From the IMG/VR virus record IMGVR_UViG_3300048574_000519, positions 1 through 60,699 of that record: a DNA stretch of 60,699 nt. One strand, written 5' to 3'. The notes beneath the pieces were generated by a model. The model saw nothing but the letters and a program-made list of their open reading frames with translations, searched no databases and was not told the origin of the DNA. A program made the translations under genes and the position numbers. Positions 1 through 60,699 of this stretch are shown one piece after another. Source of the stretch: a virus (taxonomy: Duplodnaviria; Caudoviricetes). Within the stretch, counting starts at the first letter, position 1. Each line of letters starts with the position of its first letter.

Positions 1-915
1 TCACGCGTTCTTCGCCCGTTCGCCGATGGGCAAAATGGTCGCCATAGCCGCCGAGGCGTTCTCTTTCTGAAGCGACAGTCGGCAGTACCGGGCAACCATG
101 GGCTCACTCATGCCGACGATGTTGGCGATCTGGCGGGTGTTGAACCCAAGCCGGTCAAGGCGCACACAGGCGTGGGCTCGGAGCCCGTGCATCACGAGGT
201 GCAGCCGGCGGTGCTCACCGAGATCCGGATGGGTGTCGCGGACGTGCATCCAGGCGTGGGTTAGGCCGACGCGCGACCAGGGCTCACCGCCTTCACGCAC
301 GCAGATCCGCCCAACCTCTTCCTTCCAGCTGGCCACGGTGGCGATCAGGTCGTCGTCGAACGGCACCCACAGCTCGCGCCCGGTCTTCTTCGTGACGACG
401 TTGATGCCGAGCCGGCCCTTGTACGTCTCCAGGTCCGACCACAGCATCTTGACGATGTCCGACCCGCGTTGCCCCGTGCCGGCGGCCATGATGATGGGGC
501 GCACGAGCTGCGGGGGCACGGCGGCCAGCGCCGCGGTGATGTGCCCGACGGACCATGGGATGTGCCCACCTTGTGGGCGCTCGAACTCAATACCGGTCGT
601 GATGTGCTGTGGGAGCTTTTCGCGCACGAGCGCCCACTTCTCCAGCTGGCGTAAGGCCGTGACGACGGCAAGCTGCGCACCCGGCTTGCCGGCGAGCTTG
701 TCGACGAGCCCCTGCACGACGGATGGGCGGACGTCACGGATGCTCAGCGCGCCCAACATGTCTGGCCGGGCAGCGAGGTCGAGGTACATGCCCCAGAGGT
801 CCTGGGTGCCTTGCGCCAGCCCTTGAAACCTTGGGCTCGCCTTGAACTCCCGGATCACGACGACGAACTGGCCGTCGGCGACGCGGGCGGCCTTACGCCG
901 GGGTTGTTGGGGCAT
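1..915 (-). CDS. int: Tyrosine recombinase / phage integrase
   Basis: Catalytic pattern: GTGQRGSD (R), VTKKTG (K), HGLRAH (HxxR), MVARY (Y). GAGG RBS upstream. Confidence 0.92.
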   Translation of the reverse strand: MPQQPRRKAARVADGQFVVVIREFKASPRFQGLAQGTQDLWGMYLDLAARPDMLGALSIRDVRPSVVQGLVDKLAGKPGAQLAVVTALRQLEKWALVREKLPQHITTGIEFERPQGGHIPWSVGHITAALAAVPPQLVRPIIMAAGTGQRGSDIVKMLWSDLETYKGRLGINVVTKKTGRELWVPFDDDLIATVASWKEEVGRICVREGGEPWSRVGLTHAWMHVRDTHPDLGEHRRLHLVMHGLRAHACVRLDRLGFNTRQIANIVGMSEPMVARYCRLSLQKENASAAMATILPIGERAKNA

Positions 916-918
916 TGG

Positions 919-1167
919 TTACCTCAAAGGTTGAATATGTTCGGCGTCAGCGTCACCGAGAGCCTGCTCCGCGAACTCGACGGCGCACAAGATCCGGTTT
1001 TTCGCCGACTGGTAGGCCCGGTCAGCCCTGGAGCCGCGGCGGCTCACCGGCCAGTTTTCCTCCAGCGTGGCCAGATCTTGCTCCAGCCCAGGCTTTATCC
1101 TGGCCACCAGCTCCAATGCGAGTTGCTGCTTCGTCTTCACGCCGGCTCTCCTTTGTTCGTGTTCCAA
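919..1167 (-). CDS. Hypothetical protein directly upstream of the integrase (possible excisionase by position)
   Basis: 82-aa ORF with a stop 4 nt from the int start. Function inferred from position only. Confidence 0.5.
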   Translation of the reverse strand: MEHEQRRAGVKTKQQLALELVARIKPGLEQDLATLEENWPVSRRGSRADRAYQSAKNRILCAVEFAEQALGDADAEHIQPLR

Positions 1168-1349
1168 GCGAGCACCTTCTCCGCCTGCCGGCGGAAGTCC
1201 CCGCGCTCCCGGTAGAGCCGCTTCATCTCGACCCAGTCAGCCTGAGTAGGCTCGGCCTTGGCCCGGATGGCGTCGTGCGCCGCGTGGTTCTTCACGATCT
1301 CCTGGAACAGGGGAGGGATGCGCTGCGCGCTATTGGAGAACGCCATCAC
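1137..1349 (-). CDS. Hypothetical protein
   Basis: 70-aa ORF with a GGAGG RBS, overlapping its neighbours in the operon. Confidence 0.55.
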   Translation of the reverse strand: MMAFSNSAQRIPPLFQEIVKNHAAHDAIRAKAEPTQADWVEMKRLYRERGDFRRQAEKVLAWNTNKGEPA

Positions 1350-1696
1350 ATCGCCTCCAACAAGGCTCGGATCTCCGCCGACAGCTCGGTAGAGGGTGGG
1401 TGGCTGCCGTAATCAGTCTCGTCCCACCACCGCTTCTTCATCGGCGACGGTAGGGAGCGCCACTGGGCTTGGCTATAGTGCCAAGTTCTGGTGACGACGC
1501 ACGCCCCCGCCAGTTTGAGCTGGTCCGGATTGTAGACGTGCAACGCCCCCGCCACTTCCGGCGCCGTGCACTCGACGACGACGCGGGTCTCACCCGCGCG
1601 CGTCTTGAAGACACTCACGACGACACCCGGCCATCGATATCCGCTCACTTTCTCGACCCGATCTCCGATCTCGAAACCGCCAGTGGTGCCCATCAC
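1346..1696 (-). CDS. SH3-like protein resembling DfrB/R67 dihydrofolate reductase
   Basis: FEIGDRVEKVSGYRWPGVVV...VVEC...GALHVY resembles the R67 pattern GDRVRKKSGAAWQGQIV...AVES...GSVQIY. Confidence 0.55.
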   Translation of the reverse strand: MMGTTGGFEIGDRVEKVSGYRWPGVVVSVFKTRAGETRVVVECTAPEVAGALHVYNPDQLKLAGACVVTRTWHYSQAQWRSLPSPMKKRWWDETDYGSHPPSTELSAEIRALLEAM

Positions 1697-2103
1697 TTTT
1701 CCTCCATCACGAAGTAGTAGCCCTCTCGGGATCGGCTCTTGATCCAGCAGTGAAGCGGCGCGAGCTTGTCGCGCAGATCGCTCACGTAGCGCCGGATCGT
1801 GGTGAACGAGCGCTTGAGGTTCTTGCCGTAGACGGCGGCTTGCAACGCTGCATTGCTGATGGGCTCGCCCTTGTAGCCATGGATCGCGAGCAGCACGTCC
1901 ATCTCGGTGGTGGTCAGCCGCACCACCGGGCCGCCGTCGCGGGTCACGGTGTTACGCCCCGTGGTGTCGATCACGAGCGGTCCGGTGACCACCGGGTCGA
2001 CCATCGCGCGCAGGGTCTTGGCGACGTCCACCAGCTGAATGATGTCGAGCCGTCCGTTGATGAATTCTTCGATCTGGTGGGCGGCTTCGCAAAGCGGGTC
2101 CAT
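1693..2103 (-). CDS. OmpR/PhoB-type winged-helix DNA-binding protein
   Basis: VRLTTTEMDVLLAI...LQAAVYG...TIRRYVSDLRDKL...IKSRSREGYYF matches the Trans_reg_C pattern. No receiver domain. Confidence 0.8.
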   Translation of the reverse strand: MDPLCEAAHQIEEFINGRLDIIQLVDVAKTLRAMVDPVVTGPLVIDTTGRNTVTRDGGPVVRLTTTEMDVLLAIHGYKGEPISNAALQAAVYGKNLKRSFTTIRRYVSDLRDKLAPLHCWIKSRSREGYYFVMEEK

Positions 2104-2106
2104 GGT

Positions 2107-5100
2107 TTATGCCTCGTCGATGAAGTTGGTGAGCGGGGTTCCCGCAAGGTCGATCTGGAACAGGTACTCAGTCATGCCGGCGTACATGGTGCCGGAGCCC
2201 ATGCGGCCGATCACCTTCGTGGCGCCGAGCTCGCTCATCAGCGCCGTGGTGAAGATGTGCCGCGAAATCTTCTTCTGCGTCAGCCATTCGCCCAGGCCGG
2301 CCGAGGAAATTCTCATGAGCTTGTCGTCCATGCCGATGTGGACGTGGATGGCGCCGAGCCGCGAGGCGTCGTGAAGCACCTTGATCGTGTTCGCCGGCGG
2401 CTTGCCCTTGGCGACATGGATACGGTTGGTGGTCAGCGTGTGGAATGACCGCGACGCGCCCAGGAACTGCGCCAGCTGGTGGGTGATGTTCAGCTGCTGC
2501 TTAATGTCGTTCGGCTGCGCCGCCTTGTGGGCTCGAGACTTCGCCAATACGCTCAGGAGGAAGTCCTTTAGCGCCACCTCGTCGATCGCCGTGAGGTTCA
2601 GCTCGTTGGCGTATCGCGCGCCCATCAGGATGACGCCGATCGTCGCCAGCCAGAAGCGCTCCTCTTCGGTGGTGGCGACCTCCTTACCCAGGTCGCTCAT
2701 GAAGGTCGCCATTTCGGCGTCGACACGGGCATGGTTGGCGCCGAGGAACTGGGCGTAGGTCAGCCCCGCATGGCCGTAGTTGTGGTGAAGCGCCGCGATC
2801 ATCCGCTGGGCGGTGCTCGGCTCGATGCGGCCGGCCTGCGTCGTCGGCGGGCGCACGACGAACTCGAACACCCTGTAGAGCCCGGCCGTCGTGGTGACGG
2901 TCCGGTTGGCGACGTAGTCCAGGAGGCTGTCGTTGGAGCAGCTCACCAGGAGCGTCTGCCACTCGCCGAGCTCTCGCTGCTGCGCGCGGGAGTTCATGCG
3001 CGCCTTGCCCTTGCCGCCGGTGGTCTCGAAGACCATGTTGACGAACTTGGCGGTGTCCTCCTCGGTCTTCAGCTCATCCCAGAAGATGGGCAGTGATTGG
3101 AGCTCGCCGATCTTCCCCATCACCGAGTTGTGGGTGTCGCCGAGTGACGCGATGCCCTTCACTGGGTCGCCCCACACGGCCTGGGCGACCTTCAGCGCAG
3201 TCGTCTTGCCGATGCCACTCTCGATCGAATAGGCGCTCATGACGACACCCGAGTGGCCGGTAAACTTCACCAGCGGCGCGGCGAACGCGCTCGCCAGGAT
3301 GGCGTCCAAGTCGGGCCTACCTTGCGAGGTAATCAGGCTCGCGGCCGCGGTCCACGGGGCGACCCCGCCGGTGGGCTCGTACTGGCGGGCAATGACAGTG
3401 TTCGGGTTGGCCGCGGCGCGATTGCCCCCGGGCATCCACAGCTCGCCGCCGAAGACGAACCCCTCCAAACGCCCGGTGCGGTTGGCGTGGCACCACCCGA
3501 AGGGTGACGACGTCACGCTGTCCCGTGTGTCTTGCAGTTTCTTGATCCAGCTCATAACGAACCTCGACACGTTCTCGACGCCGTTGTTACCGATCGGCAG
3601 CATGAGCGCCTGCTCCTGGAGACAGGCGCGCATGCCCATGCCGCCGACGGCTTCGGTTGGCACGAGGATCTGCTTGCTGTTGCCGCGCTCGACCACAGTG
3701 TCGAAGTGGAGCACCCACGGGTCCTTCTGGAGCCACGGGTTGTCCATCCGGTACTCGCAGATCGGGATCAGGTGGTTGGTGCCGTCGGGATCGACCTTGA
3801 GCGCGTTGATCAGGCCCTGTGCATCGCGCACATATCCGGCGGGGAGGTCACTTGCGGATGGAGACCCGGACGCCGGCGTTGGCACCGAACCAAGTGGAGA
3901 GGACGTCGAAGTTGACCCTGTGACCGTCGGCCCAGGCGTCGCGCCAGTGAACGGTTTTGATGGTCCGAACCCGGAAGTTGTTCCGGCTGTCGTAGTCGAG
4001 ACGCTCGTTGGCGTCCCAGTTGGTAACAATTGGGGGCTTGTCGATGGCAGACCGAAGTTCAACGGTGATTTTCCCAACGGGAAGTTCGGGCACGACTGGC
4101 ACTGTGTTGCGCCGGCGGTGCTGATACTCTGACATCTGGGCCATCCAAGATCCAATCTGGCGCGTTCGCGCTGTTTGCGTTCATAGAGTTCGTCGGTGCT
4201 CGCCGGCGTATACCCGGGGTGCCCCGACGCCATGTCGTGCGCATCCTGCGGACCACCGGACGTGAAGGTCGCGATAAGCGTCGTCAGGTTCCACAGCGGG
4301 TTCGGAAGGCTCGCGCCCTTGGTGTTGATGGCGTCGCGGATGAAAGCGCAGTTCACCCCAACCGCCACGAGATCAATGTTCAGGGCTTCGCGCGGCGCGA
4401 TCCCGCTGCTCAGTGCGTTATCGGTGACCGGCGCGCGCCTCGGAAACAGCGAGCTCGGGACGTGAACGTGTGATGGTGTGGTGGTTATATAGGGCGTCAG
4501 GATCTGCTCGATGCGCGCCACGCTGTAATCGAAGTCGGTCTTGGCGCTCGCCAGCTTCACCGGCCGTGGTGTGGTGGTCTTATGGTTGAATGTGTCGGGC
4601 AGGCGCAGCACGCGGACGCTGTCCACGGTGCACTGCGTGTCGCACTTCAAGCCAAGCGCCTTGGTGGCCTCGGCGAGCGCGTTCGCCAGCGGCTGCCATT
4701 CGGGCGGGGTGAGTGCGCGATCGAGCGTCCAGTAGGTGTGCAGGCCGCCGCCCGACGCCACCACAAGGCTCGGCTTCGGCATGCCGCTGCCCTTGAGGAA
4801 CTGCGCCAGGGCCGCGATGGCTGCGTCCATCGAGTCGTAGGAGTTCTTGTCCACGCCCTTGGCGTCGATGTCGAGGAACAGGGACTTGAGCGCGACCGCG
4901 TTCTCGGCGAGCCGGACCGGCGCGTACCACTTGAAGTTCTGGTTTTTCTTGCTGATACGCTCAATGGCGCTGTGCTGCGTCGCCATGCAGACATAGACGT
5001 CGCGGGTGTCAGCTCCACGGAGCGCGAAATCCACGGCCTTGATCGCGTCGTCGACCGAGCGCACGGCGCGGCCGGTCCACGGCAGCAGCTCTTTGCCGTG

Positions 5101-5229
5101 CTTGTCGGTCTTGATTTTGCCGTTGGTCGGCCGGAACGTCCAGTGGACATTCACGAAGGCCGGCTCGTCACCGTCCTGTGGCCAGGGCAAGACACGGCTG
5201 AGATATTCGCGCGCACCGTCGAATGACAT
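2107..5229 (-). CDS. Primase-helicase (RepB-like primase N-terminus plus DUF927/P-loop helicase)
   Basis: FLDID, VVASGGGLHTYW and RVLRLPDTFNHK primase motifs; SGIGKTT Walker A; FWDE Walker B. Confidence 0.85.
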   Translation of the reverse strand: MSFDGAREYLSRVLPWPQDGDEPAFVNVHWTFRPTNGKIKTDKHGKELLPWTGRAVRSVDDAIKAVDFALRGADTRDVYVCMATQHSAIERISKKNQNFKWYAPVRLAENAVALKSLFLDIDAKGVDKNSYDSMDAAIAALAQFLKGSGMPKPSLVVASGGGLHTYWTLDRALTPPEWQPLANALAEATKALGLKCDTQCTVDSVRVLRLPDTFNHKTTTPRPVKLASAKTDFDYSVARIEQILTPYITTTPSHVHVPSSLFPRRAPVTDNALSSGIAPREALNIDLVAVGVNCAFIRDAINTKGASLPNPLWNLTTLIATFTSGGPQDAHDMASGHPGYTPASTDELYERKQRERARLDLGWPRCQSISTAGATQCQSCPNFPLGKSPLNFGLPSTSPQLLPTGTPTSVSTTTAGTTSGFGPSKPFTGATPGPTVTGSTSTSSPLGSVPTPASGSPSASDLPAGYVRDAQGLINALKVDPDGTNHLIPICEYRMDNPWLQKDPWVLHFDTVVERGNSKQILVPTEAVGGMGMRACLQEQALMLPIGNNGVENVSRFVMSWIKKLQDTRDSVTSSPFGWCHANRTGRLEGFVFGGELWMPGGNRAAANPNTVIARQYEPTGGVAPWTAAASLITSQGRPDLDAILASAFAAPLVKFTGHSGVVMSAYSIESGIGKTTALKVAQAVWGDPVKGIASLGDTHNSVMGKIGELQSLPIFWDELKTEEDTAKFVNMVFETTGGKGKARMNSRAQQRELGEWQTLLVSCSNDSLLDYVANRTVTTTAGLYRVFEFVVRPPTTQAGRIEPSTAQRMIAALHHNYGHAGLTYAQFLGANHARVDAEMATFMSDLGKEVATTEEERFWLATIGVILMGARYANELNLTAIDEVALKDFLLSVLAKSRAHKAAQPNDIKQQLNITHQLAQFLGASRSFHTLTTNRIHVAKGKPPANTIKVLHDASRLGAIHVHIGMDDKLMRISSAGLGEWLTQKKISRHIFTTALMSELGATKVIGRMGSGTMYAGMTEYLFQIDLAGTPLTNFIDEA
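3848..4144 (-). CDS. Candidate nested -1-frame ORF or frameshift tail inside the primase linker
   Basis: The alternative frame shows the genome's G/C-ending codon bias. The primase frame here is an S/T/P/G-rich linker with many A/T-ending codons. G-GGA-AAA heptamer at 4075-4069. Confidence 0.55.
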   Translation of the reverse strand: MAQMSEYQHRRRNTVPVVPELPVGKITVELRSAIDKPPIVTNWDANERLDYDSRNNFRVRTIKTVHWRDAWADGHRVNFDVLSTWFGANAGVRVSIRK

Positions 5230-5301
5230 TCTGACACTTCCAAGCCAAGCCGAGCTGGTGGTGGTGGGCCGGGGAGTGATCCCCAGCCCGGTATCCGGCC
5301 G

Positions 5302-6321
5302 TTAGGCCGGCATCAGCGCGGCCATCTTGGCGTCGATGTCATCCTCGAAGGACGTACCCGCCGGTGGTGCAGTGTCCACGCCACCGGTGGGGAGCTGCGT
5401 CGGGACCGTCTCGACGGGTTCGGCGGGCTGCGGTGCCCCTCCAAAGCCGCCGGTCGCTGCCTTCCGCTCGTCGGCTGCCGCGATCACACGCTGGATCGGG
5501 TCGGAGCTCGGCGTGGCCGCCGGGGTCATCGCGGGAACCGGGTCGACCGGCTTGGGCTGCTCGAAGTTCGGCGTCTCGGGGGCAACGCCAGCGTCGTGCT
5601 CCGAGCCCTCCGCCAGAATGCGGGCGACGACCGGGTCTTCGCGCAGCGCGACCACGAGATCCGCCTCCGCGTCCGACAGCGGACGGACTTCGTTGACCAC
5701 GAACTTCGGATAGCTCTCCTTCGCGTCGAAGGCGATCCGGGTGCCGATCGAGTAGTAGGGGTAGCCCATCTTCCCCATGCGGTCGCCGTACTGGGCGAAT
5801 TCCTGGAGCGAGGCCGCAGGTACGCGCAGCAGCATCGGGCCGCCGAGCATCTCGTTCTTGATGTCCAGCAACGGCACGACGGCGAGGCGACGGCTGTCGC
5901 TGCACGCCTTTCCCTGTTTGCCGGCCGGGGTGATGCGCGACCCCCAGGCGTTCTTCGGGCAGGCGGCGCACGTCGTGCATTCTTTGAGCTGCACGCCGGC
6001 GTCGGGTGTCACGCCGTTGGTAGAGAAGCAGTCGGGCGGGGCGCTGGAGCCCTCCACCCAGCCGGCCTTGTAGAAGATCTTGGAGATCGAGGGGGACGCC
6101 TTGACGATGACGACTTCGACTGAGCCCCGCGGCCCGTCGCCGTCGTCGCGCATGAGCTGGACTTCTTCGCCGCGATAGCGCGTCGACCAGACCTTGCCGC
6201 GGTAACCGAGAATGCTGAAGCCGCCTTGGATGTTCGCCGCGAGATCGTTCTCGGCTTTGACGTTGGCGAAGCGTGAGGAGATGGCGGTGCCAGTGAAGGC
6301 GGTGGGAACGAGCGCGTTCAT
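5302..6321 (-). CDS. Putative ssDNA-binding or annealing replication protein
   Basis: PDCFSTNG, CAACPKNAWGS and GKACSDSRRLAV motifs; acidic C-terminal tail; lies between primase and helicase. Confidence 0.6.
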   Translation of the reverse strand: MNALVPTAFTGTAISSRFANVKAENDLAANIQGGFSILGYRGKVWSTRYRGEEVQLMRDDGDGPRGSVEVVIVKASPSISKIFYKAGWVEGSSAPPDCFSTNGVTPDAGVQLKECTTCAACPKNAWGSRITPAGKQGKACSDSRRLAVVPLLDIKNEMLGGPMLLRVPAASLQEFAQYGDRMGKMGYPYYSIGTRIAFDAKESYPKFVVNEVRPLSDAEADLVVALREDPVVARILAEGSEHDAGVAPETPNFEQPKPVDPVPAMTPAATPSSDPIQRVIAAADERKAATGGFGGAPQPAEPVETVPTQLPTGGVDTAPPAGTSFEDDIDAKMAALMPA

Positions 6322-6374
6322 AACTGCTCCATTGAAGTGTGTGGGTGGATTAGAGGGTAGAACCGAGACGGTGG

Positions 6375-6764
6375 TCAGCCGGCGCGGCGAACTCCTACGA
6401 CGTGGGTGACTGAGTAATTCACTCCGGGGGGAGGGGCCTTGTTGTTGGCGATGAAGTCCTCGACTGCGGTGACGTTGGCCTTGTAGTCGAGAAGATCGAA
6501 AGCCTTGTTGTTCAGGACGTAGTTCCAGAACGCGGCCTTGTCGGCGAGCCCGGCGGCCTTCTTGTCGGTCCGGTAGACCGTGCCGGCGCCGGTCGCCGCG
6601 CTGTCCACATTGAGCGAGCTCAGGTGGGCCAGTAGAACACTGTTCAGTTGCTCCAGTGTCTCCTCGAAGGGGGCAAGGGCCTTTTTATTTGCGTCCTTGA
6701 GTGCCTTGATGTGATCACGCAACTTGACGTACTGGTCGACGCGCTTGTTGATGTCGGCGGCCAT
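6375..6764 (-). CDS. Conserved phage replication-module hypothetical protein
   Basis: Coiled-coil N-terminus, GTVY, PPPGVN C-terminus; GGAG RBS. Confidence 0.7.
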   Translation of the reverse strand: MAADINKRVDQYVKLRDHIKALKDANKKALAPFEETLEQLNSVLLAHLSSLNVDSAATGAGTVYRTDKKAAGLADKAAFWNYVLNNKAFDLLDYKANVTAVEDFIANNKAPPPGVNYSVTHVVGVRRAG

Positions 6765-6766
6765 GG

Positions 6767-6976
6767 TCATTCTCTCCAGTTTCGTCGGACAGGGTTGTCC
6801 AACTTTCCGATGTGATACCCGCCGCAGTGGCGGCACTTGTAGGGCTGCCCGCGAACACCACGGCGTGAGCGCCGGTCAGCGACTTCCTTGGCGAGCCGCT
6901 GGCTCTCGAAGCGCACCTTGCCCGTGCACTGCGCGAGTACGGCGCCCTGTTCGTCTAAGACTTTGCGGTTCTCCAC
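6767..6976 (-). CDS. Small Zn-finger-like protein
   Basis: GTG start after GGAGG; CTGKVRF...PYKCRHCGGYHIG. Only the 3' part of track ORF 6767-7903 is credible. Confidence 0.7.
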   Translation of the reverse strand: MENRKVLDEQGAVLAQCTGKVRFESQRLAKEVADRRSRRGVRGQPYKCRHCGGYHIGKLDNPVRRNWRE

Positions 6977-6990
6977 TGTCACCTCCGGGG

Positions 6991-9486
6991 TTATTCCGAC
7001 GCCGCCTCGAACAGCTCCAGCAGCCGTTCCTGGACGCGCTGCTTGCCCTCCAGCAGCTTGTAGATCTTCTTCTCCACCGGTGTGCTGCACAGATGCAGGT
7101 AGAGCTGCTTGTGCTTCTGGCCGATGCGTCTGATCCGATGGTTCGCTTGGTCGTAAATCTCCAGGCTCGTCGTCGGTGAGAACCAGATGACCGTGTCGGC
7201 GGCGGTGAGGGTGATCCCGTGTGCCAAGCACTGAGGGTGCGCCGCGATGACGTGAAACTTGTTGGTATTCTGGAAGATATTGAAGACCTCGGCGCGCTTG
7301 CCGGCCGGTGTGTCCCCGGACACCAGCGCGTGCGAGATCTTCGCCTTCTTGAGGGCTTCGCCGATGCCGGCCAGCGCGTGCTTGAACGGCACGAACACCA
7401 GCACCTTGTTGTCGGTCGCCTCGATACCGTCCATGAGCGCCTGAATGCGCTCCCCATTGTCGAGCGCCACTGTGGCGCCCTCTTTGGTGTAGACCCAGCC
7501 GGCGCTGATCTGGAGCAGCTTGCTCATGACCGCGCCAGCGTTGGCCGCGGTGATCTCCTGCGACTGCACGGCGGCGAAGCACTGGTCGGCGATCGCCCTG
7601 TAGACCTTCGCTTGGTTCGGCCCCATATCGACCGTGACGATGTTCATCGGGCTCAGCCCGACCGCCTCGGGCAGCTCCATGACGTCGTCCAGCGTGTACC
7701 TCACGGCGGGTTGAAGCGCCGCGAACGCGCGGTCCACGGCGTCGTGCTTGGGCACGTAGGTGAAGTTGGACACCTTCGTCATCAGTTCGTCGCGGAACCG
7801 GTTGAAGTATTTCGGGACCGTGTGAGGTGTGAGGATGCTGGCCTGCGCCCAGGCGTCGGTCGGCTTGTTGGGGACCGGAGCGCCGGACATGCCCCAGGCC
7901 CACAGCATTCGGGCCGTGAGCTTGCGTAGTGTCTTGGTCCGATTGGTGCCGCCGTTACGGAACACGGCCAGCTCGTCGATCACGAGCGTGTCGATGTCAG
8001 TGCGTGAGACCAGCTCGTCAAAAATCACCTCGATGCCGTCATGGTTGAGGATGTAGATCTCGGCGTCGGGGTCGGCGAGGCGCTGTAGCCGCCGTGTCTT
8101 ATCACCGTGCAGCACTGCGCACTTGCGATGCGGCAGGGTGTTGAAGATCTCCCGCTGCCATGTGAACGTCAGCGTCGACAGCGGTGCCAGCACGAGCAGC
8201 TTACCCGCGAGGTTATTCTTCCGCAGGAAGTCCCACGCCCACAGCGCCGCCTTCGTCTTGCCGGTGTTGCCTGTAGCAAAGATGCTTCCGTTCCTACGGA
8301 GAAGTAGGAACGTGCTCGGCACCACGAAGCAATATTTGAAGCCATCAGTTGATGGCTCGCGGTACACATTGTTGGCAACGATACCGCCGTTCACGCCGTA
8401 GAGGCTGACTTCTGGTTTGATCTCCTTTGCATAGACGCAGTGGTCCGTCTTACCCCCACGTCGCGCCCTATGGGTAAGCGACGCCCGGCGCCCGGCCGCG
8501 CTATATGCGTATTGGATGAAGTCAGCGTCGGCTTTTGTGTAGGAAGAGAACGACCATCCGCTCGCCTTGCGGAATGACCCGTCCCAATACGTCGCTTCGT
8601 CAGCGACGACCTCTAGTTGGGCCTGCGACGCAGTCCACCAACTATCATCGAACCCCTTGGTGGCTGGAGCGGCGAACGTGAACCGGGTAAATCCGGCCGG
8701 GGCACATGGCTTTTCTGTAAAACGCACCCCCGCCGCAGTGAGTAGCGCCCGCATTCGCCCGATCTTGCGGGGTTTCTTCAGCCGCACAGCAACTTTGCCC
8801 CAGCTGGCATGTTCGTGCGCGTCAGCGTTAACCGCGACCTGTAGTCGGATCTCGGCATCCGACATAGCCAGGCCAACAGTCCCAACCACCTTGAAGGTAG
8901 TTAGAAACTTGAAGTCTCGACTTGCGCGCGAGCCGTATTTCGCCTCGATATACTCTGCGCTGACGACACGCCCATCAGCCAGGAGCACACGGTGCTCGGG
9001 CGAAAGCAACTGGTCCACCCCCCGTGTGGTCTTGAACCGGATCATTTCCACGCACGGCAATTTGACGAATTGCTGCGGCGCGACGAATTCGATTGACTTG
9101 GTCGTGGGAAGGTATTGGGCGACTTCCCCACCAGTGTAGTCAGCGATCCTCTTCCACCCGGTCGGGGATAGATACTCCGTCTCGGAGTCCACACACCCCA
9201 TCCCGTTCAGCACGTAGGCTCGCGCCGCCGCGGTCAGCATTGCGCATGTCTTCTTCTGCACGGAGAAGGGCGTCCCGCCCGCCCAGTCGTAATGGCACAG
9301 GATCGGGCTCGGCGCGTCGAAGCCTAGTTTCCTGAGCATGTAGGTTTCGGCGGGCTGATGCGGAACGAGTAGGTACGGCACGCCGCCGCTCACGAGGCTT
9401 TTGGCTTCGGGGAACAGCGTCTGTACTGCCGGGGCGAAAGGCACGCCCAGCAGCTTGTGCCGTGTACTCACCTGAACTGACTGCAT
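6991..9486 (-). CDS. SNF2-like (SF2) helicase, intein-containing
   Basis: Walker A NGMG|TGKT split by an intein; LVIDE; GMSGAP; HGITLTAAD; QANHRIRRIGQ. Confidence 0.9.
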   Translation of the reverse strand: MQSVQVSTRHKLLGVPFAPAVQTLFPEAKSLVSGGVPYLLVPHQPAETYMLRKLGFDAPSPILCHYDWAGGTPFSVQKKTCAMLTAAARAYVLNGMGCVDSETEYLSPTGWKRIADYTGGEVAQYLPTTKSIEFVAPQQFVKLPCVEMIRFKTTRGVDQLLSPEHRVLLADGRVVSAEYIEAKYGSRASRDFKFLTTFKVVGTVGLAMSDAEIRLQVAVNADAHEHASWGKVAVRLKKPRKIGRMRALLTAAGVRFTEKPCAPAGFTRFTFAAPATKGFDDSWWTASQAQLEVVADEATYWDGSFRKASGWSFSSYTKADADFIQYAYSAAGRRASLTHRARRGGKTDHCVYAKEIKPEVSLYGVNGGIVANNVYREPSTDGFKYCFVVPSTFLLLRRNGSIFATGNTGKTKAALWAWDFLRKNNLAGKLLVLAPLSTLTFTWQREIFNTLPHRKCAVLHGDKTRRLQRLADPDAEIYILNHDGIEVIFDELVSRTDIDTLVIDELAVFRNGGTNRTKTLRKLTARMLWAWGMSGAPVPNKPTDAWAQASILTPHTVPKYFNRFRDELMTKVSNFTYVPKHDAVDRAFAALQPAVRYTLDDVMELPEAVGLSPMNIVTVDMGPNQAKVYRAIADQCFAAVQSQEITAANAGAVMSKLLQISAGWVYTKEGATVALDNGERIQALMDGIEATDNKVLVFVPFKHALAGIGEALKKAKISHALVSGDTPAGKRAEVFNIFQNTNKFHVIAAHPQCLAHGITLTAADTVIWFSPTTSLEIYDQANHRIRRIGQKHKQLYLHLCSTPVEKKIYKLLEGKQRVQERLLELFEAASE
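8266..9195 (-). mobile_element. Intein (310 aa) with a LAGLIDADG-like endonuclease domain in helicase Walker A
   Basis: Begins CVDSETEYLSPTGWKRI, has LSPEHRV (block B), VAVNADAH and YWDGS, and ends IFATGN|T. Lower GC than its flanks. Confidence 0.9.
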
Positions 9487-9766
9487 GGAGAAATTCCTCA
9501 AGAGCGGTCGTGTCGCCGTCGATCACGAAGACCACGCCGCCGGCGGCGGTGATCTCCTCGATCATTTTTTCCTGGCGATCAGTGGGGTGCTTGCCGGGCG
9601 CCTTCGTCTCGACAGCGCAGAACAATCCGCGGAAGCAGAACAACACGTCGAGGCTGCTGATCCCATACCCGCTCGGCACGGGCATGAATTTGTAGATCGT
9701 GCCCGTGTCGACGTAAGGCTTGAGAACGCGCGCGACCTTGGCTTTGACCTTGCCCTCGGGGGTCAT
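9140..9766 (-). CDS. VRR-NUC family nuclease
   Basis: MTPEGKVKAKV...GYGISSLD...AVETKAPGKHPTDRQ...AGGVVFVIDG. The domain is ~95 aa; the ORF then runs on, overlapping the helicase. Confidence 0.85.
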   Translation of the reverse strand: MTPEGKVKAKVARVLKPYVDTGTIYKFMPVPSGYGISSLDVLFCFRGLFCAVETKAPGKHPTDRQEKMIEEITAAGGVVFVIDGDTTALEEFLHAVSSGEYTAQAAGRAFRPGSTDAVPRSQKPRERRRAVPTRSASARRNLHAQETRLRRAEPDPVPLRLGGRDALLRAEEDMRNADRGGASLRAERDGVCGLRDGVSIPDRVEEDR

Positions 9767-10071
9767 AGGAGCAACATCAGCTGCCCGCGCAGCTGCTCTG
9801 ATGGGAACGTGTCGTAGTTCTCTGATGGGAACTCTATGAGGTCGTGCCGGAGCTTCATTTCAGACCAGATAGAGACCGTGGTTAAGATCTGGGGCACGGG
9901 CGGGCCTTCATCTGGGACACAGAGCGAGACGCGAACGCCGCGCCGGTGACCCTCGTTGAACTTCCGCTGCCACTCAGCGGCGATGAAAACCGCGGCGACG
10001 CGCGAGCTACGACGCCGCGCCTCAGCTCTGTCGAGCTGGTGGAGCAACCTGGCTGGTACAGCGTCTGTCAT
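9763..10071 (-). CDS. Hypothetical protein, FPS-tag family member 1
   Basis: Ends DTFPSEQLRGQLMLLL. Overlaps its neighbours by 4 nt. Confidence 0.65.
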   Translation of the reverse strand: MTDAVPARLLHQLDRAEARRRSSRVAAVFIAAEWQRKFNEGHRRGVRVSLCVPDEGPPVPQILTTVSIWSEMKLRHDLIEFPSENYDTFPSEQLRGQLMLLL

Positions 10072-10319
10072 GTGAGCAACATCAGCTGTGTGACCAGCTC
10101 GTCGGAGGGGAAGACGCCCGAGGGCTCGTGAAACTCGAGTGGCGGGTAGAAGTCGTCGCTGTTGGGGCGGGGGACGCTGACCTTCAGGTGGACGGTCCAT
10201 TTCATCGTCTCGAACGAATAGGTCTCGCGCGCGACCACTCCGACCCCAGACTTCATCAGCGTCGGTAAGCGCTCGTGGAGAAGAGGCCCCGGTGTTCGGA
10301 ACGAACCGGGTCTATTCAC
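10068..10319 (-). CDS. Hypothetical protein, FPS-tag family member 2
   Basis: GTG start overlapping the nuclease end; ends GVFPSDELVTQLMLLT. Confidence 0.65.
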   Translation of the reverse strand: MNRPGSFRTPGPLLHERLPTLMKSGVGVVARETYSFETMKWTVHLKVSVPRPNSDDFYPPLEFHEPSGVFPSDELVTQLMLLT

Positions 10320-10995
10320 CGTGGTGTGGGCAGCTCCGGACCGGGCACCAACGCTTGCACAGGTGGCCCGGCTTCGCCGGGTAGTTGCCGTCGACATGGG
10401 CCTTCTCCAGCTGCTCGATCCGCGGCCAGATGTTCCTCCACATCGTGACCATGTCGGGACGCTTGAACGTCTCGCTCGTCTGGGCGTCTTCCTTGAGCCA
10501 GATAAACTCGCTTCGGACGCCCATGATTTCGGGGAAATGGGCGAACACGCATGCGGCGGTGAGTGCCAGCTGCTGGCTGTCCTCTACGATCTTCCCGGTC
10601 TTCCAGTCGGGCACCAGGGCGACCACGCCGTTGATCTTGATGACGTCTGCGACGATGCGCAGCCACACGCCGTTGTCGAAGTAGCCGCACTTCTGGAAGC
10701 TCTTGGTGATCGCGAGCTTCTGCTCCACCTGGATCGTCCCTTCGCCGTCGCAGACGCGCGCCGCCCAAGGCTCAAAGACCTCCATGCCGCCAGTCAGCGG
10801 CACGCCTTTGCCGCAGCGATCAGCCATCGCCTTGTGGACTTGGTTGCCCCACAGGAGCTGCTCGCTCTCCTCCTCTTTGACATCCTTTGCGATGTCGACA
10901 TGCCAGTGTCGTTTCGGGCAGCTCTCGAAGTTTTTCAGCTTCGAGTAGCTCCAGGCGAACGGCTTGGGGCCGCGCCGTATGGTGACCGCCGCCAT
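10312..10995 (-). CDS. Cas4-like PD-(D/E)XK exonuclease
   Basis: WSYSKLKNFESCP, GNQVH, EQKL, ADVI, DWKTGK, QLAL, and C-terminal CKRWCPVRSC (four-Cys arrangement). Confidence 0.85.
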   Translation of the reverse strand: MAAVTIRRGPKPFAWSYSKLKNFESCPKRHWHVDIAKDVKEEESEQLLWGNQVHKAMADRCGKGVPLTGGMEVFEPWAARVCDGEGTIQVEQKLAITKSFQKCGYFDNGVWLRIVADVIKINGVVALVPDWKTGKIVEDSQQLALTAACVFAHFPEIMGVRSEFIWLKEDAQTSETFKRPDMVTMWRNIWPRIEQLEKAHVDGNYPAKPGHLCKRWCPVRSCPHHGE

Positions 10996-11339
10996 TATTT
11001 TTTCTCCAAAAGGCGCAGACTGGTGATCAGGGTGTCGCTCGGGAACAGCGGCCACTCGTCTTCGAGTGTGACAGCCTTGTCGCCAGCGACGACGAACACG
11101 AAGACCTTCTCCCCGCAGCGCGACCGGTGTGCCTCGATGAACTCGAACGGAAGCTTGTCACCGGGGCCGAGGTGGAGGCGGGTCGCGATCATCGCCGGCA
11201 AAGTCATGGCACGGGGGCTCCTGATACTGCCGTCCTGGAGCCAATACCGGGTGGCATCGTCGAAGTGCGACCTGTCAACACCGTGCAGCTCCGCAAAGAT
11301 ATTCTTGCGTGGGATTATCGGCATGGGTCTCACATTCAA
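10995..11339 (-). CDS. Hypothetical protein, FPS-tag family member 3
   Basis: Ends PLFPSDTLITSLRLLEKK; coupled to the nuclease start. Confidence 0.65.
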   Translation of the reverse strand: MNVRPMPIIPRKNIFAELHGVDRSHFDDATRYWLQDGSIRSPRAMTLPAMIATRLHLGPGDKLPFEFIEAHRSRCGEKVFVFVVAGDKAVTLEDEWPLFPSDTLITSLRLLEKK

Positions 11340-11375
11340 GAAAGTAGATGTTCCATAACACTTGTGCGAAGGCCG

Positions 11376-11398
11376 AAAAAACCGGCCCGAAGGCCGGC
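11376..11398 (-). terminator. Rho-independent terminator
   Basis: Minus strand reads GCCGGCC-TTCG-GGCCGG-TTTTTT, downstream of the wHTH gene. Confidence 0.8.
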
Positions 11399-11419
11399 GT
11401 TCTCTCGGGAGTGTAACCG

Positions 11420-11812
11420 TCAGGCCGCTACGGGCGTGCTCGGCGCCGTGGGGACAGGACCCACTACGGTGATGTCCGCCGGAGGCGAAGTGAGCATGTC
11501 CCGGATGCGCACCTTCGTGGCCGGGTCGAGCCAGTAGCCGACGTTGCGCCGCGCCCGGATCGAAATGCCGAACTCGGCCAAGGACCGGCGGAGCCGGTGG
11601 AGCGCGACCTTCGCATCGGAAGCGATTTGCAGACGCTCGCTGATCACTTCAGGGGTAACGTAGTCGAGCGCGACCAGCAAACCGAGCAGGTTTGAATTTT
11701 GCGATGAGAGATGGAAATGGGCGGCGAGAGTCTTATTGCCCTGGCCGAGCGCCGCTTCCAATTCACGAACCCTTGCCTTGAGATCAGCAATTTCAGAATT
11801 ATCGGACGTCAT
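11420..11812 (-). CDS. Winged-helix transcription regulator with N-terminal coiled coil
   Basis: KVALHRLRRSL...ISIRARRNVGYWL OmpR-like wing. Forms its own unit between an AT-rich upstream region and a terminator. Confidence 0.75.
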   Translation of the reverse strand: MTSDNSEIADLKARVRELEAALGQGNKTLAAHFHLSSQNSNLLGLLVALDYVTPEVISERLQIASDAKVALHRLRRSLAEFGISIRARRNVGYWLDPATKVRIRDMLTSPPADITVVGPVPTAPSTPVAA

Positions 11813-11819
11813 CAGCTTG

Positions 11820-12084
11820 CCGCACTTTCTCTTTGGGAGTAACCAGTGCCAAACGCCGATATAATCAGACTATAACATAAAAGTGTCAAGCAAATTACAG
11901 CCTTATTATGTTAACCCAATAGTTCACTATATTACATATAGGTTACCAATATAGCAGATATACGTATAATCATGATTGGTTAATAGTATGAACGGCCGTC
12001 TATGTCCGTTATATACTCGACCTTACTTTGGTAGGAGTTGTATGACGACCTTTATAGTCGTAACAACCCCCACCGATCTATTAC
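11820..12084. promoter_or_regulatory. AT-rich promoter/operator region
   Basis: Strongly AT-rich non-coding tract in a GC-rich genome. The minus strand carries TTGACA (plus-strand tgtcaa near 11884). Confidence 0.6.
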
Positions 12085-14916
12085 CTAATGGGCGTCGCCA
12101 TATGACGGCCCACTACCTACTTCTGCGGCAAGTGGAAGATCTGGCGCCCAGCTGGGCCGCCGTGACATCTCCTCCAGCAAGAGCGATTTCACTTCGTTGG
12201 CCCGGCGGCGGGGAACGCAGTAGACCAGTTCGTCGTGAGCTTGGAGCCCGAGCTTAAGTCCACGCGCCCTGATGCGTGATGACGCTTGGGAAACCGCTAC
12301 TCGCGCGAGAAACTGGACAATATTCTCCAATAGCTTACCGCCGTAGATGCGCTTCGGCTTGCCTCCATAGGTGAAACACCACTCGCCGATTGCTTCGTCG
12401 AAGTGGAGGTCGTGGTAGTGGAGCGCCAGCCCGTTCGGGCCTGTGATGGTTTGGTGTGTGATGGTGCAGGGGCCAAACGTGGCCGTGCCGCCGTTCGCCA
12501 GGACGGGGAGTAGGTTCTGGAGCGTCTTCCAGGCGGTGGAGATCGCGAGGTACCGGCGACGGTAGCCGTTAACGATACGCGCGGCTTCAGCCTCGCCCAG
12601 CTCGATGGCGGTGCCAGTCTGCGCCCGGGACAGCAGCTTGACTGTGGCGTCGAACTTGGGTGCCCCACAGCCGAAACCCAGCTGGAGGATGCCGGTCTTG
12701 CCGATGAACCCGTGCGCAGCGTGCTGGCCGTCCTTGCGCTTGCGCTCGACCTTGTAGCCGAAGATGTCGGACGCGAAGTTGGAGTAGACGTCGGCGCCGT
12801 CGGCGAACTCCTTGACGAGGTCCCATTGCCCGCACACCCAGGCGGTGACGCGCGCCTCGATCTGCGAGGCGTCCACTGAAAACACGTCGTCGTCGGGGTC
12901 GATCGGGATGAGTGCGCGCCGAAGCGCGTTGCTGCCGCCGCGGGTCGGCAGGTTCTGCATGTTCAGCTTCCAGTCGCCACTATTGTGGACAATCCGGCCG
13001 TTTGCCATGAACCTGTTGTGGGGACCGCAATCGACTATGTCCCACGTCGGGACGACGAGCGGTTCTGTGCCTGCTGCGCTTTTGTCGCCCAACGGAGATT
13101 GCCCGGCTCGTAATGTCCGTTCACCTCGATCCTGTCGATCGATGCTCCTACTGGCCGGCTCCCTAAGTTGGCCAACAACCAGTCCGCCATGAACGCGGTC
13201 GATGGAAACCTGAACTCGATCCCCCTGCCGCCGTAGTAATGAAAATTCGATGCCCCCGGGTTTGTGCACCGTTGATGTGCCCGACTGGCCACCTCCATTG
13301 CAATCCCCCATTCTTTGGGGGGCCATTTGGCGCTCAGAACTTTTACTTGAGCCCTCGTCGACCGCTTCTCCAACGGAATTGAAAACGCAGCAAGGATGGA
13401 TCTCTGGCGGCGCGTCAAAGAATTCTCCTTGTTCGCTTGGGTGGCCGCGTCCAGCATTGCCTGAGAGGGCGCTACCCCGACCATCCGGAGCACCATGTTG
13501 CAGTGGCGGCACAGTATTTGGCGTCGGCCAAGAAGATCCTTCCACCGGCTCTGCATATGCTTGCCGCACCGGGAGCAGGTGAATTCGATCGCCGTGTTGT
13601 AGGTGATCAAGCCGCCGCACAGACGGATCGATCCGTGTTGCGTCAGGAACGTTTCCACGCGCGATGTCGTAGCCTCGCGCTTTTGCTGCCTCCAGCTGAC
13701 AATACCCGTGTTCCACGGTCCAAACTCGGTGGTCGGGTGTTCCGACGATCCCGTCATATTCAATGACTTCCTTAACGCCGGCGAACGATAATCCCCCGTG
13801 GGAAACGAACATGTCGCCATCCCAAACAAGGTCATCATCCCGGAGATTATCTAACGATGTAGATACTAACCGGTTAGAGCGCAATACTTCTATGCTGGTG
13901 TCCCCAGCCAAGCAAAGCCGGTGTGTATGGGCGCCAGCGACACGCAGCGGCACGGGCATACAGCCGTCGAGCCGTGGGTTACCCGGCCAGGTAAGGTCGG
14001 AGATCGAGATCATCCGCTGCGCCCGGGACTCAGCCAGCGTCGACTTGTGGCCGAGGCGGGCGGCGACGAACGCTTGGACGCGCGGGTCCTCGTGCTCCTC
14101 CAGCTCGATCATCGCCTCGTCGGTCTTGGCGAACGCGTAAGTCTCCTTGCCGGTGGTCTTGGAGATCTTCAGCGGCGGGTCGACGTCGACGCTGCGCAGC
14201 AAGTCAGCGAACTTCTCATTCGACATCAGGTCCTTCGTGCTGTTCACCCCGTAGAGCATCGCGTTGGTGAGCAGCAGCTCCTTGTGCTGCTGCACCTCGT
14301 CGAGGTGTTCGGCGAGCAGCTGCTTGTCGAGCTTGAACTTCGGCTCGATCGCGCACCTGATCACGGTGTCAGCAAACACCAGCTCCTCGGTCGGATAGAT
14401 GCGCGAGTGGACGAGCTCCTTGAAGATGCCAGCGCAGAGCCTGACATCCTGAAGCGCGTAGTCGATGAACCCAGGCATCAGGCCGGCGGCGCGGATCATC
14501 GCCGCGGTCATGCCCTTGACCTTGATGATGGCGTCGCCCTTGACGCCGAGTCCCAGGTGTTTGGCGACGCTCGCGAGCGAGCAGCTCCGCAGGAGATGTC
14601 CCAGGCACGAGCGGGAAACGCTCAACGTGCAGACGAACAGCTCGGGGATGAAGTGGAAGATCCACGCCACGAGGCACATATCAAAGAGTGCGTTGTGTGA
14701 GACCAGCATCACGCGCTCGCCGCTGGCCTTGAGACGAGCGAAGAACGCCGGCAGCTCGGGACCATCGAGCCAGTAAGGCTCGCCGTCGAGCCCCTCCTGG
14801 ATGGCGCATCCGATGCACTCGAAGCGGGGATCGAGCACATACTCGACTGGTGTGATTTTTCGGAGGGAGTATTCGTCGTCGTAGTAAGTTTCGAAGTCGA
14901 GAAAAACGATCTTCAC
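12085..14916 (-). CDS. Family A DNA polymerase with 3'-5' exonuclease domain, intein-containing
   Basis: FLDFETYY and HNALFD exonuclease motifs; THRL|SG..NMQNLP; DASQIEAR (motif A); GKTGILQLGFG (motif B); AHDELV (motif C). GTG start. Confidence 0.93.
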   Translation of the reverse strand: MKIVFLDFETYYDDEYSLRKITPVEYVLDPRFECIGCAIQEGLDGEPYWLDGPELPAFFARLKASGERVMLVSHNALFDMCLVAWIFHFIPELFVCTLSVSRSCLGHLLRSCSLASVAKHLGLGVKGDAIIKVKGMTAAMIRAAGLMPGFIDYALQDVRLCAGIFKELVHSRIYPTEELVFADTVIRCAIEPKFKLDKQLLAEHLDEVQQHKELLLTNAMLYGVNSTKDLMSNEKFADLLRSVDVDPPLKISKTTGKETYAFAKTDEAMIELEEHEDPRVQAFVAARLGHKSTLAESRAQRMISISDLTWPGNPRLDGCMPVPLRVAGAHTHRLCLAGDTSIEVLRSNRLVSTSLDNLRDDDLVWDGDMFVSHGGLSFAGVKEVIEYDGIVGTPDHRVWTVEHGYCQLEAAKARGYDIARGNVPDATRIDPSVRRLDHLQHGDRIHLLPVRQAYAEPVEGSSWPTPNTVPPLQHGAPDGRGSALSGNAGRGHPSEQGEFFDAPPEIHPCCVFNSVGEAVDEGSSKSSERQMAPQRMGDCNGGGQSGTSTVHKPGGIEFSLLRRQGDRVQVSIDRVHGGLVVGQLREPASRSIDRQDRGERTLRAGQSPLGDKSAAGTEPLVVPTWDIVDCGPHNRFMANGRIVHNSGDWKLNMQNLPTRGGSNALRRALIPIDPDDDVFSVDASQIEARVTAWVCGQWDLVKEFADGADVYSNFASDIFGYKVERKRKDGQHAAHGFIGKTGILQLGFGCGAPKFDATVKLLSRAQTGTAIELGEAEAARIVNGYRRRYLAISTAWKTLQNLLPVLANGGTATFGPCTITHQTITGPNGLALHYHDLHFDEAIGEWCFTYGGKPKRIYGGKLLENIVQFLARVAVSQASSRIRARGLKLGLQAHDELVYCVPRRRANEVKSLLLEEMSRRPSWAPDLPLAAEVGSGPSYGDAH
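12982..13914 (-). mobile_element. Intein (311 aa) in the DNA polymerase
   Basis: Begins CLAGDTSI, has GTPDHRVW (block B), and ends TWDIVDCGPHNRFMANGRIVHN|S. Removing it restores THRLSG. Confidence 0.92.
13035..13838 (-). CDS. HNH homing endonuclease in the +1 frame, entirely within the polymerase intein (true start uncertain)
   Basis: QRCTNP...YYGGRGI...SIDRIEVNGHYEPGNLRWATKAQQAQNR, plus CSRC and CRHC Zn motifs. Confidence 0.88.
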   Translation of the reverse strand: MMTLFGMATCSFPTGDYRSPALRKSLNMTGSSEHPTTEFGPWNTGIVSWRQQKREATTSRVETFLTQHGSIRLCGGLITYNTAIEFTCSRCGKHMQSRWKDLLGRRQILCRHCNMVLRMVGVAPSQAMLDAATQANKENSLTRRQRSILAAFSIPLEKRSTRAQVKVLSAKWPPKEWGIAMEVASRAHQRCTNPGASNFHYYGGRGIEFRFPSTAFMADWLLANLGSRPVGASIDRIEVNGHYEPGNLRWATKAQQAQNRSSSRRGT

Positions 14917-15046
14917 GAGCGCGCCTCGTTGACTACCGGTTACCCCGGGGTTACATAGGGCGCACGGCTGCACAGGCCGTGCTCCAGTGGGTGGAGCGTT
15001 GCGGGCGCAGCGGGTTGGTGGTTCTTCGCGCTGCGCCCGATTTCAT

Positions 15047-15796
15047 TTAAGCCCGCCAACACAAAGTGCCAAACGCGGCCGTGTCGAAATAAAACAATCC
15101 CGTGAGCAAAAGCTCGACAGGATCTTCCCGCTCAAGGGGCTTAGCGTCCAAGAGCTGGGCCGCGGTGACTGTACCCGCGGCGTCGCGGATCGCCTCACGA
15201 AGCTCAGGAGAGAGCGAGGGCAGCGTGGCTGGGGCGCAGAACGGTGTGAGTTTATCCGCCAGATCCGACAAACAGCCCGCTCGTATCAAGGAAAGCACGG
15301 GGGGCCACAGATAACGGACTTGCTCGGGCGTCTCGCAGACTTGGTTCAACCGCGTAAAGACGTGCGCGGCCAGAATGAATTTCTTCTGGATTTCCATGAA
15401 CGCTTGGACCCAGGTGTTCACCTTCTCCACCAGCTCGGGCGACACGTCGCGCTGCCGGGCGGGGTGAAGCGGAGGAAGCGGCGCCGGCACGCCCTTGTGG
15501 GTTTGGAAACCGAGACCGAGTACGAGGTCTGCGTCCAGTTCAGGACCATCGCCGTAGCGAAACGACCACGGTGACTCGACCATATGGTAGCCGTCATGGC
15601 ACGTGGACAACATGGGCGCTCGTGCCAATATCTCCCGGTGCTCCGCCGGCGTGAACAGACTCTGACCCTCGGCGTGGGTCAAACCAATCTGCACCGCGGC
15701 GAGCATGCGAGACTTGAGGGCACCGATCTGGGCAGTGATCTCGTGAGCGTCGTTGTCGCGGAACGCCCCTTTGCGCTTTACTCGCCGGGCCATCAA
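15047..15796 (-). CDS. Hypothetical protein
   Basis: 249-aa ORF coupled to the ligase; contains TPEQVRYLWP. Confidence 0.7.
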   Translation of the reverse strand: MMARRVKRKGAFRDNDAHEITAQIGALKSRMLAAVQIGLTHAEGQSLFTPAEHREILARAPMLSTCHDGYHMVESPWSFRYGDGPELDADLVLGLGFQTHKGVPAPLPPLHPARQRDVSPELVEKVNTWVQAFMEIQKKFILAAHVFTRLNQVCETPEQVRYLWPPVLSLIRAGCLSDLADKLTPFCAPATLPSLSPELREAIRDAAGTVTAAQLLDAKPLEREDPVELLLTGLFYFDTAAFGTLCWRA

Positions 15797-16890
15797 TCAG
15801 TCCTCCCATTTGGGTGGAAGTCGACAGCCACCGGGAAACGAGGAACGCCCGCCGGCGTCGGCTTGAAGAACTTGACGGTCACCTTACCCCCGAGGTAACG
15901 CGCCGCGTTCGCGAGAAGGTCTTTGGTGAACGCCTGGTTGCCCTTGACGCCGGCCCCCACTTCACGGCCGTCGGGCAGAGCGAACGTGATCTTCTTCGCG
16001 TGACCGGCCCAGCCACCGATACCCTCTTCGATGCGCAGGAGATCGAACTCGGCGGCCTCGAACTCCTTGCGCTTCATCAGGCTCCAGGATCGCTTGTCGG
16101 GCTCGTAGGGCGCGTCCAGGCGGATCATCTGCCCTTCGTAGCCCAGCTTCAGATACTCAGCGTATGCCTCGTCCAGCCCGTCCTGGTCCGTAACCTTGTG
16201 GGTAACCACCCTGTGAACCGGACCGAGCCGCTCACCGAGTAGATCGCCTACCATGAAGCGGCGTGAACCGAATGAGTAAGGATCGCTGGCGATGTCGTAG
16301 ACGTGGTACTGGAGCAAAGTCATCGCCGCGGCGCGTTGTGCAGCGGTGGGGTTCTGCTTGCGCACCACCGACGTGATGGCGTTGAAGTCGTCCTTGTAGT
16401 CGTGGTTGTAGAGCTCGCCATCGAGCACGAGGTCCGGGTGCTTCACGAACACGGGTTCCAGCGCCTGCAAGATGTGCTCCACGTTCATGTGCCGCTGGTA
16501 CTCGCGACTGAACGCGCCGTGGCGGCTGATGAGTGCGCGAATGCCGTCGAGCTTGGGCTGGCAATACACCGGGAACGTCAGGGGCTCCTTGAGCTTCTTG
16601 AAGTCCTGGGCGAGCATCGGGGAGATCGGCACGTTGACGAGTTCAGCGATCGTCGCCCGGTACTCGCGGGCGAGCTTCTTCGCCTCCTCGGCCTTCGCCT
16701 CGAACAGCGCCTGCGCATGGGCTGTGGGCTGAGACTTGGGTGTGCAGACCGTCCACTTCTGGTCGGCCGGCTTGCCGTCCATGACGCCGGCGATACTGCG
16801 CCATTTGTCGCCGTCGACTTCGAACTTCCAGGTGTAGACAGCGCCGGTCGAGCCGCGCTTGTAAATCCGTATCGAGTGATAGTAGGCCAT
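15793..16890 (-). CDS. lig: ATP-dependent DNA ligase
   Basis: QPKLDGIR (motif I), LDGELY, YHVYD, EGQMIR, LMKRK, PRFP. Confidence 0.92.
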   Translation of the reverse strand: MAYYHSIRIYKRGSTGAVYTWKFEVDGDKWRSIAGVMDGKPADQKWTVCTPKSQPTAHAQALFEAKAEEAKKLAREYRATIAELVNVPISPMLAQDFKKLKEPLTFPVYCQPKLDGIRALISRHGAFSREYQRHMNVEHILQALEPVFVKHPDLVLDGELYNHDYKDDFNAITSVVRKQNPTAAQRAAAMTLLQYHVYDIASDPYSFGSRRFMVGDLLGERLGPVHRVVTHKVTDQDGLDEAYAEYLKLGYEGQMIRLDAPYEPDKRSWSLMKRKEFEAAEFDLLRIEEGIGGWAGHAKKITFALPDGREVGAGVKGNQAFTKDLLANAARYLGGKVTVKFFKPTPAGVPRFPVAVDFHPNGRTD

Positions 16891-16891
16891 C

Positions 16892-18154
16892 TCATTTCCT
16901 CGCCTGCTTGGGGACGTCGACGACGTCGCCGAACGGATACTTGCTCTGGGGGTAGATGCTGCCCCAGATCACCGGATACCTCGGGGGTTGCGTCGGGAAG
17001 CTGCCCATGCCGTCCGTCAGATAGACGAGAGCGTCGGGCGTGAGGTTGAGCTCGTGAACCTTGTCGAACACAGGCTCAAATGCCGTGCCGCCGCCGCCCG
17101 GCGCCTTCTTCGAGCGCACCACGTTCAGGTCACTGGGGTCTTCGAGCTCGTCGACGCGGTGGACCTTCGCGTCGCACCACATGATGAACAGCTCACGGGG
17201 CCGGCACTCTTCGAGGATACCGCTGACCTCCGCGAGGAACATGTCGAGTTCCTCCTGACCGATGCTGCCCGACGTGTCGATCGCGACCACCACGGTGCCA
17301 GTGCCGAAGCCAGAGCGGGCAGGGGTGTAGATGTCGCGCACGATCCAGCGCCGGTCCGGGCGCTGCCAGTCGTAACTGCCGGAGCCGAGTCTCCGGGCGA
17401 ACAGCGCCTGGATCTTCTCACGCCACGGGACCTGGGGATTGAGCACCTCACCGAAGAACCGGTCGAGGCCGGCAGGCATCTTTCCTTGCGCCCGCTGGAC
17501 CGCGGCGCCAGCCGCCACCGCCGCCTGCCAGCGCTGCTCGTTGCGCTGCTGTGCGCTGTCGTGTGGGTCGAGGCCCTTCGACGCGCCGGGCGCCAGGTGC
17601 TGGTCGAAGCCGGTGCCGCGCGCCTTGCCACCGCCGCCCTCCTGCTCCTTGTAGAGCTTGCGGTAGACGTCCATCCACGAGTCGTTGGCCGTCGCCACGT
17701 TGGTGTCGTGCAGCCAGTCCTTGTTGAACTGGCCTACCCCGGAGGTAACCAGGATGTCGTTGATGACCAGATCCTGCGCCTTGTTGGCCAGCTCGGGGTC
17801 GTACTTCAGCGACGTGCCATCCGGGTAGACGATCTTGCCCCGGTTCGCGTTCATGTGCAGCAGCACACAGTGGTTGAGCACACAGTGCATGATCTCGTGC
17901 GCGCATATGAAGATCCGCTCCGAGAGATTGTATTTGAAGAACGTCTTCGGATTGAGGATCAGCGTCGACCCGTCGGTTGCCGCGATCGGAACGTCTTCGG
18001 TGAACAGGGCGATGGTCTTCTGACCGGCCGTGTTCATCATTTCGTAGAAGATGTGGGTGAACGCCGGGCAGTGCCATGTGAGCGCGGCGCGGGTCCGGTC
18101 CCAAAGATCCAGCTCGGCGGCGGTGACGGTGGTGGGCTTCATCGCGGTGGACAT
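16892..18154 (-). CDS. Putative metallopeptidase plus vWA domain protein (DUF2201-like)
   Basis: AATDG, HEIMH (HExxH), DTSGS MIDAS, GGGGTAF, YLTDG. Confidence 0.88.
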   Translation of the reverse strand: MSTAMKPTTVTAAELDLWDRTRAALTWHCPAFTHIFYEMMNTAGQKTIALFTEDVPIAATDGSTLILNPKTFFKYNLSERIFICAHEIMHCVLNHCVLLHMNANRGKIVYPDGTSLKYDPELANKAQDLVINDILVTSGVGQFNKDWLHDTNVATANDSWMDVYRKLYKEQEGGGGKARGTGFDQHLAPGASKGLDPHDSAQQRNEQRWQAAVAAGAAVQRAQGKMPAGLDRFFGEVLNPQVPWREKIQALFARRLGSGSYDWQRPDRRWIVRDIYTPARSGFGTGTVVVAIDTSGSIGQEELDMFLAEVSGILEECRPRELFIMWCDAKVHRVDELEDPSDLNVVRSKKAPGGGGTAFEPVFDKVHELNLTPDALVYLTDGMGSFPTQPPRYPVIWGSIYPQSKYPFGDVVDVPKQARK

Positions 18155-18160
18155 TGGCGG

Positions 18161-18373
18161 TTACTCCAGGTCGTCGGCGAGCATGATGTCTTCGGCCGGC
18201 GCGAAGTGGTCGCCGGACTGGAGAGCGATCTGCGGCTTGCGCTTGTCGGCGATGAGGACGGCGGTGGTGAAGACATGCTTCGCCGCGGCTTTGCAGGCCG
18301 TGAGCATGATCTCCTCCTTCTCCTTGTCCTCGAAGTCGACGCGCAGTTCGATCATGTAGGTGCGCATGGACAT
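18161..18373 (-). CDS. Hypothetical protein
   Basis: 70-aa ORF in the operon with typical codon usage. Confidence 0.65.
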   Translation of the reverse strand: MSMRTYMIELRVDFEDKEKEEIMLTACKAAAKHVFTTAVLIADKRKPQIALQSGDHFAPAEDIMLADDLE

Positions 18374-18379
18374 GGTGGG

Positions 18380-18952
18380 TTACCCCGTTGCTTTGAGTGT
18401 GATGCGGAAGACGAGATCGGTGCGGCACGAAGTGAGCCACTGGTCGAGGAGCTTCTCTCCTTCGTCGCCCCGAAAGAGGAAGTGCCAACAGGTTTTGGAG
18501 TCGGCTCGGTAGAGCGGACTGGGGTGCGGGTCTCGAACAGCCGCATCCTTGTTGTCCACTGGAACCGCGGCGAGCAACAGACCACCGGTGACGTTCGAGA
18601 GACGATCGCTGCGCGTCACCAGGAGCTCGAAGATTTGGATCCTCTGATAACCCCCACCTGCGTAAACGCCGAAGGTCTCTTCATCCACGAAGGCGTAGGG
18701 GCGGTCGAGCTGCTTGGCCAGCGCGCGGAAGTAACCCCGCGGGTTATCCTTGGCGTGAGCTTTCCAGCGATCGGCGAGCGTGCCCAGGACAGTAGCGACA
18801 CCGAACCGGATGTAGTGGTCTGTTGCCGCTTGGATGTCGACGGCGAGCCGTGAGAGCGCGCCCGCGAACCGCAGGTGCGCCTGCTCAGAGCTGGCACGCT
18901 TGCGCTCCAGCTCGGCGAGCTGCTCACCAAGGTGGTCAGCCACAGTGGTCAT
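18380..18952 (-). CDS. Hypothetical protein
   Basis: 190-aa ORF starting after a GAGG RBS inside a palindrome copy. Confidence 0.6.
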   Translation of the reverse strand: MTTVADHLGEQLAELERKRASSEQAHLRFAGALSRLAVDIQAATDHYIRFGVATVLGTLADRWKAHAKDNPRGYFRALAKQLDRPYAFVDEETFGVYAGGGYQRIQIFELLVTRSDRLSNVTGGLLLAAVPVDNKDAAVRDPHPSPLYRADSKTCWHFLFRGDEGEKLLDQWLTSCRTDLVFRITLKATG

Positions 18953-18974
18953 GATGATTACCTCAGAAGTAAGC

Positions 18975-19037
18975 GGTGGGCGGCCGGGGGAGTTGAACCC
19001 CCACGACACTACGATCCGGCGACCGACGCCGCCCACC
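18975..19037 (-). ncRNA. tRNA-like structured element (acceptor-like stem and T-arm, no anticodon arm)
   Basis: GGTGGGCGGC pairs with GCCGCCCACC; T-arm GGGGG-TTCAACT-CCCCC; small hairpin CGGTC-GCCG-GATCG. Confidence 0.5.
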
Positions 19038-19054
19038 TTCCCCGCGCGGGGTTC

Positions 19055-20140
19055 CTACCGGCCGGCGGCGGCGATTGCGGACATGAGCGAGGAGTTCTCG
19101 CGCGCCCACTTCTGGATCGCCGGCGTCATCACCAGCGAGGGCAGGCGGATCGCCGCCGACCGTGCGAAGGTCGAGGCGAACTCCTTCGGCAGGCGCCGGA
19201 TGTACTCGACGACCGGGTCCATCTCTTCGGCCTTCACGCGGTGCGCCAGGTTGTAGCAGATCAGCATCTGCGCATCGGGCTTCTCGGGCGTCTTGACCTT
19301 GGTCGGGTTGGCCAGGATCGTCTCGTACTTCGGCATCTCACGTTCGAGGCGGACGAAATTGAACAACGCCGCGGTCGCGGCCTGGCCGATGTCGCCGGCG
19401 GTCTCTTCCATCGAGACCTCGTCGTCAGGGATCTCGCCGAACTCCTCTTCGAGGAGCCGATGGTGCTTGTCGACTGCGATCAGCGTCGCCGGCGTACACC
19501 ACGGGCCTTGCTTCTCGGGGACGCCTTCGGCGAACACGATCTCAGGGTGCTGCTGGGCGAACAGCCGCGTGCTCGGGCGCACGTCGTTTTCGAGGCACCA
19601 GCGGTCGAAGCTGGCCAGGTCATCCGTGACGTCGATCTCGCGGCGGCGCCTGATGAGGTGGTCGAGCTGCTTGGTGGAGCCTGACCGATCTTGGACACGG
19701 TTGCCTGCGAACCACACGACCCAGCCGGGCGGCAGCAAGTGTGGGCCGAGCCGGCGGGAGTTGCTGTCCGCCGCTTCGCCGATCACCTTCTTGACGTCGG
19801 TGTCCATCTTGTCTTCCTCGTCGACGAAGACGATGCCGCCCTCCGGGTAGTCGACGATGCGCTTACCCTCGTGGTTACGGTAGAAGAACGGGTCCGAGAA
19901 AATCATCTCGGAGTGGTCGTCGAAATGCTTGGGCAGACCGAACCCGATCGAGTCCGACGGCGTCAAGTTGGCGCCGTTGACGACGACGAGGCCGATATTC
20001 AGGCCGAGCTTGGCCTTCACCAGTTCAGGTGCGCGCCGGATGGTGGTGGTCTTGCCGCGGCCAGGGGCGGAGCGCAGGAGGATCGAGCGTCCCTCCTTGA
20101 ACCAAAGCGGGATGCGGCCGATAATCTGGTCGAAGTTCAT
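19055..20140 (-). CDS. MoxR-like AAA+ ATPase
   Basis: SAPGRGKTT Walker A, VFVDEE Walker B, AGNR..D sensor; lies near the vWA gene. Confidence 0.88.
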   Translation of the reverse strand: MNFDQIIGRIPLWFKEGRSILLRSAPGRGKTTTIRRAPELVKAKLGLNIGLVVVNGANLTPSDSIGFGLPKHFDDHSEMIFSDPFFYRNHEGKRIVDYPEGGIVFVDEEDKMDTDVKKVIGEAADSNSRRLGPHLLPPGWVVWFAGNRVQDRSGSTKQLDHLIRRRREIDVTDDLASFDRWCLENDVRPSTRLFAQQHPEIVFAEGVPEKQGPWCTPATLIAVDKHHRLLEEEFGEIPDDEVSMEETAGDIGQAATAALFNFVRLEREMPKYETILANPTKVKTPEKPDAQMLICYNLAHRVKAEEMDPVVEYIRRLPKEFASTFARSAAIRLPSLVMTPAIQKWARENSSLMSAIAAAGR

Positions 20141-20220
20141 AGTGCTGGTCTCCGGTGGGTGGATGCTTGTGTGTGTGCGCGATCCCCGGGCTGGTCAGGC
20201 CCGGGGCGTTACTTCAGAGG

Positions 20221-20658
20221 TTAGGACTTCAGCTCCAGCATCAGGGCGGCGTCGAGACTGCCGTGTGCCTTCATGAGATTGGCCACAAAGGCACTGTTCT
20301 GGCCCATCCAGTCTCTGAGCTGCGGGCGGAGCGCAAGGCGCGCGTCACACGACAAGAGGTGCTTCACCAGCAGCGCCTGTTCGGCCTGGGGAAGGCCGTC
20401 AATGCACAGCAGGAACTGGTTGAGCCCGCCAACTTGCGGGCCGGTTGCGCCCCCAAGCTCCACTTTGGAGATGTATTCGCGGGCATCCGCGGCGAGCTTC
20501 CCGATGACGCAATCGATGCGCCCGCCGCGCTCGGCGGCTTTCTCCGCGAGGTATTTCTTGAGCTCCTCGGGGTCTTCGTTGGTGTTCTGCTTGAACGCTT
20601 TCCAAGCCGCGGCGAAGCGATCCGCCAACGTGGCGGGTAAAGGTTTGGGCACAAGCAT
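20221..20658 (-). CDS. Hypothetical protein
   Basis: 145-aa ORF with an AGGAG RBS, bounded by palindrome copies on both sides. Confidence 0.65.
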   Translation of the reverse strand: MLVPKPLPATLADRFAAAWKAFKQNTNEDPEELKKYLAEKAAERGGRIDCVIGKLAADAREYISKVELGGATGPQVGGLNQFLLCIDGLPQAEQALLVKHLLSCDARLALRPQLRDWMGQNSAFVANLMKAHGSLDAALMLELKS

Positions 20659-20685
20659 TGGTTACTCCTGGGGTAGGTGGGGGAG

Positions 20686-21066
20686 CTACTTCGCCCGCTT
20701 GGGGATGTGCTGCATCGAGAGGGCGTGGAGCACATCGTCCATCGTCCGTTCGAGGACGCTGAGGCGGACGTCGATATCAGACGACACCGGGGCCGCTGCC
20801 TGGGGCGCGGACCTCTTGAGGTGGCCGAAACACTCGGCACGGACATAGGCGACTGAGTTCCTACTGACCTCGCCGCCGAGTTCTTCAGCGACTTTCCTGT
20901 CGCTGTAGCCCTCCTTGTACTCGACGAGCCCGTCGCCGATCTGGTCGAGCACCTGATTGAGCTTGGCGTGGATGGCGATGGCGCCTTTGAAGCCTGCGTT
21001 GCGGCGGGGCTTGGGCGCGCTGTCGAACAGCGTCGGAGCACTCTCGTGCCCATTCATGACGCTCAT
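20686..21066 (-). CDS. Hypothetical protein, possible HTH
   Basis: YSDRKVAEELGGEVSRNSVAYVR is HTH-like; GGAG RBS. Confidence 0.6.
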   Translation of the reverse strand: MSVMNGHESAPTLFDSAPKPRRNAGFKGAIAIHAKLNQVLDQIGDGLVEYKEGYSDRKVAEELGGEVSRNSVAYVRAECFGHLKRSAPQAAAPVSSDIDVRLSVLERTMDDVLHALSMQHIPKRAK

Positions 21067-21096
21067 GGTGGTGGTTCTCCGTGGGCTGGTGGGTGG

Positions 21097-21360
21097 TTAC
21101 GCGGCGGCTACCAAATGCTTCTGGTCGCGCACGGTGGGCAGCTTCCCGGGCACGCGGTCGATGCACAAGAAGTTCATCTGAGTGCGCAGCACCATGTGCT
21201 GGTCGACCTCGGGCAGTTCGTTGAACCAGTCCCGGTCGATGACCAGCAGGTTTGTCGTCTTGTCGTAGAGGCACAGGAGATCGCGCCCCGGCAGCGTGCC
21301 GCTTTCGACGTACCGCACAAGCCGCGGCGGCCGGTCGTCAGGATTGAACGCGAACTCCAT
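21097..21360 (-). CDS. Hypothetical protein
   Basis: 87-aa ORF (MEFAFNPDD) after a GAGG RBS. Confidence 0.6.
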   Translation of the reverse strand: MEFAFNPDDRPPRLVRYVESGTLPGRDLLCLYDKTTNLLVIDRDWFNELPEVDQHMVLRTQMNFLCIDRVPGKLPTVRDQKHLVAAA

Positions 21361-21364
21361 TTCG

Positions 21365-21640
21365 TTACCTCTGAGGTTGCTCGGGAAGGCGTTGTGAGAC
21401 GAGCCGGGAATAGCCGGCGATGTCGTCCCAGTGGTCGGGAATGTTGGGGTCACCAGCGAGGATGCGCCCGACTTTGTGCGCGTTCATTTCCAACGTCTCG
21501 CGCTGGCAAGCGTTGAGACGCGCCCACCCGGGGTGGTTGCGCCAGAGATCCTTTGTCGCTTGGGTGATTGCAGCGTGGTCCGTGTAGTCCCCGTGGGTCT
21601 TACCACGTTCAGCGAGAAGGGCATCGGTCGGGGTTTGCAT
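21365..21640 (-). CDS. DUF6378-like helical phage protein
   Basis: LLAERGKTHGD...HKVGRILAGDP..PDHWDDIAGY signature. Confidence 0.8.
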   Translation of the reverse strand: MQTPTDALLAERGKTHGDYTDHAAITQATKDLWRNHPGWARLNACQRETLEMNAHKVGRILAGDPNIPDHWDDIAGYSRLVSQRLPEQPQR

Positions 21641-21659
21641 AGTGTTATGGCCCAATGGG

Positions 21660-21739
21660 TTGGTGGTATGATGGACAATGACACTTACTCGGTAACTTGC
21701 AAGGTAATACTCAAGTAATAATAGTATACCGGAATATAC
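21660..21739 (-). promoter_or_regulatory. AT-rich putative promoter containing a palindrome copy
   Basis: AT-rich intergenic gap with TAAC-TTGCAAG-GTAA at 21693-21707. Confidence 0.5.
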
Positions 21740-22051
21740 CTACCCTCGTTCGACCGAAGTCGGCATCGGGCCTGAAGGAAACGGTGGCTCAACGTAGGCT
21801 TGCATGACTACACGCTGCCCGATGGCCCGGTCGTCGGGCGGCCAGTCGGCCCAGTCGCTGCCAGAGGGGAGGGGCGCCGGCGCGGCACGTGAGAGCGCGC
21901 AGCTCGTGATCTTCCCGAGCACGGTCCTGAAGTGCTTCTTGATGAACGTCATGACGTCGTCTCGGTCGCGACCATAGAGCGGGATCTCGGTGACCGCGCC
22001 AGACTTGCGCTCGAACACCGCATTGAACAAGCGCAATGGTTTGGTGGTCAT
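21740..22051 (-). CDS. Hypothetical protein
   Basis: 103-aa ORF with an AAGGAG RBS. Confidence 0.6.
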   Translation of the reverse strand: MTTKPLRLFNAVFERKSGAVTEIPLYGRDRDDVMTFIKKHFRTVLGKITSCALSRAAPAPLPSGSDWADWPPDDRAIGQRVVMQAYVEPPFPSGPMPTSVERG

Positions 22052-22314
22052 GAGGAATTCTCCTTACCCATCCGGGTAGTTTCATAGCGGAGCGCGCAGC
22101 TTGGATTACGTGCGAAGAGGTGGCCGCAATAGCGGTAGACACCACGAGCAACTTGATCCCCGGGGGCGATGTCGTATTCAAGCTCGCCACCTATGGCACG
22201 CCGGGTGATGAAGAACGGGAAGACCCTGTGTTCACCGTTCCCCTCTGTCCACCCAAGCAGCACCAACGTTGCCCAACAGGCGCGCTCGTCGCCGATTTGG
22301 TCAATCACCGACAT
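22048..22314 (-). CDS. LLGW-family mini protein
   Basis: ATLVLLGW...FARNPSCALRYE. Confidence 0.75.
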   Translation of the reverse strand: MSVIDQIGDERACWATLVLLGWTEGNGEHRVFPFFITRRAIGGELEYDIAPGDQVARGVYRYCGHLFARNPSCALRYETTRMGKENSS

Positions 22315-22317
22315 GAG

Positions 22318-22809
22318 CTACCCTCCAGGTATCCGCCCGACACGGGTTTCGTGGGTGAGCGCGTCAGCCGGCGACACGGCGAAGACGCACCCAAAGATGC
22401 AGCAGACGCTGGGCCAACGACCGCCTGCACGCTCCTCCACGTCAACAGCGGGACGCATCCAGTAGTAGGAGTTGTGGATGTGCTCACGGAGTGGTGTCCA
22501 CCCCAGCAGCATAATTGTCGCCGCCTCGGGCGTGTTGAACTCATAGGCCATGGTGGTTACTCCGGGGGTAGCCGCCCGACCTCCGCGCTCGTAGGCGAGC
22601 GCGGAAGCGGCTGTGCGCGAGTACATGAACTGTCCGCGGATGTCCCGGTCCATCAGAGCCCGGCTCACATTGTGCCCCACGTCGGCCTCGACCCGAGGAC
22701 GAAACCACCGATAGTACTGCCCGGTGTTCCCTCCGACCGGTCTGGGCTCCCAGCCCAGCAACATGATCGTCGTGGTCTCAGCTGTGCCAAATCCATAACC
22801 GTCGTCCAT
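22318..22809 (-). CDS. LLGW-family protein with two fused domains (internal start at 22551)
   Basis: TTIMLLGW...SALAYE followed by ATIMLLGW...DALTHE. Confidence 0.75.
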   Translation of the reverse strand: MDDGYGFGTAETTTIMLLGWEPRPVGGNTGQYYRWFRPRVEADVGHNVSRALMDRDIRGQFMYSRTAASALAYERGGRAATPGVTTMAYEFNTPEAATIMLLGWTPLREHIHNSYYWMRPAVDVEERAGGRWPSVCCIFGCVFAVSPADALTHETRVGRIPGG

Positions 22810-22814
22810 CGTCG

Positions 22815-23054
22815 TTACCCCGGGGGTATCCGCCCGATGTGGTGTTCATAGGCGAGCGCGTCAGCCGCTATGTCAGTGAGCACAAAATTCCGCCCGATGA
22901 CGAACGGCCGACTGTGAAGTGACGGTGTCGGTAGTGGATCACATGGCAACACCCGCCGAGACCAATATTTGTAGGACCGGTCAAAACTCCAGCCCAACAA
23001 CATGATCGTTGTGCCCTCGGGCGTGCCGAAGCCATATCCCTCGGCGTCGTCCAC
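22815..23054 (-). CDS. LLGW-family mini protein
   Basis: GYGFGTPEGTTIMLLGW...DALAYE..GRIPPG. Confidence 0.75.
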   Translation of the reverse strand: MDDAEGYGFGTPEGTTIMLLGWSFDRSYKYWSRRVLPCDPLPTPSLHSRPFVIGRNFVLTDIAADALAYEHHIGRIPPG

Positions 23055-23057
23055 AGC

Positions 23058-23381
23058 TCACCTCCCGAACCACCATCGTCGCTCTTGCGCGCCCAGCGCC
23101 TGGTGCGTCTTCAGCGCGGCATCGAGCGCCCGGTGCTTCAAGGCGTAGTCCGCCTCGGCTTGGTCCAGCGCAGCCTTGCGCTCGTCGAGCGTCTTGCCGA
23201 GTTGGATGTTCTTCTCGTGGATCTTGATGCACTCGTCGCGCATGTACTCGATCATGACGATGACATGGGGGATCTGCGTCTCGGTGAGTGCGCGCGGGCG
23301 CATCTCGATGATCTTGGATGCGATGGTGTTATAGGCGGCCGCGTCTTCGTCGGGCCCAAACACTGTGCTGATGTCGGTCAT
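23058..23381 (-). CDS. Coiled-coil hypothetical protein
   Basis: 107 aa, AGGAGG RBS, heptad-like C-terminal half. Confidence 0.7.
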   Translation of the reverse strand: MTDISTVFGPDEDAAAYNTIASKIIEMRPRALTETQIPHVIVMIEYMRDECIKIHEKNIQLGKTLDERKAALDQAEADYALKHRALDAALKTHQALGAQERRWWFGR

Positions 23382-23383
23382 TG

Positions 23384-23638
23384 TTACCTCCTGAGTAACC
23401 CGAATTCCCGCTCGTAGTGGAGCGCGCTGTCGGCGCTCCATGCGAACACAAAGCCCCTGCCGACGTACACGCCGTTCACCGGCGCTGTATCACCCCAGCA
23501 TTCTTCTTGGCGCGCGGCGCGCCGCCACTTCCAGGTCATCCGTGAGCCCGCGGGCTCCATCTCCCACCCGAGTAGGAGGACCGTTACCTCTTGGCAGGCG
23601 CGGTGTTCGAGGTAGGCGGGCGTACAGTCGCTGGACAT
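23384..23638 (-). CDS. LLGW-family mini protein
   Basis: VTVLLLGW...SALHYEREFGLLRR. Confidence 0.75.
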   Translation of the reverse strand: MSSDCTPAYLEHRACQEVTVLLLGWEMEPAGSRMTWKWRRAARQEECWGDTAPVNGVYVGRGFVFAWSADSALHYEREFGLLRR

Positions 23639-23641
23639 CGG

Positions 23642-23872
23642 CTACCTCCTGAGTAACCCGAACTTCCGCTCATACTCCAGCGCGTCCTCCGCCTTCGACG
23701 CGACGACCAATTCGTGCAGCATAGTCACCCTTGGATGGGCGACGTACCCATGAGATCTTTCCCCTGGGAGAAGCGGACGCTGCCACGCCAACGAACAGAC
23801 CTCGGGGTAGATCTGCCGCCACCCGAGTAGGATGAGCGTGCCGGCAACCACGTCGTCGCGAAGATCGAGCAT
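23642..23872 (-). CDS. LLGW-family mini protein
   Basis: GTLILLGW...DALEYERKFGLLRR. Confidence 0.75.
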   Translation of the reverse strand: MLDLRDDVVAGTLILLGWRQIYPEVCSLAWQRPLLPGERSHGYVAHPRVTMLHELVVASKAEDALEYERKFGLLRR

Positions 23873-23877
23873 GGCGG

Positions 23878-24111
23878 TTACCTCCTGAGTAATCCGAACC
23901 GCTGCTCATAATCGAGCGCGTCTTCTGCGCGATCCGCGACAAGCAGGCGCTTCTTGACCAGCGCGAACGCGCCAGGGTGCGGGTCGTAAAACTCCGCCTT
24001 CTCATGCGGTAGGATGGGGCGCTCCCACCCGAAGATGCATGCTTCATCGTAACGCTGACGCCACCCCAGAAGGATGAGCGTGGCGGCAATCCCGTCTTCA
24101 CGGGGCTTCAC
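23878..24111 (-). CDS. LLGW-family mini protein
   Basis: GTG start after GGAGGAG; ATLILLGW...DALDYEQRFGLLRR. Confidence 0.75.
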   Translation of the reverse strand: MKPREDGIAATLILLGWRQRYDEACIFGWERPILPHEKAEFYDPHPGAFALVKKRLLVADRAEDALDYEQRFGLLRR

Positions 24112-24112
24112 G

Positions 24113-24376
24113 TCACTCCTCCAGGATGAAATAGCTGTGGTTGTCCCACGGAAGGAGACCGGGCAGACAAGAGTTTGGGTCCGGCAGCAGACGAACATGC
24201 CAGCTCTCCTCGACTGGCTCGTCGGTGAAGGCGAGGCGCCACTCGCCGGTGAGGCCAAGGTGCTCCGCCAGCAAGCGTGTGGATGAGAGCGCGTCCTCCG
24301 CCACGACGAGCGTGTCACAGTCAACGCCGCCGTCATCGTCGGGTGGTGTCACCAGATAGAGGTGCTTGGTGCTCAT
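24113..24376 (-). CDS. Hypothetical protein
   Basis: 87-aa acidic ORF in the operon. Confidence 0.6.
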   Translation of the reverse strand: MSTKHLYLVTPPDDDGGVDCDTLVVAEDALSSTRLLAEHLGLTGEWRLAFTDEPVEESWHVRLLPDPNSCLPGLLPWDNHSYFILEE

Positions 24377-24534
24377 GACGCATTACTCTGGGGGTTACGA
24401 TGTTCGGACTCAGCACGCGCAACGCGCTGACCGGCGCGCCGCTCGCGCTTCCACAGCGCGCGCTTGCCGAACGGCCGGAGGTGCTTCCACCACTGGGTGG
24501 CGCGGGCAAGCGTACCCTTCTTCACGGTGGCCAT
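24373..24534 (-). CDS. Small basic hypothetical protein
   Basis: MATVKKG...QWWKHLRPFGKRALWKRERR; GGAGG RBS. Confidence 0.65.
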   Translation of the reverse strand: MATVKKGTLARATQWWKHLRPFGKRALWKRERRAGQRVARAESEHRNPQSNAS

Positions 24535-24548
24535 GGTTACCCTCCAGG

Positions 24549-25007
24549 TTAGATGCCCCACATGAGGCGGTCGTAGCGCTCGCCAGACGCGGCGCCCCCG
24601 GCATTGAGCGCGCGATCGCGGACACGGGCCACGTACCCCGCCGCTGCCGTGGTCTTGTAGTCCTCGGACTCGCACGCTTGATAGTTGAAGCAGTCGCACG
24701 CCTTGACGACTTGCGTTGGCACTAGCCTGGCGCTGAACTTCGGGCGTCCGTAGAGTTTCGCCGTGTTGGGCTCTTCCTTCAGCTCAGCAACGAAAGCGCT
24801 CTTGAGGATCAGCGCCGGTTCCAGCCGAACGAACTTGAAGACGACGGCTTCCTGCTTCCACTCGTCGAGGAAGTCGCGACCGGGGTAGCGCGCTTCGAGA
24901 CTTCGCAGGTTCTCCGCCACGAGCATGTCAAAGTGCTCTTTATGTGGATCGGCAGTGAAGTTGACGATGAAGTTGACGTGCTCAGCCGAGCACAGCCAAG
25001 CGCTCAT
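24549..25007 (-). CDS. Phage early hypothetical protein
   Basis: MSAWLCS..H, ENLRSLEARY, KACDCFNYQACE; GGAG RBS. Confidence 0.75.
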   Translation of the reverse strand: MSAWLCSAEHVNFIVNFTADPHKEHFDMLVAENLRSLEARYPGRDFLDEWKQEAVVFKFVRLEPALILKSAFVAELKEEPNTAKLYGRPKFSARLVPTQVVKACDCFNYQACESEDYKTTAAAGYVARVRDRALNAGGAASGERYDRLMWGI

Positions 25008-25091
25008 GGTGGTTCTCCATAAGTGAAAGGGTGTGGTTCGCGGGGGACAGGCCCCAACCACCCTGGGCGGGCTGATCAACCCAGCAGTTGG

Positions 25092-25295
25092 TTACTCCAG
25101 CACGCGGCCGCCGACCGGGCGGTGATACTCGGCGGCTTCGAAAATCGTGAACCACTCGGCAGCAAACTTGCGTTCGATATGGTCACGCGCAATCGCCCTC
25201 GCGATGCCGTCATCCGGCGCTTCCACGAACATGACTTACATCGAGTTGTGGGCGTGCGGGCACCGGCACCACTTGACGCGGAACTCTATGGCCAT
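25092..25295 (-). pseudogene. Small ORF interrupted by an in-frame TAA
   Basis: MAIEFRVKWCRCPHAHNSM*VMFVEAPDDG...RVLE is one continuous frame with a stop at 25236-25238. Confidence 0.45.
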
Positions 25296-25309
25296 CGTTA
25301 CCCCCAAGG

Positions 25310-25495
25310 TTACGCGCCGGCGATGACAGTGACGGCGAGCGTCGGAGGGACCTTGCCGCCAGTCATGGCCGACTTGCGCACATAGAGTGTGCCGATCGCG
25401 GGAGCGAACGCCGGCTGGCCATCGAGGCCGACCTCCTGGTAGCGCACCGCGCCCTTGGTCTCCTTCTCGATCTTGAAGCTCAGAGAGAGGTTCAT
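25310..25495 (-). CDS. Small hypothetical protein
   Basis: MNLSLSFKIEKETKGAVRYQE..IGTLYVRK; AAGGA RBS. Confidence 0.7.
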   Translation of the reverse strand: MNLSLSFKIEKETKGAVRYQEVGLDGQPAFAPAIGTLYVRKSAMTGGKVPPTLAVTVIAGA

Positions 25496-25617
25496 GGTGT
25501 TGTAGTCCTTTGGTTTGGTGGGGAAGTTGAAAGGCGGTTGGGTGGTCCCACACTTCGGGCAGACGTCGCCCGGACCACACGCTCCGGACCGGCAGAGATA
25601 GCAGCGTCCGTCATGGC

Positions 25618-25845
25618 TCATTGGTGCCACCTCGTGGGTAACTTGGCGCCGTGCTTGAGTGAGAGCGCGACGGCTTGCGCCCAGCCATCCCGACGCGGCC
25701 AGAAGCTGTTGATCTCACGGTTGACGTGGGAGAGGACGCGCACATACCTGATGGTGCCATCGGTTCGAACCACGGGGACCATACGCTCACGCCACCCCAA
25801 CAAAATCGCGGTGGCTTTGGCTGCGGGATCACGCCGGCGACTCAT
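25618..25845 (-). CDS. LLGW-family mini protein (subtype B)
   Basis: KATAILLGWRE...GWAQAVALSL. Confidence 0.7.
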   Translation of the reverse strand: MSRRRDPAAKATAILLGWRERMVPVVRTDGTIRYVRVLSHVNREINSFWPRRDGWAQAVALSLKHGAKLPTRWHQ

Positions 25846-26056
25846 GGGATCCCTCCGGGGGTAACGCGTCCTGTTCATCGAGCGAGATCCGCACGGCACG
25901 CGCCCATCCACCTTCATTCTTGAGGAAGGCTCGGTCGAGGTCGTCGTTGATGAGCGCGTAGTAGAACCTACGACCACCGCTCGCCGCCCACTTGAAGCGA
26001 CATAGTTCGCGCCACCCCAAGAGCAACGCTGTGGCTTTGACGGCGCGCTTGTCCAT
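25829..26056 (-). CDS. LLGW-family mini protein (subtype B)
   Basis: KATALLLGWRE...GWARAVRISL. Confidence 0.7.
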   Translation of the reverse strand: MDKRAVKATALLLGWRELCRFKWAASGGRRFYYALINDDLDRAFLKNEGGWARAVRISLDEQDALPPEGSHESPA

Positions 26057-26062
26057 GGTGGA

Positions 26063-26209
26063 TCACTCGTTGTCGATCACGGTTTTGAGCATGTCGCTGG
26101 CGATGCCGACCACCACGACGAGCGTCATAACCCGCCAGGTAATCTCAACGTCGACGAGCGTCGAAACGCCGATGATGACCCCGACGTTCGCCCAAGTCCA
26201 AGTGTTCAT
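26063..26209 (-). CDS. Small hydrophobic or membrane protein
   Basis: 48 aa with two hydrophobic stretches; GAGG RBS. Confidence 0.55.
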   Translation of the reverse strand: MNTWTWANVGVIIGVSTLVDVEITWRVMTLVVVVGIASDMLKTVIDNE

Positions 26210-26404
26210 GGTGTTACCTCGCAGGTTGCTTCGTATCGGCGCTGTGCCTCTACGATCCGGCCGGTATCGCCAGATTGTGTCATGGTCCGATGGTCCTACA
26301 GGCCGGGAAGGATGAGTGCGCACGCGAACAGAAACAGCCCGATCGCGAGCGCGCTCAACCAGTCGGACGCTTGCGCTGGCCGTGTCACGCCGTTACCTCG
26401 CGGG

Positions 26405-26725
26405 TTAGGCCGCGAACTTCTTCACGGCCTCGACCACCGGATCGACCGGCGGCTGTGGGTAGGTGGCCTCCACGATCGCCTTGGAGACGCGCAGGTCCAG
26501 GTCGGTGAAGCTGCGGAACATCTTGATCGCCAAGATCTCGGCGTCGCCGTGGGTGCTGCGGCAGTGACGCGCGAGCGCGGCCAGGCCCTCGGCGCTGACC
26601 AGCACGTTGCGCCGCGGCGCGTTCTGTCCCATGCCGCCAAAGGACCCGTTGGTCATCCCGTCTTGGGAGCCGCCGAGGTGGTGGGGTCCTTCGGGGTCTC
26701 CGACAACTCCGACATAGATCGACAT
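26405..26725 (-). CDS. Hypothetical protein with a ribosomal L7/L12 CTD-like motif
   Basis: ILAIKMFRSFTDLDLRVSKAIVE resembles the L7/L12 pattern IxxIKxxRxxTGLGLKEAKxxVE. Confidence 0.6.
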   Translation of the reverse strand: MSIYVGVVGDPEGPHHLGGSQDGMTNGSFGGMGQNAPRRNVLVSAEGLAALARHCRSTHGDAEILAIKMFRSFTDLDLRVSKAIVEATYPQPPVDPVVEAVKKFAA

Positions 26726-26823
26726 AGTGGTGGTTCTCCGTGGGTGGTGGGGGCGTGTGAGGCTCACTGAGGCGGCGCTGAGTGCGCAACGCCGCCCTAT
26801 GAACCACGTAACCTTCGAAGTAA

Positions 26824-27558
26824 CTAAGCCGCGATCGCCGCCTCGACGGCGTTGGCCTGGTCATCGCGCCCGAGCTCGCGCAGCTTCGCCACCAGCTTGG
26901 TCTGGTCGTCCTTGACCTTGAGCGCGGACAGCCGGTCCTTGATGTTGTCGAAGGCGGCGATCGTCTGCGGCGCCTGGTCCTTGATGCCGGCCTCACCCGT
27001 GATGAGCCCCTCCAGGATGGCCTTGGCCTTCTCCAGCTGGCCCTCGACGGTCTTCTCGGTGGGCTCGTCCTTGAGGATGATCGCCTTGATCTCGTCGTCG
27101 GTCATCTCGGTGTCCCGGTCTTTCATGACGCGGGCGATCTCGACCAGCATCGGGAACACGGCTTTCACCTTCTGGTCCTGCTGAAGCGCGACCTTGCGAT
27201 AGTTGATCGCCTTGTCCCTCACCGTCAGCGGGTCGACGTTGGGGTTCTGGCACCACGCCACGATCTGGCGGACTTTCGACGCGTTGGCGGTCTGGCCCTT
27301 CTCGGAGTGGACCAGTTTTTTGCTCATCGAAGTCAGATAAGCGTCATACGCCAGGGCCGCGTGATCCTTCTCGCCCTTGGCCGGCTTCTCCAGGGTGATA
27401 ACCCCCGAGGTTGCCGCGTCCATCAGGTCGATGGCGAACATGGGCAGGGCGTCCACGCCCTCTGCGGACGCACGGCCGAAAGCACGCGCACGTCCCATGA
27501 AGTCGTCGAAGCGCTGGTCGTTCTGCGCCTGCGATGCGCTGATCGGTCCGGGTGACAT
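26824..27558 (-). CDS. Hypothetical helical protein
   Basis: 244 aa, strong codon bias, GGAG RBS. Confidence 0.8.
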   Translation of the reverse strand: MSPGPISASQAQNDQRFDDFMGRARAFGRASAEGVDALPMFAIDLMDAATSGVITLEKPAKGEKDHAALAYDAYLTSMSKKLVHSEKGQTANASKVRQIVAWCQNPNVDPLTVRDKAINYRKVALQQDQKVKAVFPMLVEIARVMKDRDTEMTDDEIKAIILKDEPTEKTVEGQLEKAKAILEGLITGEAGIKDQAPQTIAAFDNIKDRLSALKVKDDQTKLVAKLRELGRDDQANAVEAAIAA

Positions 27559-27767
27559 AGGGTATCTCCAGTGGGTGGGTTCGATGGTGGTTCGATGGTG
27601 ATATGGGCGCGTTATGAGTGCGCGTCCACGTTATTCTCGGGTAACCTTTGGGGTTACTGCGCCAGACACACGCGGCGGCGCGACAGGTAAAAGCTGAACC
27701 CGAAGCGGCCGATCCGCACGAAGTGAAGGCCACCGACTTTCCGGTATGACATTGGTTACCTCGTGGG

Positions 27768-28007
27768 TCACGCGGCCGGCTGCGCCTGCGCGGGCACCAC
27801 GGGCGGGTCATAGTCCGCGTAGATCTGGATCGGGTCGTCGACCTCGTCGTCGGTGAGATAGGCGCACGCCAGAATGCAGGCCGGGTCCGCGGTCAGCTCG
27901 TTGAACGCTTCCATCGCGGCTTCGCGGGTGTCGTAGTCCTTGACGCCTTCGCGGGTTTCGTCGTCGGAAATGGTCAGCACTCCGAACACACGGTGGACGT
28001 TGATCAT
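27768..28007 (-). CDS. Acidic hypothetical protein
   Basis: 79 aa, D/E-rich, bounded by near-identical palindrome copies. Confidence 0.65.
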   Translation of the reverse strand: MINVHRVFGVLTISDDETREGVKDYDTREAAMEAFNELTADPACILACAYLTDDEVDDPIQIYADYDPPVVPAQAQPAA

Positions 28008-28265
28008 GGTGGTTACCTCGTGGGTTGCCGCGTTCGGCACGCGCCAAAGCCCACCACACGATCCAGGTTCAAGCGTCTGGTGGTGTGATGGGCTTCAGTC
28101 CATGCCGGCAGGAGGCGCAGTGGTCCTCGGTATAGCGGTCCCCTTCTGCCCTGGTCGTGCCAGGGTCGAGTGCCGCACCGTGCGCGCTCCGCGCTGCCGT
28201 GTAACTCGGCCAGGTCATCGTAACCTCCAAGGTTATGGTGATGATGGTGGTGTTGTGAGAGCGCG

Positions 28266-28571
28266 CTAGTCCTCTGCGCCCCATGTTGGGTCTCTTGGCC
28301 GAGACAGGGTACCAGCCAGCCGCGGCGGGATGTGCTGATCCTTCGCCACTGACACAAACCTGGCGAACTCTCTCGTGCCGTCGGGGTACATGATCTCCGC
28401 CACGCGGAGGCCACACACCAAGCATCGCAAGCGACGGTATTTGTAGGTGCGGTTTTCGAGCGGCACCGAAGCGCCGTGCGGCAGTAGAGCGTGGGGCGGC
28501 AACACACCTGTCATGAGCACGCGCAGGTCACCACCACATGCTGGACACTTCGTGGGGGGCCTACGCGCCAT
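28266..28571 (-). CDS. Zn-ribbon protein (NrdR-N-like)
   Basis: KCPACGG...YRRLRCLVCGLR. Confidence 0.6.
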   Translation of the reverse strand: MARRPPTKCPACGGDLRVLMTGVLPPHALLPHGASVPLENRTYKYRRLRCLVCGLRVAEIMYPDGTREFARFVSVAKDQHIPPRLAGTLSRPRDPTWGAED

Positions 28572-29061
28572 TGGGATTACACTCGGGGTAACCTTCGGGG
28601 TCGTCATCACCGAAGAAGTATTCGGGCTCAGTCTCTGGCGTCATCGCCGGCGGGCCGGAATGGTCCGGGGGTTCGATGGGCTCAGGCTCTTGCGGTGGAC
28701 CGTTCGATGGTGCGATGGGCGGGCGTGACAAGGTCTGTTCAGGCAACTTCAGGCGCTGCCAGAAAACATCCTCTTCGAAGTCGTCGCCGAGCAAGTCGCG
28801 TGTCATGGCGTAAATATCCATGACACTTGTCATGGACTTCATGTGACAACGGTAGCGATAAATGCGCCGCTTCCTTGCTGCCGCCTCACGTGCCAACACG
28901 CTAAGTTTCGCGCGGGTTTCAGTCACCTGCACCAGGAGCGCGTCGAGCGCGGTCTGTTCAACTCTGGAGGTGTCAAGCACCTCGGCTGCGGTCTTGGCGC
29001 GCGGAATATATGGTCGAGAATTCGACACGATTGTCATCCCTTTTCTGACGGTAACCTTCAA
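28561..29061 (-). CDS. Hypothetical protein
   Basis: 166-aa ORF downstream of the AT-rich region. Start uncertain. Confidence 0.55.
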   Translation of the reverse strand: MKVTVRKGMTIVSNSRPYIPRAKTAAEVLDTSRVEQTALDALLVQVTETRAKLSVLAREAAARKRRIYRYRCHMKSMTSVMDIYAMTRDLLGDDFEEDVFWQRLKLPEQTLSRPPIAPSNGPPQEPEPIEPPDHSGPPAMTPETEPEYFFGDDDPEGYPECNPNGA

Positions 29062-29470
29062 ACCTATGACACGTGGTTTGTCTTGGGCGCTCAGTACATA
29101 CTATGTGTTATGTGTTAGGCGCTCAGTACATACCAAATGTCATGGTTATATGGGCCGTTGTACAAGGTTTTCTAGCCACAAAACGTCTGAATATGTTGGG
29201 ATTTGGTGATTATATGAGTGAGAGCGCAGAAATTAGATTAAAGCGTTAGAATTTAAGTTGTTGAAAACAAACAACAATTGTGCCTTTCTCTAATTCTAAC
29301 GCGTTTGCGCACAACAGGGCTAGGACCAGCACAACCGATACAACCGCGGCCGGACCAACACACGCTCCGAGAGTGGAGGGGTAGAGGTCACTATATTATT
29401 AGAATTAGAAATTAGAATATAAGATTATATAAGTAACCGACCAGATACCCAGGTGCAACCTTCTCTTTCG
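29062..29470. promoter_or_regulatory. AT-rich non-coding region with repeats (candidate origin or control region)
   Basis: Direct repeat GGCGCTCAGTACATAC near 29086 and 29118; several TTAGAA units; very low GC. Confidence 0.55.
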
Positions 29471-29580
29471 CGTGCCGCGTCTTGATGTTCAGCGCCGCAC
29501 AATCGAGAAGGCGACCGGCAACGCAGCGCGTCGCCAGCCCATCGAACCATCTGCCCATAACTCAGGAGGTAACTTGAGCG

Positions 29581-29889
29581 TCAGATGTGTTGTGCCCCAC
29601 GCAATTCGCGGGCGACACGGTCCAGGAGCAAGCGCTGATAGCGGTATTGCTGCGAGCGCTTGCTTTCCGGGCGATGGACGATGCCCGATCCAGACGATTT
29701 CCAGTGGATATCTTTTCCACCGACGGGCGCAGAACACCTCATGTTGCGGTTCGCGGGAGTGTCGCGGCGGATTTTTTCTTCGATCCCGCGCAAGGGTTGC
29801 GCCTCAAGGACAACCCGCTTGCCACCCTTCGGACCAACGGACGTTGCGAGGCGCTTACCCTCACGGGCGTAGGCGTGCCATGCTTGCAT
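29581..29889 (-). CDS. Hypothetical protein
   Basis: ATG after a GAGG RBS inside a palindrome copy. Confidence 0.4.
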   Translation of the reverse strand: MQAWHAYAREGKRLATSVGPKGGKRVVLEAQPLRGIEEKIRRDTPANRNMRCSAPVGGKDIHWKSSGSGIVHRPESKRSQQYRYQRLLLDRVARELRGAQHI

Positions 29890-29900
29890 GTTTCGTTACC

Positions 29901-30215
29901 TCATGGGTTAGCGCGGGCGGCATCACGAGCGGCGCGCCGGGCGGCACACTCGGCGATCTCACGGGCAGTAGTGGCGTGAGCGTTCATGCGTCGACGGGCG
30001 ACTTCGCGCAGGAACTTCATACGCTCGGCGCGGTCACCAGGCGCAGGCAGTTTGAGCTCAGTCGGGACGGACGATTTGACCTTGAGCTCGACTGTCCAGT
30101 CGAACGACAAGGCGAGCGGCAGGCGGCCGGGGTGCGGTGCGGTGGTTGTAGGGGCGGCCAACGGGCGGGCAGTGCGCGCATCGTGGGCGCGTCGGCGTTG
30201 CTTGTTCGAGATCAT
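29901..30215 (-). CDS. Basic hypothetical protein (first early gene)
   Basis: AGGAGG RBS within the palindrome at 30221. Confidence 0.55.
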   Translation of the reverse strand: MISNKQRRRAHDARTARPLAAPTTTAPHPGRLPLALSFDWTVELKVKSSVPTELKLPAPGDRAERMKFLREVARRRMNAHATTAREIAECAARRAARDAARANP

Positions 30216-30239
30216 GATTGTTACCTCCTGAGTAATGGG

Positions 30240-30749
30240 CAGTAGCGGCGCCCAGGTTGCTATCCCCAGGCGCCGCTTAATGGTTTTGTGATTTGATACG
30301 AGGCAGGGCGACTTCTCCCATTGGAACTAGGCCATTCGATGCGGCACCCCCCCGCGTTAGTCTCGGAGAACTAAAACCGCTCCAAGTCCCGGTTAACTGT
30401 AGAGGTTCCTATTGCTCTACACTCTAGGCACGGGGCGGGGACTACCCCCGGGGTATGTGGCCAGGCGGGGGTGCGAGCGTGCGAGCTTTTTTAGGGGGCC
30501 CCAGAATATAGGTGCCACGGAACCAATAGTTACATGAATATTACTTGGTGGTATAACCGCGGGGTATGACGTCATGCCCATGAAACCACCAGACCATAGC
30601 TCCGTAAAAATACTAATCCCGAATATCAGGCGCGTAAAATCGTGCTGTCAAAAATATATATTGGCCCAAAATACCCTTGTAACTTTGACGCAACCCATTA
30701 GATTACGTGACTCGAAACAACCCACCCATCAAACCATCGGGGGCCCCAG
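30240..30749. promoter_or_regulatory. Divergent control region between the leftward early and rightward operons
   Basis: Strand switch point; ~500 nt with no credible ORF, AT-rich tracts, GC hairpins and a palindrome copy at 30442. Confidence 0.6.
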
Positions 30750-31001
30750 ATGAAGAAACCAGAGAAGGACCAACCCAAATTCATGACGTTCGTCGAGGGC
30801 CACCCGCGTCGGGACGACGAGCCCAACCCGTTGGCCCCGATGGTGCCTTACGCAGCGCCATCCGATGTCCCTGTGCCGCTACGGCAGAACCTGAAGCTGG
30901 CGCACGACTCCGGGCTGACGGTGGCGCAGCTGAGCGCGCTCTACGAGATGCCAGAAGAGTGGATCACCCTGTTCGTGGCCGACGAGGGGCGCGCTCAGTA
31001 A
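30750..31001 (+). CDS. Small HTH-like protein
   Basis: SGLTVAQLSALYEMPEEWI is HTH-like. Confidence 0.55.
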   Translation: MKKPEKDQPKFMTFVEGHPRRDDEPNPLAPMVPYAAPSDVPVPLRQNLKLAHDSGLTVAQLSALYEMPEEWITLFVADEGRAQ

Positions 31002-31127
31002 TACTGCTGTAATCTGATGGTTCTATAGGTAACCCCATTATAACTGAACAAGTTATAATGGGGTTTTGCTTTACATTTATGGGCGGCAGACTCATTTTGC
31101 TCTGGAACCACCAACCGGAGCCCCGCC

Positions 31128-31454
31128 GTGAAGACCAAACCCCGAAAAGCCAAACCCCGAAAAGCCAAGGCTTCGCTGCCGGCTCCCACGGAGAGCTCTC
31201 CGCCGTCGGATCCCCGGGCGCAAGCCGTTGCGCAGTGCAAGACCGTGCTCGGTCAGATCTTCGACGCGCTCGCCGCCGGGAATATCGCGGGGCTGATGAT
31301 CGTCAGTACGAACGGCGGGACCGACAGCCATCGGAGTTTCGCTGGTCTGATGACCGCTGACCTCCATCTCGGCGCCTGTCTGGCGGTGAAGGATCTGGAG
31401 GCGATGTTCGTCGCCAAGAGCCCCGTCGCCGAGAACACCGCGGGGAGGGGGTAA
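31128..31454 (+). CDS. Hypothetical protein
   Basis: GTG start after GGAG; KPRKA repeated twice. Confidence 0.6.
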   Translation: MKTKPRKAKPRKAKASLPAPTESSPPSDPRAQAVAQCKTVLGQIFDALAAGNIAGLMIVSTNGGTDSHRSFAGLMTADLHLGACLAVKDLEAMFVAKSPVAENTAGRG

Positions 31455-31744
31455 TGCGGGGCCCCACTGACGCAAACGAAGTCGTGGAGAACGACCCCCG
31501 GCAGATGGACCTCTTCGCGTTCATGCAGCGGCCGGAGGCCATTCGCAACGAACTCGGGCTGCTCACTGAGGTGGAGCTCGCCGCGGCGCTCGGCGTCACG
31601 GTCGAGACGCTCGCGACGTGGCGCGGCGCCGGCCAGGGGCCCGACTTCACCAAGCCGGCCAAGCAGGTGTTCTACCGCTGCGAGGACGTCAAAGCGTGGA
31701 TGGACGGGAACGTGCGCGCCCCGAGCGCGAAGGAGCCGAAGTGA
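31454..31744 (+). CDS. AlpA/excisionase-type HTH DNA-binding protein
   Basis: LLTEVELAAALGVTVETLATWR..GQGPDF.K....VFYR..DV.AW. Confidence 0.85.
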   Translation: MRGPTDANEVVENDPRQMDLFAFMQRPEAIRNELGLLTEVELAAALGVTVETLATWRGAGQGPDFTKPAKQVFYRCEDVKAWMDGNVRAPSAKEPK

Positions 31745-32061
31745 TGGAAACGGTCGCAATCGGAAAAGTCGTCGTCTACACGCTGACCACCCACGACGTG
31801 GAGATGATCAATCGCCGGCGCGCCGACGCGCGGGAGCGGATGGACTGGCACCGTGCGCTCAAGAGCGGCGCGCAAGTCCATGTCGGAAACACGGCCGAGG
31901 TCGGCCAGTCGTTCCCGATGATCGTCACTCGGGTCTGGGGCACGAACCAGTTCAGCGCCTTCAATGGGCAGGTGATGCTCGACGGCAACGACACCCTGTG
32001 GGTGACGTCGGCGCACATGGGCGATGGCCGGCCCGGTTCGGCGATGTGGCCAGCGTCGTGA
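31744..32061 (+). CDS. Hypothetical protein
   Basis: IGKVVVY...PMIVTRVW...NGQVMLDGNDTLWVTS, a recurrent phage hypothetical pattern. Confidence 0.7.
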   Translation: METVAIGKVVVYTLTTHDVEMINRRRADARERMDWHRALKSGAQVHVGNTAEVGQSFPMIVTRVWGTNQFSAFNGQVMLDGNDTLWVTSAHMGDGRPGSAMWPAS

Positions 32062-32115
32062 CGCATCCACTCGACATCCCGGAGTTTCTCAGGCGCAACC
32101 GCAAGGAGAAGGTCG

Positions 32116-32352
32116 ATGGCGGTCAACAAGTACAAGGCACCCAAGAAGATGTGGCGGCGCTGGGGGGTGGTGGGCCAGCGGGTGTTCAACGAGATGTTCG
32201 CGACGCTCCGGGACAACCCCCGCTTCGTCGTGTTCGCTGACGAGCCTCTGCCGACAAAACGCCGGTGGCGTGTCGTCGCTTGGAACACGGCGTGGCTCGC
32301 CGCCGACGCTACTCGTATCGCGCTCGACGGCATCGCCAAGAAGGGCTCGTGA
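32116..32352 (+). CDS. Hypothetical protein
   Basis: 78 aa, RBS present; VAWNTAWLAAD. Confidence 0.65.
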   Translation: MAVNKYKAPKKMWRRWGVVGQRVFNEMFATLRDNPRFVVFADEPLPTKRRWRVVAWNTAWLAADATRIALDGIAKKGS

Positions 32353-32738
32353 ACGCCCACGGCCGGCGGACGGCCACGAGGCGCTACCTGCACTACATTC
32401 TGTGCGGCGCCTCGTTATTCCAGATCTTTACAGGGCTGAAGCCGGTGAGATTTGACCAGTACATCGCCCGGCTGCCGCACGCGCGGAAGGTCGAGATTGC
32501 CTACACGCTACTGGCGCTCGGCGCTTCGCGTGGGGGGACGGACATGCTCAGTTGTGTCGACAAGTTGTCGCCCGATGAGCAGGAGACGCTGGGGGTCATC
32601 ACAGGGCTTCGTCGCGATTACGAGCGCTCGCTCGGTGAGAAGCTCGACAAGCTGGCTCTGTTCCTGCTGGCGAACCCACTCCCGGTCACGTCCAACCTTT
32701 CGCTGTCACCTTCGGACCCGTCACACGCCGCCGCGTGA
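32349..32738 (+). CDS. Hypothetical protein
   Basis: GTGA overlap with the upstream gene; converges on terL. Confidence 0.5.
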   Translation: MNAHGRRTATRRYLHYILCGASLFQIFTGLKPVRFDQYIARLPHARKVEIAYTLLALGASRGGTDMLSCVDKLSPDEQETLGVITGLRRDYERSLGEKLDKLALFLLANPLPVTSNLSLSPSDPSHAAA

Positions 32739-34131
32739 GCATGTGGCGCGCCATCATCTCGCCCATCCGACCATTAGCCGCTAAGGCCGCGTACTGGAGC
32801 GCGTCGGCGATGTGCGAGTATTCATTCTTGTCGGGCTTCGGTTTGCGCACCCCACCCCGGGTCCGCGCGTAGCGGTAGCCGCCAGACATCGCGCGTACCA
32901 GTGTCGGGCAGCGCGCCCGGTCGAACACGATCGCCGGTCCGCCGTCCGCCTGCCGCAGCAAGAGCGTCTCCACGGCGCGCAGCCGCGGGTCGATGTCGTT
33001 GGTGGGGGCAGGGAAGGCGGCGAAGCCGAGACGCTTCAGGGCCTCGAAGCTGGTCTCTTCGTAGATTGAGCCTTTGGCGATGCCAGCCGGGTCACCGACC
33101 ACGGCGATCGGCCGGCCGAAGTAGCGCTCGTTCATGAGCACAGGGCGCAGAGCTCCCACCACATGGAGCTCGAGACCGATGTCCTCGGCGTTGACTTCTT
33201 CGAGGACGAGAAGTCTTCCCTTGTGGTCAACCTGGGTGATCACGCTGCCCGGGTCACGCCCGAAGTCCTGGCCGATGATGAGCGGGCGCCCGACGACGGG
33301 CATTAGGTTGTCGACGACGTGGAAGCTCGGCTTGAAGCTAGCGCGGAACACGGCTGTGCCGCTTGGGTCGTCGCCGTAGAGCGCGTTGACGTAGCGGTTG
33401 ATCCAGTCTTGGCCGCGGCCGCGCGCCAGGCGCTCGTAATATTTGCGCCCCTGGGCGATGCGCTCGGGGCTGTCGACCGGCAGCTTGATCGTGTCCGCGG
33501 TCTGGACGAGCCACTCCAGGTTCTCCGCCTGCGGCGTCAGGCCGCCCGGCTGGACGAAGATCTGGGCGTCGGGCGGAATGTCGACGTCCATGATCTTGTG
33601 CCAATCGGAACCCTCCGACGGCATGTTGGTGTCGGCGATGATGCCGTGCCAAGTCGGGTTGCCCTGGGCCGCCGTTGGATAGCGTCCACAGCGGCCGCTC
33701 AGAGGCGCTATGAGGCCGACGTCCATTTCGATGGCCTCGGACATCCAGGCGCCAGTCAACTGCATGGAGAGCAGCCGGCGCTGATCCTCGGGGGTCTCCA
33801 GAGGGATCAGGATCCACTCGGACTGCACGTCGCCGATGTTGATGTAGACCGTGCTCTCGCTGACCTTGTAGCGGCACACGCCCTTGAGCCAGTGCTCGAT
33901 GTCCTTGAGCACCGTGTCCTTGAGCTGCTTCAGGGTCTGGCGCACCACGGCGAAGCGCGTGTGCCGAATGCCGTCGGAGCCTGGAGCTTGTTCACAGGCT
34001 CGCCTGAACAATTCAAAGATGCACGCGGTCGTCTTTCCGGATCCGACCGGCCCGGCGATCACACGAAAGAACGCCGCGCTCTGCATGAAGCGCGCACATG
34101 TCGGCGTCGCTGTGTAGGTGATCGCGGTCAT
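32686..34131 (-). CDS. terL: Terminase large subunit
   Basis: GPVGSGKTT Walker A, WMSE Walker B, DTNMP, GQDFG nuclease, SHIADALQY. Confidence 0.92.
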   Translation of the reverse strand: MTAITYTATPTCARFMQSAAFFRVIAGPVGSGKTTACIFELFRRACEQAPGSDGIRHTRFAVVRQTLKQLKDTVLKDIEHWLKGVCRYKVSESTVYINIGDVQSEWILIPLETPEDQRRLLSMQLTGAWMSEAIEMDVGLIAPLSGRCGRYPTAAQGNPTWHGIIADTNMPSEGSDWHKIMDVDIPPDAQIFVQPGGLTPQAENLEWLVQTADTIKLPVDSPERIAQGRKYYERLARGRGQDWINRYVNALYGDDPSGTAVFRASFKPSFHVVDNLMPVVGRPLIIGQDFGRDPGSVITQVDHKGRLLVLEEVNAEDIGLELHVVGALRPVLMNERYFGRPIAVVGDPAGIAKGSIYEETSFEALKRLGFAAFPAPTNDIDPRLRAVETLLLRQADGGPAIVFDRARCPTLVRAMSGGYRYARTRGGVRKPKPDKNEYSHIADALQYAALAANGRMGEMMARHMLTRRRVTGPKVTAKGWT

Positions 34132-34604
34132 TGCGCCGTATCCACGGCGTCAATGGTGAGTGGCGCGTCTTTCTCGAACCTGAGTTGGGTCGCGCCGCCG
34201 ATGTTCAGCGTGAAGGTGAACTTCTCACCTGTCGGACCATCGGACGCCCGCTCGCCAATCCCCGCGACGCGGGCGACCAGCTTGGCGAGCTCGGTGCGCG
34301 CCGGCATGCCCTGAGTGGTGTCGTGCAGGAGCTTGAATGCTTCGGGCAGCCACTCCTCAAACATGGCCGCCGACTTCAGGCGCACCCGGTCATGGGTGTT
34401 CGCCGCCGCGTTCCAGGCTTCGATTTCGCTGTTCAGGAGGCGGAGGAAATGGGGGTTGGTCTGTATTAAAGACCACTGTTCGAGGGTGACTTGATAGTTT
34501 TTAAGTATAGTTTCGAGTGGGTTTAAGTCAATGGCGATTTCGCGCGCCAGACCCAACAGTGTCCGATCAGAATTGACTGCGGTAACGACTTCGTTCGGCG
34601 CCAT
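34128..34604 (-). CDS. terS: Putative terminase small subunit
   Basis: 158-aa helical protein coupled directly upstream of terL, with a C-terminal beta strand FTFTLNIG. Confidence 0.65.
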   Translation of the reverse strand: MAPNEVVTAVNSDRTLLGLAREIAIDLNPLETILKNYQVTLEQWSLIQTNPHFLRLLNSEIEAWNAAANTHDRVRLKSAAMFEEWLPEAFKLLHDTTQGMPARTELAKLVARVAGIGERASDGPTGEKFTFTLNIGGATQLRFEKDAPLTIDAVDTAQ

Positions 34605-34666
34605 TGTAACTTTCTAGATACTTATCAATGACTTGCGCTGACGACGTCTATACTGTACGCGGAGAC

Positions 34667-36727
34667 ATGGCAAATGTCCTGCCGGCCCAGGGCGTGCTCC
34701 GTGTGGTGTCGCCCACCGAACTCGATGAAATGACGAAGGCGAAGGACGCGGCAGACGCAGCCGCGGCAACGCCGGCGGTGGCTGTTGCCTCGAACCTCGC
34801 GTCGTTCATCCGCACGCAATTCGAGATGATGCGGACGCACCGCAATTCGGCGTCCGGCTGGTCCGAGCGTCTGCTGGTGGCGATGCGCGCCTTCAACGGG
34901 CAGTACGACGCTCTGAAGCTCTCCGAGATCAAAAAGTTCGGTGGCTCCGACGTCTATGCGCGCCTGATCGCGATGAAGTGCCGCGGCGCCAGCGCCCTGC
35001 TGCGTGACGTCTATCTCTCGCCAGACCGCCCTTGGGGACTTGCGCCCCCGGCCGACCCCGACGTCTCGCCTGAAATCCAGAAGGCAGTCGGGGACCTCCT
35101 CAACATCGAGATCCAGACGGCGCAGAGCGCGGGCCAGCCGGCGAACCCGAGTGTCATCCGTGACCGCGCGAACCAGCTGATGGACGGCGCCCGCCTCGCC
35201 GCCAAGAAGAACGCCCAACGCCGCGCCAAACTGTCCGAGGACAAGATCGAGGAGATCCTTGGCGAAGGCGCGTTCTACCGGGCGCTCGCCGAATTCCTCG
35301 TCGACCTACCGCTGTTCCCATTCGCCTGCGTCAAAGGCCCGGTGGTGCGCATCGTGCCGAAGGTGTCTTGGCGTGGCGGGCAGCCGAACATCGAGCAGGT
35401 ACCGCGGCTGTTCTGGTATCGCGTCTCGCCGTTCGACCTCTACTGGACGCCCGGCGCCTCCGATATCGAGGACGCCTCAGTCATCGAACGCACGCGCGTC
35501 TCCCGTGCCGACCTCAACGATCTGCTGGATCTGCCCGGGTACAATGTCGAGGAAATCCGCGCCGTGTTGCGCGAGTACGGCAGTGGCGGCCTGTCTGACA
35601 ACTGGGACGCCACCGATGCCGAGCGGGCCCAACTCGAGTCCCGCGAGAACCCGACCTGGAACCGGTCGGGGCTGATCAGTTGCCTGGAGTTCCACGGCAA
35701 CATCCAAGGCCAGGCGCTGCTCGACTACGGCATGCCGGTCGAGCAGATCCCCGACGAGTTGCGCGACTACATGGTCCAGGCGTGGCTCATCGGCGGCCAC
35801 GTCATCAAGGTGCAGATGGCGCCGAGCCCGCGCAAGCGGCACCCGTATTACGTCACCAGCTTCGAGAAAGTGCCCGGCACTCCCGTGGGCAACGCCTTGC
35901 CGGATCTGCTCTCGGACATCTCCGAAGTCTGCAATGCGACACTGCGGACCCTGGTGAACAATCTCTCGATCTCGTCCGGGCCGCAGGTCGTCGTCAATGA
36001 CGACCGGCTGTCCGATGGCGAGGACGGCGAGGACCTGTATCCGTGGAAACGCTGGCATGTGAAGTCCGACCCGATCGCCAGCAACACGCAAGAGCCGGTC
36101 AGCTTCTTCCAGCCGGTGTCGAACGCCCAGGAATTGCTGGCGGTCTACGAGAAGTTCGTCACCATTGCCGACGAGCTGAGCGCGATCCCGCGGTACATGT
36201 CAGGCGGTTCACCCGGCAGCGGTGCCGGCCGCACATCCAGCGGCTTGGCGATGTTGATGGGCAACGCCTCCAAGATCCTCCAGACGGTGGCCGCGAATGT
36301 CGACCGCGACGTGATCGAGCAGGGGCTGCTTGGCCTCGTCGACATGATCATGCTGACGGACACCACTGGGATGCTCTCGGGTGACGAGACGGTCCGAGTG
36401 ATGGGCGTCAACGTCGCTGTCCAGCGTGAGACCCAGCGCGCCCGGCAGCTTGAGTTCTTGCAGGCCACCGCCAACCCGATGGACGCCCAGATCATGGGGC
36501 CGAAGGGGCGTGCCACGGTGCTGCGCACGGTCTCCCAGACGATCGGTATTCAGGGCGAGGAGATTGTTCCCTCCGCCGAAGACCTCGAAGCACAGCAACA
36601 GGCGCACCAAGCCGTGCCGCCAGGGCCGCTCCAGGAGGCCGGCGCGAAGGCGCAGGGCGGCCGGGAGGGAGCGAACTCCACCGGGGATATGGGCCCGCGA
36701 ACCAACATCAATGGCGGTGCCGGCTGA
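34667..36727 (+). CDS. Portal protein
   Basis: 686 aa; RVSPFDLYW and NNLSISSGPQV; head-module position; GGAG RBS. Confidence 0.82.
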   Translation: MANVLPAQGVLRVVSPTELDEMTKAKDAADAAAATPAVAVASNLASFIRTQFEMMRTHRNSASGWSERLLVAMRAFNGQYDALKLSEIKKFGGSDVYARLIAMKCRGASALLRDVYLSPDRPWGLAPPADPDVSPEIQKAVGDLLNIEIQTAQSAGQPANPSVIRDRANQLMDGARLAAKKNAQRRAKLSEDKIEEILGEGAFYRALAEFLVDLPLFPFACVKGPVVRIVPKVSWRGGQPNIEQVPRLFWYRVSPFDLYWTPGASDIEDASVIERTRVSRADLNDLLDLPGYNVEEIRAVLREYGSGGLSDNWDATDAERAQLESRENPTWNRSGLISCLEFHGNIQGQALLDYGMPVEQIPDELRDYMVQAWLIGGHVIKVQMAPSPRKRHPYYVTSFEKVPGTPVGNALPDLLSDISEVCNATLRTLVNNLSISSGPQVVVNDDRLSDGEDGEDLYPWKRWHVKSDPIASNTQEPVSFFQPVSNAQELLAVYEKFVTIADELSAIPRYMSGGSPGSGAGRTSSGLAMLMGNASKILQTVAANVDRDVIEQGLLGLVDMIMLTDTTGMLSGDETVRVMGVNVAVQRETQRARQLEFLQATANPMDAQIMGPKGRATVLRTVSQTIGIQGEEIVPSAEDLEAQQQAHQAVPPGPLQEAGAKAQGGREGANSTGDMGPRTNINGGAG

Positions 36728-36764
36728 TCGGCCCCAGCGGCGCACCAACACGAAGGAAAATCAG

Positions 36765-36977
36765 ATGGCGTCCTCCAAATTGAAGACCTCGAAGGCTGGC
36801 TCGTTCGCCAAGGGCGGCTCGGGTCACATGTTCGGCAAGCAGTCGGCCGGCCCGCAGAAGTCGGGCACGACCGGCAAGGTCGGTTTTGGTGGCGGCAAGT
36901 TCGCCAAGGGCGGCTCGGGGCACATGTTCGGCAAGCAGTCGGCCGGGCCGCGCAAGGCCGGTGTCACCGGCAAGTAA
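36765..36977 (+). CDS. Small basic G/K-rich protein with an internal duplication
   Basis: FAKGGSGHMFGKQSAGP occurs twice; AAGGA RBS. Confidence 0.75.
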   Translation: MASSKLKTSKAGSFAKGGSGHMFGKQSAGPQKSGTTGKVGFGGGKFAKGGSGHMFGKQSAGPRKAGVTGK

Positions 36978-37033
36978 CCAACTGACGGCCTCGACTGATC
37001 CAGTGAGGCCCACGACTGAAGGGAGACACGGAT

Positions 37034-37411
37034 ATGTCGGGCAAGAATATTGGCGCGATCGACGAGAGCATGATCAGCGCCTGTATCGAAGCGATCCAGA
37101 ACGGCAACTTCTACGCTCTGGGCGCCGTCACGGCGAAGGCCGGCGGCGGCCAGGCCGCAGCGACGCAGCTCCAAGCGTTCTTCAACCGCGTCACCGTCGT
37201 CGCCACCGCCGACGACAGCGTCAAGCTGCCAGCCGGCCAGACGGTGACCGTGGTGACGAACGCCTCCGCGGCTTCGCTGAATGTCTTCCCGCCCACCGGC
37301 GGGGTGATCAACGCGATCGCGGCGGACGGCGCCTACGCGATTGCTGCCGGCAAGACGGCGGCGTTCTTCCAGTCGACCGCCGGTTATTGGAACACGCTTC
37401 TGACGGCGTAA
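37034..37411 (+). CDS. Putative virion structural or decoration protein
   Basis: Ala/Gly/Thr-rich beta protein in the head module. Confidence 0.65.
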   Translation: MSGKNIGAIDESMISACIEAIQNGNFYALGAVTAKAGGGQAAATQLQAFFNRVTVVATADDSVKLPAGQTVTVVTNASAASLNVFPPTGGVINAIAADGAYAIAAGKTAAFFQSTAGYWNTLLTA

Positions 37412-37461
37412 GGAACACGGACGTGCGCGGCAAGCTGACGACCAAATTCGGCAGTACCAAG

Positions 37462-37632
37462 ATGGCGAAGCCGAGAGCGAAAGCCTCGAACGCCAGCATG
37501 TTCGCGCACGTCTCTGCTCCACGTCAGAAGGCGCTCCAAACTCGCGTCTACACGAAGTCCACCGCCAAGGAAGATCCGACGAAGTTCGCGGATTTTGGCT
37601 TCGGGGACACGGGCCTGACGGGGGAGTCGTGA
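37462..37632 (+). CDS. Small hypothetical protein
   Basis: 56-aa ORF coupled to the next gene. Confidence 0.5.
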   Translation: MAKPRAKASNASMFAHVSAPRQKALQTRVYTKSTAKEDPTKFADFGFGDTGLTGES

Positions 37633-37832
37633 TGAAGGGCATCATCGGGAAAACCAAGGTCTTCAACAAGGGCAAGGGCTCCAAATCGGAGATGCTCCCC
37701 AGCCGCTCCGCCATGACACAGCTCACCCGGGGCGACCCTGCGCAACGGACGATTGGCCAGTATGCCAAGAAGACGCCTTCGATGTACGGCGCTTCGGCGG
37801 CCTATGCGCGTTGCGGCGGGAAGATCCGATGA
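37629..37832 (+). CDS. Small basic hypothetical protein
   Basis: GGAG RBS; coupled overlaps at both ends. Confidence 0.6.
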   Translation: MMKGIIGKTKVFNKGKGSKSEMLPSRSAMTQLTRGDPAQRTIGQYAKKTPSMYGASAAYARCGGKIR

Positions 37833-38074
37833 GTCCGACCGACGCCCAGGTGAAGGCATTCGCCGCGCTTGCGCGCCGCGCGCCACAAGAATGGCAGGAG
37901 TTTCTATCGGCGGTCCGCACCTACACCGAGGCGGCGCGCACCGTGTGTGTCCAGGCGCCGGCCGCCGAACTGCCGGCGATGCAAGGCCGTGCCCAACAGA
38001 GCATGGCGTTCCTCCAGATGTTCGAGACGGCGCTGGTCACCGCGGACCGCATCGAACGCAAGCAGACGCGGTGA
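37829..38074 (+). CDS. Hypothetical head-module protein
   Basis: 81 aa, helical, QGRAQ motif; lies between portal and scaffold. Confidence 0.65.
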   Translation: MSPTDAQVKAFAALARRAPQEWQEFLSAVRTYTEAARTVCVQAPAAELPAMQGRAQQSMAFLQMFETALVTADRIERKQTR

Positions 38075-38090
38075 CCAAGGAGAAATTGCT

Positions 38091-38513
38091 ATGACGCGCT
38101 TCGTGTCCAACATCACCGACCTCAACCACGCCGCCGCCAAGCTGGCCGATTTCATCGTCCAGGCGGTTAAGCGGACGATCGCGGCCAAGACAGCGGCCAC
38201 GGCTACGCTCACCGCCGCCGAGATGATCAACGGCATCGTCCGTCAGTCCGGTACGATCGGCGCCCAGAACACGTCCACAGCCACGGCGGCCGCGCTCGTC
38301 GCCGTGATCGAGAACTGCCAGGTGGGTAGCTCGTTCGAGTTCATCCTTATGAACACAAGCGACAACACCACGACCATCACCGCCGGCGCCGGTGTCACAT
38401 TGGTCGGCACGGTCGCTGTCCCCACCAACAAGACGCAGATTTACCGCGGCGTCGTCACCGCTGTCGACACGCCGGCCGTGTCGCTGGTCGGCCTCCTCTA
38501 CGCGCCGGCGTAG
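38091..38513 (+). CDS. Putative capsid decoration or structural protein
   Basis: AAGGAG RBS; ATLTAAE..NGI and TITAGAGVTLVG motifs. Confidence 0.65.
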   Translation: MTRFVSNITDLNHAAAKLADFIVQAVKRTIAAKTAATATLTAAEMINGIVRQSGTIGAQNTSTATAAALVAVIENCQVGSSFEFILMNTSDNTTTITAGAGVTLVGTVAVPTNKTQIYRGVVTAVDTPAVSLVGLLYAPA

Positions 38514-38614
38514 CTACTACACGGGCCAGCCGACCACTGGCCCGTGGCAAAGCCTAACCACCCACACGCCCGTGCCGGGGAATGATCCAACGCACGTGCA
38601 CCACTGGAGTTGTT

Positions 38615-39643
38615 ATGAAAGCCAACGACAAGGATTTCGACCCTGACGTCGTCGTCCCGGCCGCCGTGAAGGCCGCCGCTGCGCGAGCTGACGCAGTGTT
38701 CAATGCGACCTACAAGAAAGACGCCACGGCCGCCGAGCCTGTTGCGGTTGAAGCGCCGGCTGCCCCGCTGGCTCCCGCGCCCGCAGCCGCGGAAGCGCCG
38801 CCCGCCACGCCGATGGCTACCCCCGAGGTAACGCCGCCGAAGCCGGACGACGTCACCTTCGAGCACAAATACAACTCGATGAAGGGCCGGCACGACCGTC
38901 TCGTGGCGCAAGTCCAGGCCATGAGCGGCACCATCGCGAATTTGGAGCGCGTGATCGCAACCATGCAGCCGGCCACGCCGGTGCCGGCCACGCCCGAACT
39001 CGCGCCCGAGCGCCTCATCACCACTGAGGAGGAGGCGGATTACGGTGCCGACCTGCTGAAAGTGGTGGGAAAGAAGGCCAAAGACGAACTGAACCCGGAG
39101 CTGAACGCCCTCAAGTCGAAAATCACGGATTTGGAGGGGAGGATCAGTAACGTCGGCGGTTACGTCGCCAAGTCGGCCAGGGAAAGTATGGAGTCGTCGC
39201 TAGACGAGCAGTGCCCGACTTGGCGAGAAGTGAATTTCATGCCGGAATTCAAGGAATGGCTCCAGTTGCCAGACCTTTATTCTGGTGCTATACGGCATTC
39301 GTTACTCAAGGCCGCCTACGAGCAGAACAACACTCCTCGGACGCTGGCCTTCTTCAAGGGCTTCCTCGCTGAAGAGGCTGCCACGGCCCCCGCGGGCCAA
39401 CAGCCAGACCTGAGCGCAGCGCCTCCCGCGCCGGCCAAGGTCTCGCTCGAAAGTCTCGCGGCACCCGGCAGAGCCAAGACAGCCGCGGCCACCACCCCGA
39501 CTGAGAAGCCGACCTTCACGCGCCCCGACATTGCGAAGTTCTACGTCGACGTTCGCGCGGGCAAGTACCGCGGGAAAGAGGCGGAGAAAGACGCCTTCGA
39601 ACGGCAGATCTTCGCTGCGCAAGCGGAGGGGCGCATCCGGTAA
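38615..39643 (+). CDS. Scaffolding protein
   Basis: A/P-rich, coiled coil, ends IFAAQAEGRIR, immediately upstream of the capsid gene. Confidence 0.75.
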   Translation: MKANDKDFDPDVVVPAAVKAAAARADAVFNATYKKDATAAEPVAVEAPAAPLAPAPAAAEAPPATPMATPEVTPPKPDDVTFEHKYNSMKGRHDRLVAQVQAMSGTIANLERVIATMQPATPVPATPELAPERLITTEEEADYGADLLKVVGKKAKDELNPELNALKSKITDLEGRISNVGGYVAKSARESMESSLDEQCPTWREVNFMPEFKEWLQLPDLYSGAIRHSLLKAAYEQNNTPRTLAFFKGFLAEEAATAPAGQQPDLSAAPPAPAKVSLESLAAPGRAKTAAATTPTEKPTFTRPDIAKFYVDVRAGKYRGKEAEKDAFERQIFAAQAEGRIR

Positions 39644-39665
39644 TCCCTTTTGAGGGCATTCTCAG

Positions 39666-40673
39666 ATGTCGACCTATACCCAAGGCATGACCATTGCGAG
39701 CGCGGGCTCCACTCCCGCGCTCTACCCGGTCGGCGGCACGGCCAACACTCTCGGCGCCACTGGTTTCATCCCGGAAATCTGGTCGGGCAAGCTGATCGAG
39801 AAGTTCTACGCGAGCACCGTCCTCGCGGCGATCTCGAACACCGACTACGAAGGCGAAATCAAGAACCAGGGCGACAAGGTCAACATCCGGACCAAGCCCA
39901 CGATCACCATCCGGGACTATCTCCCCGACGGCTCGCTGGCTCTCGACCGGCCGTCCGGCAACATGGTCACTCTGACCATCGACTCCGGCAAATACTTCAA
40001 CACCATCCTCGACGACGTCATGGATGTGCAGAGCGACCTCAATCTGCTCAGCATGTGGTCCGACGACGCCGCCGAGCAGATCAAGATCGTCATCGACACG
40101 AGTGTCCTGAAGGGTCTCATCGACACCCCGACCGCGACCGTCAACCGGGGCGCCACCGCCGGCAAGATCTCCGCCGGCATCAACCTCGGTGTGACTTCCA
40201 CGGGCCCACTCGCCGTCGTGGCGAACTCGCCCTCGGCCGGCCAGGTCGACGTTCTCGATGTGCTGCTTCGTCTCGGCCAGGTGCTCGACGAGCAGAACAT
40301 CCCCGAGACCGGCCGCTGGGTCGTCGTGCCGACGTGGTTCGCCACGTTGATCAAGCGTTCCGAGCTGCGCCAGGCGTATCTGAGCGGCGACGGCGTTTCG
40401 ATCCTGCGCAACGGCCGCCTCGGCATGGTGGACCGCTTCACCATCTACACCAGCAACCTCCTGCCCACGGGCACGGTTGGTGGCCTCGCCGCCGGCGAGT
40501 TCGGTGTCTTCGCCGGGCACCCGCATGCTCTGACGTTCGCGTCCCAGATCTCCAAGGTCGAGACGCTGCGTTCCGAGCAGACCTTCGGCAACATCCTGCG
40601 CGGTCTCCAGGTCTACGGGTACAAGGTGCTCGACGGCTCGGCGATCACCCAGGCGGTCGTCACGAAGGCGTAA
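39666..40673 (+). CDS. Major capsid protein
   Basis: FIPEIWSGKL, NTDYEGEIKNQGDKVNI and RGLQVYGYKV motifs. Confidence 0.9.
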   Translation: MSTYTQGMTIASAGSTPALYPVGGTANTLGATGFIPEIWSGKLIEKFYASTVLAAISNTDYEGEIKNQGDKVNIRTKPTITIRDYLPDGSLALDRPSGNMVTLTIDSGKYFNTILDDVMDVQSDLNLLSMWSDDAAEQIKIVIDTSVLKGLIDTPTATVNRGATAGKISAGINLGVTSTGPLAVVANSPSAGQVDVLDVLLRLGQVLDEQNIPETGRWVVVPTWFATLIKRSELRQAYLSGDGVSILRNGRLGMVDRFTIYTSNLLPTGTVGGLAAGEFGVFAGHPHALTFASQISKVETLRSEQTFGNILRGLQVYGYKVLDGSAITQAVVTKA

Positions 40674-40679
40674 GTGTAC

Positions 40680-40703
40680 GGGGCTCCGGATATCCGGAGC
40701 CCC
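40680..40703 (+). terminator. Perfect hairpin after the capsid gene (terminator or stabiliser)
   Basis: GGGGCTCCGGAT-ATCCGGAGCCCC is a perfect inverted repeat; no U-tract. Confidence 0.55.
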
Positions 40704-40726
40704 AACCTCCTACTTGAGGGCTGGTG

Positions 40727-41071
40727 ATGGCTGCGCTCGCGCTCGTCTCCGATTATCTGGCCGACGCGCGGGTGCTCCTCCAGGACCTGATCCCGCCGTA
40801 CCGGTATCCCGACGCGGATCTCGTCGCGGCGCTCAACCGCTGCGTTCTGGAGGCGCGCCGCATTCGCCCCGACTTGTTCTTGGCGCGCTTCTCGGCGCTG
40901 CCGAGCTACTCCACAGGGAACACCGCCGCCCCGGTCGTGATCGACGACCAGTACCGGGCGGCGTTCCTCTATTACATCGTCGGTATGGCGCAGCTTCGCG
41001 ACGACGAGAGCACGACCGACGCGCGCGCCGCCGGCTTTCTCAGCATGTTCACCAACCAGCTCACGGGTTAG
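40727..41071 (+). CDS. Head-tail adaptor-like protein
   Basis: ARVLLQD...RY.DADLVAALN....RRIRPD pattern; follows the capsid gene. Confidence 0.7.
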   Translation: MAALALVSDYLADARVLLQDLIPPYRYPDADLVAALNRCVLEARRIRPDLFLARFSALPSYSTGNTAAPVVIDDQYRAAFLYYIVGMAQLRDDESTTDARAAGFLSMFTNQLTG

Positions 41072-41074
41072 GAA

Positions 41075-41671
41075 GTGGCAAACGCGGACATTACGCGGCT
41101 GATGGACAACGCCCGCACCCGCGTGCCGGGCGCCTTGGACACTGCGCTCCAGATGGAGCTGTTCAACACCCTCACCGAGTTCTTTCAGCAATCGGATGTC
41201 TGGCAGGAGGAGATCGCCGTGGCGGTCGCCCCCGGCGGAAGAACCTATGACCTGTCCCCAGCCGATCCAGGACAAATCAACCGGCTCATGGGTGTAGTTA
41301 CCGCCGCCGGCCATCCGGTACGCGCCGCCATGGGCATTCCTGGCACGCTGGTCCTCGCTAGCGAACCATCAAACGAAGAGACCTACACGGCGACTGTCGC
41401 GATGACCGTCGTCGACCCCGTCAAGACAGACGGCTACCCGAAATTCCCCGACTGGGTGCTCACCAAATATGGGCTGAAGCTGACCGACGGTGTCATCGGC
41501 AAGATGATGTCGCAACAGAAAAAGCCCTACACCAACAACCAGCTCGCGATCTTCCACCTGAAGAAATTCCAGTCGGCGATCTCTCAGGCGCGCACTGATA
41601 GCCGTCACCAAAACCTCTTCGCCGCCCAGCGCTGGCGGTTCCCTCGAACATTCGCGATAGGGGGCAAGTAA
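41075..41671 (+). CDS. Adaptor or tail tubular protein A-like
   Basis: EFFQQSDVW and GKMMSQQKKPYTN; position and size. Confidence 0.65.
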   Translation: MANADITRLMDNARTRVPGALDTALQMELFNTLTEFFQQSDVWQEEIAVAVAPGGRTYDLSPADPGQINRLMGVVTAAGHPVRAAMGIPGTLVLASEPSNEETYTATVAMTVVDPVKTDGYPKFPDWVLTKYGLKLTDGVIGKMMSQQKKPYTNNQLAIFHLKKFQSAISQARTDSRHQNLFAAQRWRFPRTFAIGGK

Positions 41672-42007
41672 ATGGCGGCGTATCAGGGAACCCTCTACTC
41701 ACAGAAATTTCGTGCCGTCAGGGCAAGTGACGGCACGCCGGTCGACCTGACCGGGTGGCAGCTGAAGTCGGAGTTTCGCACCCAGGTCGCGAGCGTGGAA
41801 GTTCTGTTCACGGCAACCACCGAGAACGGTGGATGGGTCATCACAGAGCCGACAGCTGGGGTGTTCACACTCAATATCGCCCCTGAGCAGACCGCCCCCC
41901 TGCCGGTGGGGGCCGTCGTGTTCGACGTGCTCCGGACGGATCCGGCGAACGGGCCGGTTTATTGGTTCGCCGCGAAGCTCAAGGTCAAACAACCGGTGAC
42001 ACGATGA
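41672..42007 (+). CDS. BppU-like Ig-fold tail protein
   Basis: PVDLTGW...GVFTLNIAPEQTAPL..G..VFDV. Confidence 0.65.
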   Translation: MAAYQGTLYSQKFRAVRASDGTPVDLTGWQLKSEFRTQVASVEVLFTATTENGGWVITEPTAGVFTLNIAPEQTAPLPVGAVVFDVLRTDPANGPVYWFAAKLKVKQPVTR

Positions 42008-43722
42008 GCTTCGACGACCCGGAAATCGTGCTCTTGGACGACGCCGCGCTGAGCATCGCCACCGGTGACGAAGACGTCACTGTTACGGTTCCTGACGACA
42101 GCTCGCTCGAGATCCAGGTATTTGCCCTTGGTCTGCCCGGCGCCGCCGGACCTCTCCCATGGACGCTGCCTTCTGAATGGACCGCAACGCGTGGTTACGT
42201 CGCTGGTCCGCCGGCGAGCCTGGTCACCCAAAGCGGCGCTGCGTATGTGTGTGCTACCACCCATACCGCTGGTGTGTTTGCCGAGGACCTCGAAGCCGGC
42301 AAATGGGCTCTGGTCCTTACCAGCGGGGACATGCTCAAGGCCACATACGACCCTGACGGCACCGGCGTTTTCGACGTCGCCCATGGTGGGACAGGCGCTA
42401 CAACCCCAGCCGGCGCACGCACCGCGCTCGGCATATCCGTTGTGGGTAGTACCGGCTCCTATTCGGACCTGACCAACAAGCCGACGCTCGGCACCGCCGC
42501 GGCGCACGCGGTTGGCACATCGGGCGTGGCGGTGCCGCTACTGAGCACGGCCAACACCTGGTCGCTCGCGCAGACATTCACGGCAGCTCCGGTGTTCACC
42601 GACGCGCCGGGCGCGCGCACCGCGCTCGGCGTATCCGTTGTGGGTAGTACCGGTTCCTATTCGGACCTGACCAACAAGCCGACGCTCGGCACTGCGGCGG
42701 CACACGCGGTTGGCACATCGGGCGCGTCGGTGCCGCTACTGAGCTCGGCCAACACCTGGTCGCTCGCGCAGACATTCACGGCAGCTCCGGTGTTCACCGA
42801 CGCGCCGGGCGCGCGCACCGCGCTCGGTATCACGCTCGGCACCGCCGCTGGCAACGTCGTACAGCTCGACGGATCTGGGCGCCTACCGGCCGTCGATGGA
42901 AGCCAACTGACGGGTATCACGGCCGGCACCCCCGGCCGTACCCTGCTCACCGCGGATAGAACCTACTATGTGCGCGGTGACGGCGCTGATACCAACAACG
43001 GCCTCGCCAACACTTCCGACGGCGCCTTCCTGACGATAAATAAGGCTGTCGACACCGTCGCGGCTTTGGATATCGGTGTGTTTGACGTCCTCATCCAGGT
43101 AGCTGACGGCACGTATACAACGCCTGTTGTGTTGAAAACGATTGTGGGCAGTGGCTCCGTCACAATCCAAGGCAATATCACGACTCCCGCAAATGTCCTG
43201 ATCAGCACGACCAACACCAACGCCATCACTGGTGCCAACATCATCGGAAAATGGGTAATCCGTGGTGTCAAACTTGTGGCTAATACGGCAGGAAGCTCGA
43301 TCGAAGCTAATGGACCGAGCGTAACCATTATGGTCGGTAACGTCGATTTTGGCGCGGCGCTTGGAGGTGGCCATCTTCGTAGTGTGAACGGTGGGACTCT
43401 TCAGTTTGACCAAGGGTACAAGATCAGCGGACCGGCCCTTATGCACTATTTTGCCTCCGGCATGTCGTCCCTCGGTGCCAATACACTATCGGCCATAACG
43501 GTAACCATTATAGGAACCCCTGATTTCCATGCCGCGTTCGCCTATATTCAGCGTAATTCCCTTCTTGACGTACGCTCCTCTGCCGTAACGTTCTCTGGCG
43601 CAGTCACTGGCGCGCGTTACTACGCGAGCAGCAACGGCGTTATTTACACAGAAGGTAGTGGAACTAGCTACTTCCCCGGCAGCGGAACCGGGTCAACCGA
43701 AAGTGGAGGCCAATACCTGTGA
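42004..43722 (+). CDS. Tail fibre / receptor-binding protein
   Basis: GGTGATT..ARTALG repeats, VVQLDGSGRLPAVDGSQLT, RTYYVR..G.D.N.G, and a beta-helix-like C-terminus. Confidence 0.85.
   Translation: MSFDDPEIVLLDDAALSIATGDEDVTVTVPDDSSLEIQVFALGLPGAAGPLPWTLPSEWTATRGYVAGPPASLVTQSGAAYVCATTHTAGVFAEDLEAGKWALVLTSGDMLKATYDPDGTGVFDVAHGGTGATTPAGARTALGISVVGSTGSYSDLTNKPTLGTAAAHAVGTSGVAVPLLSTANTWSLAQTFTAAPVFTDAPGARTALGVSVVGSTGSYSDLTNKPTLGTAAAHAVGTSGASVPLLSSANTWSLAQTFTAAPVFTDAPGARTALGITLGTAAGNVVQLDGSGRLPAVDGSQLTGITAGTPGRTLLTADRTYYVRGDGADTNNGLANTSDGAFLTINKAVDTVAALDIGVFDVLIQVADGTYTTPVVLKTIVGSGSVTIQGNITTPANVLISTTNTNAITGANIIGKWVIRGVKLVANTAGSSIEANGPSVTIMVGNVDFGAALGGGHLRSVNGGTLQFDQGYKISGPALMHYFASGMSSLGANTLSAITVTIIGTPDFHAAFAYIQRNSLLDVRSSAVTFSGAVTGARYYASSNGVIYTEGSGTSYFPGSGTGSTESGGQYL
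42421..42827 (+). repeat. 198-bp near-identical tandem duplication in the tail fibre
   Basis: ACCGCGCTCGG recurs at 42421, 42619 and 42817; the unit is 66 aa. Confidence 0.9.
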
Positions 43723-44102
43723 TATACGACACAAAAAACTGGTTTTGGGTTGTGGCGGGAAGTCTTTCATTCGTTTTTTCCAGCGCCATCGGCGACTACT
43801 TGCCGATAACAGACCCCGGGTATCAGGCGTGGGTTGCGCGTGGTGGAGTCGCTACTCCCATCGATACGCCGGCCAATCTTGGCGCCGTCCTCGCTTCTGC
43901 ACTTGCTCGTCCTATTAACGCCGAAGTGCTCGACGGGTATCAGTCAGCGCAAGCCCAGTCTGTGATTGTGCAGACCATCTTCAAACTGCTTTTCAACCAC
44001 GAAAATCGCCTGCGCGCCATCGAGCGCACGTTGAGCCTCAACAACTCTCCTCCGAATGTTGCCCCAGCGCAGGCGTTCGCCGCAGTGAAGGCACTGCTAT
44101 GA
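43719..44102 (+). CDS. Putative tail fibre chaperone or associated protein
   Basis: Coupled to the fibre gene and shares its lower GC. Confidence 0.6.
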   Translation: MIYDTKNWFWVVAGSLSFVFSSAIGDYLPITDPGYQAWVARGGVATPIDTPANLGAVLASALARPINAEVLDGYQSAQAQSVIVQTIFKLLFNHENRLRAIERTLSLNNSPPNVAPAQAFAAVKALL

Positions 44103-44248
44103 CCGCGACCATCATCAGTCTCGTGGCTCTCGGGGTCTCAGCCGTGGCTTTGTGGATTTCACTCCACCCGAAGTCGAAGACCCCCGGGCCTGTCACGCCG
44201 AATTATGCGTCCGACCTCGACGCCATCGCCCGGGAACAGCGCGGGTAA
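44099..44248 (+). CDS. Small membrane protein
   Basis: MTATIISLVALGVSAVALW; ATGA overlap. Not in the ORF track. Confidence 0.5.
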   Translation: MTATIISLVALGVSAVALWISLHPKSKTPGPVTPNYASDLDAIAREQRG

Positions 44249-44325
44249 CCCAGCAAGATAATCTGGCTCGGAGACGACGCCGCAACCCTCGCAGGCTAAC
44301 CACGGGGTGGTTACCTGCGGGGTAA

Positions 44326-45162
44326 GTGATGGCGGTCTCGGTTAAACACAACAAAGTCTCCAATAAGACCGGCGACAGCGACACCACTATGGTGCAGCCG
44401 GCTGATTGGAACGACGAGCATAGCATCACCTGCTCGTCCAACGTTGTCCTTGGGCGGTTCAGCTCGGGTAGCGGTGCGATCGAAGAAATAAGCGCACCCC
44501 CGTTTGGCCGCGCCATTCTGGCCACCACGGACCAAGACGCCCTTATGGCACTCGGCCTGGGCCTCTTTTCGACGGGTGACGTCAAGTTCACCATCAAGAC
44601 TATAGCCGATGCCGGCTGGGTGCTCTGCAACGACGGCACGATCGGGAACGCAGCGTCGGGCGCCAGCGCGCTCGCCAGCGCCAACACCTACCCGTTGTTT
44701 CGTCTCATCTGGGTCAACATCAACAACGAATTCGCCCTCATCTACAACTCGGACGGATCCGCTTCCACACGCGGCGCCACCGCCTCCGCCGACTTCGCCG
44801 CCAACAAACGGCTGTCGTTGACGAAGATGCTCGGCCGTGCGCTGGCAGTCGCCGGCGCGGGGTATGGTCTGACTCCGAGGACGATCGGCCTTGCGACAGG
44901 TTCGGAGACGACCACGCTGACCGTCGATCAAATGCCGGCGCACGAGCACGGGTACATCGACCCGGGTCACGCGCATGATTACATCCGTACAGTATCCATT
45001 ACGAATATGGGGTCGGGGGACAACTACACACTTTCGATGCCTGGAGGTGTTGGGCCCACTTCGACTGTACTCACCGACATCACCATCCTGAAAGCCGGAG
45101 GGGGTGCCCCTCACAACATCGTCTCCCCCTATTCGTTCCTCAACGCGATGATCAAGCTGTGA
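44326..45162 (+). CDS. Tail collar-type fibre protein
   Basis: TGDVKF..GWVLCND, GSETTTLTVDQMPAHEH, GGGAPHNIV.P...N.MIKL. Confidence 0.82.
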   Translation: MMAVSVKHNKVSNKTGDSDTTMVQPADWNDEHSITCSSNVVLGRFSSGSGAIEEISAPPFGRAILATTDQDALMALGLGLFSTGDVKFTIKTIADAGWVLCNDGTIGNAASGASALASANTYPLFRLIWVNINNEFALIYNSDGSASTRGATASADFAANKRLSLTKMLGRALAVAGAGYGLTPRTIGLATGSETTTLTVDQMPAHEHGYIDPGHAHDYIRTVSITNMGSGDNYTLSMPGGVGPTSTVLTDITILKAGGGAPHNIVSPYSFLNAMIKL

Positions 45163-45217
45163 GCGGCGACGCGCTCGCCGCGTGGAACATGCCCACACCG
45201 TAACGGGAAAGCTCAAG

Positions 45218-46066
45218 ATGCCGCCGACTCCTGCACAGACGACGATCGGCTACCGCAAACTATGGGATCACGCCGCGATCCAGCCGGCGCGTGCCGCCGC
45301 CGCGAAGGCGATCGCGAAGAAGATTGTCGCCAAGAAGGACCTCTACCAGGAGGTCGAGCGCACCACGGGGGTGCCGTGGTTCATGATCGGCGCGATCCAC
45401 AATCGCGAGAGCTCGCTACGTTTCAACGCGCATCTCCACTGTGGTGATCCGCTGACGGCGCGCACGACCCACGTTCCGAAGGGTCGCCCGGTCGATGGCC
45501 AGCCGCCGTTCACCTGGAAGGATAGCGCGTTCGACGCGCTGACCATGCCGCCGCACTCGCTCAACAAAGTCGGCCAGTGGTCGGTTGAGCGCATGCTCTA
45601 CGAAATGGAGAAATACAACGGATGGGGTTATCTCAAACGGGGCAACTCACCGTATCTGTGGTCGTGGACCAGCGAGTATTCGAGCGGAAAATACGTCGCG
45701 GACCACAAGTACGATCCGTCAGCGGTCGACCAGCAAGCCGGCTGCGCCGCGATTGTGAAGGCGGTGTCGGAGATGGACGAGAGCGTCCGCTCGGCCCTGA
45801 ACTCCCGCCAAGCGGAAGCCCCGAAGGAAGTGATCGACGACTACACGGCGAAGGAGCGCAAGATCCGAACGGCCGCGGCCGCCGGTGGCGTCGGCGGGGG
45901 CGGGGCTGAGACCGCCAACCAGACCACCAGCACCGAGGAGGCGCCACCGTCCCTGGTGACGTCGGTCGCCACCTACACCGTGATCGGCGCCGCCGTCGCG
46001 GCGTTCCTCGCCGTCACGTTCCTGATCGTGCGCAAGAAGGCGCTGATTGCTGAAAAGTGGGGCTGA
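45218..46066 (+). CDS. Endolysin (lysozyme-like) with a C-terminal TM segment
   Basis: GVPWFMIGAIHNRES, EKYNGWGY, SPYLWS and GKYVAD motifs. Confidence 0.85.
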   Translation: MPPTPAQTTIGYRKLWDHAAIQPARAAAAKAIAKKIVAKKDLYQEVERTTGVPWFMIGAIHNRESSLRFNAHLHCGDPLTARTTHVPKGRPVDGQPPFTWKDSAFDALTMPPHSLNKVGQWSVERMLYEMEKYNGWGYLKRGNSPYLWSWTSEYSSGKYVADHKYDPSAVDQQAGCAAIVKAVSEMDESVRSALNSRQAEAPKEVIDDYTAKERKIRTAAAAGGVGGGGAETANQTTSTEEAPPSLVTSVATYTVIGAAVAAFLAVTFLIVRKKALIAEKWG

Positions 46067-46069
46067 GCC

Positions 46070-46321
46070 ATGTGGGTCAAAACCAAATCATGGTGCTGGC
46101 ATTCGCTGACGGTCGCCTGGGGCTACATCCAGATCGCCGCGGGGATGCTCGCGGTCTTCACCAACCAACTGCTCGACAGCGCCATGGATCTGCTGGGCGA
46201 CCCGGCGCTGTCGGACTCCGTGAGGGCGTTCATGCCGTCGAAGGGCTGGGCGACGTTCATCGCAGTGTGTGGCGCCATTACCGTGGCGGCGCGCATTCGG
46301 TCGCTGGTCCGGAAGGCGTAA
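46070..46321 (+). CDS. Holin-like membrane protein
   Basis: Two TM segments; follows the endolysin. Confidence 0.6.
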   Translation: MWVKTKSWCWHSLTVAWGYIQIAAGMLAVFTNQLLDSAMDLLGDPALSDSVRAFMPSKGWATFIAVCGAITVAARIRSLVRKA

Positions 46322-46325
46322 TCCG

Positions 46326-46817
46326 ATGTTGTCGATGATCCTCAAAGCCATCGGCTTGCCATTCGTCGACAAGCTCATCGAGGGCGGGGTTCATCTTTTC
46401 GACGCCTACCTCAAGAAGCAGATCAGCATCGAGGAGCTGCGCACCCAGCTCCTCGGCGTCGCCATGCGTAGTGCCTCTGAGGTCGAAATCGCGCACGCTC
46501 AGAGCCTGACGTCGACGTACAACACCTTCATAGCCGCCGCGGCGCAAAACCCGACGATGGCGCGGGTGTGGGCGGCGACGGCGTTGTCCCAGCTGTTCGT
46601 GCTCCTCTGGCATCAGCTCGGAATTCCCTTCTATGTCTGGGCAGCCAGCACACCCGGCCACGTCGCCCACTACCCATCGTCCGGCGCGACCGTCGACTGG
46701 GCCTACGCCCTGTTGATGTTCTGTCTCGGCGGCGGCGCCATCGCGCTGCGTGCCGGCCCCGGCTCGGCCAGTGTCACAGACCAGCTCAAGAGTCTGATCA
46801 CCGGAGGTCGGAAGTGA
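46326..46817 (+). CDS. Holin-like (3TM-type) membrane protein
   Basis: Hydrophobic segments, in the lysis cassette. Confidence 0.55.
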   Translation: MLSMILKAIGLPFVDKLIEGGVHLFDAYLKKQISIEELRTQLLGVAMRSASEVEIAHAQSLTSTYNTFIAAAAQNPTMARVWAATALSQLFVLLWHQLGIPFYVWAASTPGHVAHYPSSGATVDWAYALLMFCLGGGAIALRAGPGSASVTDQLKSLITGGRK

Positions 46818-46822
46818 GCGCC

Positions 46823-47089
46823 ATGTCACCCAACCAACTGACCCCGAAGTGGTATGAGGGCCCCAAGCTCGCCTATGGGCTGATCTTCGCCATGCTGCTC
46901 CACGCGTTCAGTGTTGTGTGGTGGGCTTCGGATATGACGAGTCGCGTCGGAAAACTCGAGACGCACGTCGTCGATACCAAGAACCAGTCGACCGAAATCG
47001 CGCGCTTGCAGGAGAACTCCATCTACATCAAGGAGTCGCTGACCGAGATCAAGCTCCTCCTGCGCACCCACACGTCTCCGAAACTATGA
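46823..47089 (+). CDS. TM plus coiled-coil lysis-associated protein
   Basis: N-terminal TM (VVWWAS) followed by a coiled coil. Confidence 0.6.
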   Translation: MSPNQLTPKWYEGPKLAYGLIFAMLLHAFSVVWWASDMTSRVGKLETHVVDTKNQSTEIARLQENSIYIKESLTEIKLLLRTHTSPKL

Positions 47090-47271
47090 CGTCGCGCTCG
47101 CCCGACAAGCTCTACACAGGGTTCTCGCGTCTGGAGAGCCTGGCCGAGCTCAACAAGAGGTCTGTGAAACGGTCGCGTATCGGCGTCACGCGCGGCGGAT
47201 CGAGCCGCAAGAACGCCGGCGCGAAAGTCGCGGCGACGCGCGCCAAATTCAAACCCACTCAGTGGAAATAG
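47086..47271 (+). CDS. Small basic hypothetical protein
   Basis: ATGA overlap; K/R-rich. Confidence 0.45.
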   Translation: MTSRSPDKLYTGFSRLESLAELNKRSVKRSRIGVTRGGSSRKNAGAKVAATRAKFKPTQWK

Positions 47272-47279
47272 GAGCGACC

Positions 47280-47642
47280 ATGGCGTCCAAACAGAAATAT
47301 TTCACCAAGGAAGATGCGCCTGCGGCCACGGTCGCCGCGGCGGAAACACCGGCCGAAACACCGACTGAAGCGCCGGCCGAAGTGGCGCCTATTGTCGGCG
47401 AGATCAAGCAGCTCGATGGCGCTCACCTGAAGTTCGAGGTGACGGTCGAGGACCTCCCGCCGCTCGATGCGGCGCCCGAGCCCGAGCCCGAGCGCGAGCG
47501 CGAACCCGAACCCGAACCCGAACCTGAGCTTGGTCGGCCGGCTTCGGTGCCGTTGGTCGGGTCAGCGTCGGCCCCCCGTTTCACCGAGCAGACGATGCGC
47601 GAGATGGCCGCCGGACGCGCGGTGCTGGCGCAACGCGGCTAA
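47280..47642 (+). CDS. Low-complexity (EP-repeat) hypothetical protein
   Basis: AGGAG RBS; PEPEPEREREPEPEPEPE. Confidence 0.6.
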   Translation: MASKQKYFTKEDAPAATVAAAETPAETPTEAPAEVAPIVGEIKQLDGAHLKFEVTVEDLPPLDAAPEPEPEREREPEPEPEPELGRPASVPLVGSASAPRFTEQTMREMAAGRAVLAQRG

Positions 47643-47657
47643 CGGCAGGAGACCGCA

Positions 47658-49445
47658 ATGGCCGCGAACGTCATGAAGAACTTCGGGGGTATGATCCCGG
47701 CGATCGATGACCGCCTGCTCCCCGACGGTTCCGCGGCCTTCGCGCGTAATTGCTGGCTTTACGCCGGCACCCTTGCTGGGCTTCCCGCAGGGGTGCCGAT
47801 CCATAACTGTGGCGGTGCGGGCGTCGCAAAAGTTCTCCGCCTTCCGAACAATTACGTCGACGCCGCGCACATCGAGGACTCGGTCTGGGTGGAGTTTACC
47901 AACCCCGACACCGACGTCATACGCAGCCCGGTCGTGGGGGACACCTCGGACCGCTACTACTGGGCGTCGTCCTCAAGCGCGCCGCGGTATAACCCGCGGG
48001 CGCGGCTGGTCGCGGGTGACCCGGCGTTTCTTCTCGGCGTGCCGACCCCGGCCACCGCCCCAACGGTGACCTTTTCTGGCGGGTCTTCCACGACGAATGT
48101 GACCCGTGCCTACGTCTACACCTGGGTCAGCGCCTATGGCGAAGAGGGGCCGCCGAGCCCGGCCACGGTCGTGACGAGCAAGGTCGACGCCAGCTTCACG
48201 GTGGTGGTGGCGGCGGCGGCCACCAACGACACGAACGCCACTGATCGCAATCTGACGAAGACGCGGGTCTACCGCACCATCACATCGAGCGCCGGCGTTG
48301 CCACCTTCTTTTTCGTGGCCGAAATCCCCATCGCTACGTTGAGCTACATCGACACCCAGACCGAAGCCGTCGTAGCCGCGCAGAACCAGCTCCAGTCCAC
48401 GAATTGGAGCGCACCGCCGGCGGATCTGGCTGGTTGGGTGCTCATGCCGAACGGGATTATCGCCGGATGGCGGAAACAAGAACTGTGGTTTTGCGAACCC
48501 TACCGGCCGCACGCGTGGCCGGCCATGTATTCGGTGGCCGTCGAGTTTCCCATCGTTGGGCTCGGCGTCCACAGCCAGAACCTGGTGGTGCTCACGCAGG
48601 GTTTCCCGAGTGTGGTGTCGGGCGTCAATCCGGCCTCGATGACGGTGTCCAAACTCGCCAGTTTGGATCCCTGCCTATCACGCGCCGGCATCGTCGCCCG
48701 CCAGGACGGCGTGGTTTACCCGAGCCCCAACGGCTTGGTGCTGATCTCACAAGGAGCCGCGACGAACCTGACGTCTGCGCTGATCAGCAAGGACAAATGG
48801 CAGAAGTTGGCGCAGCTGCCCACGCTGCGCGCGGCGACTTTCAACAACGCCTACTTCGCCTATGGAGCTGTTCGGCCCGGCGTGTTTAACACGTCGGCGT
48901 TCAACACGTCGGCGTTTATGCAGAGCGACTTTACCGGCTCCCACAACGGGATGCTGATCGACACCGCGAACGAGCGTGTCGCGTTCGGCAATCTGTCCAG
49001 CGAGCATCCGATGGTGAACGTGTTCAACGACGCGTTCTCCGGGGAACTGCTCTATATCCAAGATGACGTCGTCTACTGGATCGATATCTCTGGGGCACCC
49101 GCGGGCGTCTTGCCCTATCTCTGGCGCTCGAAGGAATTTCAGACAGCCTCGGACAAGAACCTCGGCGCGATGAAAGTGTTCTTCAAGATCCCGCTCACGA
49201 CGCCGAACCAGAACCCCGTGCGCAACGTCGATCCCGTGCAGGTGCTGGCCTCCGACCAATATGGTGTGGTGCGCGTCTACGCCGACGGCGCCCTGTGGAT
49301 GACGCGCGAGCTGCGCGCCAGTGGAGAGCTGTGGAAGATCCCGTCCGGCAAGACGGCTGACTACTGGCAGGTCGAAGTTGAAGCCCGCGTCGAGGTGACC
49401 TCAATCCAGTGGGGCACGTCGGCTAAAGAACTCGCGAAGGTGTAG
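47658..49445 (+). CDS. Tail tubular / nozzle (stabilisation) protein
   Basis: FGGMIP..DDRLLP, YVYTWVSAYGEEGPPS, FCEPYRPHAWP and YLWRSKEF podovirus-type motifs. Confidence 0.8.
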   Translation: MAANVMKNFGGMIPAIDDRLLPDGSAAFARNCWLYAGTLAGLPAGVPIHNCGGAGVAKVLRLPNNYVDAAHIEDSVWVEFTNPDTDVIRSPVVGDTSDRYYWASSSSAPRYNPRARLVAGDPAFLLGVPTPATAPTVTFSGGSSTTNVTRAYVYTWVSAYGEEGPPSPATVVTSKVDASFTVVVAAAATNDTNATDRNLTKTRVYRTITSSAGVATFFFVAEIPIATLSYIDTQTEAVVAAQNQLQSTNWSAPPADLAGWVLMPNGIIAGWRKQELWFCEPYRPHAWPAMYSVAVEFPIVGLGVHSQNLVVLTQGFPSVVSGVNPASMTVSKLASLDPCLSRAGIVARQDGVVYPSPNGLVLISQGAATNLTSALISKDKWQKLAQLPTLRAATFNNAYFAYGAVRPGVFNTSAFNTSAFMQSDFTGSHNGMLIDTANERVAFGNLSSEHPMVNVFNDAFSGELLYIQDDVVYWIDISGAPAGVLPYLWRSKEFQTASDKNLGAMKVFFKIPLTTPNQNPVRNVDPVQVLASDQYGVVRVYADGALWMTRELRASGELWKIPSGKTADYWQVEVEARVEVTSIQWGTSAKELAKV

Positions 49446-49448
49446 CCG

Positions 49449-49649
49449 ATGGCAACCTATCCCAGCATCCCGAACCCGACGTCGGCCCCTAACGGCACGA
49501 TCGACAGCGTGCTTGCCGTCAAGCAGACGATCGAGATCCTCACCAACGTCTCTGGGGACGTCCTCGACTCGGCGGTGACGTGGCGCCAGCTGGTCGCGCT
49601 CGGGGTTATCGCGCCAACCGCCGTGCCGAAGAGGGTGGGTGGGCGGTGA
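49449..49649 (+). CDS. Small virion-module hypothetical protein
   Basis: AVKQTIEILT...AVTWRQLVALG. Confidence 0.6.
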   Translation: MATYPSIPNPTSAPNGTIDSVLAVKQTIEILTNVSGDVLDSAVTWRQLVALGVIAPTAVPKRVGGR

Positions 49650-50080
49650 TCGAATTCGGGAATACCGAGCACGGGATCACGATCGCGAAGGCTATTCCAC
49701 GGCAGTTCAATCCGGCGGTCGACCCCGTCATCAGCCACACCAGCAACGGCCGGTTACTCGGTGGTTGCATCTACGACGGTTACACTGGCGCGGCCATTTT
49801 CATCCATCAGGCAGGTTTCGATAAGCATTGGATGAGCCGCGACATGCTTTGGGCGGCGTTTGACTATCCGTTCAACCAGTTGAAGTGTAGTAAGTTGTGC
49901 GGGACTATTCCGTCCACCAATGATGAATTGCTTGCTATTAACAAGCGGCTGGGATTTATAGTTGAAGCAACCATCGAAGGTGCCTACCCGGGCGGGGATA
50001 TGCTTGTTTTGTCGATGACCCGGGAGCAATGCCCCTGGCTGAAGCTGAAGCCCCGAAATATCCGAGCAGGATCACGATGA
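49646..50080 (+). CDS. GNAT-fold acetyltransferase-like tail assembly protein
   Basis: FDYPFNQL, N...LAINKRLGFIVE, GDMLVLSMTREQCPWL. Confidence 0.8.
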   Translation: MIEFGNTEHGITIAKAIPRQFNPAVDPVISHTSNGRLLGGCIYDGYTGAAIFIHQAGFDKHWMSRDMLWAAFDYPFNQLKCSKLCGTIPSTNDELLAINKRLGFIVEATIEGAYPGGDMLVLSMTREQCPWLKLKPRNIRAGSR

Positions 50081-51171
50081 GCAGCAACGAAGCCCCGGCT
50101 CCTCCCGACTACTCGGCCATCGCCAACTCCTCCGAGAAGGCCGCCGAACTCGCTTACAAGACGTCGCAGGAACAGCTCGACTGGGCGAAGCAGCAGTACG
50201 CCGATAACAAGGCGACCTCCGACAAGGTCATCGACAGCTTTCTCGCGACGCAGGACGAAAACGACTCGAACGCGAGGGAAGACCGAGCTCGCTACGAGAG
50301 CATCTACCAGCCGCTCGAAGACAAGCTCGCCCAGGAAGCCGACAGCTACGCGTCCGACGGGCGAAAGGATCTTGAGCGCGGCCGCGCCGAAGCCAACGTC
50401 TCCCAGAATTTCGAGCTCGCCCGCCAGAACGCCGAGCGCGACCTCGAAGCCTATGGTGTCAACCCGGGCTCGATCCGCACCGGTGCGATCGACACGTCGG
50501 CGCGCACGCAGCAGGCCGCCGCGGTCGCCGCCGCCGCCAATCAGTCCGACCAGCAGGTGGACGCCACCGGCCGCGCACTGCGCAGCGAAGCGATCAACGT
50601 CGGAAGGGGTTACCCCGGTCAGATCGCGGGCACCTACAACACGGCTTTGCAGGGCGGCCAGGGCGCCGTTAACGCCGGCAACACGACCACGGCGACCGGC
50701 GCCAGCACAATGGGCACGGGCACCCAGTGGGCGGGCACGGGCAACCAAGCGCTGGGCACTTGGGGGAACACGCTCAACCAGGGCTACCAGAACCAGCTCG
50801 GCCAGTTCAACGCCAACCAGAAGTCCTCCTCCGGCTGGGGCTCGGCGCTCGGTACGGTCGCGGGTCTTGCGACGATGTTTGCGGAGGACGGCGGCGCGGT
50901 TCCTGAAGACGGTGGGCCGCAAGGCGCGGTGCCGGCCTCGGCCAGCCCGACCGGTGGCCGCGCCACCGATGATGTTCCGGCGCAACTCACTGCCGGCGAG
51001 TTCGTGATCCCGGAGCCGGTCGTCAACTGGTACGGCGAGAAGCATTTTCAGGGCCTGATCGAGAAGGCTGGCAAGGACCGTCAGGCGACGTTGGAGCGCA
51101 CTGGGGCGGTCCCGGCCATGCGCCCGGCTCGGCAACAGGCCCCCACCTACGTCTCGCAGGGAGCGATCTGA
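50077..51171 (+). CDS. Internal virion / ejection protein
   Basis: APAPPDY N-terminus, Q/N/G/A-rich, DDVPAQLTAGEFVIP. Confidence 0.75.
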   Translation: MSSNEAPAPPDYSAIANSSEKAAELAYKTSQEQLDWAKQQYADNKATSDKVIDSFLATQDENDSNAREDRARYESIYQPLEDKLAQEADSYASDGRKDLERGRAEANVSQNFELARQNAERDLEAYGVNPGSIRTGAIDTSARTQQAAAVAAAANQSDQQVDATGRALRSEAINVGRGYPGQIAGTYNTALQGGQGAVNAGNTTTATGASTMGTGTQWAGTGNQALGTWGNTLNQGYQNQLGQFNANQKSSSGWGSALGTVAGLATMFAEDGGAVPEDGGPQGAVPASASPTGGRATDDVPAQLTAGEFVIPEPVVNWYGEKHFQGLIEKAGKDRQATLERTGAVPAMRPARQQAPTYVSQGAI

Positions 51172-53177
51172 TGGGGTTCGGTCAGGAGATCAAGGACTTT
51201 CTCGGCGCGGCTCAGGCGGGCCAGAAGCTCGTCAGCTCCATGGACGACCGTGAATACAAGCGTCTGCGCACGAAGCACCTGAAGACGCAGATCGACCTCG
51301 CCACGGATCCCGAGACGTTGAAGCTGAACAAGGATCTGCTCCGCGCCCGTGCCAAGAAGCTCCTCCAGGGGGACGTGAACGCGCCCTATCGACAGGAACT
51401 TCTCCGCGGCCAGAAACTGCGAAACGATGAGTATGAGCGCAGCCTCAAGCTGCCGGCGGTCGGCGGAACGCCGTCTGGTCTGATCGACAAGGGCAGGGAA
51501 GTCGGCGGCCGGCCGGGGCCCCAGAGTGACGCGACGCCCGCCGTGGGTGGGTTCGAGCAAACCGCCATGGCCGACGAACCGGACGATGACGAAGACGATG
51601 GGGGGTTCGCTACGCCGGTGATGGCGGCCGCGAACGGCGGCCTCGTCAAGGCGCCGTTCAGCATGATGGCCGTTCACGACGCCGTTCGCGACGGCCTGAC
51701 CTATCTGGCTAAATCGAAGGGGGAGGACCAGCCCGCCCCCGCGGTGCCGGCCGGGCCGTCGGTTCAGAGTGCGGCGCATGGCGGCAAGATCCAGCACATG
51801 GCAGGTGGCGGCCTCGTCGATGACGACGAGCTGCCCGACGACGAACTGCCCGACGAAGTGGCTCCTGCCACGGCGGCCGAGGCCACGACGCCCGAAGAGG
51901 AAGACGGCGCGCTGCCGATCAACGCTCACCCGACCGCCGGCCGGCTGCCCGGCATGCCGCGGGTGCCCGCTCGTGTGCAAGCCCAGGGCGCCAATGCCCC
52001 AGCGTCCGCGTACACCGTCTCCCAATCGGACATGGCTGAGCTGCGGAAGGTCGTCGACCCCGAAAACAAGTTGAGTGAGGGGCACCGCAACATGAAGGTG
52101 CTGACGGCGGTCTACGAGTATCAGCTCGGGCTCGGGAATGTGCGCGGCGCCCAGGAAGCCGCCGCCGGCATCCTCCAGAATTACAAGCGGATGTCGCAGC
52201 AATACGCCGCATTCGCCAATGCCGCCGTCGAGAACGGCGAGTACGATGACGCCGCGCGCCTCGCCATGAAGGCGTATGACGCGATCCCCGACGGCCGCGG
52301 CATCAAGATCAAGAACAACAACGGCAAGTTCAGCTACGAGATGACCGATGAGGAGACCGGCAAGGTCACCTCGAAAGGCGTCGCCTCGCCGCGCGAACTG
52401 GCCGCGATGGCGATGAAGGTCGCCGCCAACGGCTTCGACGAGTTCATCCTGGACGCCGCCGGCCAACGCGCCGCCGCGAAGGGGAAGGGCGCCGTCGGCG
52501 ACGAGAAGCCGATGAAAATGTCCGACCGCAAGTCGGCCAGCGGCCAGATCGACGCGGTGTTCGACGAGGGCAAGGCCAACAGCCTCAAGGCAGCGATTGC
52601 CAAGGGGGCGAAGGGCAAGGACGGTCAGCCCCTCACCGAGGACGACATCCCCGATCCGCCCGATCTTGCTGAGTTGAAATCGGCTGCTTTCGGCATCCTG
52701 TCCGACCCGCGCAACACGCGACTGTCTGCCGCGGACGCGGCCCGGGTGAGTGTCGAGATGGCCCATGTGGATCCGGCCGAGGTCAAGGACGTCGACACCC
52801 CGCCGCCCGTGGGCTTCCAGGCGAAAAAAGTCGATGGCGGTTACAACGTCGCGTTCAAGGGTGGCCGCTCCGCATTTGTGCCGAGCGGCGCCTATGACCG
52901 GCTGACGTTCCTCCGGGCGCAGAAGCTCCGCGCGATCTATGGCGCGCTCCCCACGAAACCCGACGCGGGGCCAGCGAAGCCAGCGAAGCCGGGGACCAGC
53001 GAACGGCTCGCCGCCGCCTCTGACAAGCTCGCCCCGGGCGGTATCGCGGGCGCGATCGACAGCCTGTCATCGCGGATCGAAGCCAGGAACGCTGAGCGCA
53101 AGAAGCAGGAACGCGAGAACTCCAAGAGCGTGGGCCGGCCCGGCAACTCGTCGCAGGGACTCCCCGTAGTCTATTGA
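51171..53177 (+). CDS. Internal virion / ejection protein
   Basis: 668 aa, lies between ejection genes, repeated AxGGxV motifs. Confidence 0.65.
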   Translation: MGFGQEIKDFLGAAQAGQKLVSSMDDREYKRLRTKHLKTQIDLATDPETLKLNKDLLRARAKKLLQGDVNAPYRQELLRGQKLRNDEYERSLKLPAVGGTPSGLIDKGREVGGRPGPQSDATPAVGGFEQTAMADEPDDDEDDGGFATPVMAAANGGLVKAPFSMMAVHDAVRDGLTYLAKSKGEDQPAPAVPAGPSVQSAAHGGKIQHMAGGGLVDDDELPDDELPDEVAPATAAEATTPEEEDGALPINAHPTAGRLPGMPRVPARVQAQGANAPASAYTVSQSDMAELRKVVDPENKLSEGHRNMKVLTAVYEYQLGLGNVRGAQEAAAGILQNYKRMSQQYAAFANAAVENGEYDDAARLAMKAYDAIPDGRGIKIKNNNGKFSYEMTDEETGKVTSKGVASPRELAAMAMKVAANGFDEFILDAAGQRAAAKGKGAVGDEKPMKMSDRKSASGQIDAVFDEGKANSLKAAIAKGAKGKDGQPLTEDDIPDPPDLAELKSAAFGILSDPRNTRLSAADAARVSVEMAHVDPAEVKDVDTPPPVGFQAKKVDGGYNVAFKGGRSAFVPSGAYDRLTFLRAQKLRAIYGALPTKPDAGPAKPAKPGTSERLAAASDKLAPGGIAGAIDSLSSRIEARNAERKKQERENSKSVGRPGNSSQGLPVVY

Positions 53178-53180
53178 GGA

Positions 53181-56100
53181 ATGGTGATGGTAGACGACAC
53201 CACGTTGTGGTCCGACCTCTACAACGTTCCCCCTCAGAGCAGCGACAAGTCGACATGGGGTGACGTTGGGCGCCAGATCGGCGCTGGCGCAGCTGAAGTC
53301 GGCGCCAGTCTCGCGGCGAGCGCTCGCTATCACACCGAGCGCACCGACTCCTCGTTGGGGGTCTTCACCAACGAAGTGTCGCGGATCTTCCAGGACCACC
53401 TCAACGAAACCGGCGAGGACATCCGCAAGGGCATGACGCCGGCCGCGATCGACCGGCTGAGCAAGAACGTCACAGACAGCAAGTTCTGGGAGGCTGACAC
53501 TATCGGCCTTCAGGCCGCGGGCATGTTGCCGGGCGTCGTCGCGATGGCCGCGGGCGGCGTGCTTGGCTCGTTGGTCGGGAGCCCACAGTTCGGCGTGATC
53601 GCAGCGTCGTCTGCACAGGGCGAGGGCGACTATCTCAACACGGTTTACAGGTTCCTCGACGCCAAGTCGGACGACGACCTCAAGAAGACCAACCCCTGGT
53701 ATCGTCAACAGCGCGCCAGCATGTCCGAGAAGGACGCGCGCGTCGACCTGATGGAAAAAGTCGCCGCGAATGGCGCGGGCATCAACGCGGTGATCGGCGC
53801 CGTCTCCGGTCTCGTCAGCCCGGTGAACACCGTCGCCCGTGGTGTCGCCGCCGGAGCCGCTGGCCGTGGTCTGGCCGCGCGTGTTGGTATCAGCGCCGGG
53901 GAGAACGCAGCCGTCGAGGGTGTCCAGGAGGGCGCTCTGGAGACGACTGGCCAGCGCGCCGAGATGGAGATCGACCCGACCCGGGAGCAGGAGTTCGACA
54001 AGACAAAGATCGCGCTGGCCGCCGCGCAGGGTGCTGTGCTCGGTGGTGGCTTTGGCGCGCTCGGTGGCATTCCGAGCGGGAAGCCGCGCTCGGCCCGCAA
54101 ACCCGCGGCCGATCCGGTCGCCGAAGCGCCCCCGGCTGATCCGGCGGCTACCCCTGAAGTAACTCAACCCACACCAGCGCCCGCTGATCCGGTGGTGTCG
54201 ACCGCCGGTCCTGCGCCTAAGGGCAACACGGGCTCGGTGCCGGTGCGTCCGAATGAGAGCGCGCCCGTTGGAGATCCAAACGCCAGCCCGACGCGCTCCG
54301 AAACCAGCTATCCGAAGGCCCCCGAGGGCGAGAAGGCGAAGGAGACTTCCAAGCGTCGTGGCAAGAAGGGCGCGCCCGTTGTCGAGACGGTCCCGGTTGT
54401 CGGGCCAGACGTGGCGCAGGCCGGTGCGCTCGCCGCCAAGGAGCCCGCGCCGTCACCGCCGCCTGAAGGCCCGCCCGGCGTTCGCCCGGCGCCCGTGCCG
54501 GTCCAGAACGAGCCGCCCCGTCCGTCCACCGCTGCCGCAGCCCTCGAAGCCAAGCGCCAATACGAGGCCGCTGGTGAGCCGGCGCGCCCCGAGGTGTCGC
54601 CCATCACCCCGGAGCAGACGCCCGAACAGGCGGCCCGCGATGCCCGACGGCAGGACGCTCTGGCGGCCGCCGATCAGGTCCCGACGACACCCCCCGGGCC
54701 GCCCGCCCCGGTCATCGAGCCGAAGACCGGGCGGCGCATCCTGGAAGCGATCCAGACACCGGAGGAGAAGGCCCGCGACGAGAGCCTCGCCAAGGCCGAC
54801 GAGATCAAGCGGGCGGCCGAAGACAGCGCCGCCGCCCGGCGGGCCGCCAAACAGGCGCGCTCCGAGAGCGGTGCGAAGGACCGGAGCCACAAGGGCGCCG
54901 AAGTGGTCGACAAGCGTGTCATCGACGACGCGCACACGAAGGAGATTTTCGACGCCCACCCGCCTGTCGATACCGAGCGCGGGGCGCTTGACCCCCGGGT
55001 GTCGGTCTCTGTGCCGGCGCGCAAGGAGGTGATGGCGCGTGCAAAAGCCGCCGTCTCCGAGGCCAAAAAGCGCGGCACGAAAATCTTCACTCAACTCAAG
55101 GGCGAGAACCAACAGTCGGCGCATACGTCTTGGCTGTCCGAGGCGTATGGCCTGACTAAGGTCAAGGGGTTCACCGGCAAAAAAGCGGACGAAGCCTACC
55201 ACGCGTTCATCACCCGTGAACTGGAACACCGTGCTGGTTTCACGAAAGAGGCCAACGCCGACCGGTTCGCCGAGGGCGAGGCCGCCAAGGGCGTGAAGAA
55301 GGGCGAGGCCGCCGATCAGGCCACCAAGCCCGAGGAGACCTCCGAGAACATCGCCGAGGCCAAGGAGGCGGAGCTCGAGCGGGCTGTTACCGGTGACGTC
55401 ACCAAGACGGACGTCACGAACGTCGATGTGGGTTCGAGTAATGAGATCGAAGCCCGTGGCGTGGTGAAGTCGCGCGGCGGCGAGGTGCGCGGCGTGTTCG
55501 ACGAGGAGCGCGCCAAGGAAGTGGCACCCGTCCGCAAGATCGAGCTGACGCCCGAGCAGCAGGCCGCGAAAGACGCGCTCGCCAAGAAGCGCGCTGAACG
55601 CGAGGCTGCCAAGACCAAGAAACTTTTCGGGGCTCCACTTCCGAAGGAAGGATTGGCGCCAGCGCACAAATACAAAGATGGCACTATCGCCGTCGGTCAC
55701 CGTGGTTCGCTGCATGCGGACATTGTCGACGAGCGGTATAAGGGCAACCCCGATCGATATGCTGATATCCAGGACATTGGATTTATCTCACCCGATGGCG
55801 AATATCTGGCCCGGGAGCAGGCTATCAAATGGGTCGAGCAGAATGAGGGCACCAAAGTAAAGCCGGGATTTGGCCGGTCGCTCGACGCGAAGGACTATCG
55901 CGAACAGGTGGTCCCGAAGACGGCCGCCGCGGTCGCGAAGTCCCTCGCGAAGTCCGCCCCCAAGAAACCCGCCGTGCCCACGCCTGAGCAGGCCAAGGCC
56001 GGCAACTACCGCAAGGTCCACGAGAACATCGACGGCGTAGAGTTCACGACCGAGACCGCCAAGGGGCAGGAGCGCAAGGGTGTCGGCGCCGACGGCAAGG

Positions 56101-59100
56101 ACTGGTCGGTGCGCATGCCGTATGACTACGGTTACGCCAAACGGACCACGGGCGCCGACGGGGACCACGTCGACATCGCGCGCGGCCCCGCCGACCCGAC
56201 CAAGCGGCCCGTGGTGATCATCGACCAGAAGGACCTCAAGACCGGCAAGTTCGACGAGCACAAGGTCCATATCGGCTTCGACGACGTGCGCCACGCCACC
56301 GAGGAATACGAGAAGGCGTACTCGGACGGGAAGGGGATCGAGCGCATCGGCGGCGTGAAGGTGCTCACCTGGGACGAGTTCAAGACGTGGCTCAAAGAGG
56401 GCGATACCACCAAAGCTGTCGCCAAGCAGGACGTCGATATCTTGGCGCTCGACTCTCGCTCCACCGGGCGCCAGCTGGTCGACAACCTCGCTGAAGGCGT
56501 CAACCAACAGTACGCGACCACCGCCGGGGAATTACTCAAAAGTCTGGACTTCAGCGGCTTCAAGAGCGTGCCGAAGCTCCTTGGTCCGTTCATCCAGCGC
56601 CGGTTGATGGAGGTGATCCACGGCGTCAAGGTCTATGTCGTGTCGCCCGACGTCATGCACAACGCGTCCGAGGCGTACTTCAAGGAGCACGGCGCTCGCC
56701 CAGCGGCGTTCTACTCGCCGTCCTACGACGCGATCTGGATTGACGTCGGTTCGCTCACGGACAGGAACGCCGCGGCCCACGTCGTGCTGCACGAAGCCAT
56801 GCACGCGGCTGTCCACAAATACCTGGCGGCCAACAAACGCGCCCAAGAGCATGTCGGCCTCCTGATGGCCGAAGTGCGTCGCTTCGTAGAGCTCAACCCC
56901 GAGCACGCCAAGACGATGAGGTATGGCCTCACGAACGAACACGAGTTTCTGTCCGAGGCGATGTCCAATCCGGCGTTCCAGGACGTGCTTGCGCGCATCG
57001 ACATGACACCGGCGCTCGCTCGACTGCTCGGCCTGAACACCCGGAGAAATCTCTCGCTGTGGAACGGCGTCGTCAACAAGGTCCGCGAATGGCTCGGCGT
57101 GCCGAAGGACGGCTACGCCCTCATCGAAGGCGCCATGCGCGTCACCGAACACCTTCTCGACCAGCGCCGGCGGGACATGGTCGCCGAGCGCACGCTCCGC
57201 CCGGTCGACTCCACCGGTGCCATGCACGACATCCACCCGCTCGATGCGGCCGCGCTCAAGAAGCAAGTCGGGGAGTGGGCTGGGACGGCGCATATCAACG
57301 TCGGCGCGCGTCTGCGCGCTATCAAGAACCAACTCAGCACTTTCCGGATGCTGGTCGACCGCGCCGGCGACAAGCTCGGGCCCGGGGCGCAGCGCCTCCT
57401 CAGCGCCGTGGCGCGGATGCACCGCGAGGCGAGCGAGATCCTCCACGCCGAAGGCGGCCTCAAGCTGATCCAGGACGTCGCCAAGTTCGCGCGCGAGAGC
57501 CCCGCGGAGTTCGCTCGTGCCGCCGAGCTGATGTTCGACGCCAGCACTATGCGAGTGGCGCTGGGCAAGAACGCGGACAACTCCCACTTCGGCAAGGACA
57601 AGCTGGACTATGTCCAGTCGAAGGCGCGGCTTCCTGCGTTGCAGGCCGAGTTCGACGCGCTCAGTCCTCGCGCGCAGGAGCTGCTCACACGGACCGCGAA
57701 GTTCTTCTCCGACATGCACGACAAGATGTCGCTGGAACTGATCCGGAACGTCCTCCGCGCCGCCGGCAAGGACGAGCCTGGGCTCGCCGAGCGCATCCAC
57801 TCGATCGGCCTCTCGGAGGATGAGAAGAAGTTGTTCGAGACGAACAGCCCGGTGCTGGCGATCGACGAGGCGCGCAGCCTCAAGAAGGTCAAGGGCTGGT
57901 ATGTTCCGTTCCGCCGCTACGGCGAGCACCTCGTCACGGGCAAATACGACTTTGCTACGCCGGCGGGGGCGACCCGGATCGACGAGAGCACCGTCCAGTT
58001 CCTCAACCCCAAGAGCAACGCGCAGACCCGGCGCGACGCCAAGGCGTTCGCGGCCGGTAGCGACCTCACGCACCTCTCGACCAAACGGGTGTGGGTAGAT
58101 GTCAACGACCCGACGAAGATCGTCGACAGCACCGACGTCAACGCCAAGATCGCCTACCGCGTCACGTTGCAGACGCAGCACATGTCGGCGTATGGCGACG
58201 AGGCCGGCGCCCGCGCCGCGCTCAAGGAGCTTCAGGTCGACGCCGACTTCAAAGAGGGCGCGGTTCGCTTGCGCCGTAACGCGCTCGGCCGTGACAGCGG
58301 TGGCCTGATCGCGGGCGACCTCGCGAGCGTGCTCCACCAGCTGGAGAAGCAAGAGCGCTTCAAGGGCATGAGCGCGACCGAGCAGAGCTCACTTCGCCAG
58401 GCGCTCACCGAGGCGACGATCCGGGCGACCGGCAGCACGCGGCTCACGCGCCGCCTTCAGAACCGGCGCGTCGAGGGCATGTCCGAGGACCTTGGGCGTG
58501 TCGTCGCCGAGTCGGCCGGGCAGGACGCTCGCACTCTCGCTCGCCTGCGGTTCCAGCCGGAGATCGACAAGGCGTTCAAGTCGATCGACGAGCACATCTC
58601 GGCAAACAAGTACGACAAGGACAGCGTGAAGCGCGACGAGTTCCGCAACGCGCTGGACAGCTTCCTTCACGAGAAGCCGAGCGGGCCGCCGACGGTTACC
58701 TCGAAGGTAGTCGCACGCCTCCTCCAGATCTCACGGCTCGACAAGCTGGCTGGCGTCAGCTTCCATTTGGTGAACGCCCAGGAGCCTTGGACCACTTCAC
58801 TGCCGGTGATCGCCGGCCGCCATGGTCTGGCGCAGACGACCCGGGCGCTCGCTGAAGCCTATAACCTGATCGGCGCGCGCGGCGGTGTGGCTGCTGGCCT
58901 CAAGGACACCGCCAAGGCGTTCAACGCCGACGCCGGCTTCACTGACTACGTGGCGCGGTTCCAGGACAACATCCGGAACTCGAAGGCGCTCGGCCCCGAC
59001 CGGAAAGCGCGGCTGATCGCGGCGCTGGATCATGTGAAGTCCCGTGGTTTGATGTCGGACGAGGCGATCTTCGAAGTGACGAAGCACTCCGACCCGTCGA

Positions 59101-60281
59101 CCGGCGCACCCGGCCGGGCGCTTGACCGTGCCGACCTGATGGCGAACCAGATGGGCACCGCCATCGAGGCGATCAACCGCTCCGTGACCGCGCTCGCTGC
59201 CGCCGACCTGGAGTACCGCCGGACGAAGAACGTCGAGTTGGCGAACAACTATGCCCGTCACACCACCGAAGTCACGATGGGCGACTACTCGCAGTGGAAC
59301 GCCCCTGGCTTCATGAAGAACCACCCGATCGGGCAGCTGGCGTTTCAGTTTAAGAAGTTCGGCTTCAAGACGTACTACCTGCTGGGCAAGACGCTCGGAG
59401 GCGCCCTCCGCGGCGATCGCGAGGCAATGAAGCAGTTCGGTGGTCTGATGGTCACGCACGCCATGGTCGCCGGCGCTCTCGGCTTGCCGCTGGAGCCGTT
59501 CAAGGTTGCGCTGATGGCGGCCGGATGGTTTGGCGCCACAAGTTACAGCTGGGAGGACGTCCAGAACTTCATCCGTGCCCAAGCGGCGGGTCTGCTCGGC
59601 AAGAAGGGCGGTGAGGTGTTCTCGCACGGGCTCTACCGGGCGGTCGGCGTGGACGTGTCCAGCCGCATTGGGCTCGACAGTCTGATGACGGGCTTCTCGC
59701 CGAAGGGCACCAAGATCGACGACATCAAGGGCTATCTGTTCGACACCGCCGCCGGCGCCCCCACAGCGCTTCTGCTCGACTTGTTCCGCGCCACCCAGGC
59801 GGTCCGGGATGGGAACTACGGCAAGGCGTTGGAGCTGGCGATCCCGATCAAAGCGGCGAGCGACCTGATCAAGGCCGGTAACGGGCTTGCGGGGCCGACT
59901 ACCAACGCCAGCGGGCGCGAGAAACTCCCGGCACTGAGCTACGGCCAGGCTGCGATCCAAGCGCTCGGGTTCGCGCCGGCGGCACGCGCCGAAGCCGGTG
60001 TACGCCGCGCCACCGTACAGCGCCAGACGGCGGCCCAATCGAAAGAGCGCATCACCTTCGAGACGAAGTGGCACATGGCGACCCCCAATGAGCGAGCCCG
60101 GATGTGGGGCGAGATCGAGCGCTGGAACCGGCTGCGCCCGAAGGACGCCCAACTCACCCGCGCGCAGCTGGAGAGCTACTCGAAGTCGCGCGGCAAGGAG
60201 CTGCTCAAGACGCAAGCCGGCGTGAAGGTCACGAAGCAGAACAAGGCGTTCGTGGATCGAGCCGAAGCCTACAACTACTGA
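53181..60281 (+). CDS. Large polyvalent internal virion protein (pyrophosphatase-like, HExxH peptidase-like and PLxRFG-like regions)
   Basis: PTPEQAKAGNY...YGY...GADGDHVD...FDEHKV; VLHEAMH...HEFLSEA; YVPFRRYG. Confidence 0.8.
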   Translation: MVMVDDTTLWSDLYNVPPQSSDKSTWGDVGRQIGAGAAEVGASLAASARYHTERTDSSLGVFTNEVSRIFQDHLNETGEDIRKGMTPAAIDRLSKNVTDSKFWEADTIGLQAAGMLPGVVAMAAGGVLGSLVGSPQFGVIAASSAQGEGDYLNTVYRFLDAKSDDDLKKTNPWYRQQRASMSEKDARVDLMEKVAANGAGINAVIGAVSGLVSPVNTVARGVAAGAAGRGLAARVGISAGENAAVEGVQEGALETTGQRAEMEIDPTREQEFDKTKIALAAAQGAVLGGGFGALGGIPSGKPRSARKPAADPVAEAPPADPAATPEVTQPTPAPADPVVSTAGPAPKGNTGSVPVRPNESAPVGDPNASPTRSETSYPKAPEGEKAKETSKRRGKKGAPVVETVPVVGPDVAQAGALAAKEPAPSPPPEGPPGVRPAPVPVQNEPPRPSTAAAALEAKRQYEAAGEPARPEVSPITPEQTPEQAARDARRQDALAAADQVPTTPPGPPAPVIEPKTGRRILEAIQTPEEKARDESLAKADEIKRAAEDSAAARRAAKQARSESGAKDRSHKGAEVVDKRVIDDAHTKEIFDAHPPVDTERGALDPRVSVSVPARKEVMARAKAAVSEAKKRGTKIFTQLKGENQQSAHTSWLSEAYGLTKVKGFTGKKADEAYHAFITRELEHRAGFTKEANADRFAEGEAAKGVKKGEAADQATKPEETSENIAEAKEAELERAVTGDVTKTDVTNVDVGSSNEIEARGVVKSRGGEVRGVFDEERAKEVAPVRKIELTPEQQAAKDALAKKRAEREAAKTKKLFGAPLPKEGLAPAHKYKDGTIAVGHRGSLHADIVDERYKGNPDRYADIQDIGFISPDGEYLAREQAIKWVEQNEGTKVKPGFGRSLDAKDYREQVVPKTAAAVAKSLAKSAPKKPAVPTPEQAKAGNYRKVHENIDGVEFTTETAKGQERKGVGADGKDWSVRMPYDYGYAKRTTGADGDHVDIARGPADPTKRPVVIIDQKDLKTGKFDEHKVHIGFDDVRHATEEYEKAYSDGKGIERIGGVKVLTWDEFKTWLKEGDTTKAVAKQDVDILALDSRSTGRQLVDNLAEGVNQQYATTAGELLKSLDFSGFKSVPKLLGPFIQRRLMEVIHGVKVYVVSPDVMHNASEAYFKEHGARPAAFYSPSYDAIWIDVGSLTDRNAAAHVVLHEAMHAAVHKYLAANKRAQEHVGLLMAEVRRFVELNPEHAKTMRYGLTNEHEFLSEAMSNPAFQDVLARIDMTPALARLLGLNTRRNLSLWNGVVNKVREWLGVPKDGYALIEGAMRVTEHLLDQRRRDMVAERTLRPVDSTGAMHDIHPLDAAALKKQVGEWAGTAHINVGARLRAIKNQLSTFRMLVDRAGDKLGPGAQRLLSAVARMHREASEILHAEGGLKLIQDVAKFARESPAEFARAAELMFDASTMRVALGKNADNSHFGKDKLDYVQSKARLPALQAEFDALSPRAQELLTRTAKFFSDMHDKMSLELIRNVLRAAGKDEPGLAERIHSIGLSEDEKKLFETNSPVLAIDEARSLKKVKGWYVPFRRYGEHLVTGKYDFATPAGATRIDESTVQFLNPKSNAQTRRDAKAFAAGSDLTHLSTKRVWVDVNDPTKIVDSTDVNAKIAYRVTLQTQHMSAYGDEAGARAALKELQVDADFKEGAVRLRRNALGRDSGGLIAGDLASVLHQLEKQERFKGMSATEQSSLRQALTEATIRATGSTRLTRRLQNRRVEGMSEDLGRVVAESAGQDARTLARLRFQPEIDKAFKSIDEHISANKYDKDSVKRDEFRNALDSFLHEKPSGPPTVTSKVVARLLQISRLDKLAGVSFHLVNAQEPWTTSLPVIAGRHGLAQTTRALAEAYNLIGARGGVAAGLKDTAKAFNADAGFTDYVARFQDNIRNSKALGPDRKARLIAALDHVKSRGLMSDEAIFEVTKHSDPSTGAPGRALDRADLMANQMGTAIEAINRSVTALAAADLEYRRTKNVELANNYARHTTEVTMGDYSQWNAPGFMKNHPIGQLAFQFKKFGFKTYYLLGKTLGGALRGDREAMKQFGGLMVTHAMVAGALGLPLEPFKVALMAAGWFGATSYSWEDVQNFIRAQAAGLLGKKGGEVFSHGLYRAVGVDVSSRIGLDSLMTGFSPKGTKIDDIKGYLFDTAAGAPTALLLDLFRATQAVRDGNYGKALELAIPIKAASDLIKAGNGLAGPTTNASGREKLPALSYGQAAIQALGFAPAARAEAGVRRATVQRQTAAQSKERITFETKWHMATPNERARMWGEIERWNRLRPKDAQLTRAQLESYSKSRGKELLKTQAGVKVTKQNKAFVDRAEAYNY

Positions 60282-60289
60282 GAACGCTG

Positions 60290-60439
60290 ATGCCGGCGCT
60301 CCAGGAGTACGACCGCGAGGAGTTCTGGGATGTCTGCCGTCGGTTGCGGCCGGACATCACACGCGAGCAATACGAGCTGATGTGGGACGAGTTCGCGGAC
60401 TTGAAGCGCGCGACCGAGCGCAAGCGGAGGATGCACTGA
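60290..60439 (+). CDS. Small hypothetical protein
   Basis: 49 aa, coupled to the HNH gene. Confidence 0.55.
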   Translation: MPALQEYDREEFWDVCRRLRPDITREQYELMWDEFADLKRATERKRRMH

Positions 60440-60699
60440 TGCCGGCCGGAGTTCGCGACCCCAGCTCACACCGAACGCCCGAGCAGATGCGCAGGCTCGA
60501 CCGCGGCTACAATGCGACCCCAGAAATGCGTCGCCGGCGCTCCGAGAACAACAAGGCGCGGAGCATGCTGGGCTTGAAGAAGGGCGACCCCCGGGATGCC
60601 GGCCACGTCAAAATGCTCGACCACGGCGGAAAGACAGTGAGGTCCAACCTGGAGCCGCAGTCGAGGCACCTGAACCGCGGCTGGCGGCGAGACGCCTAA
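60439..60699 (+). CDS. Small HNH endonuclease
   Basis: KGDPRDAGHVKMLDHGG....SNL....RHLNR. Confidence 0.8.
   Translation: MPAGVRDPSSHRTPEQMRRLDRGYNATPEMRRRRSENNKARSMLGLKKGDPRDAGHVKMLDHGGKTVRSNLEPQSRHLNRGWRRDA

Follow-up and report, generated by a model that had tools for sequence, protein, structure and literature searches.

On the minus strand of the window, a 60,699-nucleotide Caudoviricetes sequence, a family A DNA polymerase gene (polA) occupies positions 12085 to 14973 as one open reading frame of 962 codons, counted from the listed GTG (962 aa; Pfam PF00476, E = 2.7e-20). A database protein of 943 aa (P0001) is identical to the window's polymerase. The frame stays open through an intein of 311 codons at 12982 to 13914, which runs from Cys1 (TGC, 13914-13912) to Asn311 at the end of ..VHN (AAT, 12984-12982), with a serine next. 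The N-extein (13915 to 14973) ends in ..GAHTHRL, and the C-extein (12085 to 12981) begins with SGDWKLN. The splicing blocks that the initial annotation had described as normal are all in place (CLAGDT, TPDH, and HN|S), and C1, H62 of TPDH, H310, and N311 are invariant across 17 intein sequences. The closest cultured relatives of the window's phage infect Rhizobium, and one allele lacks the intein: the polA of Rhizobium phage RHph_TM3_14A reads GGAHTHRL|SGDWKLN in a continuous host protein. Judged by these features, the element is a class 1 intein at ..THRL|C...HN|SGDW..., and splicing is predicted.

In a structural model of the intein frame, the ends have pLDDT values of 65 to 89 and residues 94 to 283 have values of 23 to 33. 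The N-terminal splicing domain (residues 1 to 93; 13636 to 13914) is folded in the model (pLDDT of 70 to 89), and sequence and model together place the C-terminal splicing domain, ending in TWDIVDCGPHNRFMANGRIVHN, at residues 284 to 311 (12982 to 13065). In the Foldseek search for the intein ends, the best 21 matches listed were inteins (E = 0.025 to 0.44, with the best of them at 0.025 to 0.1 and none at ≤0.001). The read-through linker of residues 94 to 283 (13066 to 13635) is a nuclease gene translated in the polymerase frame, and it is predicted by the model to be disordered. As had been noted from the letters alone, this centre is stop-free in the polymerase frame (0 stops in the 195 nuclease-region codons, with 8 in the third frame) and without a motif: Pfam gave no match there and no intein family in either the polymerase or the +1 frame. 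The initial annotation had cited the phage's helicase intein as one with an in-frame endonuclease domain; that insert (8212 to 9198, minus strand) had no Pfam match and a single PHROG match, which is uninformative on an endonuclease.

The longest open frame in the +1 register extends from 13838 to 13035 (267 aa from its first ATG). Within it, we place a nuclease gene at 13035 to 13757 on the minus strand, from ATG 13757-13755 to TAG 13037-13035 (240 aa). The TAG does lie where it had been reported, at the start of the C-terminal splicing block, inside the intein codons for W-D-I-V-D. The predicted protein has a four-cysteine zinc ribbon (C61, C64, C83, and C86; 13500 to 13577, minus strand), in which the cysteines are nearly invariant and which gives weak zinc-ribbon matches, and a nuclease core at residues 163 to 237 (13047 to 13271, minus strand) with the pattern RCxNP..YGGRGI..SIDRI..N.HYEPGNLRWAT..Q..N and 12 invariant columns in the family alignment. 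The nuclease model has a pLDDT of 92.7, and its core is a strand-strand-helix unit (E206-209, E221-224, and H226-237).

The initial annotation had called this frame a clear HNH endonuclease and had suggested scanning both frames with HMMs. The results for that assignment are mixed. PHROG HNH endonuclease families match the +1 ORF (phrog_3377, 6.5e-20; phrog_374, 9.4e-18; residues 185 to 264), the order of two strands and a helix agrees, and N220 in the loop and N232 in the helix are invariant and match the HNH Asn and Asn/His positions. The canonical label does not stand. The window's +1 ORF had no match to Pfam HNH at E ≤ 0.1 and none to Endonuclease_7, and Pfam HNH_3 matched just 3 of 63 family members (best E = 0.0021). 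The HNH_3 motif has a general-base histidine at the end of its first strand. At that position the 63 nuclease sequences have an invariant arginine (D208-R209), and the nearby H215 is not invariant, so that the general-base histidine feature is absent. The best structural match among 48,161 chains was PacI (3m7k_A; Z of 5.2, rmsd of 4.0, 86 aligned residues), which is a weak one; Foldseek with the nuclease model found nothing in the PDB at E ≤ 0.001, and a profile search of PDB sequences returned only weak zinc-ribbon matches. We therefore describe the protein, from its sequence, as a zinc ribbon joined to an HNH-like core and not as a canonical HNH enzyme. Because of the invariant arginine in place of histidine, the few HNH_3 matches, and the weak match to PacI, its catalytic activity is putative.

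Contiguous, split, and decayed relatives

The locus set comprised 83 rows, that is, 82 loci and the window. A nuclease was found in 70 rows, in every case +1 to the intein N-domain and never in the intein frame (0 of 70). Twelve of these rows, with 9 distinct sequences, have the contiguous layout; 57 are split, and 1 is cut off at a contig end. The 0/+1/0 layout of the window recurs in eleven further contigs, which come from separate metagenomes and have polymerase identities of 42 to 50%, and in 13 polymerases from the database a single ORF spans 100% of the intein.

The split loci are built differently. Their N-terminal ORF stops 92 to 125 codons into the intein, the polymerase frame over the nuclease region holds 4 to 39 stops, and the C part lies in frame +2 (52 loci) or 0 (5 loci). 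In 51 distinct loci the IntC ORF starts at an ATG of its own, preceded in 41 of them by a Shine-Dalgarno-like word; the median IntC is 26 aa long, and its ORF shares a median of 20 nt with the nuclease gene. Additionally, a C-terminal nuclease tail of about 45 residues is present in the split-locus nucleases and absent from the contiguous ones. By their sequences, these relatives are fractured polA genes, with a naturally split intein and a free-standing nuclease gene between its halves, and the window's clade appears as the read-through version of that arrangement.

Other members document loss. The nuclease core is deleted in L011 and L012, in which the polymerase frame is still open; L049 has a 461-nt internal deletion compared with L050 and is otherwise 99.8 to 100% identical to it; and P0013 and P0017 are mini-inteins. 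In L047, an endonuclease VII-like ORF occupies the same locus. The intein-less RHph_TM3_14A allele branches inside the contiguous clade, which suggests mobility or loss of the element. At the DNA level the region had no match in the phage collection, and a pattern scan of genome contigs gave 38 matches, 0 of which were confirmed.

When the tree was rooted on the polA of Pseudomonas phage KPP25, its base was a polytomy. This precludes a firm statement on whether split or contiguous came first, and we rejected a fixed direction of change between the two states. A joint reading of the family, which as a whole we put slightly below an even chance, is that the clade represents either a naturally split intein made whole again when the polymerase frame came to read across the nuclease gene, with gene fission reversed by overprinting, or a surviving intermediate that gave rise to the split polA inteins. 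The states at this one site would then form a series of intein-less, mini-intein, contiguous with a hidden nuclease, fractured, and fractured with a decayed nuclease, and read-through would also have arisen where a second intein is inserted in polA, there in the +1 as well as the +2 frame.

Selection on two frames and proposed expression of the nuclease

The initial annotation had proposed comparing homologues for purifying selection on the +1 frame and for avoidance of stops in frame 0, and both were found. Over the 28 pairs formed by 8 distinct sequences of the contiguous clade, the nuclease frame had an amino acid identity of 0.56 and a pN/pS of 0.44 (0.14 to 0.26 in the three closest pairs), compared with 0.33 and 1.16 for the polymerase frame and 0.35 and 1.09 for the unused frame over the same DNA, values to be read with pS near saturation in distant pairs and with the bias that overlapping frames impose on pN/pS. 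Variability in nuclease-frame codons was highest at the third position (0.55 versus 0.36 and 0.32). GC3 was 0.71 for codons read in the nuclease frame and 0.51 for those of the polymerase frame, against 0.79 to 0.84 in the exteins. Purifying selection within the window's clade thus appears to be confined to the nuclease frame.

The polymerase frame had 0 stops over the nuclease region in 12 of 12 contiguous rows, and the third frame had a mean of 6.75. In 1,000 synonymous shuffles of the window's nuclease codons, the mean number of polymerase-frame stops was 3.5 and the probability of none was 0.008; across the contiguous rows, 2.2 to 7.4 stops were expected, with probabilities of none between 0 and 0.05. 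Together with its pN/pS of 1.16, these values suggest that the polymerase frame over this region evolves like non-coding sequence, yet is kept stop-free by selection.

The anatomy of the locus, its conservation across relatives, and the two-frame pattern of selection are directly observed, and we consider it likely that they reflect a conserved and putatively functional free-standing gene of the homing-endonuclease type, nested in the +1 frame of a contiguous polA intein. The polymerase frame would cross this zinc-ribbon/HNH-like nuclease gene without a stop, giving one contiguous intein, and the 190-residue middle of that intein would arise as a by-product of encoding the nuclease, disordered and free to vary as long as it contains no stop. 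Translation of the nuclease would start internally, at ATG 13757; the polymerase precursor would splice in cis in spite of its long linker, and nuclease cleavage of alleles without the element would allow the element to spread.

For a start of the nuclease's own, the initial annotation had named candidates near 13760, behind AAGGA, and a GTG near 13657, and only the first fared well. ATG 13757 follows a Shine-Dalgarno-like word, AAGGAAG (13767 to 13773, minus strand), which lies 9 nt upstream and may serve in initiation, and it is homologous to the first nuclease ATG in 10 of 54 distinct split loci. The start in those loci is informative because the nuclease there can be translated only on its own. 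In 8 of 8 intact nuclease genes of the contiguous type, an ATG or TTG stands at offset 130 or 157. The position differs within the clade: 4 of 9 distinct sequences have the ATG at offset 157, and others have an ATG or TTG at 130. The Shine-Dalgarno-like words come from conserved intein codons and so need not have been selected as ribosome sites. The GTG (13656 to 13658, minus strand) recurs in 9 of 9 distinct relatives with the contiguous layout and is the sole start candidate in L011. Its bases are fixed by a valine in the nuclease and by Arg-Gly in the intein, so that its conservation is uninformative on start use, and we dropped it as a conserved start. A helix of the nuclease model (residues 14 to 40) spans its position. 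Ahead of the ATG, a promoter and terminator scan of 12900 to 14300 found nothing above chance on the minus strand. No RNA data set was among the sequencing runs listed for the sequence, and one possible RNA run gave 0 matching reads in the roughly 1 in 100 of it that was covered, a depth too low to bear on expression. As a side observation, a TAT tyrosine codon creates the ATG, and TAT is the minor choice (4 of 18 extein tyrosine codons), which is at most a weak hint. We infer that the nuclease is translated from inside the translated polymerase ORF.

Alternatively, the window's nuclease could be an untranslated relic, with the element a mini-intein carrying a junk linker and the +1 frame undecayed so far. 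This would fit the decay seen in L011/L012, L049, and P0013/P0017 and the differing start codons among relatives, but we consider it unlikely. The window's ORF is intact, none of the 12 invariant columns or the four cysteines is altered in it, and its 267 codons contain 0 stops over DNA in which the third frame has 8. Furthermore, purifying selection acts on the nuclease frame within the contiguous clade, down to the low pN/pS of the close pairs.

We give less weight still to programmed +1 ribosomal frameshifting, which would yield a fusion of N-extein, intein N-domain, and nuclease. The nuclease frame is already open at 13838, before any good start is reached, and the +1 shift in 70 of 70 rows, with frames stepping 0, +1, +2 in 52 split loci, would suit such a mechanism. 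However, the split-locus nuclease ORF has its own ATG, as IntC has its own ATG and Shine-Dalgarno-like word, and these starts imply that separate initiation is the family rule. In L004, L005, and L003, moreover, the upstream stop of the nuclease frame falls just before the ATG and leaves little room for a shift site. Finally, two compensating indels masking an ordinary in-frame HNH intein are refuted in practice, as the initial annotation had argued of a frameshift error: in a check of the window against short contigs from other runs, independent contigs of two other studies span the would-be switch points (12921-13086 and 13646-13796) without indels, and the shared layout of the 11 contigs, the 13 polymerases with the whole intein in one ORF, the lack of any in-frame nuclease in 70 rows, and a polymerase frame open beyond chance in every contiguous member all speak against an artefact.

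Precedents and consequences

The initial annotation had not recognised a standard intein architecture here. The out-of-frame intein endonuclease is in fact already known (bioRxiv 10.1101/2025.01.02.630785 and 10.64898/2026.09.14.751524), and the polA case with neighbouring split relatives is a variant of it, a verdict that follows from the fractured genes of 2009 and the out-of-frame endonucleases from the Gogarten laboratory of 2025-2026. Gosselin, Arsenault and Gogarten (bioRxiv 10.1101/2025.01.02.630785) described out-of-frame and antisense endonucleases in inteins and proposed that an intein was invaded by a free-standing endonuclease gene. Like those inteins, the window's is contiguous, with splicing blocks in the extein frame, a structureless in-frame middle, and the endonuclease ORF in another frame. 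As given in the preprint's main text, on which this separation is based, their same-strand case is endonuclease VII-like, in frame 3, and from actinobacteriophages, and their other cases are antisense; the preprint also has a "DNA polymerase" intein class. In contrast, the window has a zinc-ribbon/HNH-like nuclease, in +1, in a family A polymerase, with homologous split versions at the same site.

Fractured genes, in which a free-standing endonuclease lies between the halves of a split intein, were described by Dassa et al. (2009, PMC2677866), with GIY-YIG and Vsr-like endonucleases in gp41, NrdA/J, IMPDH, and DnaE. In the account given there, they resemble our 57 split relatives, down to the way in which the 3' end of the endonuclease gene runs into the beginning of the IntC ORF, and they share with the window a separately encoded endonuclease gene between intein parts (in the window, from block B to block F). 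Unlike them, the window's host gene is one read-through ORF and not two ORFs with intein halves. Step IIIa of their model, as outlined, restores a contiguous gene through an in-frame endonuclease, whereas the window would have done so through read-through of another frame.

Two further cases are comparable, as far as their reports describe them. The ShiLan domain, an out-of-frame HNH gene within a phage methylase gene (Arsenault et al. 2025, PMC11855218), also has a hidden alternate-frame HNH gene and a stop-free host frame predicted as a loop. As splicing domains are missing there, the mature protein retains the read-through, whereas in the window the intein would remove it. A cyanobacterial dnaX intein with its endonuclease in an overlapping frame has been read as secondary invasion of a mini-intein (bioRxiv 10.64898/2026.09.14.751524); the likeness is an intein with an overlapping-frame endonuclease, and the host gene there is cellular, in contrast to the phage polA. 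The window's nuclease is inserted between block B and block F, as in canonical HNH inteins, but in those it is within the intein polypeptide, whereas here it is predicted to be a separate gene product in 70 of 70 rows.

The layout is a rare one, a polA intein with a hidden +1 nuclease beside relatives in which polA is split in two. With contiguous and split states at one site and in one gene family, it becomes possible to test how split inteins originate or revert. If splicing holds, an intein tolerates a 190-residue unconstrained linker. Protein engineers could draw on dozens of naturally split inteins in this family, whose IntC is about 26 residues long. A gene caller in which long overlaps on the same strand are disallowed overlooks the endonuclease, and nearly all of the close homologues entered in the database as proteins in their own right come from short contigs, about 1 kb in length. 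As an example of overlapping genes, some 120 nt (13757-13636) are predicted from the models to encode folded parts of two proteins together.

Two reading frames over one intein

The window, a complete provirus record of 60.7 kb, carries a family A DNA polymerase ORF (12085-14973, minus strand; 962 codons; PF00476, 2.7e-20) that is interrupted between ..GAHTHRL and SGDWKLN.. by 311 intein codons (13914-12982, minus). As the initial annotation had described, splicing blocks lie at both intein ends (CLAGDT at the start, TPDH within, and ..NGRIVHN at the end, followed by Ser), and the centre is without a recognisable motif in the polymerase frame. In this frame the intein had zero Pfam matches, and its PHROG match, to a family of unknown function, covered the N-terminal intein part only. 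The intein model folded at its ends only (residues 1-93, pLDDT 70-89; residues 284-311, pLDDT 65-78), with residues 94-283 at pLDDT 23-33, and its top Foldseek rows were the inteins Ssp DnaB, gp41-1, and Npu DnaE, at E values of 0.025 or worse. The window polymerase (P0001) is recorded as an identical protein on 7 contigs of up to 542,987 bases, an occurrence that fits a prophage within a bacterial chromosome.

Over the same DNA, the +1 frame stays free of stops between 13838 and the TAG at 13037-13035 (minus). The proposal that it encodes an HNH endonuclease was examined by profile searches of both frames: PHROG families annotated as HNH matched residues 185-264 (phrog_3377, 6.5e-20; phrog_374, 9.4e-18; phrog_8790, 6.4e-17); Pfam gave no HNH match for the window +1 frame. 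Using a 63-sequence alignment, the 240-amino-acid nuclease was modelled with a mean pLDDT of 92.7 as an N-terminal helix (14-40), a ribbon with four cysteines, a middle part made of helices, and a core of strand-strand-helix topology (strands 206-209 and 221-224, helix 226-237). Invariant columns of that alignment are R163, C164, Y175, R178, D208, R209, Y216, G219, N220, R222, W223, and N232. Because an invariant Arg stands at what we take to be the catalytic-His position of the HNH_3 motif, we call the protein HNH-like and its catalytic activity putative. Foldseek returned zero matches to the nuclease model at E<=0.001; the top rank of a wide structural search, with a weak score, was the HNH restriction enzyme PacI (Z 5.2, rmsd 4.0, 86 aligned residues). 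PacI is not known to carry the canonical His. The family includes at least 6806 database proteins at E<=1e-5, its core has tblastn matches in 838 phage records, and a precomputed Pfam domain was absent from all 120 family matches listed.

About 120 nt at 13636-13757 (minus) code simultaneously for folded parts of two proteins, intein residues 53-93 (block B included) and the N-terminal nuclease helix. Relatives in which polA is split into two ORFs with the nuclease gene between them share this overlap of intein N-domain and nuclease helix.

Two compensating indel errors could give the appearance of an out-of-frame nuclease. Other public runs contain small shares of the stretch only. Two wastewater studies supplied contigs of 151-158 nt that span 12921-13071, 12930-13086, and 13646-13796, stretches that take in both sites where a hidden frameshift would need to lie. 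Their identity to the window was >=99%; a single substitution was seen, and no indel.

Selection on the nuclease and polymerase frames

We compared about 200 codons (VETFL.. to ..QNR) in 28 pairs of 8 distinct contiguous sequences, in which one polA ORF reads through the nuclease gene; the duplicates L006, L010, and L012 and the core-deleted locus L011 were left out. The purifying selection anticipated for the nuclease frame (+1) was found there, with an amino acid identity of 0.56 and a pN/pS of 0.44 (0.14, 0.23, and 0.26 in the three closest pairs), against 0.33 and 1.16 in the polymerase frame (0) and 0.35 and 1.09 in the unused frame (+2). Per-site differences at nuclease codon positions 1, 2, and 3 were 0.36, 0.32, and 0.55. 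Stop avoidance in frame 0, likewise anticipated, was complete: all 12 contiguous rows had 0 polymerase-frame stops over the nuclease region, where the third frame had a mean of 6.75 and synonymous shuffles expected 2.2-7.4 in the polymerase frame (P(0) 0-0.05; window, 0.008). Split loci had 4-39 polymerase-frame stops over this region. GC3 was 0.84 and 0.79 in the exteins; for the intein middle, the nuclease frame had a GC3 of 0.71 and the polymerase frame 0.51. Together, the frame-specific pN/pS, stop counts, and GC3 indicate that the nuclease is the selected protein and that selection on the polymerase frame merely keeps it open.

In L011 and L012 (about 2690-3041), the nuclease core is deleted, leaving a 118-codon remnant, and the polymerase frame of the contiguous intein is still open; this is apparently a stage in the element's decay.

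Split and contiguous relatives

Thirteen other polymerases that span 100% of the polymerase-frame intein at 39-50% identity came up in a word-based protein search with it, as did 3 in which the middle is shortened or absent. When aligned, the polymerase-frame middle was weakly conserved, except for patches exactly over nuclease-frame motifs. Relative DNA loci came from IMG/VR (2) and metagenomes (80), with zero from the genome collection, and three forward frames per locus were searched with the window N-extein, the intein N-block, the intein C-block plus C-extein, and the nuclease core. The out-of-frame placement recurred in these homologues: the 82 loci plus the window made 83 rows, of which 70 had the nuclease, and it lay +1 to the intein N-block in 70/70. 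Twelve rows (the window and L002-L012; 9 distinct sequences) were contiguous, 52 were split with the C part at frame +2, 5 were split with it at frame 0, and one contig with the nuclease ended before the C part. Eight split rows were without a nuclease of the window type, one (L028) was a contiguous mini-intein, and 4 were too short to classify.

In a quick IQ-TREE of exteins (48/83 rows; short-extein rows and 7 rows without a match to the HN pattern left out), the contiguous class formed one side of a single branch (SH-aLRT 100). For a second tree, we added intein-less polA of Rhizobium phage RHph_TM3_14A and Pseudomonas phages Rollin and KPP25 and omitted the long branches L068, L064, and L073. 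The RHph_TM3_14A allele (GGAHTHRL joined to SGDWKLN) nested in the contiguous clade (support 100) and L028 in a split clade (support 99). The base was a polytomy of the contiguous clade and four lineages holding split loci, one including the Rollin allele. On parsimony the split state may be the older one, by a mild margin, given a long-branch root and elements that move. Among cultured phages, the closest to the window are Rhizobium phages RHph_TM3_14A, TM27A, TM27B, and TM29, which at about 60.9 kb resemble it in length and match its N-extein at 48.6% identity; the one record inspected of these four, RHph_TM3_14A (L084; MN988472.1, 31630-33540), has an intein-less polA.

In split loci, the N-ORF ends at a stop 92-125 codons past the intein start, and the nuclease ORF starts within the intein N-domain coding region. 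The C-terminal intein half (median, 26 amino acids) opens with its own Met (typically MLVPVYDI..), has an SD-like word upstream in 41/51 distinct loci, and shares a median of 20 nt with the 3' end of the nuclease gene. L049 and L050 are 99.8-100% identical apart from a 461-nt internal deletion (L050:2891-3351), by which L049 lost the nuclease core and kept both split-intein halves intact. L047 (3281-3610; also L048 and L062) has a split polA in which about 1.2 kb separates the intein halves, and is without the window-type nuclease. An ORF in that stretch has a match to an endonuclease VII PHROG (phrog_1035, 2.1e-08), which suggests that the same polA locus was taken over by another endonuclease gene.

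Near 13760, where a nuclease start had been proposed, the window has an ATG at 13757-13755, which arises from intein codons Tyr-Asp (TAT GAC) and has AAGGAAG 9 nt 5' of it. This ATG corresponds to the first nuclease ATG in 10 split loci, usually preceded by GAGGT, and is present in 4 of 9 distinct contiguous sequences. With offsets given as one below the true 1-based position, the first nuclease ATG is at 187 in 16 and at 157-163 in 21 of 54 distinct split loci; at 130 there is an ATG in L003 and L009 and a TTG, 8 nt past GGAGG, in L002, L007, and L008. In core-deleted L011, a GTG is the sole start candidate. Helix 14-40 of the model runs across GTG 13658, which speaks for initiation upstream of that codon.

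Precedents and other intein sites

The hidden-nuclease intein is real, and both its anatomy and its evolutionary pattern are well supported. We infer nuclease translation, cis-splicing with a long linker, nuclease activity, and homing. The initial annotation had not recognised this as a standard intein architecture. It has precedents: inteins with out-of-frame endonucleases are a rare, recently described kind. According to Gosselin, Arsenault and Gogarten (bioRxiv 10.1101/2025.01.02.630785), actinophage inteins hold antisense LAGLIDADG or Vsr-like endonucleases, an endonuclease VII-like gene lies in frame 3 of an intein, and free-standing endonuclease genes are proposed to invade inteins. Two other reports concern a methylase gene without an intein that contains an HNH out of frame (Arsenault et al. 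2025, PMC11855218) and an out-of-frame endonuclease in a cyanobacterial dnaX intein (bioRxiv 10.64898/2026.09.14.751524, 2026). Dassa et al. 2009 (PMC2677866) described the arrangement seen in the split relatives, which here involve a different nuclease family and a host gene absent from that paper's list. No family A polymerase intein with the window-type nuclease, whether fractured or read through, came up in full-text literature searches; supplementary tables, which lay outside these searches, may list one. What is added here is a homologous split-to-contiguous series at a single intein site.

The window helicase ORF (6994-9522) has a 329-residue insert (8212-9198, minus) that interrupts the Walker A region (..GMG, then C....GN, then TGKT) and looks like an intein; it had zero Pfam matches and a single PHROG match (phrog_32482, 4e-48, annotated PhoH-like). 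A second polA intein site (after ..GKT) likewise holds a shifted-frame nuclease paralogue, at frame +1 in L016:3096-3764 and L030:3656-4321 and at frame +2 in L003:3771-4544, L028:2131-2964, L031:3803-4570, and L033:3361-4179. At this site the polymerase frame has 0 stops in five loci (shuffle P(0) 0-0.036), and L033 is split, with 2 stops.
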